A DNA stretch of 23,540 nt from Opitutaceae bacterium. Lineage in GTDB: Bacteria; Verrucomicrobiota; Verrucomicrobiia; Opitutales; Opitutaceae. The notes under the pieces were generated by a model. It was not told where the DNA came from. It worked only from the letters and a program-made list of their open reading frames with translations, and did not search any database. Each line of letters starts with the position of its first letter. Within the stretch, counting starts at the first letter, position 1. The translations under genes were made by a program, and so were the position numbers. Shown here piece by piece: positions 1 through 23,540 of this stretch. Where the stretch lies: assembly GCA_035513275.1 (NCBI GenBank), contig DATKCJ010000187.1:1-23540 (forward strand). Reading direction: 5' to 3'.

Positions 1-111
1 GATTACATCGAGAGCTTCTACAACCGCTCGCGGATGCACTCCGCACTCGGCTATCAAAGTCCCCTCGACTACGAGACCAACCTCAACAACCTAAAACCAA
101 ATCACGCTTAA
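1..111 (+). CDS. IS3-family transposase (integrase-core/OrfB) C-terminal fragment. The gene runs off the window start and stops at TAA 109-111.
   Basis: Frame-1 translation DYIESFYNRSRMHSALGYQSPLDYETNLNNLKPNHA* matches the conserved C-terminal tail of IS3-family OrfB transposases (..F.N..R.HS.LGY.SP..YE..). Only 36 codons are visible. Confidence 0.6.
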   Translation, partial: DYIESFYNRSRMHSALGYQSPLDYETNLNNLKPNHA

Positions 112-150
112 CGCGTGTCCGATTTATCGGGGGAAGCACATCATCTGTGG
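1..150 (+). mobile_element. Right (3') end of an IS3-family insertion sequence. The terminal inverted repeat is not resolvable without the left end.
   Basis: The transposase C-terminus ends at 111. The palindrome CACGCTTAACGCGTG spans the stop codon. The IS end is expected a few tens of bp downstream. The boundary is uncertain. Confidence 0.35.
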
Positions 151-266
151 CCAACTCCTGCCTTCTTCCCATTCGCGCTGATTCGGTAATTCGTGTCGCT
201 CCCTCGCCTTCCTTGACGTGAGCACCTCGGCCGCAGTCGACTAAGTTTGCGGCGCGACACTCCCCC

Positions 267-1607
267 ATGTTCGACGGCTCCTCGATACTCTTGCTGCTCC
301 TGGTCGGAATCGTCTTCGTCATCGTCGCGACTGCGCGCTACAAGCTGCATCCGTTCCTTGCGCTGCTGATCGCGGCGGGAGCCATCGGGCTCGCTTCGGG
401 AATGCCGGCGATCACGGCGCTCACCGCCATCACCGGCGGCTTCGGCCGCACAGTCGGCGCGATCGGCATCGTGATCGCGTGCGGTGGCATGATTGGCGCG
501 ATACTCGAACGAAGTGGCGGCGCCCTCTCGATGGCGGAGTCCGTGCTGCGCCTCGTCGGTCGTAAGCGCGCGCTCGTCGCGATGGCGGGCACTGGCGCGA
601 TCGTTTCCGTGCCGGTCTTCTGCGATTCGGGCTTCGTTCTGCTCGCGCCACTGAACCGCGCGCTCTCGCGCCAGACAGGCATCTCCATCGCGAGCTTCGC
701 CGTCGCACTCGGCATGGGACTCTACACGACGCATTGCCTCGTGCCGCCCACGCCGGGACCGATCGCCGTCGCCGGTGAGCTTCACGCCGACCTCGGCGCC
801 GTAATCCTTCTCGGACTTGTTGCCGCAATTCCCGCCATCGCCGCTTCGTGCCTCTACGCAAGATTCGTAGCCACGCGTATCGTTGTGGCCCCACCCGCGG
901 CTGCCGAAACGGAGCCGACGCCCGTGACCGAGCGGATGCCGGCAGCGTGGGCGTTCGCGCCGGTGCTCGTGCCCGTCGTCCTGATCGCGCTCAAGTCCGT
1001 CGCCGCCTATCCGGGCAGCGCCATCGCGGGCGCGCTGCCCGTTCTGTTGATCGCGGGCGATCCAAATGTCGCACTTGTGCTGGGGGTCCTCATCGCGATG
1101 TTCGCCGCTCGCCGGCATGGCCGCGAGGCGATATCCGAATGGTGCGCCGACGGCCTGCGTGCGACCGGAGTGATCATTCTCATCACCGCCGCCGGTGGCG
1201 CGCTCGGCGCCGTGCTTCGCGAAACTTCGCTCGCGGCGCTCGTTGGCGACACGCTCACCACGCTCGACCTCGGTCGCCTGAACATCCTCCTGCCATTCGT
1301 CATCGCCGCCGGACTCAAAACCGCCATCGGCTCATCCACCGTCGCCATGATCACCACGGCATCGCTCGTGGGCCCGCTCCTCGGCGTGATGGGACTGACG
1401 ACCGGATCCGGTCCGGTGCTCGCCACGCTTGCCATCGCCTCCGGCTCAATGGTCGTCTCGCACGTTAACGACAGTTACTTCTGGGTCATCACCCAAACTT
1501 CCGGCCTCACAATCACGCAGGGTTGCAAGCTCATCACAGTCGCCTCCGCCATCGCCGGCCTCACCGCCATTGCCACCGTCTTCGCACTCAGCCTCATCCT
1601 GCTGTGA
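267..1607 (+). CDS. GntP-family permease (gluconate:H+ symporter family), 446 aa.
   Basis: Polytopic membrane protein. The N-terminal segment KLHPFLALLIAAGAIGLASGMP matches the GntP signature (..F.ALL.a..vGl..GMP). Length and hydrophobicity pattern fit the GntP/DsdX family. Confidence 0.8.
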   Translation: MFDGSSILLLLLVGIVFVIVATARYKLHPFLALLIAAGAIGLASGMPAITALTAITGGFGRTVGAIGIVIACGGMIGAILERSGGALSMAESVLRLVGRKRALVAMAGTGAIVSVPVFCDSGFVLLAPLNRALSRQTGISIASFAVALGMGLYTTHCLVPPTPGPIAVAGELHADLGAVILLGLVAAIPAIAASCLYARFVATRIVVAPPAAAETEPTPVTERMPAAWAFAPVLVPVVLIALKSVAAYPGSAIAGALPVLLIAGDPNVALVLGVLIAMFAARRHGREAISEWCADGLRATGVIILITAAGGALGAVLRETSLAALVGDTLTTLDLGRLNILLPFVIAAGLKTAIGSSTVAMITTASLVGPLLGVMGLTTGSGPVLATLAIASGSMVVSHVNDSYFWVITQTSGLTITQGCKLITVASAIAGLTAIATVFALSLILL

Positions 1608-1609
1608 GT

Positions 1610-2139
1610 CAGATCATTTCCCGAACCTGATCTCTCGTCACAGAGTTCACGGAGGCCACACAGAGTCCATGGAGGCAAAAAACTCCTCTGTGCACTCGGT
1701 CCGGCCCTCTGTGCTCTCCGTGACTCAGAATCCGTTTTCTTTGAATGCCGCCTATGACGCGCTAGTCCCATTCGTGCTCTGCTGGCCAGCAGAGTGACCC
1801 AACTTCCTCATCTGATTCCGACCTCCATGTCTCTGCCTGTCCTCCGTAGCCTCGGCGAAGGAGGATGCCTCCGTGGTTCAGTCCATCCAAATCCGTGCCC
1901 ATCTGTGAAATCAGTGGCCAGAACTCCGTGTTTCTTCTGTGTCTCGTGCTGCTTCGTGCAAGTTCCCGCGACATAGCCGGGTCCGTTCCCCTCTGTTCCT
2001 GTCTCCTGCGTTTCCCTTTTTTCGTGTATTCAGTGTATTCCGTGGGCAGCCCTCCTTCCCCTCTTCGCTCCGAAACCTTTCGTGTGTTTCGTGTATTTCG
2101 TGGTTCCCATCCCCTCTGTGGTTTAAGATCTGACTTCCG
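1610..2139. repeat. 530-bp pyrimidine-rich non-coding spacer packed with CTCTGTG / CACAGAG octamer-like units and TTCGTGTATT direct repeats.
   Basis: Tandem CACAGAGTTCACGGAGGC / CACAGAGTCCATGGAGGC units are followed by inverted CCTCTGTGCACTC / CCCTCTGTGCTCTC units. TTCGTGTATT...TTCGTGTGTTTCGTGTATTTCGTGG lies near the 3' end. CCTCTGTGGTTTAAG sits 10 nt before the ATG at 2140. Every ORF in the region is short and Cys/Ser/Pro-rich. Confidence 0.5.
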
Positions 2140-3435
2140 ATGAATGATCCCCTTCCCGCGCGTAGCGCTCGCTTCGCGTCACAACTGAATCTCGACAACG
2201 CCCTCCTGCTCATCGGAGCGGGCGAGCCGATCTCGATCCCCGGCGGAGCCGACCAGACCTACCCATTCATCGCGCACGCCGAGTATTTCGCCCTCACCGA
2301 CCTGAACATCCCAGGCGCCGTCCTCGCCTACGATCACGCCGACGGTCCCGAGGCGGGCTGGGTGTCGTTCGTGCCCGACATCACCGAGGCGCAGCGCGTA
2401 TGGGAGGGACTCGTGTCCGTGCCCGGCACACCGCTTTCGAAGCTTGGAACATGGCTCGCCGCGCGCAGCGCGCGTCCCGTCATTCATCTCGGCGTGCCGC
2501 TCCACGGCGCGAAGCCCGACAACGCCGCGATCGCCGCCGTGCGTGAGCAGTTCATGCACGCGCGTCGACCGAAGGACGCCGCACAACTCGACCGCATTCG
2601 CGCCGCAGCGGCAGCCACGGCCGCAGGTTTCAAGACCGCAGCCGAGCACATCCGACCCGGCGTAACCGAGCGCGCACTGCAGATCGAGATCGAGGCGTCG
2701 TTCGCACGCGCAGGCGGCACACGCACCGCCTATGACACAATTGTCGGCATCGGCTCGAACTCCGCGGTGCTGCATTTCATGCCAACCGACCGCGCCGCGA
2801 AGGAAGGCGACCACATCCTAATCGACGCCGGCGCCGAAGTGCGCCGCTACTGCGCCGACGTCACGCGCACGTTCGTCGTCGGCACGCCGCGCGGCATCAC
2901 GAGGGACCTCTACGCAATCGTCCTCGAAGCCGAGGAGCGCGCGATCTCGCGCTGCCTGCCCGGCACCGAGTGGCGTGAGATCCATCTGCGCTGCGCCGTC
3001 GAACTCACGGCCGGACTCGTTTCGCTCGGCCTCATGCGCGGCGATCCCGCGGGGCTCGTCGAGCGCGAGGCGCACCTGCTCTTCTTTCCGCACGGCATCG
3101 GTCACATGGTCGGCCTCGGCGTGCGCGACGCGGGCGGCATGTTCCCCGGCAGAAGGAAATCCGAATCGCCCTCGCTCAAGAACCTCCGCACCGACCTCCC
3201 GCTCGAGCCCGGATACGTGATGACCGTCGAACCCGGCCTCTACTTCATCCCCGCGCTCCTCAACGACCGCGAGCGCCGCACACGATTCAAGGACGCCGTC
3301 GCCTGGGACAAGGTCGACCTCCTCATCGGCACCGGCGGCATCCGGATCGAGGACAATGTCCTCATCACCGCTTCCACCCCCGAAAACCTATCTGCCGCGA
3401 TACCGAAGGACTGGGCCTCGGCTGTGCGGGGATGA
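2140..3435 (+). CDS. M24-family Xaa-Pro aminopeptidase (PepP/PepQ-like), 431 aa.
   Basis: Pita-bread-fold metal ligand motifs are present: DAGAEVRRYCADVTRTF, FPHGIGHMVGLGVRD, EPGYVMTVEPGLY and GGIRIEDNVLIT. The N-terminal region is AMP_N-like. Confidence 0.85.
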   Translation: MNDPLPARSARFASQLNLDNALLLIGAGEPISIPGGADQTYPFIAHAEYFALTDLNIPGAVLAYDHADGPEAGWVSFVPDITEAQRVWEGLVSVPGTPLSKLGTWLAARSARPVIHLGVPLHGAKPDNAAIAAVREQFMHARRPKDAAQLDRIRAAAAATAAGFKTAAEHIRPGVTERALQIEIEASFARAGGTRTAYDTIVGIGSNSAVLHFMPTDRAAKEGDHILIDAGAEVRRYCADVTRTFVVGTPRGITRDLYAIVLEAEERAISRCLPGTEWREIHLRCAVELTAGLVSLGLMRGDPAGLVEREAHLLFFPHGIGHMVGLGVRDAGGMFPGRRKSESPSLKNLRTDLPLEPGYVMTVEPGLYFIPALLNDRERRTRFKDAVAWDKVDLLIGTGGIRIEDNVLITASTPENLSAAIPKDWASAVRG

Positions 3436-3521
3436 GTTGCCCCCACTCCGACCTTTCGCTCTGACTGCAGACATCGGCAAATGCTGTTGCCCCGCAACCG
3501 CGTGTTCCTACCTTCCCTTTT

Positions 3522-3731
3522 ATGCCAAAAGTCACATTGCCCGCGCACTTTGACGGAGAACAGATCCGACTGGATGAGCCATACAAACTCCAGAAGGACG
3601 CGCGGCTCCTTGTCGTCTTGATGGCTGAGCCCGCTGAACACGAAAAGTGGACCGCTGTGTCAGAGGCAGCACTCGTGAGGGTATACGGGAGTGACGAGCC
3701 GGAGTATACGATCGAAGACGTTCGGCGATGA
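3522..3731 (+). CDS. Putative antitoxin (small DNA-binding or β-barrel family, DUF104/AbrB-like) of a MazF/PemK-type toxin-antitoxin pair, 69 aa.
   Basis: Small acidic protein directly upstream of, and overlapping, the MazF-like gene. Its core GEQIRLDEPYKLQKDARLLVVL resembles the DUF104/VapB-type β-hairpin antitoxin. GC content is low relative to the flanks. The family assignment is tentative. Confidence 0.5.
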   Translation: MPKVTLPAHFDGEQIRLDEPYKLQKDARLLVVLMAEPAEHEKWTAVSEAALVRVYGSDEPEYTIEDVRR

Positions 3732-4065
3732 TTGCTGGCGACATGCGCTGACATCGCTACCACAGGCAGACGGCTCCGCGAAGTTGAGGCCGGTGCTCTT
3801 GCTGAAGAAGTTCCCGCCGTTCGGAGACTTTCTCGTTTGTGGCATCAGCAGCCAGACACGGCACCAAGTCGCCGGCTTTGATCACGTCATAATCGCTGGC
3901 ACCGCGGAATTCACTGCAACTGGACTCAAGGCGACATCTGTCGCGAGGCTTGGCTTTCTCGCGGTGTTACCAGAATCACATTTCACCGGACGAATAGGCG
4001 CGGTTTCGGATGACACGTTGAACATGTTGCTTCGTCGCCTAAGCGAGTTTCTGGTCAAACCGTAA
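3691..4065 (+). CDS. MazF/PemK-family endoribonuclease toxin, 124 aa, with a GTG start that overlaps the antitoxin by 41 nt.
   Basis: GDDCW...KLRPVLLL...GDFLVCGISSQ...VIIAGT...SVARLGFLAVLPE...LNMLLRRLSEFL follows the PemK/MazF pattern (RPvlVlS; .v.v.pIts.....p..v.i; S.v...q.r.ld..rl). The only in-frame start upstream of the conserved GDD-W block is GTG at 3691. The ATG at 3728 is out of frame. Confidence 0.75.
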   Translation: MTSRSIRSKTFGDDCWRHALTSLPQADGSAKLRPVLLLKKFPPFGDFLVCGISSQTRHQVAGFDHVIIAGTAEFTATGLKATSVARLGFLAVLPESHFTGRIGAVSDDTLNMLLRRLSEFLVKP

Positions 4066-4077
4066 CGCCGGTGATGA

Positions 4078-4587
4078 ATGAGCTGTCGTCCAAAACGGCA
4101 CGATTGCCTCGGCGAGCACTTCGCCTTTACCCAAAGGCTGAATAACACACCGTTCGGCAAAATTCTCATTCGAGCGCTACTTCTCATACTCGGCCTGTGC
4201 ATCGGGTTCATCCAGTGCGGCGCGAAGCCCAAGCCAGAAGAAGTCGAGGCAGTCGATTTGCCCCGGGAGATATTCACTGGTGAGAATCTCAAGACCGAAG
4301 CTGACATGCGTCGGGTCGTTGAGACCATCAAGATCGCGCCGAGGGGAGCACGGTTCTCCAAGCAGCAATTGAAAGGCATGGAAGATATTTTGGTCGCATT
4401 GCTGAATGTCGCAGCGTCTGAGAAGATTGACTTGGTTCGTTTCTCAGCGTCATGCGACTTGTTCGCCACGCTTGATTCCACTATGAGCGGAAAGGAAGGC
4501 TGGAGGACGATTCAGTCCGAAGCCAAAGGTGAAGATCATCTGGTGGATTTGGCGGCTGTCATCGCAGTAATGAAAACATGGGGTTGA
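4078..4587 (+). CDS. Hypothetical small lipoprotein or secreted protein, 169 aa, no recognisable family. The start is uncertain.
   Basis: A hydrophobic segment ILIRALLLILGLCIGFIQCG is followed by a polar domain. GC is about 50%, lower than the roughly 66% flanks. It sits 13 nt after the MazF stop and was probably co-acquired. The opposite-strand ORF 3882..4481 has junk-like composition. Confidence 0.45.
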   Translation: MSCRPKRHDCLGEHFAFTQRLNNTPFGKILIRALLLILGLCIGFIQCGAKPKPEEVEAVDLPREIFTGENLKTEADMRRVVETIKIAPRGARFSKQQLKGMEDILVALLNVAASEKIDLVRFSASCDLFATLDSTMSGKEGWRTIQSEAKGEDHLVDLAAVIAVMKTWG

Positions 4588-4610
4588 AGAAAGGGCCGAA
4601 TATTCGACCA

Positions 4611-4645
4611 GCGCCCATGGCGGGGCGCAGTCCCGCCATGGGCGC
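4611..4645 (+). terminator. Perfect 14-bp GC-rich stem-loop: GCGCCCATGGCGGG - gcgcagt - CCCGCCATGGGCGC.
   Basis: Arms 4611-4624 and 4632-4645 are exact reverse complements. The structure lies 24 nt after the stop of the 169-aa ORF and has no U-tract. It could be a terminator, an RNA stability element or a recombination site marking the edge of the low-GC insert. Confidence 0.4.
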
Positions 4646-4915
4646 ATCACTGAACGTTCGGCAATAAGGGAGCGATACCGGCACTCATCTCTCACAAGGT
4701 AAAATGGTATTCTTGCTGCGAGATCGCGACGGGCTCGCGGACACGCTCGGACACAGCGATTTCGACTGTGAAGATTGGCCATCTGCGATCGCGAGCTGTC
4801 CAAGACGCCAAATTAGCGCGGCTACAGCGTGCGAGGACGCACTCTTCTAGGATGGGAGGCGCGCGGGTCGGACCTTTCGTCGCGAGCGGGATGCCGGCAG
4901 GGTTGCTTCACCCCG

Positions 4916-5971
4916 ATGTCCCGCGACTTGCTCGATCTCGCCTCGCAACGCCACCGCGTGCCGATTGCCGCCGACTTGGTGCTGCACAAGCACGCCGACG
5001 CGGATCAAATTATTCGAGACGGCGGCCGGCTCGGCGAAGTGGTGGCTGAGGCGGCGGAAGCTTTTCACACTCCCCTCGCCTTTCCCCTCATGGATCTGCG
5101 GCTGGAGAAGGCCGAGTTGCTCAACCACTTCGGCGTGGCGACGGACGACATCGAGAAATTCCACTTCGTTGTTCCGCCGACTCTCGAGCAGCGCCGCAAT
5201 TACGCCACGTTCGTGAAGCAGGTCGCGCCGAGCGAACGCGTCGCGGCTAACCTGGGCGCCGTGCACTCAATCCGGTCGCGGACAAAACTCGTTCCCGTGG
5301 GCATGTGCATCGGCCCCTACTCGCTCACGTCGAAGCTCATGGCGGATCCGATCACGCCGATCTACCTCGCAGGGATGGGCGTCACCGCCGAGGAGGAGCC
5401 GGAAGTCGCACTGCTGGAAGCGTGCATGGACATCAGCATCACCTGCGTGATGCACGAGGTTGAACTGGCTGTCGCAGCCGGGGCCAAGGCGATCTTCATC
5501 GCGGAGCCTGCGGCCAACCAGATCTTCTTCTCCCCGCTTCAACTGGCCGCCGGCAGCGACATCTTCGAACGCTGCGTGCTCGCGCCCAACCGGCGGATCG
5601 CAGCGCTCCTCGCCGACCGCGGCGTGGATTTGATCTTCCACTGCTGTGGCGAAATTACCGACGGGATGCTGGAAGGATTCTGCTCGCTGCGACCCGCGAT
5701 GCTGAGCCTCGGCAGCTCACGCAAGCTTTGGGATGTCGCGCCACTTGTGCCCAAGGACATCGTCCTCTACGGCAATCTTCCCTCGAAGATGTTTTACTCG
5801 GACCAGATGATGCCGCTCACGCGCGTCGCGGAGGACACCGCACGGCTCGCGGCACAGATGGAGGCAACCGGTCATCCGTTTATCCTCGGCACCGAGTGCG
5901 ACACCCTGCACGTGCCCGAATACGCCGCGACGATCTGCAAGAAAGTCGACTGCATGCTCACGGCGGCGTGA
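4916..5971 (+). CDS. Uroporphyrinogen decarboxylase (URO-D) superfamily protein, MtaA/CmuA-like methyltransferase fold, about 351 aa.
   Basis: Length and α/β-barrel pattern with FIAEPAANQIFFSPLQ, LIFHCCGEITDGMLE and ILGTECD are typical of the URO-D/MtaA family. The in-frame ATG at 4916 (MSRDLLDL...) is preferred over the ORF-track start at 4829 because the first 29 codons are atypical. Confidence 0.7.
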   Translation: MSRDLLDLASQRHRVPIAADLVLHKHADADQIIRDGGRLGEVVAEAAEAFHTPLAFPLMDLRLEKAELLNHFGVATDDIEKFHFVVPPTLEQRRNYATFVKQVAPSERVAANLGAVHSIRSRTKLVPVGMCIGPYSLTSKLMADPITPIYLAGMGVTAEEEPEVALLEACMDISITCVMHEVELAVAAGAKAIFIAEPAANQIFFSPLQLAAGSDIFERCVLAPNRRIAALLADRGVDLIFHCCGEITDGMLEGFCSLRPAMLSLGSSRKLWDVAPLVPKDIVLYGNLPSKMFYSDQMMPLTRVAEDTARLAAQMEATGHPFILGTECDTLHVPEYAATICKKVDCMLTAA

Positions 5972-6010
5972 GGCGGCGGCGCCGATTTCCGGTAGACGCC
6001 GTTCGCAAAA

Positions 6011-6028
6011 GCGGCAGGGGACTGCCGC
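6011..6028 (+). terminator. Stem-loop GCGGCAG-ggga-CTGCCGC after the URO-D-like gene.
   Basis: A 7-bp perfect stem lies 40 nt after the stop at 5971 in a convergent intergenic region. Confidence 0.3.
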
Positions 6029-6187
6029 ACTCCAAGACGCTGCCGCGACTGATTGAACGCCATGTGCAGAGCCGAAGGCCTTGGAGTGCGCCGCTCCTGT
6101 GGCGCTTTGCGGCCGGTCGCCATTTGCGCGTGGCTAAGATTGGGGTGAATCCCGCCAGAGAGTTTTCCGTGCTGACTACTTCTCGCC

Positions 6188-7750
6188 CTACCGCTCGAGC
6201 GTGACTTCCTTGCCCGAGGCGAGGCGGACCGTGAGCGTCGCGCCGGGACGGAACTGGAGTCCGCGATAGTCCTCGCCGGCAATCTGAGTGAGTTCAGAAA
6301 TGTATTTGGTCGGGCCGACGAGGTCGTCGTAGGTCGCAGACGTCTTGCCCGTCTCCATGAAGAACTGGTCCGCGGCGCCAGAGAGTTGCCGGAGGTTGTT
6401 GAGCACCGCCTTTTGCTGCGAGGTCTCCCGGACCTTGTTGAACGCGGGAATCGCCATCGCAGCAAGGAGCCCGACAGTGACGGGATTGTAGACGGCGAGT
6501 CCGGCCAGGTCCTGTTTCATCGAGCGGTTCCAATACGACTCGATCAGCAGCCCGTCCGGCAGGTTGCTTCTCACTGAGATCAGTGGCCTGTCCGTCTGGG
6601 GCAGTTGCCGCATGAACATGCCAATCGCCCGCGCCGACTCGGCGGGCAGTTGCGGATTCAGGCTCTCGAGGTCCGCGAGGCGCTTGAAAAACTTCGGACT
6701 TAGGTAGACGAGGCCGTTGCCCTCGCTCGGCACGTGCGTGAGCGCCGTCTGAAATTCCGGATTGCCGGAGAGCCGGTCCGTCGTCGCGCGGCATTCGCCG
6801 AGGAATTGCGGCGAACTTGCGATGAGCAGCGTCGACCCGTCGATGACGACGACAGGTTGAATGCCCTTCATCGGAAGCTGCTGCCGAAACTCGAAGATCT
6901 CCAGCGCACCTTCCTTGCGCACCGCGAAAAAGGGAAGCTGGGTAAGTGCATCCCTCACCGACGGCGCGATTCCGTCGATGGAGATCAGGAACGAGAATGC
7001 CGGCATCTTGAACTGCTGCGGTGTCGGCAACGTAATGTTTTCCTGCGGGTCGAGTCGCATCACGAACGCCATGTGCCCCTTCCAGCCTTGGACGATGCTC
7101 AGCACGGAGATCGCCGCGTTGCGTCCTGCATCCTTCAACGCCTGCTCGATCTTCCCGGAAGCTTCCTTGCCGGCCGTGATGTCGACGATCTGGAGAATCG
7201 TCGAGTAGACGACGGGCACGTCGACCTCGGTTTCGGCGAAGAAGTCCGCATCGGCTGGCGCGAGGTTGAGCCGCGCGAACGGGGCCGGCGGGCCGCCGAG
7301 TCCGGCGACCACTCCCCGCCGCTCACCGGGGATGTGGACATACATCCTATTCCTGAAAAATCCCGTGCCGTCGGGCACAGAACTGACACCGACCGCCTTG
7401 ATGCCGTCGAGACCGAGAGCAGTCACCAGCGCCGGGTAGTCCTGCTTGAGCGCCTTGGCGTTTGCCGGTTGTGCCTCGGCGAGCCCCGCCATGAACAACT
7501 CGATCTCCCGCGCGATCTTCATAACGTCGCCGTCGACGTCGGCGTAGCCATAGAGGGTTCCACCGACTTCGAGGTGCTTGTGCACAGCCATGAAGTGGCG
7601 GCTCCGCTCCTCTTGTTTCACCAAGGCGATCGCGTCCGACTTCGAAGAAGTCGAACCGGGCGCCGACCCGGTCGCCTCGTCTTTCTTGCCACAGCCCGCG
7701 CAAACGAGCATCGCCACGAGCATAGCACCGCAAGCCAGTCGGGTATTCAC
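6188..7750 (-). CDS. Secreted or lipoprotein hypothetical protein of about 520 aa. An N-terminal domain of roughly 400 aa has no recognised family. The C-terminal 110 aa are a type II secretion pseudopilin (GspG)-like module without a prepilin leader.
   Basis: The signal-like N-terminus is (V/M)NTRLACGAMLVAMLVCAGCGKKDE. Alternative starts are 7822, 7750 (GTG), 7723 and 7711. The C-terminal segment VGLLAAMAIPAFNKVRETSQQKAVLNNLRQLSGAADQFFMETGKTSATYDDLVG...GKEVTLER closely follows the pseudopilin α1-helix and αβ-loop consensus (LAAIAIPnF.kaRe.sq......nLRqi..a.eqy..e.g). The stop TAG at 6188-6190 was verified. Confidence 0.6.
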   Translation of the reverse strand: MNTRLACGAMLVAMLVCAGCGKKDEATGSAPGSTSSKSDAIALVKQEERSRHFMAVHKHLEVGGTLYGYADVDGDVMKIAREIELFMAGLAEAQPANAKALKQDYPALVTALGLDGIKAVGVSSVPDGTGFFRNRMYVHIPGERRGVVAGLGGPPAPFARLNLAPADADFFAETEVDVPVVYSTILQIVDITAGKEASGKIEQALKDAGRNAAISVLSIVQGWKGHMAFVMRLDPQENITLPTPQQFKMPAFSFLISIDGIAPSVRDALTQLPFFAVRKEGALEIFEFRQQLPMKGIQPVVVIDGSTLLIASSPQFLGECRATTDRLSGNPEFQTALTHVPSEGNGLVYLSPKFFKRLADLESLNPQLPAESARAIGMFMRQLPQTDRPLISVRSNLPDGLLIESYWNRSMKQDLAGLAVYNPVTVGLLAAMAIPAFNKVRETSQQKAVLNNLRQLSGAADQFFMETGKTSATYDDLVGPTKYISELTQIAGEDYRGLQFRPGATLTVRLASGKEVTLER

Positions 7751-7877
7751 AGTCCACAGATAGCGCAAATGGACGCCGCGCAGGAAGCCGATTCTTATGC
7801 GTGAGGCGCTCGGTTCCGACATTGACGTGATTTGTGTCCATTCGCGGTTGAGCGGACACGCTCGAGCCAGTCTCGCC

Positions 7878-8516
7878 TCAATCGCCCGACGGCTTCTCCG
7901 CGACGAGTATCATGCTCATCCAAAGCCACGGGAATCGTCCGGCGCCGATGAACTTCGTGACTCGGAAGCCCTCCTCCTCGAGGAGCCTTGTGAGTGTCGC
8001 ACGCGACCAAAGCTTGATGTGCCCGCCGTCCCAGAACGGCGAGAGGTGATCGTCCCACTTGTCTGTGAGTGAAAGCATGAGGTTCTTCAGGTAGCCGTGA
8101 TAAGGTGTGCTCACGATCAGGAGTCCACCCGGCCGAAGAACCTGTTTAGCGAACTGCGGCAAGTGTCGTGGCATGGCGAGGTGCTCCACGACTTCCGTGG
8201 AGACGACGATATCGAAGCCGCGCTCGCCCAGTAGCGTCGGATCATCGTCGACGCCGAGCTGCTTGAACGTCGCGCCCGGGACGGACTCCGAGGCGATCCG
8301 AATACCCTCGCCGCTCGGGTCGCAGCCCACCGCGCTGAATCCTGCGTGGGCGAGCTCGCGGCAGAACGCTCCGTTGCCGCAGCCGAGATCGAGCACCCGC
8401 TTCGCACCGAACTGCGCGCAAGCGGCGAGGATTGGCTTCCACAAGTAGTCGCTGGTGTGCGCGGCATCCGCCGAGCCGTAGTGATACTCGCCAGGTGTTG
8501 CGTTTGAGGTGTTCAA
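7878..8516 (-). CDS. Class I SAM-dependent methyltransferase, 212 aa, translationally coupled to bshA. It is a candidate NmbA-like N-methyltransferase.
   Basis: Motif I VLDLGCGNGAF, the acidic post-I loop and motif II/III DIVVSTEVVEHL are present. The start lies 8 nt after the bshA stop. Confidence 0.8.
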   Translation of the reverse strand: MNTSNATPGEYHYGSADAAHTSDYLWKPILAACAQFGAKRVLDLGCGNGAFCRELAHAGFSAVGCDPSGEGIRIASESVPGATFKQLGVDDDPTLLGERGFDIVVSTEVVEHLAMPRHLPQFAKQVLRPGGLLIVSTPYHGYLKNLMLSLTDKWDDHLSPFWDGGHIKLWSRATLTRLLEEEGFRVTKFIGAGRFPWLWMSMILVAEKPSGD

Positions 8517-8524
8517 GATGGTCC

Positions 8525-9657
8525 TCAGCCCGCACAGACTCGCCGGTAGATCGCCTCGTAGCGCGGCACGATCGCGGCCGCGGAGAACCGATCATGCGCG
8601 CGGACACGTGCGGCATCGCCGAGCGTCGCACGTCGCGCAGGATCGCGGAGAAGAGACTCGATTGCGGCGGCCATCGCGCCTGTGTCGGGAAACGGCACGA
8701 GCAATCCGTGCTCGCCGCTCGTCACGACCTCGGGAATCCCGCCGACGGCGAACGCCACACTGGGACATCCGACGCTCATCAGCTCGAGGATGCTCAGGCA
8801 AAAGCTCTCAACTTCCGATGTGAACAGGCCCGCGTCGGCCGCCGCGAGATAGCCTTCGATGTCACTCACCTTCTCGCGCACCACGATCCGGTCGGCCACG
8901 CCGCGCTTCGCGGCCTCGGCGAGCAGCGGCGCGGGATCGCCGCCGGCAAGCACGACGAGTTTGAAGGCAATCCGAGGCTCGAGCCGCGCCACCACGTCGA
9001 CAAGCAGGTCGAGCCGTTTGAGCGGGCGCAGGTTCGAGAGGTGCAGAATCATCGCCTCGCCGTCGGTGAGACCAAGCTCGGCGCGAATATCCGAGCGCGC
9101 GTGCTCCGCTTTGCGCGGCTCGAAGAAATTGTGGACGACGTCGATCGGACTCTTCACGCCGAGAAGCCGCTGCGTCTCGCGACGCAAGAACTCGGAGACG
9201 GTTGTAATCGCATCGGACTGCTCGAGCGCGTGCGCGATTGCCGGACCGTAGCCCGGATCGCGCCCGAGCAGCGTGGTATCGGTGCCGTGGAGCGTGGTGA
9301 TGATCTTGAGCCTTCGCTCGGCATGAAGCATTTCACGCGCAAGGATCGCTGCGGTCGCGTGCGGCACCGCGTAGTGCACGTGCAGCACGTCGAGTGCGTG
9401 ATCGCGGCTCACCTCGGCCATCTTCACAGAGAGCGGAAGCGTGTAGTCGGGATACTTGAAAAGGTCGTAGCTGTTCACCACCACCGGGTGGAAGAACACG
9501 TTCGCGCGCCGCGGCATCCGAAACGGCTGCTCGTAGCTGATGAAGTGAATCTCGTGCCCGCGCGCCGCAAGCTCGTCGCCCAGCTCTGACGCGAGGATCC
9601 CGCTGCCGCCGACGGACGGGTAGCAGGTGATGCCGATTTTTAGCGGGCGATCAGGCA
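8525..9657 (-). CDS. bshA: BshA, N-acetyl-α-D-glucosaminyl L-malate synthase (GT4 glycosyltransferase of bacillithiol biosynthesis), about 377 aa.
   Basis: The N-terminus MPDRPLKIGITCYPSVGGSGILASELGDELAARGHEIHFIS matches the BshA hallmark KIGITCYPSVGGSG. The protein aligns with Bacillus BshA along its whole length (TTLHGTD, GGIPEV). The ATG at 9657 is preferred over the GTG at 9679. Confidence 0.85.
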
Positions 9658-9672
9658 TGAGGAGCGAGGTCT

Positions 9673-9924
9673 TAGCCACAGATTACAAAGATGGGCACAG
9701 AGGAGAGGAGTCGGAGATTTACCACAAAGGCACAGATACACAAAGGGGCACTCGGGTTGTGATTTCCCAGTCGGATTCATTCAGTCGAAAGTAGCTGCCG
9801 ACGTGAAGAGGCAGATGAAACGGTGGCTGCCAAAAGACCTGCCTCGTTACCTCGGCAGCTACGGGACTTTTGCGTAATCGATTGCATCGTTCCGGCTCTG
9901 TGTCTCTGTGCCTCTGTGGTGAAC
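9673..9924. repeat. Inverted pair of YCTCTGTG-octamer repeat elements in the bshB-bshA intergenic gap.
   Basis: The forward copy CTCTGTGTCTCTGTGCCTCTGTGGTGAAC is at 9896-9924. Reverse-orientation copies are at 9718-9745 (reverse complement CCTTTGTGTATCTGTGCCTTTGTGGTAA) and 9673-9702. A near-identical copy is at 17496-17524. Confidence 0.5.
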
Positions 9925-9943
9925 ATGATCGGGTCGGTTCCGA

Positions 9944-10672
9944 TCAGAATTGTCGTGCGGAGCGGGAGGCCGCCGCGAGCGACGAGAAGACCAGCGCATC
10001 ATTCGGCCACAGAGGCTGCGCATGCCCTACCCCGGCGCGCAGGCCGCAGACGCGCGCGCGGGCGAGCTGAAGATCGACATACGCGCGCGTCTTGAGTTGC
10101 GAAGCATGTGCGAGCATCGCCTTCGTCCACCGGTCGAGCGCCCTGCGGGCGGAGATGTCGATGAACACGGGTTGCGTGGAGGGCTCGGCGTCCGGCGAGA
10201 CGGCGTAGAAGAAGAGCTGGCCGACGGCATGCGGACGCCGCGCTTTGAGCGGAGCGAGTCCGCCGTAGCGCGCAAGACGCGAAGCATCGCGCACGATCTG
10301 CGCCAGCCGCCAGTGATCGGGGTGCTGGTTTCCCTCGAGCGTGGGCGCGAGGACGGTCGAGGGGCGCAGCCGCCGGATGATCCCCGCGAGCTTCATCGAG
10401 TGCGCCGCCTTCACCTCGAGCTGAGCGTCGCCATCGAGCTCGATGAACTCGATTGTCGCGCCAAGGAGCTTCGCCGCACGCTCCGCCTCGGCGATGCGAA
10501 TCGCCGGCGTGCCGTTGCTGCCAGCTTCGCCGCGCGAGCAAACCACCATGTGAACCCGCCGCCCGCCGAGCACCTCGGCAGCGACGACGCCGCCGCATCC
10601 GAACTCGATGTCGTCCGGATGCGCACCGAAGACCAAGAGTGGCGGTAACAATGAAGGGGCAGACTTTTTCAT
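9944..10672 (-). CDS. bshB: LmbE/PIG-L family deacetylase, probably BshB (N-acetylglucosaminyl-malate deacetylase), 242 aa.
   Basis: The zinc-binding motif VFGAHPDDIEFGCGG is present together with the downstream HPDH motif. Assignment to BshB rather than a generic LmbE rests on placement between bshA and the BshC-like gene. Confidence 0.65.
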   Translation of the reverse strand: MKKSAPSLLPPLLVFGAHPDDIEFGCGGVVAAEVLGGRRVHMVVCSRGEAGSNGTPAIRIAEAERAAKLLGATIEFIELDGDAQLEVKAAHSMKLAGIIRRLRPSTVLAPTLEGNQHPDHWRLAQIVRDASRLARYGGLAPLKARRPHAVGQLFFYAVSPDAEPSTQPVFIDISARRALDRWTKAMLAHASQLKTRAYVDLQLARARVCGLRAGVGHAQPLWPNDALVFSSLAAASRSARQF

Positions 10673-10692
10673 GGCAGGAGTCGCCTCGGCGA

Positions 10693-10713
10693 GATGTCAC
10701 CTATTAGGTGACA
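10693..10713. promoter_or_regulatory. Operator-like palindrome ATGTCACCTA-T-TAGGTGACAT. This is the proximal copy, 21-41 nt upstream of the bshB ATG.
   Basis: Perfect 9-bp inverted arms TGTCACCTA/TAGGTGACA surround one central T. The site is AT-rich in a GC-rich context and an identical copy lies 46 bp away. Confidence 0.55.
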
Positions 10714-10738
10714 TTTGCCCGGGGCGTTCTTCAGAGGG

Positions 10739-10758
10739 AATGTCACCTATTAGGTGAC
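10739..10758. promoter_or_regulatory. Second (distal) copy of the operator palindrome ATGTCACCTATTAGGTGACA.
   Basis: It matches the proximal copy exactly over 20 bp, centre to centre 46 bp, about 4.4 helical turns. It lies between the BshC-like stop (10826) and the bshB start (10672). Confidence 0.55.
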
Positions 10759-10825
10759 AAGTCGGCTTGGGATCGGCGGTGAGGGGCTTGAACGTATTAC
10801 GTTACAAACGGGATTGGGACGGCGG

Positions 10826-11605
10826 TCAGGAAGCTGGGACATCGGTGTAGGCTTCATCGGAGCGATCGATTGGGTCGCGGGCGACGTAGGTTATCTCAGG
10901 CGCGTCGGACTTGTTCAAGTATGCCTGCTCCCCTGCCCCGGCGATGTAGTGCGTGCAGAGCACGACCGACTGCATCCAGCGCAGCCGGGAGTCGCGCGTT
11001 GGGCTGATGTGCTCCCGGGTGAACGGGATGTGCGGAAGCGTGAGCCACGAGTCGCCGCCTTCGTGGAGCTTCAGGGCACCTTCGATGCAGCGAGCGCGCA
11101 CAATCTCACCCGAGTGCGGCACATCGACGAAGTAGTCACTCACCTCGCAGGCGTCGGCGCGGACCGCCGGGTCGCCCGAGCGCACAACTCGGATACCATC
11201 GAGCAGCCCCATCGCGCGATACATCGCCAGGCAAAAGTCCGCATGGTTCGTGGCTTGGACCGACTTGAATGCCTCGACCCAAAGCGGGGCCACGAAGTTC
11301 GGAAGCTGCCGCGCGGTGTTCGCCTGCCAGCCATCGGGGATGTGCTTCAGGAAGAGCGGCGAGTACTTGCGCTGAATCTTGTTCGCGAAGGTGAAGTTCA
11401 GCGCTTGCGCGCCGTCTGTCCGGCGTTCGCGGAGGATAGTCTGCGTCTCGCGGCAGTCATGGTCGCTGTCGTGGCAGAAGAAGACGATCTCGCCGCCAAT
11501 CTCGGACTGCAGCCTGCGCGCGGTGATGATCTTCGCGTAGAGGAACCGCCGCGGGAAGAATCCGCAGGGTTGTTGGCCGAAGCAGATGACGGGGGAGGAG
11601 GGCAA
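10826..11605 (-). CDS. Short homologue of the BshC N-terminal Rossmann-like domain, a putative cysteine-adding enzyme, 259 aa with a TTG start.
   Basis: VICFGQQPCGFFPRRFLYAKIITARRL...FFCHDSDHD aligns with BshC [24 protein letters not shown]...FWVAGEDHD. RVVRSGDPAVRA aligns with BshC LVLLNSGDPGIK. The protein is half the length of canonical BshC (about 540 aa), and both flanks are occupied so the gene cannot extend. An in-frame TAG at 11642-11644 was verified. Confidence 0.6.
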   Translation of the reverse strand: MPSSPVICFGQQPCGFFPRRFLYAKIITARRLQSEIGGEIVFFCHDSDHDCRETQTILRERRTDGAQALNFTFANKIQRKYSPLFLKHIPDGWQANTARQLPNFVAPLWVEAFKSVQATNHADFCLAMYRAMGLLDGIRVVRSGDPAVRADACEVSDYFVDVPHSGEIVRARCIEGALKLHEGGDSWLTLPHIPFTREHISPTRDSRLRWMQSVVLCTHYIAGAGEQAYLNKSDAPEITYVARDPIDRSDEAYTDVPAS

Positions 11606-11686
11606 AGTGAGAGTGAAAGTGAGAGTGAGAAGAAATGGGGCCTATAGGCCTTATGCGACCCATAGGACCTATGTGGCCTATGCGAC
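11606..11686. repeat. Intergenic repeat cluster made of a (CTCACT)x4 hexamer array abutting the TTG start, the 12-bp perfect palindrome GGCCTATAGGCC, and an approximately 27-bp tandem CCTAT(A/GT)GGCC(T)TATGCGAC repeat overlapping the symporter stop.
   Basis: 11606-11631 is GTGAGAGTGAAAGTGAGAGTGAGA. 11639-11650 is GGCCTATAGGCC. TATGCGAC occurs at 11652-11659 and 11679-11686. Confidence 0.45.
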
Positions 11687-13396
11687 TGAAGGAGCCCCGG
11701 AAGATGAGTGTCCTCGCGGCAGCACAGCCTGCAAAATGAGACTGAACACCACGCAGGCGATGCAGCCGATTGGGTTGAGCCAGAGGTAGGCGATGCCGAA
11801 CTTCGGGCCGAGGAAATAGAGCGCGATCACCACGATCTGCGCGGAGACCGCGGCCCAGAATACAGCGGTCCCACCGACTCGCTTGAAGAAGAACGCGACA
11901 ACGAAAACGCCAAGCAGCGCCGGATAGAAGATCGAGGCGACGATGTTCAGCGCCTCGATGAGGTTCTCCGCGAAGCTCACGAAGAGAGCGAAGCTGATCG
12001 CGAAGCATCCCCACAGCGCGGTCAGCCACTTCGCGACGCGGACGTTGCGCGCCTCGTCGTGCGCCGCGAGCGGACGGAAGCGCCGCCAGAGATCGATCGT
12101 GCTCGTGGTGCCGAGCGCGTTCAACTCGCCGGCCTTCGACGAGAGTGCCGAGGCGAACATGACGGCGATGAGCAGCCCGACGAGTCCTTGCGGGAGCTGG
12201 TTGAGGATGAAGTTGATGAAGACGTAGTCGGAGTCGCGCGTCTTCTTCGACTCCGGGGCCGCCGCGTGGAGCGCGGCGCGCGCCTCGTCACGGATCGCGG
12301 TGGATGCCCGCTGCGCGGCGGAAAGTGCCTCTCGCGCTGCGTTCTCGATCGACGGATCGCCCAACTCGCGCGCTGCGACGAACTCGCGGATCCGCTCCTG
12401 CTTGTCCGCGTGCGCCGTGGCATGGCGTTGCTCGAACTCCTGGAACTGCGCGGCGTTCGCACCGTTGACCTGCTGCTGCCAAGCAGCCTGGTTGAAGACA
12501 ACGGGCGTGCCTGCGTGAAACTGGTAGAACACGAAGAGCAGCGCACCGAGGATCACGATGAAAAACTGCATCGGGATCTTGAGGAGTGCGTTGAACATCA
12601 GCCCGAGTCGCCCTTCGCGGAGCGCGGCGCCGCCGATGTAGCGCTGCACCTGCGACTGGTCGGTGCCGAAATACGAGAGCGAGAGGAAGAAGCCGCCGAG
12701 GATGCCGCTCCAGATCGTGTAGCGCACGCGGAGGTCGGGGTTGTAGTCGACCGCCTCGAGCTTTCCCATCGCGCCGGCGATCGCGAACGCATCATCCGGC
12801 ACGCTGCGAACGAGGATGATGAACGCCGTGACCATGCCGCCGAAGATGACGGCCATCTGCCATTTCTGCGTGAGGTTCACTGCAGCGCTGCCGCCGGTGA
12901 CGGTGTAGACGATCGCAAGGACGCCGGTGAAGATGATCGTGAGATCGAGCCGCCAGCCGAACACCGTCGAGAGGATGATCGCCGGCGCGTAGATCGTGAT
13001 ACCGCTCTGCAGGCCGCGTTGGAGGAGAAAGATGCCGGCGCCGAGGAGCCGTGTTTTCCCATCGAAACGCCGGCCGAGGTATTCGTAGGCGGTGTAGACA
13101 CCGAGCTTGCGGTAGATCGGCAGGAAGACCGCGCACACGAGGATGAGCGCGAGCGGCAGGCCGAAATAATTCTGGATGAATGCGATTCCGTTTTCGTAAG
13201 CCTGGCCTGGAAGCGAGAGGTAAGTGATTGTGCTCGCCTGTGTGGCCATGACCGAGATGCCGATCGTGGCCCAGCCCGTAGTCTGGTTGCCCTTGAGGTA
13301 GGTGTTGAGATTTCGCGTGTGACGCGTGCGCCAAGTGCCGTAGGCCGCGATGCCGACCATGGTCCCGAGCAGGACGAACCAGTCGAGGGCGTTCAT
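11678..13396 (-). CDS. Sodium:solute symporter (SSS/SLC5) family transporter, 572 aa, with an approximately 90-aa hydrophilic Ala/Arg/Glu/Gln-rich insertion between helices.
   Basis: The N-terminal helix pattern includes the conserved SSS segments GWATIGISVMATQASTITYLSLPGQAY and YTAYEYLGRRF. The insertion covers residues about 302-392 (coordinates about 12221-12493). The start overlaps the upstream small ORF by ATGA. Confidence 0.85.
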   Translation of the reverse strand: MNALDWFVLLGTMVGIAAYGTWRTRHTRNLNTYLKGNQTTGWATIGISVMATQASTITYLSLPGQAYENGIAFIQNYFGLPLALILVCAVFLPIYRKLGVYTAYEYLGRRFDGKTRLLGAGIFLLQRGLQSGITIYAPAIILSTVFGWRLDLTIIFTGVLAIVYTVTGGSAAVNLTQKWQMAVIFGGMVTAFIILVRSVPDDAFAIAGAMGKLEAVDYNPDLRVRYTIWSGILGGFFLSLSYFGTDQSQVQRYIGGAALREGRLGLMFNALLKIPMQFFIVILGALLFVFYQFHAGTPVVFNQAAWQQQVNGANAAQFQEFEQRHATAHADKQERIREFVAARELGDPSIENAAREALSAAQRASTAIRDEARAALHAAAPESKKTRDSDYVFINFILNQLPQGLVGLLIAVMFASALSSKAGELNALGTTSTIDLWRRFRPLAAHDEARNVRVAKWLTALWGCFAISFALFVSFAENLIEALNIVASIFYPALLGVFVVAFFFKRVGGTAVFWAAVSAQIVVIALYFLGPKFGIAYLWLNPIGCIACVVFSLILQAVLPRGHSSSGAPSVA

Positions 13397-13536
13397 GCGA
13401 AGTAGCGCGTGAAAATCGTCAGGCCGATGACGACGAGGACGAATACGCCGAACACGAAGAGGTAAATGCCGCGCCAGGTTCGGAAGCCGGGCACGCCGGG
13501 CGGCGCGTGGTCGTCGTCGGGATCGGGCGCGTTCAT
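13393..13536 (-). CDS. Small membrane protein associated with SSS transporters (DUF4212/DUF3311-like small subunit), about 47 aa. An alternative longer start at 13629 is possible.
   Basis: MNAPDPDDDHAPPGVPGFRTWRGIYLFVFGVFVLVVIGLTIFTRYFA has a single transmembrane helix. Its stop overlaps the symporter start, which is the typical small-subunit/SSS arrangement. Confidence 0.45.
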   Translation of the reverse strand: MNAPDPDDDHAPPGVPGFRTWRGIYLFVFGVFVLVVIGLTIFTRYFA

Positions 13537-13629
13537 TTGGTAGGGCGCGACCGATGGGCGCGCCGAGGGTTTTCGCGGCGAGCTCCCGCCTTGGCGGGAT
13601 CCTGCCCTACCCCAAGACGCGGATTCCAC

Positions 13630-16179
13630 TCATTCATGACCCAGCGAGATGAGGTTCGCGAAAAGCCGATACGCGCCTGGCACGCCGGCGGGGAGCTGCC
13701 TGAAGAACGCGAGACCTGTGTAGACGTAGTAGCCCTTCCCGTGGCGCGCGATCAGGACGCTGCTGTCCGGCTGTGTCTGCCCCGGATCGCTCATCGCCAG
13801 CAGAGCAGTGTAGCTCGCCTCGTCCCAAGTGCTCGGGAAATACGCACCGCGCTCCTGCACCCAGCCCTCGAAGTCGGCCTGGTTGATCTTGTTCGGCGTG
13901 TTGAGCGCGGGATGATCGGGTGCGAGGAAGTTCACGGGAGCCGTCTCGTCGGTCACTCGAAAGCGAGCGGCCTGGCCCTCGATCGAGAGCGGAAACGGCC
14001 CGAGTTGCGTCGCCTTCAGTCCGTTGGGCCGGTTGTATTGGGCAACGACCGTGCCGCCCGCCTCGACCCACGCGAGAAGGCCGGGGAAATTCGCCCCGAG
14101 GTCGTCGCGCTCGTTGAACGCGCGCACACCGATCACGACCGCGTCGAGCCCGGCGAGTCGCTCCAGCGTGAGATCGGCGCCGGTGAGCACGCGCACCGTG
14201 CATCCGAGTTGCTCGAGCGCCTCCAACGTGCTGTCGCCTGCACCCGGCAGGTAGCCAACATTTTTCGCCAGCGTGCGCGCGTCGCTGCTCACGAGTCGCG
14301 CAGCCGCCGGCGGTTGCAGCAACTGGACGGGAAGGTGATCGTAGCGCAGTTCAATCCTCTGCGTTGAGTATTCGCGGCTGTCGATCGTTGCGGTCGCTTT
14401 CAATTCGCCACTCGCAGCAGCCGCCGGCGCAGTCACATCGAACGAGAGACTCGCCTGCTCGCCCACGGCACGGGTCGCGAAATCGCGCGCTGCCGGGGTC
14501 ACCTTCCAGCCGACCGGCACATCGAGACGTAGCGTTCCGCGAAGATCCGCGCGCGCTGCAGATACCTCCACCCACACGGATTTCGTTCCGCCCGGCGGAA
14601 CAAGCAGCACCTCGGAGCCGATTCTCAAGGACGCCGGCGGAATGAACTTCAATTCGCTCCGCGCGTCGCCCGCCACAAAGACCGGCGTCTCCACCATCGC
14701 GAAGCGGCGACCGTCGATCTCAAACTCGAGCTCGACCTGAAGCACGGGGGGATTCTCCGGCAGCCCGATCATCGCGGCGTCGCTCACTTTCGCGATTCCG
14801 GCCGAGCCTTTCTCGCGCAACCAATATGGCTGCGTCAGAGGCGTGTCCGCTGGAATCACGAATGTGTCGCGCTCCATCCGCTCCGAAATGGGAATCGCGT
14901 CGGCGGCGTGGGTGCCGACTTGTTGTTCGTGGACGACTCGACCGTTCACGAGGTAGCGCACAGACGTTTGGCGGCCCGGAACCGGCGCCAGATTCCATTG
15001 ATGCCGCGTGACCGTGACTGATTCGCCCGGGACGATCTCGCCGCGTTCGACCGTCGCTTCGAGTCCGAGCCCGAGGCACGCGCGAAGGATGCTGTCGAGG
15101 GCGGCGCGACGGTCTGCGACGACGGAATCGTCAGGCAGGTCCGCCAGTTTCGCGCGAAGTTCAAGAAGCGCGGGCACGCTCGCGGCGGGCTCGGTGGCGT
15201 CGAAGCTTGCCGCGAGTTTCGCAACAAGTTCCTCGACCCCTGCGCCACCGGTGTAGCGCGTCCAACCCGTGTCGACACCGTCCATCAAGTCTGACTCTGC
15301 CGGCTCGCCCGCCATGAGCAGGAAGTTCTGTTCGTTGGCGCCGGTGCGCGCGCGGTCGACGAAGCCGCCGAGGCCTTGCGTCTTGTGCATCGCTCGGCTT
15401 TTCGCGGCGATCAGGCCAAACGACTCGCCCGTGACGGGGTCGGTGCCCGCGATGTCTTGCATGAAGACGGGTCCGTCGAGCGGCAGCGGAGCGTTGGGGT
15501 TGAAACGAAATGCGTTCCAGAGGACGCGCTTCGCCTGCCATGGCTTGAGGCCCTGCGCAATCTGCTCGGGATACGCCGTCGGGTCGGCTGATATCTTGAA
15601 GGCCTCGACCGCGAGGATGCCCGACGCAGTATGTTGGCCGTGACCGCCGCTGCCGGGAGGAATTGGGAAACGCGTGACGATCACGTCGGGACGGAACATG
15701 CGGATCACGCGCACCACGTCGGCGAGCACCTGCTCGCGATCCCAGAATTGCAGCGTTTCCTCGGGCGACTTCGAATAGCCGAAGTCGATCGCGCGCGTGA
15801 AGAACTGGCTCCCGCCGTCGAGCCGGCGCGCAGCGAGCAACTCTTGTGTGCGCAACACGCCGAGCTTCTCATCGAAGTCGCGGCCTAGTTCGTTCTGCCC
15901 GCCGTCCCCGCGCGTGAGCGAGAGATAACCGGCGCGAAACCCGCGGCCACGAGAGAGCCACGTGATCAGCTCGGTATTCTCATCGTCGGGGTGCGCGGCG
16001 ATGTGCAGCACCGTGCCGGTCGTCGCGAGCGCGCGCAGGTCGTGCTGGATCTGGATCCGCGCGGCGTCGCTGAGCACTTCGCGGACGACTGGCGGGCGTT
16101 TCTCCGCGATGTCGACCGGAGGCGGCGAGTCGGTCGCACTCGCGAGCGATGCAGTGAACGCGAACAAGCATGCGCTCAT
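13630..16179 (-). CDS. Secreted approximately 849-aa fusion protein: an N-terminal PIG-L/LmbE-family deacetylase domain plus a C-terminal ThuA/class-I-glutamine-amidotransferase-like domain.
   Basis: The signal peptide MSACLFAFTASLASA begins at the ATG at 16179 (verified). The deacetylase motif is LHIAAHPDDENTELITWL...TRGDGGQN. The C-terminal segment DAVVIGVRAFNERDDLGANFPGLLAWVEAGGTVVAQYNR follows a ThuA/DJ-1-like fold pattern. Confidence 0.75.
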   Translation of the reverse strand: MSACLFAFTASLASATDSPPPVDIAEKRPPVVREVLSDAARIQIQHDLRALATTGTVLHIAAHPDDENTELITWLSRGRGFRAGYLSLTRGDGGQNELGRDFDEKLGVLRTQELLAARRLDGGSQFFTRAIDFGYSKSPEETLQFWDREQVLADVVRVIRMFRPDVIVTRFPIPPGSGGHGQHTASGILAVEAFKISADPTAYPEQIAQGLKPWQAKRVLWNAFRFNPNAPLPLDGPVFMQDIAGTDPVTGESFGLIAAKSRAMHKTQGLGGFVDRARTGANEQNFLLMAGEPAESDLMDGVDTGWTRYTGGAGVEELVAKLAASFDATEPAASVPALLELRAKLADLPDDSVVADRRAALDSILRACLGLGLEATVERGEIVPGESVTVTRHQWNLAPVPGRQTSVRYLVNGRVVHEQQVGTHAADAIPISERMERDTFVIPADTPLTQPYWLREKGSAGIAKVSDAAMIGLPENPPVLQVELEFEIDGRRFAMVETPVFVAGDARSELKFIPPASLRIGSEVLLVPPGGTKSVWVEVSAARADLRGTLRLDVPVGWKVTPAARDFATRAVGEQASLSFDVTAPAAAASGELKATATIDSREYSTQRIELRYDHLPVQLLQPPAAARLVSSDARTLAKNVGYLPGAGDSTLEALEQLGCTVRVLTGADLTLERLAGLDAVVIGVRAFNERDDLGANFPGLLAWVEAGGTVVAQYNRPNGLKATQLGPFPLSIEGQAARFRVTDETAPVNFLAPDHPALNTPNKINQADFEGWVQERGAYFPSTWDEASYTALLAMSDPGQTQPDSSVLIARHGKGYYVYTGLAFFRQLPAGVPGAYRLFANLISLGHE

Positions 16180-16353
16180 TGCACGGGCGCGATTCGACCA
16201 CCGCGCTTTATCCAGATCAGCCGCGACTGCGCATTTCAAAGTTTCGATACGCAACAGTCGGGTCATTTGGGACATGGATAGCCGGAAGGCAGTCAAGCGG
16301 GTGGTTGCGCAACGTTGATTGTGGGTAAATGAATCGGAAACACGTGGATGCGA

Positions 16354-16385
16354 CTCCGCGCGGCTGCTGGTCGAGACGCGCGGAG
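16354..16385 (-). terminator. Stem-loop CTCCGCGCG-(14 nt)-CGCGCGGAG downstream of the DUF2911 gene.
   Basis: A 9-bp perfect stem lies 12 nt after the stop at 16397 on the minus strand and is followed on that strand by a T-containing tract. Confidence 0.35.
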
Positions 16386-16396
16386 CCGCGGACTGA

Positions 16397-17272
16397 TTAC
16401 TTCAAACTGTCGATGAGCGCTTTGTTCAGGCGCGTGTATTCCGCCTTCAACTCGGCCGGGGTCTCCGCCGGGCTGTTCTTGATCAGCTCGAGCGATTCGT
16501 TGGCCGCGGCGAGCGCGCCGGCCTTGTCGCCCATCTTGGCGAGAATGAGGCCCTTTCTGTAGACCATCCACATCTGGCCGGGGCTGGCTGCGAGCGCGGC
16601 GTTCATCCACTCGAGCGACTTCTTCAGGTCGAGATTGTTCTCGTAGTAAAACATCGCTGACTGGAAATACGGCTTCTTCTCGGCATCCGACGCCATGACG
16701 GCCTCGATCTTGGAAACCAGCATGCCGGCGAGGTCGGTCTCAATCTTCACGGGAACGCGGGCGTTCTCCCACATCAGGTAGAGTATGGCCGAGCCCTCAG
16801 CCGAGAGATTTGAGACGCCGATCGAGAACGTCTCGATCGCGTTCGGAACCGCCGCGGGCTTGACGGTGACGCGGGCCACGTCGTTCGCCACGTTGTAGGC
16901 GTAGGAGCCCCACTGGCCGGTGACGTTGTTTAGGATGACGGTCCACTCGCCTTCACCCGGGATTGAGAAGAGCGCGTAGGTGCCCGCAGCCACGTCGGTC
17001 CCGCCGAACTTCACATCGGTGCTGAAGGTGACCTTCGTCGCCGAGTTGGCGCCGGTGCGCCACACTTCGCCGTAGGGCACGAGACCGCCGAAAATCTTCC
17101 GGCCGCGCATGCTGGGCCGCGAGTATTCGACGGAGATGTCGGTGATGCCGACCCGTTGTTTAAAAGTCGCGGCCGGGCTCGGCGCGGGAAACTCGATTTG
17201 GGGGGCTTGGGCAAAAAGGCCGGTGGCAAGCACCAGACCTGAAACAATAGTCAACACGGAGCGGGTGTTCAT
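16397..17272 (-). CDS. DUF2911-like periplasmic protein with a C-terminal TPR-like helical region, about 291 aa.
   Basis: The signal peptide is MNTRSVLTIVSGLVLATGLFAQAP, with the ATG at 17272 verified. The block RVGITDISVEYSRPSMRGRKIFGGLVPYGEVWRTGANSATKVTFSTDVKFGG resembles the DUF2911 core. The family name is recalled from memory and not certain. Confidence 0.6.
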   Translation of the reverse strand: MNTRSVLTIVSGLVLATGLFAQAPQIEFPAPSPAATFKQRVGITDISVEYSRPSMRGRKIFGGLVPYGEVWRTGANSATKVTFSTDVKFGGTDVAAGTYALFSIPGEGEWTVILNNVTGQWGSYAYNVANDVARVTVKPAAVPNAIETFSIGVSNLSAEGSAILYLMWENARVPVKIETDLAGMLVSKIEAVMASDAEKKPYFQSAMFYYENNLDLKKSLEWMNAALAASPGQMWMVYRKGLILAKMGDKAGALAAANESLELIKNSPAETPAELKAEYTRLNKALIDSLK

Positions 17273-17443
17273 GGCAGGCTCTAGAGAAACCAACACTTTC
17301 GCAAATTCCACTCAAATTCCGCAAAAGGTTGAAACGAGGCCACGAAGCCCTTGGTGCGCGGATGAACGGTCTCTGGCAGCCCGACGTTGGTCCGCCCATC
17401 GTTTGCGCTGCATGCACCTGGGCCCGTAGTAGAAGGAGTTGAA

Positions 17444-17524
17444 CGACAGAGGCACGAAGACGCGGAGAAAATTCATGCACTCGTTCTCCTCAGATCTTTG
17501 TGTCTCCGTGTCTCTGTGGTGAAT
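17444..17524. repeat. Inverted pair of YCTCTGTG-octamer repeat elements in the intergenic region between the DUF2911-like gene and the GNAT gene.
   Basis: The forward copy CTTTGTGTCTCCGTGTCTCTGTGGTGAAT at 17496-17524 matches 25 of 29 positions of the 9896-9924 copy. The reverse copy at 17444-17470 has reverse complement TTTCTCCGCGTCTTCGTGCCTCTGTCG. Confidence 0.5.
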
Positions 17525-17649
17525 GCCTTGAAGACTTCTTTCCCGGGCGAAAAAGCCTGGCTTTGCTTGCGGCTGCGCCGCGTTAGGCCTCTTGCCTTCG
17601 TGTTTCTCCCTCCGTCGCTCGAAACCGGCAGCGCACGCCAGCGCGCCCT

Positions 17650-17679
17650 CCTTTTTTCGAGTGCAGTCTCGAAAAAAGG
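17650..17679. terminator. Bidirectional intrinsic terminator CCTTTTTTCGAG-tgcagt-CTCGAAAAAAGG.
   Basis: 12-bp perfect inverted arms carry a T6/A6 run on both strands. The structure lies 5 nt after the GNAT stop at 17685-17687. Confidence 0.55.
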
Positions 17680-17684
17680 CCGTG

Positions 17685-18209
17685 TCACTCCGGCATCGTC
17701 AACTGCCAGTAGCCGACATCGATCCACCGGTCGAACTTGCGGCCGACTTGCTCGAAGTGTGCGACCTTCTTGAAACCCATCGACTCGTGCAGGCCGACCG
17801 ACGCCGCGTTCGGCAGCGCGATCCCGCCGATGATTGCGTGATATCCAAGCCTGCGAAGCTCGGCCACGAGCTGCGTGTAGAGCAGCCGGCCGATCCCACG
17901 GCCCGTGCAATCGGTGCTGAGATAGACCGTAGTCTCCACGGACTGCCGGTAGGCCGAGCGCTCCTTCCATTTGTTGGCGTAGGCGTAGCCGACGACGGAC
18001 CCGCCGCTCTCGGCAACGAGCCATGGCAAGCCGATCGAGTCGATAAGGCGGATGCGCGTGCGCATCTCGCCGACGCTCACCGGCTTTTCCTCGAACGTGA
18101 CGATCGTATCGCGAACGTAGTGATTGTAGATATCGCGAATCGCCGCCGCATCCTGCGGTGTCGCTGCGCGCACCAGTGCCGATCGGGTAAATGTCTCGTC
18201 TGCGTTCAT
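17685..18209 (-). CDS. GNAT-family N-acetyltransferase of the phosphinothricin / methionine-sulfoximine acetyltransferase (PAT) type, about 174 aa.
   Basis: IRDIYNHYVRDTIVTFEEKPVS...GYAYANKWKERSAYRQSVETTVYL...GRGIGRLLYTQLV...GYHAIIGGIALPNAASVGLHESMGF is the classic PAT/Bar pattern. The ATG at 18209 was verified. The first 27 codons of the ORF-track ORF are probably 5' leader. Confidence 0.8.
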   Translation of the reverse strand: MNADETFTRSALVRAATPQDAAAIRDIYNHYVRDTIVTFEEKPVSVGEMRTRIRLIDSIGLPWLVAESGGSVVGYAYANKWKERSAYRQSVETTVYLSTDCTGRGIGRLLYTQLVAELRRLGYHAIIGGIALPNAASVGLHESMGFKKVAHFEQVGRKFDRWIDVGYWQLTMPE

Positions 18210-18320
18210 CGCGACCTGTTCTTCGGCTCCCACCGATAGCCTTGCCCAATCCGGAGTCGAGCGCGGGAATTCTCCAACCTCCGTTTGCATCGATAAACCG
18301 AGATGCTATCTGAATACCCG

Positions 18321-19382
18321 ATGCCCACTCTCTTCGATCCGCTCCAAGTCGGCGCGCTCACGCTGCCGAATCGCGTTATCATGGCTCCGCTCACGCGTTG
18401 CCGCGCCGGCGCGGGCCGCGTGCCGACCGACTTGAACGTCGAATACTACGTCCAGCGCGCGTCGGCGGGCCTCATCCTCACCGAGGCGACGGCGGTCGAC
18501 CCGATGGGCGTGGGATACTTCGATACTCCGGGCATCTGGTCGGAGGAGCAGGTTGCGGGTTGGAAAAGGATCACAGCCGGCGTGCACGCCGCGGGTGGCC
18601 GGATTTCCCTACAACTTTGGCACGTCGGACGGATGTCCGACCCGGTGCACTTGGACGGCGCGATGCCCGTCGCTCCGAGCGCGATCGCGCCGCCGGGACA
18701 CCCGAGCGGAATCCGCCCTCAAAAGCCTTTCGAAACACCGCGAGCGCTCGATCGCCGCGAGATCCCCGGCGTGATCGCTGCCTACCGCAGAGGCGCGGAG
18801 AACGCGCAGCGTGCCGGCTTCGACGGAGTCGAACTGCACGGCGCCAACGGCTACCTGATCGACCAGTTTCTTCAGGACAGCACCAACAAGCGCACCGACG
18901 ACTACGGCGGCCCGATTGAGAATCGGGCGAGGTTTGCACTCGAGGCGACCGACGCTGCGATCTCGATCTGGGGTGCGGACCGCGTGGGCATGCACCTCAA
19001 TCCCCGCTCCAGTGCGCACGGCATGGGCGACAGCGACCCAGCCGCGACGTTCGGATATCTGGCGCGCGAGCTGGGCCAGCGGAAGATTGCGTTCATCTGC
19101 GCGCGCGAATCGCTCGAGGAGCCGCGGCTCGTGCCGCTCATCAAGCGCGAGTTCGGCGGCGTAATGATCGCGAACCAAGGTTTCACCGCCGCCGATGCGC
19201 AGCGCGTTCTCGACGCTGGCGAAGTCGACGCCGTCGCATGGGGCCGGATCTTCATCGCAAACCCGGATCTGCCGCGACGCCTCCAACTCGGCGCGCCACT
19301 CAACGAGCCCGACGAGTCGACATTCTACGGCGACGGCCCCCGGGGCTACACTGACTACCCGACGATGAGTGAGATCGGGTAG
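18321..19382 (+). CDS. Old Yellow Enzyme family NADH:flavin oxidoreductase (NemA / N-ethylmaleimide-reductase-like), about 353 aa.
   Basis: The OYE hallmarks are all present: PNRVIMAPLTRCRA, GLILTEAT, LQLWHVGR, GFDGVELHGANGYLIDQFL and RVGMHLNP. Confidence 0.85.
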   Translation: MPTLFDPLQVGALTLPNRVIMAPLTRCRAGAGRVPTDLNVEYYVQRASAGLILTEATAVDPMGVGYFDTPGIWSEEQVAGWKRITAGVHAAGGRISLQLWHVGRMSDPVHLDGAMPVAPSAIAPPGHPSGIRPQKPFETPRALDRREIPGVIAAYRRGAENAQRAGFDGVELHGANGYLIDQFLQDSTNKRTDDYGGPIENRARFALEATDAAISIWGADRVGMHLNPRSSAHGMGDSDPAATFGYLARELGQRKIAFICARESLEEPRLVPLIKREFGGVMIANQGFTAADAQRVLDAGEVDAVAWGRIFIANPDLPRRLQLGAPLNEPDESTFYGDGPRGYTDYPTMSEIG

Positions 19383-19417
19383 CGCAGGTGGGACGCCTGC
19401 CGAAGAAACCCTGTAGG

Positions 19418-19471
19418 TTGCGCGCTTGCCGCGCAACGCCGGACTCTGTGGCGCGACGAGCGCGCCACCTA
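19418..19471 (+). terminator. Two tandem GC-rich hairpins, GTTGCGCG-cttgc-CGCGCAAC and GTGGCGCG-acgag-CGCGCCAC, downstream of the OYE gene.
   Basis: The 8-bp perfect stems are at 19418-19441 and 19447-19471. There is no U-tract. Confidence 0.35.
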
Positions 19472-19561
19472 CTACGCCCTCGCTCCCGAGGCCACCCGGT
19501 TTCTCCCACGTGCAAATTGTAGGTGCTTTCGGCGAGCAACATTGCTCTCATCGAGGCTGAC

Positions 19562-20098
19562 ATGGATGCATTCACCGCCTATGCGATCTGTTTCGGAGCC
19601 GGAGTTGTATTTACCCTGATAAGCGCGATCAGCGCCCACGTGTTCGGCGGCGAAGGGGACGTCGACGGCGGGATGGATGCGGGTGGCGTGACGGCGTTCT
19701 CCCCGTTGAGCCCTTCGGCAATCGCCGCGTTCGTCGCCGCCTTCGGAGGATTTGGAATGATCCTGACTCGCATCGAGGCAACCAGCAGTCCGTGGATCAG
19801 CGTCCCTGCGTCGGTAGTCGGCGGCGTCGCTGTGGCCGGCTTGACTTTGCTGATCTTGAACACCGTGTTCAGCCGGACGCAAAGCTCCAGCGAAGGCCGG
19901 ATTGCCGCGCTCGCTGGAACATCCGCAACGGTGATATCCCCGATCCCTGTCGATGGTGTCGGTGAGATTGCATACGTGCAGGCGGGGTCGCGCTACTCGG
20001 CACCTGCGCGTTCCGAGAACGGCGCAGCAATCGCCAACGGCGCCACCGTGAAGATCACGCGGATCGTCGGCACGCAGTTCTACGTTTCGATTTCCTAG
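19562..20098 (+). CDS. NfeD-like (YuaF-type) membrane protein with a C-terminal OB-fold, the partner of flotillin, about 178 aa.
   Basis: Two to three N-terminal transmembrane helices are followed by a β-barrel tail, GEIAYVQAGSRYSAPARSENGAAIANGATVKITRIVGTQFYVS. The gene lies immediately upstream of the flotillin gene, the yuaF-yuaG arrangement. An ATG at 19562 is preferred. Confidence 0.7.
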   Translation: MDAFTAYAICFGAGVVFTLISAISAHVFGGEGDVDGGMDAGGVTAFSPLSPSAIAAFVAAFGGFGMILTRIEATSSPWISVPASVVGGVAVAGLTLLILNTVFSRTQSSSEGRIAALAGTSATVISPIPVDGVGEIAYVQAGSRYSAPARSENGAAIANGATVKITRIVGTQFYVSIS

Positions 20099-20140
20099 AC
20101 TTTCGTTCCCCACGAAACTCCTCCCCGCCTACCCAACCCT

Positions 20141-21661
20141 ATGCATTCCGTGCTCCTCGCCCTGGTCGACGACCTTGGCTCCCTCGCCCTTGTCGTCGGT
20201 GGCCTCATCGTCGTCATCTTCGTTCCTCTCATTGTCTGGTCCAGCCGCTACACAAAGGTGGGCCCCAATGAGGTGCTGATAGTTTCCGGTCGAAAACACC
20301 GGCAGACCGACGCGAGAGGCGTCATCTCCACGCGCGGCTTCCGCATCGTCAAGGGCGGCGGCACGTTCATCATCCCCGTTCTCGAGAAGGCCGACATCCT
20401 TTCGCTCGAGCTGCTCACCATCGATGTGCAGACGCCTGAAGTATACACGAGCAAGGGCGTCCCGGTGAAAGTCGATGGCGTCGCGCAAATCAAGGTGAAG
20501 GGCGACGATGTCTCCATCGCCACCGCTTCAGAGCAGTTCCTCAGCAAGGGTGTGGCCGACATCAAGAACATCGCCACGCAGACCCTCGAAGGTCACCTGC
20601 GCGCCATCCTCGGCACGATGACCGTCGAGGAGATTTACCAGAACCGCGATGCGTTCGCCTCCAAGGTCCAGGAAGTCGCCGCCGGCGACATGGCCAACAT
20701 GGGCCTCGGCATCGTCAGCTTCACGATCCGCGACATCCGCGACACGCAGGGTTACCTCGATGCGCTCGGCAAACCCCGCATCGCTCAGGTGAAGCGCGAC
20801 GCCATCATCGCGCAAGCCGAGGCCGACCGCGACGCCGTCATCCGCTCTGCCCAAGCCGGGCAGGCCGGGCAGGAGGCAAAGTTCAAAGCCGACACGAAGA
20901 TCGCCGAGTCGCAGCGCGATTACGAAGTGAGCTTCGCCGAGTATCAGGCCTCGGTGAATCAGAAGAAAGCCGAGTCCGAACTCGCCTACGATCTGCAGAA
21001 ATTCAAAACGAACCAGCTCGTCAAAGCCGAGGAGGTGCAGGTCGCGATCATCGAGAAGCAAAAGCAGATCGAGCTGCAGCAACAGGAAATCCTGCGGCGT
21101 CAACGCGAGCTCGAGGCGAATGTCCAAAAGCCGGCCGATGCGGAGCGATACAGGGTCGAGACGCTCGCCTCCGCTCGGAAGTATCAACTTGAGACCGAGG
21201 CTGCCGGCGCAGCCGCCGCCGCGAAGGCGACTGGGTTCGCGGCCGCCGACGTCGTCAAGGCGACCGGTTCCGCCGAGGCCGACGCCAACAAGGCACGCGG
21301 TCTCGCCGAGGCTTCTGTCATCGAGGCGCAAGGTCTCGCGACCGCCGAGGCGATGCGAAACAAGGCCGAGTCGTTCAAGGAATACAACCAGGCGGCCATC
21401 ATCGAACTCATCGTGCGCGCGAGGCCCGAAATCGCCGCCCAGATTTCCGCACCGCTCGCGAAAACCGAAAAGATGGTCATCATCAACAGCGGCAACGGTC
21501 CCGGCGGTGGAGCGAGCAAACTCACAGGCGACGTCACCACGATTCTCAGCCAGCTCCCACCCGTGCTCGAAGCCCTCACCGGCGTAAAGTTCGAAACACT
21601 CATGGAGAAGATCCCGGCGCTCAGGGATGCGAAGGAGAAGAAGGAAAAGAAGGACGCCTGA
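20141..21661 (+). CDS. Flotillin (SPFH/band-7 domain, FloT/YuaG-like), 506 aa.
   Basis: An N-terminal membrane anchor precedes an SPFH domain (YTKVGPNEVLIVSG...IPVLEKADILSLELLTIDV). A long EA-rich coiled coil (AEA/AEAD repeats) and a C-terminal flotillin tail follow. Confidence 0.85.
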   Translation: MHSVLLALVDDLGSLALVVGGLIVVIFVPLIVWSSRYTKVGPNEVLIVSGRKHRQTDARGVISTRGFRIVKGGGTFIIPVLEKADILSLELLTIDVQTPEVYTSKGVPVKVDGVAQIKVKGDDVSIATASEQFLSKGVADIKNIATQTLEGHLRAILGTMTVEEIYQNRDAFASKVQEVAAGDMANMGLGIVSFTIRDIRDTQGYLDALGKPRIAQVKRDAIIAQAEADRDAVIRSAQAGQAGQEAKFKADTKIAESQRDYEVSFAEYQASVNQKKAESELAYDLQKFKTNQLVKAEEVQVAIIEKQKQIELQQQEILRRQRELEANVQKPADAERYRVETLASARKYQLETEAAGAAAAAKATGFAAADVVKATGSAEADANKARGLAEASVIEAQGLATAEAMRNKAESFKEYNQAAIIELIVRARPEIAAQISAPLAKTEKMVIINSGNGPGGGASKLTGDVTTILSQLPPVLEALTGVKFETLMEKIPALRDAKEKKEKKDA

Positions 21662-21755
21662 CGCTGGCGCGCCGGTGTCGATTGAGTCTCACACGCAATA
21701 GCAACTTGGCCAACGGGCCTGGGCTCAGTCGGCAAATGGATCCTGCCCAGGTCGC

Positions 21756-22013
21756 TCAGACACGGATTATCTCGAAAATCCGAACCTCACAACTCGCGTG
21801 GTCGACCCAGAACGAAAACAAGTAATCCTCGAGCAAGATATTCTCGATCGTGCGTCCTGCGACGTCGACTGTCCGGAAATCTCCGATCGCGAATGGTTTC
21901 TTAGCGACTCGATCCGCTAGGCTTAGGACCCGCCGCTGACCCTTCTTCGGGAGCGCGACGACAAACGCAACCGCCTCAAGCGAGAGGTGGCTGTGATAGC
22001 CGGCCTCAGCCAT
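21756..22013 (-). CDS. ParE/RelE-superfamily type II toxin, about 85 aa.
   Basis: The C-terminal region RTVDVAGRTIENILLEDYLFSFWVDHASCEVRIFEIIRV follows the ParE/RelE pattern (y.l.Y.v......v.Il.v.H). Its start overlaps the upstream antitoxin gene by 8 nt. GC is lower than in the flanks. Confidence 0.65.
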   Translation of the reverse strand: MAEAGYHSHLSLEAVAFVVALPKKGQRRVLSLADRVAKKPFAIGDFRTVDVAGRTIENILLEDYLFSFWVDHASCEVRIFEIIRV

Positions 22014-22209
22014 GGCCAAGCTGCTTCCGCAGCTCGGCAACGCTTAGCTTCTTGCCGGCGGCCATGGAGTTTAGCCGCCGCGAGGCTTCGAGTTTCCATC
22101 CGGCGCGCTCCTGCCCGAGACGGATCAAATATGCGGACAGGTTTCGCCGATCCTTCTCAGGCAATTTTGCCGCGCGTTGCTTGAGTTCAAGGAAGGCGGC
22201 GGCAGTCAT
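22006..22209 (-). CDS. Antitoxin, a putative addiction-module component (TIGR02574-like), 67 aa.
   Basis: MTAAAFLELKQRAAKLPEKDRRNLSAYLIRLG...KKLSVAELRKQL matches the short helical addiction-module antitoxin pattern (L.eal.Lp..eR..L...L..SL......e.i). It is the upstream partner of the ParE-like gene. Confidence 0.6.
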   Translation of the reverse strand: MTAAAFLELKQRAAKLPEKDRRNLSAYLIRLGQERAGWKLEASRRLNSMAAGKKLSVAELRKQLGHG

Positions 22210-22211
22210 GC

Positions 22212-22282
22212 TCTCAACCTAACTTGGGAGATTACTTGGTCAAGGCACACATCCTTCGATGTGTGTCTCAAACCTAACCTGA
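22212..22282 (-). promoter_or_regulatory. Putative promoter-operator of the antitoxin-toxin operon: direct repeats TCTCAACCTAAC / TCTCAAACCTAAC flanking a hairpin GGCACACATC-cttc-GATGTGTGTC, plus a TTGACC-16nt-TAGGTT element on the minus strand.
   Basis: All elements lie within 70 bp upstream of the antitoxin ATG at 22209. Type II antitoxins classically autoregulate through such sites. Confidence 0.35.
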
Positions 22283-22312
22283 CCTCGAACCGAGACCCCA
22301 GGGTTTCATCCG

Positions 22313-22714
22313 CTAGTCATCCACATCCGGCTCACGCGCGACGTCGTTGGCGGGGAGGCGGTCCGGGAGGACATAGAAGTAAACCATGAGCCAGAGGCTC
22401 CACGAGTAGCGATAGAGCGCGACCGGCAGTGCGATGCACGCAGCGACGGCAAGTCCTGCGGCCCACACACCTGGCAGTGTGCCGCGCGCCCAAAGGAGAA
22501 CGCACGGGACAACAAACCCAAAGACTGCGATCGAGTAGTTGATCACCATCGGGCCGAGGAAAAAACCTTCGCCGCGGTTCAGCTCGAGATCACATGCCGG
22601 ACACCGTGCGCGAATGCGCAGCGCGCCCGGCGCGAAGAGCGACTTCGCGCCGCAATTCGGACAGCGGAGGTGGAATCCACGGGAGAGAATCTCGCGGCGC
22701 GAAACATGCATCAC
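22313..22714 (-). CDS. DUF983-family zinc-ribbon membrane protein, 133 aa.
   Basis: CPNCGAKSLF...CPACDLEL forms a four-Cys ribbon, followed by two hydrophobic helices (FLGPMVINYSIAVFGFVV...WAAGLAVAACIALPVAL). This is the DUF983 architecture. Confidence 0.65.
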   Translation of the reverse strand: MMHVSRREILSRGFHLRCPNCGAKSLFAPGALRIRARCPACDLELNRGEGFFLGPMVINYSIAVFGFVVPCVLLWARGTLPGVWAAGLAVAACIALPVALYRYSWSLWLMVYFYVLPDRLPANDVAREPDVDD

Positions 22715-22836
22715 TCAAACGAAACTAGATTCCAGTGAAGCAGCGAGAACGGTTCGCCGGGTTCTCAATGCCGGCAGTTCGACGGGGTAGCGGGGCTCTC
22801 GATGAGTGACGTGATGCGACCATGCCTCACCCGTAA

Positions 22837-22879
22837 GGCAGGTCTCTGACCTGCCAGATCCGCGGGTCAGAGACCCGCG
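22837..22879 (-). terminator. Mirror-image tandem hairpins GGCAGGTC-tct-GACCTGCC and CGCGGGTC-aga-GACCCGCG downstream of lnt.
   Basis: The 8-bp perfect stems are at 22837-22855 and 22861-22879. Their cores GGTCTCTGACC and GGTCAGAGACC are reverse complements of each other. They lie 25 nt after the lnt stop at 22904-22906. Confidence 0.45.
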
Positions 22880-22903
22880 CTACTTCGGAAGGCCTTGGCA
22901 CCG

Positions 22904-23540
22904 TCAACTGCCTCGACGGAAGACTCGCAGCCCAAACACCAAGAGAACAATCGCCCCGCACAACGCCACAAACCAGTCGCCGTGGCGCGTGTAGAATGTC
23001 TCGCGGCCGATCCATCGCGCATCTCGCGTGACGGCGACTGTTTCGCCGCCGCGGAAGTAGACGCTGCCGTGCTCGTCCTCGAGTGTCGCTCGAACCGATC
23101 CGTATTCGTCGATCCAGCCGCTCCAGCCGCCGTTGCCGCAGCGCACGATCGGGCGCCGGTTCTCAGCGGCACGAAGGACCGAGTGCGCGGCGTGTTGATA
23201 GGCGGCGGCGCCTTCGCCATACCAGGCGTTGTTCGTCACGTTCACGAGCACCTCGGCGCCGGCGCGCGTAGCTGAGCGCGCGAGATTGGGAAACACATCC
23301 TCGTAGCAAATGAGAATGCCGGCCGAGCGCGGACCCTTGCCCGTCGAGATCGTGAGCGGCGCCGGTGATGTGCCGCGCACGAAGTCGCCCCCGATTGGGA
23401 CGAACTTCTCAAGCCATCCGAATACGGGGCGGATCGGCACGTATTCTCCGAATGGCACGAGATGGCGCTTCACGTAGCGCTCGGCCTGCACGCCATTCTC
23501 CGGGTCGATCACGACGGCGGCGTTGAACCACTTCTCCTCG
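22904..23540 (-). CDS. lnt: Apolipoprotein N-acyltransferase (Lnt), C-terminal CN-hydrolase domain and final transmembrane helix. The gene continues beyond the window end.
   Basis: The catalytic-Cys motif GILICYEDVFP is present, together with the CN-hydrolase pattern (VLVNVTNNAWYG) and a C-terminal transmembrane helix FVALCGAIVLLVFGL. The reading frame stays open from the GTG at 23512 up to 23540, so the true start is outside the window. Confidence 0.8.
   Translation of the reverse strand, partial: EEKWFNAAVVIDPENGVQAERYVKRHLVPFGEYVPIRPVFGWLEKFVPIGGDFVRGTSPAPLTISTGKGPRSAGILICYEDVFPNLARSATRAGAEVLVNVTNNAWYGEGAAAYQHAAHSVLRAAENRRPIVRCGNGGWSGWIDEYGSVRATLEDEHGSVYFRGGETVAVTRDARWIGRETFYTRHGDWFVALCGAIVLLVFGLRVFRRGS

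Follow-up and report, generated by a model that had tools for sequence, protein, structure and literature searches.

A predicted envelope lipoprotein of the Opitutaceae fused to a mini type IV pilin with a dismantled class III signal

The window analysed here, a stretch of 23,540 nucleotides (contig DATKCJ010000187.1 of the Opitutaceae bacterium assembly GCA_035513275.1), carries on its minus strand an open reading frame that is intact over 6188..7822 and encodes 544 amino acids from an ATG at 7822. Two other in-frame starts are available, a GTG at 7750 (520 aa) and an ATG at 7723 (511 aa). The GTG start yields MNTRLACGAMLVAMLVCAG followed directly by a lipobox cysteine and agrees with the family, whose signals ahead of this cysteine have a median of 20 aa; residue numbers below refer to the 520-aa form unless stated otherwise and the features are collected in Table 1. 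The window also contains a gene for BshA (398 bits, cutoff 273.7) and a BshB1-like gene that scored 127 bits, under its cutoff of 182.5. The original prediction placed the gene last in a string of bsh genes, which is true of the window, but bsh linkage was absent in other genomes, and a functional link to bacillithiol synthesis was considered and rejected. Across 79 reference and 79 metagenome loci the order WecG, target gene, ABC-F was found, a synteny that was vertical only, and no functional partner emerged from these neighbourhoods, with TamA/TamB adjoining the fused gene in just three loci. There was no pilus, type II secretion (T2SS) or free-prepilin gene near any of approximately 90 family loci, no T2SS gene in the window or among the annotated neighbours at the fetched loci and no separate prepilin gene downstream at the family loci examined. 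In public annotation the protein goes under 'hypothetical' or under the misleading name 'type IV pilus assembly protein PilA'.

Table 1. Features of the fused gene in window coordinates, with residues of the 520-aa form.
Feature	Residues	Position	Strand	Remarks
Whole gene, 520-aa form		6188..7750	minus	start GTG 7750; stop codon 6188-6190
Predicted lipoprotein signal peptide	1-20	7691..7750	minus	MNTRLACGAMLVAMLVCAG, then Cys
Tether after the lipobox Cys	21-40	7631..7690	minus	low-complexity, poorly conserved
N-domain	41-406	6533..7630	minus	alpha/beta, ~13 strands, distant DUF3352 relative
Fossil prepilin leader	407-413 (W-N-R-S-M-K-Q)	6512..6532	minus	gap-free alignment to free prepilins
Degenerate alpha1-N	414-426 (D-L-A-G-L-A-V-Y-N-P-V-T-V)	6473..6511	minus	column counts and alignment
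Conserved pilin helix	427-468 (pilin residues 14-55)	6347..6472	minus	GLLAAMAIPAFNKVRETSQQKAVLNNLRQLSGAADQFFMETG
Mini pilin head	469-520	6191..6346	minus	short helix and small beta-sheet

Relatives of the protein proved to be numerous. Full-length alignment was possible for 97 homologues with 48-84% identity, the best 120 homologues listed were approximately 505-540 aa long (a handful of fragments and of longer forms apart) at a query coverage of 86-97%, and 463 cluster representatives were retrieved at E<=1e-30. A relative was encoded by 491 reference genomes; the 79 loci fetched from these were mainly from Opitutaceae and Puniceicoccaceae, and relatives of the N-domain were also present in Myxococcota. 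The fused gene was apparently single copy at each locus; tandem paralogues had been suspected from clustering and were ruled out. The N-terminus of these proteins carries a textbook lipoprotein signal, from which the gene product is predicted to be a cell-envelope lipoprotein, as the earlier suggestion of a signal or lipoprotein-like peptide had it. The lipobox of the window protein (VCAG, then C) matches the pattern [LVI][ASTVI][GAS]C near the N-terminus, its cysteine, Cys20 (codon 7691-7693), was present at position +1 in all 97 aligned homologues, and every family sequence (100%) had G, A or S at position -1. Position -3 was mostly leucine (49/97) and position +3 was lysine in 96/97. The tether that follows showed high column entropy and an AlphaFold2 (AF2) pLDDT below 50.

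The N-domain, of ~370 aa, had been described as belonging to no recognisable family. The window protein taken singly scored 10.9 bits against DUF3352 (PF11832), below the Pfam gathering threshold of 26.8 bits, but profile searches nonetheless revealed it as a distant relative of that family. In Pfam scans of selected family members the best Opitutaceae member reached 18.9 bits, N-domain members repeatedly matched the C-terminal third of the PF11832 profile below threshold (E 6e-4 to 0.17) and one distant relative, P0212, passed the gathering threshold with 33.1 bits. The kinship is therefore transitive, running from a sub-threshold window protein through a relative that lies above threshold. 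A search of the family profile against PDB sequences found no solved relative of the N-domain, and its fold shows a weak likeness to alpha/beta domains of periplasmic lipoproteins and lipid-binding proteins such as Treponema pallidum TP0453 (3k8g), TiME, START, RseB/MucB and LpqN. To our knowledge DUF3352 comprises uncharacterised proteins of ~540 aa without a known function. A literature search found no paper mentioning DUF3352 or PF11832, and one combining pilin, lipoprotein and Verrucomicrobia found nothing relevant.

From about residue 407 of 520 onwards the protein is pilin-like, in sequence as well as in fold, as had been predicted for its last ~110 aa. The NCBIfam model PilA_Myxo matched residues 448-496 of the 544-aa form with an E value of 3.6e-4 and the NCBIfam GspG model matched the same region with an E value of 0.16. 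When the family profile was compared with the PDB the matches were almost exclusively type IV pilins and GspG (best match 8tj2, E 1.2e-4), and the pilin matches shared a single register in which residue 425 corresponds to residue 12 of the mature pilin. In fold the module shows the arrangement expected of a pilin, an alpha1 helix of ~50 residues that packs against a head made of an antiparallel beta-sheet, and these sequence comparisons identify it as a mini type IV pilin of generic kind; chance resemblance of the C-terminus to pilins was considered and rejected. Residues 427-468 of the helix are the most conserved stretch and have the lowest column entropy of the protein (0.43-0.60), while the head retains the conserved motifs VGP, GE.Y and G. 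The high conservation of alpha1-C may stem from packing within the molecule, against the tiny head, instead of from an interface between molecules.

The closest counterparts of the module are bona fide prepilins. A chimeric probe retrieved many free-standing prepilins of 112-118 aa from Opitutae (e.g. P0353, which is MBI5382646.1, as well as P0270 and P0271), carrying PF07963 and passing TIGR02532 (29-33 bits, cutoff 16.3). They match the entire module colinearly, leader included, without gaps and at 43-51% identity, and share with it the N-R-x-x-K residues of the leader and the VGP…Y and …E.Y… motifs of the head. Where they differ is in the signal: the free proteins have an intact class III signal with the canonical leader K-G|F-T-L-V-E, a strongly hydrophobic alpha1-N and stand-alone genes without an N-domain, whereas the fused module has Gln(-1) and Asp1, lacks Glu5 and contains Y-N-P. 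The identity between fused and free copies was uneven, at 0.80 for helix residues 14-37 and 0.78 for residues 38-55; in the head it was 0.35 and in the leader with alpha1-N 0.15. Over helix residues 14-55 this identity of 78-80% equals that among the fused copies themselves. The corresponding DNA identity was just 72-82%, which points to purifying selection rather than to recent gene conversion. The free prepilin genes lie in tandem arrays, and their 6-kb flanks contained no DUF3352-like N-domain. Together with the single architecture and junction found throughout the homologues, these comparisons show the gene to be an ancient, fixed fusion of an exported DUF3352-like lipoprotein with a small prepilin family that survives in free form in Opitutae, so that, of the two alternatives raised originally, the domain fusion was confirmed.

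The module had been called leaderless, and it does lack a functional class III leader, the window protein giving no match to TIGR02532 or PF07963, but a mutated fossil of the leader is visible on alignment with the free-prepilin leaders M-N-R-N-T-K-G and M-K-N-Q-N-R-G. In this fossil, whose family form is W-N-R-S-L-K, K412 is the invariant counterpart of Lys(-2) and Q413 stands in place of the essential Gly(-1), the position being Gln in 93/97 homologues and Ala in 1/97. Position +1 (residue 414) is Asp or Glu in 95/97 instead of Phe or Met, at position +5 one of V, L, I, A and M stands in place of Glu, and residues 6-13, in pilins the most hydrophobic part of the helix, have been de-hydrophobised around a Y-N-P that is invariant in 95-97 of the 97. 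As a result of these changes at Gly(-1), Phe1, Glu5 and residues 6-13 the class III signal must, judged from the sequence, have become inactivated after the fusion, and prepilin peptidase should be unable to cut the module, in agreement with the earlier expectation. At three loci (L104, L117 and L134) the fused protein had been suspected of keeping its cleavage site intact, which was ruled out on reading the junctions. At the protein level the junction (…NLPDGILVRSYWNRSLKQD…YNP…) was kept in every homologue examined. The in-frame methionine (nt 6520-6518, residue 411) that had been noted where the pilin segment begins is indeed present, but this is a coincidence, the position being Leu in 70/97 homologues, and translation starting there was ruled out.

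Pilin residues 14-24 are kept near-perfectly whereas residues 1-13 are weakened, and the degenerate alpha1-N is about half as hydrophobic as in canonical pilins. For the hydrophobic stretch of the helix the Kyte-Doolittle (KD) value is 1.66, compared with 2.9 in canonical pilins, and the WW-octanol value approximately -3, compared with -7 to -8. The AF2 model shows the helix broken at residues 421-422, with a low pLDDT (<50) across 416-436. Residues 415-438 are 24 uncharged residues that make a borderline membrane span (KD 1.66), with Lys/Arg next.

The junction is the point at which more distant relatives exchange their heads. Following the conserved junction were found the mini-pilin in one to three copies, T2SSG-like heads (near threshold in P0212), PVC-type heads, TonB_C (E 1e-14), TPRs (P0145, where they follow the helix) and Cys-pair heads, while P0230 and P0257 end within the helix and P0189, P0191, P0213 and P0216 have short charged tails only. 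The category counts obtained with a narrow helix HMM are lower bounds, as it missed distant members. Some distant relatives stop in or just after the helix and resemble proteins with C-terminal membrane anchors. The helices of head-less relatives were not clearly more hydrophobic than those of the others (-3.8 in those with short tails, -3.0 in the others).

The reading that we favour, with a probability of roughly 55%, is that a periplasmic lipoprotein displays a non-cleavable and non-polymerising pilin module, which probably contacts cognate pilins or the membrane. Sec would export the protein, Cys20 would receive the lipid, translocation would proceed past the weakened helix and the pilin module would thus come to lie in the periplasm alongside the N-domain, mimicking a pilin without polymerising. 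Helix residues 14-55 may then contact the cognate free mini-pilins, in the membrane pool or in a filament, or the membrane surface, or both, and such contact would tether the DUF3352-like domain at that site. An internal position in the core of a pilus is impossible, as the N-terminus of the module bears a 45-kDa domain, and the low pLDDT at residues 416-436 was counted in favour of a helix that is not packed on the N-domain. A periplasmic C-terminus is favoured by the low hydrophobicity of the helix together with the replacement heads, every one of which belongs to a periplasmic or surface type.

The same stretch may be read differently, as a stop-transfer anchor, with the N-domain in the periplasm, residues ~415-437 crossing the inner membrane from the outside inwards and the pilin head in the cytoplasm; the protein would then contain a pilin remnant of inverted topology, serving mainly as a C-terminal anchor or in a new cytoplasmic role. 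We consider this possible but put it at only about one chance in four. The 24-residue uncharged stretch has the KD value of the signal peptide and is followed immediately by Lys/Arg (QKVR…K), and this topology would accommodate the relatives that end inside the helix or in short charged tails, which are slightly more hydrophobic, as well as the TPRs that follow the helix in P0145. However, the head is strongly conserved, is tandemly duplicated in some relatives and is still homologous to the heads of periplasmic pilins, and the TonB_C, T2SSG-type and Cys-pair replacements are extracytoplasmic domain types. Furthermore, the very residues that make alpha1-N of pilins a strong anchor have become Y-N-P and T, and a naive sum on the Hessa scale gave +4.2 compared with -2 to -3 in true pilins.

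The established geometry of type IV filaments places alpha1-N inside the core, pointing towards the membrane. On this geometry an N-terminal extension rules out every position except the base of the filament, and the module could conceivably be a new kind of filament component, a basal 'stopper/anchor' pilin that has kept the lateral interface of the free mini-pilins (helix residues 14-55 and head) but has neither core segment nor processing site, and that could join a fibre only as its final subunit, next to the membrane. Growth would be terminated and the fibre fastened to the lipid-anchored DUF3352-like domain, with no need of prepilin peptidase. The close match of helix 14-55 to the free pilins would suit such a role, and so would the very small size of those pilins, as a result of which alpha1-C should belong to the subunit interface. 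This is nevertheless a purely geometric argument; the family loci showed no co-localisation with pilus genes, and relatives with TonB_C, TPRs or no head could not work in this way. A basal subunit is unlikely. Even less credible is that some periplasmic protease frees the module near the junction to give an ordinary pilin, with the N-domain as its pro-domain or chaperone. The invariance of the junction motif (S-x-K, N-R-S-L-K-Q-D) and the frequent binding of hydrophobic ligands by the fold class of the N-domain would agree with release, but the freed peptide would be without what a pilin needs to reside in the membrane and pack into the core, namely Phe1, Glu5 and the hydrophobic residues 1-13, no protease gene was linked at the family loci and relatives without any head retain the junction. 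Finally, the suspicion that a frameshift, lost stop or mis-assembly had joined a lipoprotein gene to a prepilin gene in the window, in favour of which stand the free prepilins with a closely related head and a 674-nt contig (L088) with a prepilin in the usual place of the fused gene's 3'-end, just upstream of the same ABC-F gene, can be set aside, as the continuous reading frame and junction recur across hundreds of assemblies made independently, complete chromosomes among them, the window junction equals those of homologues residue for residue and departs systematically from a prepilin leader, and a pair of separate genes with a GFTLIE leader on the second was not found at the family loci.

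The original prediction likened the module to GspG and the pseudopilins, and a pilin it is, but not specifically GspG (EpsG 4lw9, PulG 5wda; TIGR01710, PF08334): it scored 12 bits against the TIGR01710 cutoff of 88.85, had no PF08334 match, lacks both a leader and a gsp operon and has a head about half the size of that of GspG, and the free relatives, at 42-48 bits for GspG, were also below the cutoff. The split pilin of Geobacter, PilA-N and PilA-C, is likewise a rearrangement of pilin helix and head at the level of the gene, but it is a fission in which the class III signal is kept on the helix part, whereas here a fusion has destroyed the signal. PilA-N surfaced as 'Geopilin domain 1' among the PDB matches. 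A further parallel is with the modular type IV pilins, such as PilB and PilC of Streptococcus sanguinis, which also combine a small pilin and a bulky non-pilin module in one polypeptide, and in which a pilin module at the N-terminus with the IPR012902 motif is followed by an extra functional module (PMC8179133). In the fused protein the order is reversed, the IPR012902 motif is absent, the class III signal is dead and export relies on a predicted lipoprotein signal. The arrangement thus runs opposite to that of all 'modular pilins' described, and hundreds of genomes of Opitutales conserve it; the catalogues of modular pilins have all been built on searches for the N-terminal motif, to which a C-terminal pilin module is invisible. 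The family shows that a pilin can be taken into another protein as an internal domain, with its signal dismantled specifically at Gly(-1), Phe1, Glu5 and the hydrophobic core segment while the remaining helix stays under selection as tight as in free pilins. It therefore offers a natural experiment that separates the parts of the pilin helix concerned with membrane anchoring and core packing from those concerned with other contacts, and it flags a large uncharacterised family of envelope lipoproteins, in at least 491 reference species genomes, that carries interchangeable heads on one junction.

The reading frame of the studied gene is uninterrupted, with alternative in-frame starts (table below). 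Residues are numbered from GTG 7750, which gives the signal MNTRLACGAMLVAMLVCAG followed by C and agrees with the homologues, whose median pre-Cys signal length is 20 residues. Across an alignment of 97 homologues the lipobox is mostly Leu at -3, Ala, Gly or Ile at -2, Gly, Ala or Ser in 100% at -1 and Cys in 97/97 at +1, and the studied protein has a lipoprotein signal with a classical lipobox. From this conserved lipoprotein-type export signal, export as a lipoprotein is predicted.

Coordinates of the studied gene and its neighbours in the window
Feature	Position	Strand	Remarks
Studied ORF	6188..7822	minus	uninterrupted, 544 aa counted from ATG
Alternative start GTG	7750	minus	520 aa
Alternative start ATG	7723	minus	511 aa
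SAM methyltransferase	7878-8516	minus	between BshA and studied gene
BshA	8525-9679	minus	398 bits vs equivalog cutoff 273.7
BshB1-like PIG-L deacetylase	9944-10672	minus	adjacent to BshA; 127 bits, below cutoff 182.5
888-aa protein	13630-16296	minus	PIG-L (Mca/MshB-like) deacetylase domain, residues ~97-264 only; remainder unassigned
DUF2911 protein	16397-17311	minus	upstream of 888-aa PIG-L protein, same strand
URO-D / MtaA-CmuA-like methyltransferase-fold gene	4829-5971	plus	converges on studied gene; well below all equivalog thresholds

Curated families matched the whole protein weakly: DUF3352 in Pfam (E 0.17), and PilA_Myxo (E 3.6e-4) and GspG (E 0.16) in NCBIfam, the last two restricted to the profile helix (positions 24-71 and 13-60) with the leaders uncovered. 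Sequence profiles compared with PDB sequences matched almost exclusively pilins, in a constant register that equates family residue 425 with mature pilin residue 12. An AlphaFold2 model based on the 97-homologue alignment (pLDDT 82.7, pTM 0.68) was reliable in two regions, residues 41-415, which form an alpha/beta domain with ~13 strands, and roughly 441-520; confidence was low for the tether (residues 1-38) and for 416-436, which were left unpacked against the N-terminal domain. The model has a single continuous helix (423-467) and then a small beta-sheet, which together with the PDB matches bears out the original prediction of a pilin-like C-terminus and shows the module to be genuine. The N-terminal domain, said there to have no recognisable family, indeed lacks an above-threshold match but has a distant link to DUF3352, the only curated family connected to it by sequence: several family members give sub-threshold matches, all to one profile region, and the distant relative P0212 exceeds the threshold (33.1 vs 26.8 bits). 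The studied protein has the pilin fold and is homologous to prepilins; it falls outside the type IV pilins, GspG, the modular pilins and, by score, DUF3352.

Since family members would flood a search with the module itself, a chimeric probe was used that joins a canonical leader and alpha1-N (the N-terminal part of the pilin helix) to the helix and head of the family consensus. It brought up numerous stand-alone proteins of 112-118 aa with PF07963, at 96-100% probe coverage and 54-67% identity, one of which, from an Opitutae MAG, is annotated as a prepilin. These free prepilins score above the TIGR02532 (IV_pilin_GFxxxE) threshold and none reaches an equivalog threshold (GspG 42-48 bits vs a cutoff of 88.85). 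They align colinearly with the fused modules, with zero gaps, and share 43-51% identity with the window's module, the head counted in. The free leader M-N-R-N-T-K-G lies opposite W407-N-R-S-L-K412-Q413, and the free alpha1-N F1-T-L-V-E5-I-M-I-V-V-V-I-I-G14 opposite D414-V-A-M-V418-A-V-Y-N-P-V-T-V-G427. In the fused modules Phe1 has become Asp or Glu (95/97), Glu5 an aliphatic residue, and the hydrophobic residues 6-13 have been replaced around an invariant Y-N-P. Gly(-1) is absent (Gln in 93/97), so under the pilin definition (PMC8179133) the module would not be a prepilin-peptidase substrate, as had been proposed. Judged from the aligned residues, everything that defines the class III signal has been replaced and the processing signal destroyed. 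The reported lack of a class III leader therefore stands for the signal itself, but a remnant, N-R-x-x-K with Lys(-2) invariant, is still recognisable, and the module is a captured prepilin carrying a fossil signal. Elsewhere in the genome, genes for the free prepilins are arrayed in tandem as groups of 2-4, and no DUF3352-like N-domain was found within the fetched 6-kb flanks. Downstream of two such arrays (L084, 9001-10320, with three copies; L085, 9001-13230) lie several genes without Pfam matches and PMT_2 / GT87-type membrane glycosyltransferases, a hint that the pilins are glycosylated or that the locus is a dedicated one.

Within the protein, column entropy reaches its minimum at residues 421-460 (0.43-0.60). 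When 97 fused modules were compared with 92 free prepilins, identity between fused and free, and among fused, was 0.15 and 0.68 for leader plus alpha1-N, 0.80 and 0.80 for helix residues 14-37, 0.78 and 0.83 for residues 38-55, and 0.35 and 0.54 for the head. The helix is only 72-82% identical in DNA, which argues for purifying selection on the protein and not recent gene conversion. Helix residues 14-55 are shown to be under strong selection common to fused modules and free pilins.

Relatives share the signal, the N-domain, an S-H-K-x-T-L-type junction and an AAVAIPAF-type helix, and vary after it (P0143, P0149, P0145, P0212, P0241, P0201, P0208, P0242, P0231, P0252, P0266). The helix may be followed by nothing, by short charged or Pro-rich tails, by 1-3 tandem mini-heads, by a T2SSG-like head (P0212, P0241), by PVC-type '…NN.RQ…DG[SR]V' heads, by heads with a conserved Cys pair (P0201, P0208, P0242), or by TonB_C (E 1e-14) or TPRs; P0266 has an LTD domain without the helix. 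P0212 carries its N-domain twice in tandem. Two or three tandem mini pilin heads of ~75 aa, joined by Pro/Ala/Gly-rich linkers, occur in P0080, P0082, P0087, P0117, L098/L099 (ORF 4729-6873) and L134 (ORF 4699-6651); the hydrophobic helix precedes the first copy only, and the mini-head therefore acts as an autonomous, duplicable domain.

By the general geometry of type IV filaments the module would have no place inside a filament core, because 45 kDa is attached to the N-terminus of its helix. On scale values that we take to be correct, the helix is about half as hydrophobic as a true alpha1-N (KD 1.66 vs 2.9), with WW-octanol about -3 vs -7 to -8 in true pilins and a naive Hessa sum of +4.2 vs -2 to -3. 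Because of this, because the substitutions fall exactly in the anchoring segment of true pilins, and because all recognisable head replacements in relatives are of extracytoplasmic types, we infer that the C-terminal module is periplasmic. The main alternative, a helix serving as stop-transfer anchor with the head cytoplasmic, is possible though doubtful; it has to contend with the low hydrophobicity. Conservation of the helix is far tighter than expected of a generic anchor; this and the unpacked segment of the model suggest that the helix would make contact with the membrane surface, with cognate free pilins, or with the two together. The function we infer is thus that of an exported lipoprotein with a periplasmic, unprocessed pilin module whose helix would contact free pilins or membrane (probability roughly 55%). 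A more specific version, in which the module sits at the base of a free mini-pilin filament as its stopper or anchor subunit, is improbable.

A search of a 5.8-billion-protein collection gave 350 matches, the best 120 of which were almost all 505-540 aa, at 86-97% query coverage and ~50% identity, with Opitutus, Opitutaceae and Didemnitutus as named sources; database labels for the family are 'hypothetical' or 'PilA'. Among 1.84 billion cluster representatives, 463 proteins matched the family profile at E<=1e-30, and scanning a single genome for each species gave 491 encoding loci. Of these, 79 were fetched, and they belong mainly to Opitutaceae (Lacunisphaera, Oleiharenicola, Nibricoccus, Didemnitutus, Opitutus) and Puniceicoccaceae (Cerasicoccus, Coraliomargarita); the scan also found N-domain relatives in Myxococcota. 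The junction …NLPDGILVRSYWNRSLKQD-VA..AVYNPVT.G… is among the best-conserved parts of the alignment, in which S410, K412, P423, G427, M432, A433 and P435 are invariant, and its degenerate form is common to all fused copies whose junctions were read. The joining of two genes by a frameshift, lost stop or assembly error, at first entertained, is contradicted by the same architecture and junction across homologues, and the in-frame Met at the start of the pilin segment (residue 411, nt 6520-6518) is Leu in 70/97. No separate prepilin gene adjoins an N-domain gene in the window or the fetched family loci, so the suggested comparison with orthologues yielded no unfused pair, but relatives with a canonical leader do exist, elsewhere in the genome. 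In one MAG (L061, 5728-7442) two overlapping ORFs (254 and 352 aa) take the place of the single family gene, most likely through a frameshift or sequencing error of that assembly. On a 674-nt ENA contig (L088) a free prepilin with a canonical leader (P0271, 25-366), preceded by an AT-rich region with an AGGAAG motif, is followed after 86 nt by an ABC-F N-terminus (452-673) with 80-90% identity to the ABC-F found immediately downstream of the fused gene in Opitutaceae; at the DNA level P0271 shares 86% identity with a free-type array copy. The contig may show this locus in an unfused or de-fused state, or it may be chimerically assembled.

The studied gene was described as the last of a bsh string, and within the window it does follow, on the same strand, the methyltransferase, BshA, the BshB1-like deacetylase, a sodium:solute symporter and the 888-aa PIG-L protein, with no BshC seen in the window. 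Other Opitutaceae, however, have a divergent WecG-type transferase and a downstream ABC-F gene as neighbours, and Myxococcota loci unrelated housekeeping genes; the bsh linkage is therefore incidental. At three loci from distant Opitutales / Puniceicoccaceae (L070, L071, L073) TamA (Omp85 + POTRA) and TamB stand directly beside the family gene, encoded on the opposite strand, which faintly suggests a connection with envelope biogenesis.

In the literature searched there was no mention of DUF3352 or PF11832 and no description of a lipoprotein with a C-terminal pilin module. The fused module is most closely related to the free Opitutae mini-prepilins. Among known concepts the nearest is the modular pilin, in which the pilin module always comes first and the class III signal is live (PMC8179133). 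The studied protein reverses this rule of pilin architecture, and its family offers a natural dissection of the pilin helix.

What the first reader, a model, noticed from the sequence alone, without database searches (positions are those of the whole stretch)
7878..13536. Bacillithiol-type thiol biosynthesis operon with a half-length BshC
Seven minus-strand genes appear to form one transcription unit. In transcription order these are the symporter small subunit, the SSS symporter, a BshC-N-domain-like gene, bshB, bshA, a SAM methyltransferase and the pilin-like protein. BshA is unmistakable from its KIGITCYPSVGGSG motif. BshB has the AHPDDxE zinc motif.

The third gene encodes only 259 aa. It aligns with the central Rossmann-like segment of BshC (GQQ..G...GP.Y...KII and SGDP blocks). 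The roughly 95-aa N-terminal region and the roughly 200-aa C-terminal coiled-coil of canonical BshC (about 540 aa) are absent. The gene cannot be extended because the symporter stop and the operator region abut it.

The BshC mechanism, including its activating cofactor and cysteine donor, is still unresolved biochemically. A naturally minimal BshC, or a distinct ligase with the BshC core fold, would therefore be informative. It could point to a different thiol end-product.
Basis: partly seen in the sequence, partly recalled or inferred. Interest (0 to 1): 0.75.

Follow-up and report, generated by a model that had tools for sequence, protein, structure and literature searches.

The report
Half-size BshC-like thiol ligase family
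A conserved protein of about 257 residues sits beside the bacillithiol genes bshB and bshA in Opitutaceae, other Verrucomicrobiota and a few archaea; it has the fold of the catalytic core of BshC and nothing else of that enzyme, which makes it the best candidate for the missing last enzyme of a bacillithiol-type thiol pathway in a phylum where none has been predicted.

Summary
The ORFs are real. The window is an Opitutaceae MAG contig. BshA is certain (TIGR03999, 398 bits against a cut-off of 273.7). The deacetylase is BshB1-like but scores below the cut-off.

The 259-aa ORF (10826-11605, minus strand) is not a pseudogene. It has 6574 homologues, almost all 254-260 aa long and all unannotated.

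HMM methods do not link it to BshC. Pfam, NCBIfam, PDB sequences and a 1.84-billion-protein profile search all find nothing. Profile-profile P is only 0.019.

In 80 Opitutales genomes the gene lies in a fixed block: DUF2911, exported 850-aa PIG-L protein, small membrane peptide, SSS symporter, mini-BshC, bshB, bshA. Ca. Udaeobacter has the same block without bshB. Archaeal contigs pair the gene with a BshB1-like gene.

The methyltransferase and the pilin-like gene are not conserved parts of the block. Function as a cysteine ligase is inferred, not shown.

The parts
10826..11605 (-). Mini-BshC: 259-aa protein with a TTG start, equivalent to the Rossmann-like catalytic core of BshC (B. subtilis residues ~83-378). 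It lacks the N-terminal ~82 residues and the coiled-coil domain.
9944..10672 (-). BshB-like PIG-L/LmbE deacetylase, 242 aa, with an AHPDDIE motif.
   Evidence: PF02585 at 4.6e-23. The best NCBIfam hit is TIGR04001 BshB1 at 127 bits, below the 182.5 cut-off. Present after mini-BshC in 79 of 80 loci.
8525..9679 (-). [quoted passage not shown]
   Evidence: TIGR03999 at 398 bits against a cut-off of 273.7. Present after bshB in 76 of 80 loci; the misses are at contig ends.
11678..13396 (-). Sodium:solute symporter (SSS), 572 aa, directly upstream of mini-BshC. In other genomes it often overlaps the mini-BshC start.
   Evidence: PF00474 and TIGR00813. Nearest solved relatives are SMVT, SiaT, NIS and SMCT1. 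Present in 79 of 80 loci. Overlapping gene calls in L087.
13393..13536 (-). Small single-helix membrane peptide (47 aa from the ATG at 13536). It overlaps the symporter start by 4 nt.
   Evidence: Conserved PGVPGFRTWRGVY plus a transmembrane segment, found directly upstream of the symporter in about 68 of 80 loci. Called as a gene in L087 and L089.
13630..16296 (-). Large exported PIG-L-domain protein (ORF of 888 aa; the likely start is the ATG at 16179, giving 849 aa with a signal peptide). It is the first large gene of the conserved block.
   Evidence: PF02585 and NPCBM_assoc. Signal-peptide-like N-termini in the window, L087 and L089. Present in 64 of 80 loci; the rest are cut by contig ends. 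It is the only PIG-L gene in the Ca. Udaeobacter cluster.
16397..17311 (-). DUF2911/TPR protein, conserved upstream neighbour of the block.
   Evidence: PF11138. Its homologue is present upstream in 54-59 of 80 loci and in L087, L088 and L089.
10694..10759 (.). Two identical 20-nt palindromes (ATGTCACCTATTAGGTGACA, 46 nt apart) in the 153-nt spacer between mini-BshC and bshB. They look like a repressor-operator pair in front of bshB and are lineage-specific.
   Evidence: 0 expected by chance. The same TCACCTAATAGGTGA core lies in the same spacer of L056 and L076 only.
7878..8516 (-). SAM-dependent methyltransferase, 212 aa, starting 8 nt after bshA. It is specific to this genome, is not part of the conserved block and is not an NmbA orthologue.
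   Evidence: Methyltransf_23. Absent from 80 related loci. No match to NmbA 9RI2 among PDB hits at E<=1e-3.

Best explanation
The 259-aa gene encodes a minimal, highly diverged homologue of BshC. It has only the Rossmann-like, class-I-aminoacyl-tRNA-synthetase-like catalytic core. The N-terminal ~82-residue segment and the C-terminal coiled-coil dimerisation domain are absent.

Proposed pathway:
1. BshA joins UDP-GlcNAc to L-malate (inferred from an equivalog-level HMM match).
2. The BshB-like PIG-L enzyme removes the acetyl group to give GlcN-malate (inferred from family and zinc motif).
3. Mini-BshC acylates the freed amine with cysteine to give bacillithiol or a very close relative (inferred from fold, conserved residues and gene neighbourhood).

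The activated form of cysteine is unknown, as it is for canonical BshC.

The upstream genes are an exported large PIG-L protein, a small membrane peptide and a carboxylate-type SSS symporter. They are co-inherited and translationally coupled with mini-BshC. They may scavenge and import a GlcN- or GlcNAc-carboxylate precursor, but nothing tests this.

Shown: the gene is real and conserved, has the BshC core fold, shares invariant residues with BshC and has fixed synteny with bshA/bshB.
Inferred: the enzymatic reaction and the product.
For: - Conserved family: 6574 homologues, nearly all 254-260 aa long, and at least 593 species genomes.
- Profile-profile alignment is collinear over 209 columns, mini 4-232 against BshC 83-359.
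- 18 positions conserved in both families carry the same residue, against 1.5 expected. They include DHD, E, S, S..R..MQ and G.GE..Y.
- Synteny: mini-bshB-bshA in 76-79 of 80 Opitutales loci. Gene calls overlap in L087.
- In Ca. Udaeobacter the gene abuts a BshA that scores 368 bits.
- On archaeal contigs it is paired with BshB1-like genes in a different arrangement.
- Literature: no Verrucomicrobiota species has BshA+BshB+BshC (PMC12719100 supplement), and the phylum has no predicted low-molecular-weight thiol (PMC6282198).
Against: - No sequence-profile method reaches BshC: Pfam and NCBIfam at E<=10, PDB sequences, 1.84 billion representatives and hmmsearch --max, which scores -0.4 bits.
- hhalign gives P=0.019 and probability 2.5%. 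7 of 400 column shuffles reach that score.
- The count of shared invariant residues was made on an alignment optimised for similarity.
- The structures are predictions, and 4WBD was in AlphaFold's training data.
- I could not scan the whole genomes for a canonical bshC. Its absence rests on two published surveys and on 1.35 Mb of flanking sequence.
- Even canonical BshC has never been reconstituted in vitro (PMC5790435), so 'cysteine ligase' is itself a genetic inference.
- The tight coupling to an importer and an exported PIG-L protein is not explained by a purely biosynthetic role.
Confidence: 0.6

Rival explanations
1. It is a BshC-fold ligase with a different substrate. It attaches another amino acid, or acts on a different amino-sugar acceptor, so that the end-product is not bacillithiol. 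The product could be a mycothiol-like N-acyl-cysteinyl-GlcN compound, or not a thiol at all.
For: - Sequence divergence from BshC is extreme.
- Three cysteines (C8, C125, C217) and H219 are invariant or nearly invariant in the mini family, while B. subtilis BshC has V, F and P/T at the aligned positions.
- The archaeal members lack a nearby BshA-type GT4, and one sits next to a GNAT acetyltransferase.
- The BshB-like enzymes all score below the BshB1 cut-off.
Against: - The adjacent glycosyltransferase passes the BshA equivalog cut-off in the window, in L087 and in Ca. Udaeobacter, which fixes GlcNAc-malate as the likely scaffold in the bacteria.
- The residues shared with BshC are the ones invariant in BshC.
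- The GNAT has only a 24.5-bit match to MshD.
Confidence: 0.2
2. The gene belongs primarily to an uptake or salvage module rather than to de novo synthesis. The exported large PIG-L protein trims an external GlcNAc-carboxylate compound or a thiol conjugate. The SSS symporter, with its small peptide, imports the product. The mini-BshC-fold protein then re-acylates or otherwise processes it in the cytoplasm.
For: - The order exported PIG-L, small peptide, SSS, mini is as conserved as mini-bshB-bshA, with overlapping stop and start codons from the PIG-L gene through to the mini gene.
- In Ca. Udaeobacter the large PIG-L protein is the only deacetylase-family gene in the cluster.
- The symporter's nearest solved relatives carry organic anions: SMVT, SiaT and SMCT1.
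- The large protein has signal peptides.
Against: - Archaeal members have neither the symporter nor the large PIG-L protein, yet keep the pairing with a BshB1-like gene.
- BshA is a synthetic enzyme.
- No substrate is known for any of the three upstream proteins.
- This reading is compatible with, rather than opposed to, a cysteine-ligase activity.
Confidence: 0.12
3. It is a non-catalytic nucleotide-binding or regulatory protein of the HUP (Rossmann-like) class, and its resemblance to BshC is only general.
Against: BshC stands 5-6 Z units above every other structure and aligns over 87-92% of the protein, including the insertions outside the basic HUP core. Canonical BshC also lacks HIGH and KMSKS. 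The invariant residues shared with BshC and the fixed position between a symporter and bshB/bshA argue for an enzyme of this pathway.
Confidence: 0.06
4. It is a truncated pseudogene or an assembly artefact of a full-length bshC.
For: It is half the length of BshC, has a TTG start, and comes from a MAG contig.
Against: There are thousands of homologues of the same length from independent assemblies, including closed chromosomes. 24 columns are invariant across 33 sequences down to 30% identity. The models are confident and compact. The longer 'homologues' in the databases are visibly frameshifted read-throughs.
Confidence: 0.01

Closest known systems
BshC (YllA) of Bacillus subtilis, the bacillithiol cysteine-adding enzyme; PDB 4WBD; Pfam PF10079 + PF24850; TIGR03998
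   Same: - Conserved blocks are collinear: GQQ, (E/S)DHD..E, SGDP, S-x5-R-x2/3-MQ and IAGxGExxY.
- Both lack the HIGH and KMSKS motifs.
- Both are genomically associated with bshA and bshB.
   Different: - It is half the size (about 257 against about 540 aa).
- It has no N-terminal ~82-residue segment and no coiled-coil dimerisation domain, and the inserted loops are shorter.
- It is invisible to the BshC HMMs.
- It has its own invariant C8, C125, C217 and H219.
- It is fused into an operon with a symporter and an exported PIG-L protein.
- It is found in Verrucomicrobiota and some archaea, not in the phyla known to have BshC.
MshC, the mycothiol cysteine ligase (a CysRS paralogue)
   Same: It has the analogous pathway position: it acts after a PIG-L/LmbE deacetylase (MshB) on a GlcN-glycoside amine. 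It has a class-I-aaRS-type nucleotide-binding fold.
Class I lysyl-tRNA synthetase (PDB 1IRX) and other class I aaRS catalytic domains
   Different: The mini protein has no anticodon-binding domain and no HIGH/KMSKS motifs. The structural scores are far lower than for BshC, and the genomic context is unrelated.
NmbA (CT1040), the bacillithiol N-methyltransferase (PDB 9RI2)
   Same: It is a SAM-dependent methyltransferase, and in this window a methyltransferase is encoded next to a bsh gene.
   Different: The window's 212-aa Methyltransf_23 protein does not match NmbA among PDB sequences at E<=1e-3. It is absent from all 80 related clusters. NmbA has 266 residues and a four-strand cap domain (PMC12719100).

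Membership tests
BshC (PF10079 Rossmann-like_BshC / TIGR03998) | Significant match to the family's sequence profile | tested here: not met
   There is no Pfam or NCBIfam hit even at E<=10, for the window protein or for 22 family members. A profile search of PDB sequences does not find 4WBD. hmmsearch --max against BsBshC scores -0.4 bits. hhalign gives P=0.019 only.
BshC (PF10079 Rossmann-like_BshC / TIGR03998) | Rossmann-like catalytic core with connective-peptide insertions, superposable on 4WBD | tested here: met
   [not shown]
BshC (PF10079 Rossmann-like_BshC / TIGR03998) | Family-invariant residues of the core (GGQQ, EDHD..E, NSGD, SNN..R..MQE, GPGE..YW) | tested here: met
   18 of 43 positions conserved in both families are identical under the hhalign alignment, including D-H-D, E, S, S/R/M-Q and G/E/Y. 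The circular-shift control gives a mean of 1.5 and a maximum of 6. Caveat: the alignment was optimised for similarity.
BshC (PF24850 CC_BshC) | C-terminal alpha-helical coiled-coil domain that mediates dimerisation | tested here: not met
   In BsBshC the domain spans 380-539. The mini protein ends about 27 residues after the position aligned to BshC 359. All homologues are 254-268 aa long.
BshC | N-terminal ~82-residue segment preceding the GGQQ strand | tested here: not met
   The mini protein starts 9 residues before GQQ. An in-frame stop lies 13 codons upstream of the start.
BshC | Co-occurrence or co-localisation with bshA and bshB (the criterion by which BshC was first identified; PMC5790435) | tested here: met
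   mini-bshB-bshA is adjacent in 76-79 of 80 loci. In Ca. Udaeobacter the gene is adjacent to BshA. On archaeal contigs it is paired with BshB1-like genes.
BshC | Required for bacillithiol production; the mutant accumulates GlcN-malate | not testable with these tools
   This needs genetics and thiol analysis.
BshA (TIGR03999) | Score above the curated equivalog cut-off | tested here: met
   398 bits against 273.7 for the window protein. 381 bits in L087 and 368 bits in L088.
BshB1 (TIGR04001) | Score above the curated equivalog cut-off | tested here: not met
   127 bits against 182.5. It is still the best-scoring family, and the PIG-L domain and AHPDDIE motif are present. The same holds for L087 and for the archaeal partners, at 119-156 bits.
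NmbA (bacillithiol N-methyltransferase) | Sequence similarity to CT1040/9RI2 and co-occurrence with the bsh genes | tested here: not met
   9RI2 is not among the 36 PDB sequences matched at E<=1e-3. The methyltransferase is absent from 80 related clusters.
Class I aminoacyl-tRNA synthetase / MshC | HIGH and KMSKS signature motifs | tested here: not met
   [not shown]

The most novel reading that the evidence does not exclude
Verrucomicrobiota (Opitutales, Ca. Udaeobacter) and a small group of archaea make bacillithiol, or a new GlcN-based thiol, using a self-contained 257-residue cysteine ligase. This ligase would be the minimal catalytic unit of BshC. Its own invariant Cys/His residues might bind zinc to recognise cysteine, as in CysRS and MshC.

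Because it lacks the accessory domains, it could be the form in which the long-unresolved BshC reaction (activating cofactor, cysteine donor) can finally be reconstituted. The coupled exported PIG-L protein and SSS symporter would form a previously unknown scavenging route for thiol precursors.
Probability: 0.3. Interest if true: 0.85.

Novelty: new variant of a known kind. Interest (0 to 1): 0.7.

Why it matters
The BshC reaction has been unresolved since 2010. The activated form of cysteine is unknown and the enzyme has never been reconstituted (PMC5790435). A natural core-only version, with thousands of sequences and very confident models, defines what is essential. It also gives a second, simpler protein to try in vitro and in complementation.

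The finding also fills a stated gap. Verrucomicrobiota are listed as having no documented or predicted low-molecular-weight thiol (PMC6282198) and no complete BSH pathway (PMC12719100), yet Opitutaceae and the very abundant soil genus Ca. Udaeobacter carry bshA next to this gene. Surveys that require a canonical BshC will undercount bacillithiol producers.

The fixed linkage to a symporter and an exported PIG-L protein hints at precursor scavenging, which has not been described for this pathway.

Tried and rejected
- Sequence-profile links to BshC were tried in every available way and failed: Pfam and NCBIfam at E<=10 for the protein and for 22 relatives; PDB sequences with the single protein and with a profile; a profile search of 1.84 billion representatives (259 hits, all from the same short family or fragments of it); and hmmsearch --max against BsBshC.
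- hhalign with a BshC family alignment gave only P=0.019, and column shuffles confirmed that this is marginal.
- Longer database 'homologues' of 300-475 aa were checked as possible intermediates to full-length BshC. They are frameshifted read-throughs into neighbouring genes.
- The methyltransferase was tested as an NmbA orthologue and rejected.
- Rfam found nothing in the window. There are no tRNAs. The sigma-70 and terminator scans gave nothing useful.
- The GNAT next to an archaeal member was tested as MshD-like and is only a generic GNAT.
- The BshC structure paper (PMC4303302) is not held, so active-site residues could not be taken from it.
- The AFDB Foldseek library was unavailable.
- Model coordinates are not exposed, so I could not test whether C8, C125, C217 and H219 cluster in space.
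- I could not scan whole genomes for a canonical bshC.

Full report
**What is in the window.** The window is a contig of an Opitutaceae metagenome-assembled genome. The 259-aa protein is 100% identical to NCBI 'hypothetical protein VMM36_08050 [Opitutaceae bacterium]', on a contig of 23540 bases. The minus strand carries these genes in order of transcription:
- an 888-aa PIG-L-domain ORF (13630-16296);
- a small ORF (13393-13629; 47 aa from the ATG at 13536);
- an SSS symporter (11678-13396);
- the 259-aa ORF (10826-11605, TTG start);
- a 242-aa PIG-L protein (9944-10672);
- a 384-aa GT4 glycosyltransferase (8525-9679);
- a 212-aa methyltransferase (7878-8516);
- a 544-aa protein with a pilin-like helix (6188-7822).

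The glycosyltransferase is BshA by NCBI's equivalog model (TIGR03999, 398 bits, cut-off 273.7). The 242-aa protein has the PIG-L domain and an AHPDDIE motif. BshB1 is its best family, but it scores below the cut-off (127 against 182.5 bits).

**The 259-aa ORF is a real gene of fixed length.** An in-frame TAG lies 13 codons upstream of the TTG start, with no alternative start codon in between. The protein has 6574 database relatives at E<=1e-3. Those listed are 254-263 aa long apart from two of 278 and 298 aa. None has a Pfam domain and all are unnamed. A scan of one genome per species found relatives in at least 593 genomes, and the best 80 are nearly all labelled Opitutaceae, Opitutales or Verrucomicrobiota. 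A second branch at about 60% identity includes Ca. Udaeobacter. A small third branch at about 40-45% identity lies on archaeal contigs. Across 33 sequences down to 30% identity, 24 columns are invariant. The truncated-pseudogene reading is excluded.

**Is it related to BshC? Sequence evidence.** Sequence-to-profile methods say nothing:
- Pfam and NCBIfam give no hit even at E<=10, for the window protein or for 22 relatives.
- PDB sequences give no BshC hit with the single protein or with a profile.
- A profile search of 1.84 billion representative proteins returned only 259 hits, all from the same short family or fragments of it.
- With all filters off, the family HMM scores -0.4 bits on B. 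subtilis BshC.
- A profile-profile comparison with a 23-sequence BshC alignment gives P=0.019. In my control, 7 of 400 column shuffles reached that score, though none aligned more than 119 columns against the 209 observed.

On sequence statistics alone the link is marginal.

The hhalign alignment is collinear, mini 4-232 against BshC 83-359. Of 43 aligned positions conserved at 85% or more in both families, 18 carry the same residue, whereas circular shifts give a mean of 1.5 and a maximum of 6. The shared residues are:
- D48-H49-D50 / D134-H135-D136
- E53 / E139
- S143 / S232 (the SGDP block)
- S201 / S328
- R207 / R334
- M211-Q212 / M337-Q338
- G223 / G350
- E226 / E353
- Y229 / Y356

That count was made on an alignment optimised for similarity, so it is supportive rather than independent.

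Pfam places the Rossmann-like domain of BsBshC at 1-378 and the coiled-coil domain at 380-539. The mini protein therefore corresponds to the core, roughly residues 83-378. It lacks the first ~82 residues and the whole coiled-coil domain, and it has shorter insertions.

**Gene neighbourhood.** In the 80 fetched Opitutales loci, tblastn with the window's proteins finds the symporter in 79, the BshB-like gene in 79, BshA in 76 and the large PIG-L protein in 64. They are always in the same order and orientation, and the misses are at contig ends. A DUF2911 gene precedes the block in 54-59 loci, and nothing downstream of bshA is conserved. The small membrane peptide (PGVPGFRTWRGVY plus one transmembrane helix) is present directly in front of the symporter in about 68 loci.

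On a 6.5-Mb contig the gene calls overlap or abut from the large PIG-L gene through to BshA. The symporter stop overlaps the mini start, and mini overlaps bshB by 35 nt. This is the signature of one operon.

The methyltransferase and the pilin-like gene of the window occur in none of the 80 loci. The methyltransferase is not an NmbA relative. The 'seven-gene unit' should therefore be redrawn as DUF2911, exported PIG-L, small peptide, SSS, mini-BshC, bshB and bshA, with the last two window genes as local additions.

**Other lineages.** Ca. Udaeobacter has the same block, but mini-BshC abuts BshA directly (368 bits on TIGR03999) and there is no small BshB. The large PIG-L protein is the only deacetylase-family gene in that cluster.

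On three different archaeal contig types the mini gene converges on, and overlaps, a BshB1-like PIG-L gene of 223-239 aa (119-156 bits on TIGR04001). These contigs are recognisable by PolD, Cdc6 and eIF-2beta; by GatA and GatB; and by topoisomerase VI and NurA. The same pairing of a PIG-L deacetylase with a BshC-fold protein, recurring in a different arrangement across two domains of life, is the strongest contextual argument that the mini protein acts on the amine freed by the deacetylase. BshC after BshB and MshC after MshB act in the same way.

**Is there a canonical BshC as well?** I could not scan the genomes. No canonical BshC is encoded in the 1.35 Mb of fetched flanks. Two published surveys bear on the question. 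One states that Verrucomicrobia have no documented or predicted low-molecular-weight thiol (PMC6282198). The other, a 2025 RefSeq survey with BshA, BshB and BshC queries, lists Verrucomicrobiota among the phyla with no species encoding the complete pathway (PMC12719100 supplement). These genomes do have an equivalog-grade BshA, so the simplest reading is that the canonical third enzyme is missing and that this family replaces it. That is an inference.

**Most likely mechanism.**
1. BshA makes GlcNAc-malate.
2. The BshB-like enzyme deacetylates it.
3. Mini-BshC attaches cysteine to give bacillithiol or a near relative.

The cysteine donor is unknown here, as it is for BshC itself, whose reaction 'has yet to be reconstituted in vitro' (PMC5790435). 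I put 0.6 on this explanation.

The main rival, at 0.2, is a ligase of the same fold with another substrate or product. The extreme divergence keeps it open. So do the family-specific residues C8, C125, C217 and H219, where BsBshC has V, F and P/T at the aligned positions, and so does the lack of a BshA gene near the archaeal members.

A second reading, at 0.12, is not exclusive of ligase activity. It notes that the gene is as tightly tied to an exported PIG-L protein (signal peptides) and to a symporter as it is to bshB and bshA. The symporter's nearest solved relatives carry organic anions: SMVT, SiaT and SMCT1. This suggests scavenging of an external GlcN(Ac)-carboxylate.

**Local peculiarities of the window.** In most relatives the genes are packed tightly, but the window has spacers.
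- 72 nt between the symporter and mini, carrying ATAGGNCC-type repeats and a 12-nt tandem repeat.
- 153 nt between mini and bshB, with two identical 20-nt palindromes. The core of the palindrome recurs in the same spacer of only two other genomes.
- 264 nt between bshB and bshA, which folds into a long hairpin (z = -5.5).

These look like lineage-specific insertions plus a possible operator for bshB-bshA. They weaken the single-transcript claim for this particular genome.

**Novelty and verdict.** The family is absent from Pfam and NCBIfam, is unnamed in all sources, and is not mentioned in the searchable literature on bacillithiol. It fails the sequence-profile and domain-architecture tests for BshC membership. 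It meets the fold, invariant-residue and gene-context tests. I class it as a new variant of a known kind: a core-only BshC.

It matters for two reasons. It offers a minimal form of an enzyme whose chemistry has been unresolved for over a decade. It also predicts a bacillithiol-type thiol in Verrucomicrobiota, including abundant soil and freshwater lineages, and in some archaea. Function is inferred throughout. Thiol profiling of an Opitutaceae isolate and complementation of a bshC mutant would settle it.

Noticed in passing
window 10694-10713 and 10740-10759; L056 2547-2563; L076 about 4183: Two identical 20-nt palindromes (ATGTCACCTATTAGGTGACA) lie 46 nt apart in front of bshB. The same core occurs once in the same spacer of two other Opitutus-type genomes and nowhere else in 91 loci. 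It is probably a binding site for an unidentified dimeric regulator.
   Followed up: partly
window 9680-9943 (bshB-bshA spacer); L018 11643-11657: The 264-nt spacer forms a long nested hairpin (MFE -97 kcal/mol, z = -5.5) built from CACAGAGGCACAGAG-type inverted repeats. The same 15-mer lies in the same spacer of L018, and a 2-mismatch copy is at window 17504-17518. It looks like a small repeat element or a structured RNA. Rfam has no match.
   Followed up: partly
window 11604-11686 (symporter-mini spacer): A tandem 12-mer (AAAGTGAGAGTG, two copies) overlaps the mini-BshC start, and there are three overlapping copies of an ATAGGNCCTATG-like 25-mer. The function is unknown.
   Followed up: no
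window 13630-16296; L087 5564-8104; L088/L089 4653-7178: The large (816-888 aa) PIG-L-domain protein has a signal peptide and a conserved C-terminal domain. It is always followed by a small membrane peptide and the SSS symporter. In Ca. Udaeobacter it is the only PIG-L gene in the cluster. An exported LmbE-family enzyme coupled to an importer and to bsh genes has not been described, as far as I could find.
   Followed up: partly
L081 8001-8807; L084 2184-2978; L090 608-1408; L091 2351-3151: Mini-BshC homologues lie on archaeal contigs (PolD/Cdc6/eIF-2beta, GatA/GatB, topoisomerase VI/NurA; GC 38-55%). Each converges on and overlaps a BshB1-like PIG-L gene, with no BshA-type glycosyltransferase within 8 kb. 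One is preceded by a generic GNAT acetyltransferase.
   Followed up: partly
mini-BshC residues C8, C125, C217 and H219 (window 10826-11605): Three cysteines and a histidine are invariant or nearly invariant across the mini family, while B. subtilis BshC has V, F and P/T at the aligned positions. They might form a metal site for cysteine recognition, as in CysRS and MshC. Their spatial proximity could not be checked because model coordinates are not exposed.
   Followed up: no
window 6188-7822: This 544-aa protein has a lipoprotein-like N-terminus (LVCAGCGKK). A type IV pilin-like hydrophobic helix (weak PilA match, E=3.6e-4) sits at residues 449-496, near the C-terminus instead of the N-terminus. 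The protein is not conserved next to the cluster.
   Followed up: no
window 7878-8516: A Methyltransf_23-type methyltransferase starts 8 nt after bshA in this genome only. It is not related to NmbA, and its substrate is unknown. If it acts on the thiol, it would be an independent invention of thiol methylation.
   Followed up: partly
L029, L063, L066: Contigs carrying the typical Opitutales cluster at 69-74% identity are labelled Candidatus Limnocylindria, Phycisphaerales and Candidatus Binatia in their records. Binning or labelling errors are likely. P0396 is named 'Zn/Cd-binding protein ZinT' by JGI, which looks like a mis-annotation.
   Followed up: no

What the first reader, a model, noticed from the sequence alone, without database searches (positions are those of the whole stretch)
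10686..10765. Two identical copies of a 20-bp AT-centred palindrome (ATGTCACCTA-T-TAGGTGACA) directly upstream of bshB
The exact 20-mer ATGTCACCTATTAGGTGACA occurs at 10693-10712 and again at 10739-10758. Each copy has perfect 9-bp inverted arms, TGTCACCTA and TAGGTGACA. The centres are 46 bp apart, which puts both on the same face of the helix. The proximal copy lies 21-41 nt upstream of the bshB ATG.

This is the signature of a dimeric transcription-factor operator. Two dimers could bind cooperatively to repress or activate an internal promoter that drives bshB-bshA-methyltransferase. No regulator gene is present in the window. In Bacillus, bacillithiol genes belong to the Spx regulon. A dedicated operator of this kind has not been described for bsh genes, as far as I know.
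Basis: seen in the sequence. Interest (0 to 1): 0.65.

Follow-up and report, generated by a model that had tools for sequence, protein, structure and literature searches.

The report
Dispersed palindrome repeat, not bsh operator
The two identical palindromes in front of bshB are real, but they are copies of a short insertion-type repeat scattered through Opitutaceae genomes, even inside genes; the repeat seems to be the recognition site of a small DNA-binding protein whose own gene is always flanked by it, so it is not a dedicated switch for the bacillithiol genes.

Summary
A third, degenerate relative lies 48 bp further on (10788-10806).

The core TGTCACCTAWTAGGTGACA is a dispersed repeat of Opitutaceae. 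I found at least 125 exact copies in 107 loci from at least 30 assemblies, roughly 20 exact and 70 degenerate copies per genome. About 28% of copies sit in-frame inside housekeeping genes, where they read C-H-L-[LI]-G-D.

None of 80 orthologous bshB loci from metagenomes carries the palindrome. In about 60 of 76 of those loci, the upstream gene overlaps bshB by about 26 nt. The window's 153-bp gap was therefore created by insertions, and bshB acquired a new start codon.

The only recurrent neighbour of the palindrome is a 117-aa Xre/Cro-like HTH gene. All 17 examined copies of that gene have a palindrome close upstream (0-83 nt before the start codon), and most also have one downstream. Divergent HTH paralogues carry symmetric variant palindromes (TGTCACGTA..., TGTAACGCA...).

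Best reading: a REP/REPtron-like mobile palindrome family whose partner is an HTH protein rather than a tyrosine transposase. Any effect on bshB, through an RNA hairpin or a protein roadblock, is secondary and unproven.

The parts
10694..10714 (.). Palindrome copy 1, proximal to bshB: ATGTCACCTATTAGGTGACAT. Perfect 21-bp palindrome of the canonical class TGTCACCTA-W-TAGGTGACA.
10740..10759 (.). Palindrome copy 2 of the canonical class. The 20-mer is identical to copy 1 and has 9-bp arms.
10788..10806 (.). Third, degenerate palindrome of the sister class TGTAACGTA-W-TACGTTACA (2 mismatches). It lies 48 bp from copy 2 and forms its own small hairpin in the predicted fold.
10673..10825 (-). 153-bp gap between orf259 and bshB. 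It is derived from insertions and is absent from most orthologous loci. As RNA, the two canonical copies are predicted to pair with each other in a long stem (MFE -53.4 kcal/mol, z -5.75).
10855..10857 (-). Relic of the ancestral bshB start codon inside the 3' end of orf259 (the 'SDEAY' region). Its frame reads MKPT...PVCNVIRSS...LVT** and stops inside palindrome copy 2.
9944..10672 (-). bshB-like PIG-L deacetylase with a new start codon 21 nt downstream of copy 1.
10826..11605 (-). orf259, a conserved protein of unknown function. In most relatives it overlaps bshB by about 26 nt.

Best explanation
The two 20-mers, plus a third degenerate relative, are copies of a short palindromic insertion element. 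The family is specific to Opitutaceae. Its core is TGT[C/A]AC[C/G/T][T/C]A-W-T[A/G][G/C/A]GT[G/T]ACA, with six symmetric classes seen.

The element behaves like REP/BIME or Rickettsia-type palindromic elements:
- It is scattered through the genome at roughly one copy per 57 kb.
- It forms short arrays with a 46-48 bp period.
- It lands between genes of operons and, in its single open frame, inside housekeeping genes.
- It is gained independently in different lineages and decays afterwards.

Its core is most likely recognised by a small (about 117 aa) dimeric Xre/Cro-type HTH protein. That protein's gene is itself bracketed by copies, one or two upstream and one downstream. The proximal upstream copy ends 28-30 nt before the ATG in about half of the genes. 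HTH paralogues carry matching variant palindromes. This resembles a REPtron in which an HTH protein takes the place of the RAYT transposase.

In this window the elements were inserted into the very 5' end of bshB. Ancestrally that end overlapped orf259 and was translationally coupled to it. The insertions created the 153-bp gap and forced the use of a new start codon.

Shown: dispersal, in-frame insertions, absence from orthologous bsh loci, association with the HTH gene, and covariation between HTH paralogue and palindrome class.

Inferred: that the HTH protein binds the core; that the copies are still co-transcribed with orf259 and bshB; that at this locus they act at most as an intercistronic RNA hairpin or a protein roadblock that modulates read-through into bshB-bshA, rather than as an evolved bsh operator.
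For: - **Dispersal.** More than 107 stretches hold the exact core, all from Verrucomicrobiota, and the named ones are Opitutales/Opitutaceae. Single assemblies contribute at least 7 contigs each. No hits in 2.9 M viral contigs. Density away from index copies is 10 copies in 567 kb.
- **In-frame copies in coding sequence.** 33-35 of 125 copies lie in ORFs with high GC3 on both sides. Hosts include an XPD/DinG-like helicase, an NAD-epimerase, a cysteine desulfurase, FolK-PabB, an amidase and RsmE. In the cysteine desulfurase the two copies form a roughly 30-aa insertion relative to PDB 4isy.
- **Insertion at bsh.** 0 of 80 orthologous bshB loci carry the palindrome. About 60 of 76 have orf259 overlapping bshB. 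The relic start codon reads into a stop inside copy 2. In an NJ tree the window is sister to empty loci, while the filled loci L067 and L093 lie elsewhere, which implies at least 2 gains. Other lineages carry other hairpin repeats at the same junction.
- **Decay.** Helicase orthologues of 75-80% identity range from an exact CHLIGD to remnants such as KPKGESSSDT. Other lineages carry CHVIRD or SN[LP]IGY at the same linker.
- **Duplicated array.** A 157-nt array of three palindromes is duplicated at 95% identity in L075.
- **HTH partner.** It is the most frequent recurrent neighbour of the palindrome in clustering. Copies lie upstream of all 17 HTH genes examined and downstream of most. Six of these genes were fetched by protein and so are unbiased for the palindrome.
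- **Covariation.** The CG class flanks P0057, P0075, P0111 and P0067. The TGTAACGCA class flanks the second paralogue in L002, 4 kb from a paralogue flanked by the CC class.
- **HTH fold.** The AF2 model has pLDDT 75. All top Foldseek hits are Xre/Cro HTH proteins, though weak (E about 0.1-1). Pfam gives YdaS at E 0.003.
Against: - No transposase or recombinase was found next to the copies, so the means of spread is unknown. A 117-aa HTH protein has no obvious catalytic site, and no fusions to catalytic domains turned up among the 150 best-scoring family representatives listed.
- No target-site duplications were seen.
- The copy number is modest compared with classical REPs, and the GTAG/CGTC tags of REPs are absent.
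- Exact cores persist at orthologous sites in genomes whose proteins are only 60-75% identical. Examples are the bsh gap in the window, L067 and L093, and the helicase site in 6 loci. This hints at constraint on some copies, which fits a functional protein-binding site better than pure junk.
- The consistent 28-30 nt distance from site to ATG at HTH genes, and 19-21 nt at bshB (window, L067), looks operator-like.
- Gene calls in the 107 loci are my own rough GC3-based calls.
- Binding of the HTH protein was not and cannot be tested here.
Confidence: 0.65

Rival explanations
1. One reading: the two palindromes are operators of a dimeric transcription factor that cooperatively controls an internal promoter for bshB-bshA-methyltransferase. 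In other words, a dedicated or at least physiologically evolved bsh regulator site.
For: - Perfect dyad symmetry in two copies.
- A plausible cognate HTH protein exists.
- The same gap holds the palindrome in two other genomes, L067 and L093.
- The site-to-ATG distance of 19-21 nt at bshB resembles the geometry at the HTH genes.
Against: - 0 of 77 orthologous loci with enough upstream sequence have it, and ancestrally there is no gap.
- The motif is dispersed, including in-frame inside genes.
- No promoter-like site was found in the gap.
- In L067 the whole gap is 52 nt, which leaves no room for a promoter.
- The filled loci are not monophyletic.
Confidence: 0.12
2. The palindromes are functional sites of a genome-wide DNA-binding protein. 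This could be a global regulator in the manner of DdrO/RDRM or HrcA/CIRCE, or a chromosome-organising factor in the manner of MatP/matS or ParB/parS. On this view the sites are selected, not selfish, and bshB is one member of the set.
For: - HTH-palindrome covariation and flanking of the HTH gene itself.
- About 20 exact sites per genome, a typical size for such a site set.
- Exact cores at orthologous positions in diverged genomes.
- Sites of parS or matS type can lie within genes (established knowledge).
Against: - Sites inside genes are insertions of extra codons, often in pairs, not overprinted sequence.
- They decay freely among close relatives.
- They show presence/absence polymorphism and independent gains.
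- Flanks are complementary to each other far beyond what an HTH dimer reads.
- A whole three-site array is duplicated.
Confidence: 0.15
3. A purely RNA- or DNA-structural repeat with no protein partner. The hairpins act like classical REPs in the polycistronic mRNA, stabilising the upstream orf259 message, offering an RNase III target, or attenuating read-through. The adjacency to the HTH gene would be just another insertion hot spot.
For: - Extended complementary flanks: at least 4 extra bp in 44 of 123 copies and at least 9 in 17.
- Symmetric variants far outnumber asymmetric ones.
- The predicted fold of the gap is strong (-53.4 kcal/mol, z -5.75).
- Co-directional gaps are the commonest setting.
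Against: - Structure alone does not explain an invariant 18-nt sequence across genera.
- Class-specific pairing of palindromes with HTH paralogues, including two classes 4 kb apart in one locus, is hard to explain as a hot spot.
- There is no T-run, so the copies are not intrinsic terminators.
Confidence: 0.08

Closest known systems
REP / BIME elements and REPtrons (REPs with their RAYT/TnpA-REP gene)
   Same: - Short (about 20-40 bp) palindromes dispersed in the genome.
- Mostly between co-directional genes, clustered in small mosaic arrays, and occasionally inside genes.
- A partner gene bracketed by copies, with a class-specific match between gene and repeat.
- Opitutus is already known to be REP-rich (PMC3733652; also PMC8266576, PMC3479197).
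   Different: - No GTAG or CGTC tag.
- Perfect odd-length dyad with a 1-nt centre instead of an imperfect stem with a loop.
- Modest copy number.
- The bracketed gene is a 117-aa Xre/Cro-type HTH protein without an HUH/Tyr motif, not a Y1 transposase.
Rickettsia palindromic elements (RPE)
   Same: They insert in-frame into housekeeping protein-coding genes and add a peptide loop. Copies are found in both genes and spacers, and no transposase is encoded in the element (established knowledge; mentioned in PMC3733652).
   Different: RPEs are 100-150 bp, come from an unrelated lineage, and have no known cognate DNA-binding protein. The element here has a 19-bp core.
Xre/Cro-family autoregulators with palindromic operators (R-M controller C-proteins and C-boxes, HigA, HipB; global example DdrO/RDRM)
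   Same: A small HTH protein with dyad-symmetric sites, often two, just upstream of its own gene. Protein and site specificity change together.
   Different: Operators of those systems are not spread as insertions into coding regions. They are not bracketed by long variable complementary flanks, and they do not also sit downstream of the gene as a rule.
Known control of bacillithiol genes (Spx regulon in Bacillus)
   Same: It concerns the same pathway genes (bshA, bshB).
   Different: Nothing here resembles it. Spx has no palindromic operator, and the present palindrome is absent from almost all bshB orthologues.

Membership tests
Dedicated transcription-factor operator of bsh genes | Conserved upstream of orthologous bshB genes | tested here: not met
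   0 of 77 orthologous loci with at least 120 nt of upstream sequence carry it at up to 4 mismatches. It is present only in the window, L067 and L093.
Dedicated transcription-factor operator of bsh genes | Lies at a promoter | tested here: inconclusive
   No sigma-70-like site was found in 9500-12000. The gap in L067 is only 52 nt. Verrucomicrobial promoters are poorly defined and no transcript data are available.
Dedicated transcription-factor operator of bsh genes | Restricted to a small, functionally coherent set of promoters | tested here: not met
   There are at least 125 exact copies next to or inside unrelated genes, and about 28% lie in ORFs.
REP / BIME | Short palindromic unit repeated many times in one genome, mainly extragenic | tested here: met
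   The core is 19 bp, with an estimated 20 exact and 70 degenerate copies per genome. About 72% are intergenic, against an expected 12% or so of the genome. The copy number is at the low end for REPs.
REP / BIME | GTAG or CGTC tetranucleotide tag at one end | tested here: not met
   The consensus ...AAAG|TGTCACCTAWTAGGTGACA|CTTT... has neither tag. Definition taken from PMC3733652.
REP / BIME | Clusters or mosaic arrays of units | tested here: met
   The window array sits at 10694/10740/10788. L075 has arrays of three classes with a 48-nt period. Many doublets are spaced 46-75 nt apart.
REPtron | Partner gene encodes a RAYT (Y1 HUH transposase) | tested here: not met
   The bracketed gene is a 117-aa HTH protein. 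It has no Pfam hit above threshold, no HUH motif in the alignment, and an Xre-like fold.
REPtron | Partner gene bracketed by cognate repeats, with class-specific pairing | tested here: met
   17 of 17 HTH genes are flanked, and three classes co-vary with the paralogue.
MITE | Terminal inverted repeats plus target-site duplication, derived from an IS element | tested here: not met
   The flanks of copies are inverted, not direct, repeats. No related IS or transposase is seen in 107 loci.
Rickettsia-type palindromic element | In-frame insertion in protein-coding genes | tested here: met
   The CHL[LI]GD peptide appears in six enzyme families, and it forms a roughly 30-aa insertion relative to PDB 4isy.
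Rickettsia-type palindromic element | Length of 100-150 bp and sequence relatedness to RPE families | tested here: not met
   The core is 19 bp, extending to about 43 bp at most.
Xre/Cro HTH protein with operator (for the protein-site pair) | Lambda-repressor-like HTH fold | tested here: inconclusive
   All top Foldseek hits are Xre/Cro HTH proteins, but with E of about 0.1 or worse and TM 0.3-0.6. The model has pLDDT 75. Pfam YdaS scores 17.7 bits against a cut-off of 30.
Xre/Cro HTH protein with operator (for the protein-site pair) | Sequence-specific binding to the dyad | not testable with these tools
   Only adjacency and covariation support it.
Intrinsic terminator | GC-rich stem followed by a T-run | tested here: not met
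   No terminator-like site was found in 10673-10825.
Known RNA families (Rfam) | Match to a curated covariance model | tested here: not met
   Nothing relevant in 9600-10900 at E up to 1.

The most novel reading that the evidence does not exclude
A previously undescribed kind of repeat-plus-gene module: a family of small Xre-type HTH proteins, each paralogue co-evolving with its own class of perfect 19-bp palindromes. The palindromes bracket the HTH gene and have spread through the chromosome as mini-insertions, including in-frame into essential enzymes. Either the HTH protein drives or guides the spread, which would be a non-transposase analogue of RAYT, or the cell has built a genome-wide binding-site network out of mobile operators. 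In the second case bshB-bshA is one of the operons newly wired to it.
Probability: 0.35. Interest if true: 0.75.

Novelty: new variant of a known kind. Interest (0 to 1): 0.55.

Why it matters
For the bacillithiol genes, it removes a tempting false lead. There is no conserved bsh operator here. The gap in front of bshB is a recent scar of repeat insertion into an operon whose genes ancestrally overlapped.

More generally, the element offers a clean natural system for two questions. One is how very short palindromes spread in bacterial genomes without an obvious transposase. The other is how DNA-binding proteins and their sites change specificity together. Here there are six symmetric site classes, and at least three of them are paired with distinct HTH paralogues.

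The in-frame copies also matter for annotation and protein modelling in Verrucomicrobia. They add CHL[LI]GD, CHVIRD or SNLIGY loops to housekeeping enzymes.

Tried and rejected
- **Rfam** scan of the gap: nothing.
- **Promoter and terminator scan:** no promoter and no terminator in the gap.
- **Literature search** by the sequence strings: only unrelated primers. I found no paper describing this repeat or an HTH-flanked REP.
- **Viral contigs:** 0 hits, so a phage operator origin is unlikely.
- **DNA uptake-sequence idea:** rejected, because isolated 9-mer half-sites are rare (270 half-site hits, of which 250 lie inside full palindromes).
- **CRISPR-like array:** rejected. Units of different classes sit next to each other, arrays have only 2-4 units, and there are no cas genes.
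- **Simple recognition code:** I looked for Asp versus His after the RQRV motif matching the CC versus CG class. This fails for L008 and L021.
- **Leaderless promoter idea:** I tested whether GTGACA of the right arm could act as a -35 box. No conserved -10 box lies between the site and the ATG.
- **Source contig of the window:** not found by exact protein look-up.
- **DNA for two helicase genes with CHVIRD** (P0194, P0223): not retrievable. The DNA-level link between CHV[LI]RD and TGTCACGTA... was confirmed in L102 instead.
- **orf259:** no match to solved structures.
- **The methyltransferase:** no specific NmbA evidence.
- **First MAFFT run** on 120 helicases timed out and was replaced by anchor-based extraction.

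Full report
**Observation**

The exact 20-mer ATGTCACCTATTAGGTGACA occurs at 10694-10713 and 10740-10759. That is one base higher than reported, and 0.00 matches are expected from shuffles. Copy 1 extends to a perfect 21-bp palindrome. The spacing of 46 bp is correct, but it equals about 4.4 helical turns, so the 'same face' argument fails.

All local genes are on the minus strand, in this order:
- a sodium:solute symporter (11678-13396);
- a conserved 259-aa ORF without any family match (10826-11605);
- the 153-bp gap that holds the palindromes;
- a PIG-L deacetylase whose best match is BshB1, at 127 bits and below the cut-off (9944-10672);
- a 264-bp gap;
- a true BshA (398 bits, above the cut-off; 8525-9679);
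- a class-I methyltransferase (7878-8516).

A third, degenerate palindrome of a sister class lies at 10788-10806 (TTGAACGTATTACGTTACA). It has 2 mismatches to TGTAACGTAWTACGTTACA, with 0.00 expected by chance. The result is a three-unit array with a 46/48-bp period.

**The motif is a dispersed repeat**

I scanned one genome per species for TGTCACCTANTAGGTGACA. All are from Verrucomicrobiota, and the named ones are Opitutales/Opitutaceae (Opitutus, Rariglobus, Lacunisphaera). They come from at least 30 assemblies, with at least 7 contigs from each of several assemblies.

The 780 kb fetched hold 125 exact cores, plus 16, 14 and 5 copies with 1, 2 and 3 mismatches. Isolated half-sites are rare. 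More than 1 kb away from the index copies there are 10 copies in 567 kb. That suggests about 20 exact and 70 degenerate copies per 5-Mb genome. There are no hits in 2.9 million viral contigs.

**Anatomy of the copies**

The flanks show a weak consensus...CCaaaG|core|Ctttgg... More strikingly, in many copies the two flanks are complementary to each other while differing between copies. Examples are ccaaaccaaag|core|ctttggtttgg, cccgaccgtt|core|aacggtcggg and ccaatcaaca|core|tgttgattgg. At least 4 extra complementary bp occur in 44 of 123 copies, and at least 9 in 17.

Non-canonical cores are nearly always symmetric. In 1.2 Mb of fetched DNA, every perfect palindrome of the form TGT-N6-N-N6-ACA belongs to one of six classes:
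- TGTCACCTA, 131 copies (this is the class used to find the loci);
- TGTCACGTA, 17 copies;
- TGTCACTTA, 6 copies;
- TGTAACGCA, 3 copies;
- TGTAACGTA, 3 copies;
- TGTAACCTA, 3 copies.

Copies often form doublets or arrays with spacings of 46-75 nt. In L075, a 157-nt array of three different classes with a 48-nt period is duplicated 3 kb away at 95% identity.

**Where the copies sit**

I used rough GC3-based gene calls. By these, 35 of 125 copies are inside ORFs, 47 are in co-directional gaps, 12 in convergent gaps and 9 in divergent gaps. Only one reading frame of the core is open, and it reads C-H-L-[LI]-G-D. The intragenic copies all use this frame, with high GC3 on both sides.

The host genes are housekeeping enzymes, and the copies lie at orthologous positions in several genomes. 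They include an XPD/DinG-like helicase (6 loci), an NAD-epimerase, a cysteine desulfurase, FolK-PabB, an amidase and RsmE. A second, degenerate copy often lies nearby. In the cysteine desulfurase, the two copies lie in a roughly 30-aa insertion relative to PDB 4isy.

**Unbiased tests of conservation**

(a) I fetched 80 orthologous bshB loci from metagenomes by protein similarity (41-75% identity). None has the palindrome at up to 4 mismatches within 400 nt upstream, and none has a copy at up to 2 mismatches anywhere in the locus.

In about 60 of 76 of these loci, orf259 overlaps bshB by about 26 nt. The bshB ATG lies inside the codons for the conserved SDEAY of orf259. The window (153-nt gap), L067 (52-nt gap, one copy) and L093 (about 290-nt gap, one exact and one 1-mismatch copy) are exceptions.

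In the window the old ATG survives at 10855-10857. Its frame passes the third palindrome in that palindrome's open frame (..PVCNVIRSS..) and then runs into stop codons inside canonical copy 2. The present bshB uses a new ATG 21 nt after copy 1.

An NJ tree of BshB plus orf259 gives this picture:
- the window sits next to empty loci (L127, L138);
- L067 sits next to L122, which has a gap without the palindrome;
- L093 sits in a distant clade with L186, which carries a different hairpin element.

This implies at least two independent gains. Other lineages carry unrelated hairpin repeats at the same junction. The bshB-bshA junction is similarly variable.

(b) I examined 120 orthologues of the helicase. 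The linker that hosts the copy is hypervariable:
- about nine sequences have an exact CHL[IL]GD;
- close relatives (75-80% identity) show progressive decay, for example KPKCHLIGDTPSENLVLEE to KPKGESSSDTLVLEE to KPKEDHASETLVLEE;
- other lineages carry CHVIRD (CG class) or SN[LP]IGY (TGTAAC class), or quite different in-frame repeats.

L102 confirms at the DNA level that TGTCACGTA... in frame reads CHV[LI]RD.

Together these results show insertion, presence/absence polymorphism and decay. That is the behaviour of mobile or selfish DNA, not of a conserved operator.

**The partner protein**

I clustered all ORFs next to palindromes. The most frequent recurrent neighbour is a gene of about 117 aa. 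In the loci found through the pattern scan, a palindrome lies 0-83 nt upstream of its start codon (about 30 nt in five of them). A second upstream copy often lies 66-116 nt further out, and a further copy usually lies 18-58 nt after the stop codon.

The protein has no Pfam or NCBIfam family. The nearest Pfam match is YdaS at E 0.003, below threshold. Database searches found:
- 293 homologues, all about 115-125 aa; where a source names the organism, it is Opitutae/Opitutaceae;
- 144 clusters in the 50%-identity library at E up to 1e-10, with no fusion to catalytic domains among the best 150 listed.

The AF2 model (pLDDT 75) has a long N-terminal helix followed by a four-helix HTH. All top Foldseek matches are Xre/Cro-type HTH proteins such as HigA, R-M controller proteins, HipB and AcrIIA15-NTD, but they are weak, with E of about 0.1-1.

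I also fetched six homologues by protein, so their retrieval is unbiased with respect to the palindrome. All six are bracketed in the same way:
- P0006 and P0042 carry the canonical class;
- P0057, P0075, P0111 and P0067 carry the symmetric variant TGTCACGTAWTACGTGACA.

In L002, two paralogues lie 4 kb apart. One is bracketed by the canonical class. The other is bracketed by a third class, TGTAACGCAWTGCGTTACA, with two copies upstream and one downstream.

The proximal site ends 28-30 nt before the ATG in 9 of 16 genes. The HTH gene sits in at least six different genomic neighbourhoods.

This covariation is what is expected of a cognate protein-site pair. It parallels the class-specific pairing of RAYT genes with their flanking REPs (PMC3733652, PMC8266576), except that this protein is an HTH protein and not an HUH transposase.

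**What the copies may do at bshB**

No sigma-70-like promoter or intrinsic terminator is detected in the gap, and no Rfam family matches. As RNA, the gap is predicted to fold strongly (-53.4 kcal/mol, z -5.75). The two canonical copies pair with each other, and the third palindrome forms its own hairpin.

The most economical reading is as follows. The copies were tolerated insertions into a co-transcribed orf259-bshB-bshA operon. They uncoupled bshB translation from orf259. They may now modulate read-through, either as an RNA hairpin or, if the HTH protein binds, as a roadblock. A real regulatory role is possible but not shown.

Some observations argue that certain copies are constrained. The palindrome persists in the same gap in three diverged genomes. 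The site-to-ATG distance at bshB (19-21 nt in the window and L067) is fairly close to that at HTH genes. I therefore keep the functional-site models as rivals.

**Comparison with known systems**

The closest are REP/BIME elements and REPtrons. Shared features are short dispersed palindromes, arrays, occasional intragenic copies, and a bracketed partner gene with class matching. The differences are the absence of a GTAG or CGTC tag, a perfect odd-length dyad, a modest copy number and an HTH partner.

Rickettsia palindromic elements share the in-frame insertion habit, but they are 100-150 bp long. Xre/Cro autoregulators share the protein-site logic, but their operators are not spread as insertions.

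I found no description of this repeat or of an HTH-bracketed REP-like module in the searchable literature. That is an absence of evidence within that library only.

**Verdict**

The finding is best filed as a new variant of a known kind: a REP/REPtron-like palindromic repeat family with an HTH partner. How the palindromes spread, why the flanks and variant cores stay symmetric, and whether the HTH protein regulates, organises or mobilises remain open.

Noticed in passing
window 10826-11605 (-): orf259 is a conserved 259-aa protein with no Pfam, NCBIfam or PDB match. In about 60 of 76 orthologous loci it overlaps bshB by about 26 nt and precedes bshB-bshA. It is a strong candidate for an uncharacterised component of bacillithiol metabolism. 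Its N-terminal 'GQQP' stretch reminded me of BshC, but that is from memory only and was not tested.
   Followed up: partly
window 9680-9943 and 17496-17523: The bshB-bshA gap holds other repeats. One is a 28-nt unit, TTCACCACAGAGGCACAGAGACACAGAG (9896-9923, inverted at 9718-9745, and again at 17496-17523). Another is a 24-nt hairpin (9791-9814 / 9839-9862). Most orthologous loci have no gap at this junction.
   Followed up: partly
Helicase orthologues P0121-P0240, linker between 'LRTLxAMT' and 'WHVRPKxEHC': This linker is an insertion hot spot for several other in-frame repeat peptides (IGHSSLDIGHS, SQLSTLNPQL, SPLASRPSP, NPKSKIQNPKS). Opitutaceae therefore seem to carry several families of coding-tolerated mini-repeats.
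   Followed up: no
L075 1472-1666 and 4591-4747: Arrays of three to four palindromes of different classes have a 47-48-nt period. A 157-nt stretch is duplicated at 95% identity. Another repeat flanks the arrays (GCCCTTCGACTYGGCTCAGAGCAGGCAGAGCGCC, 3 copies).
   Followed up: partly
window 10694-10759 (core sequence): The core contains UCACCU, which is identical to part of the 16S rRNA 3' tail, and its complement AGGUGA, which is Shine-Dalgarno-like. In RNA the hairpin would pair an SD-like sequence with an anti-SD-like one. This may be coincidence, and the distance to the bshB ATG (21 nt) is too long for use as an SD.
   Followed up: no
window 13630-16296 (-): An 888-aa protein carries a second PIG-L (LmbE-like) deacetylase domain plus an NPCBM-associated domain. 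It lies upstream of the symporter in the same orientation as the bsh genes.
   Followed up: no
window 7878-8516 (-): The methyltransferase after bshA is a generic class-I SAM enzyme. Neither NCBIfam nor the PDB sequence search shows specific similarity to the bacillithiol N-methyltransferase NmbA, so the 'bsh methyltransferase' label is unproven.
   Followed up: partly
window 1986-2102: A T-rich imperfect tandem or direct repeat (units such as TTTCGTGTATTCAGTG) lies just upstream of the gene that starts at 2140.
   Followed up: no
L002 2558-2911 and 6795-7157: Two HTH paralogues lie 4 kb apart in one genome, each bracketed by its own palindrome class (TGTCACCTA versus TGTAACGCA). This is a natural pair for specificity-swap experiments.
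   Followed up: yes
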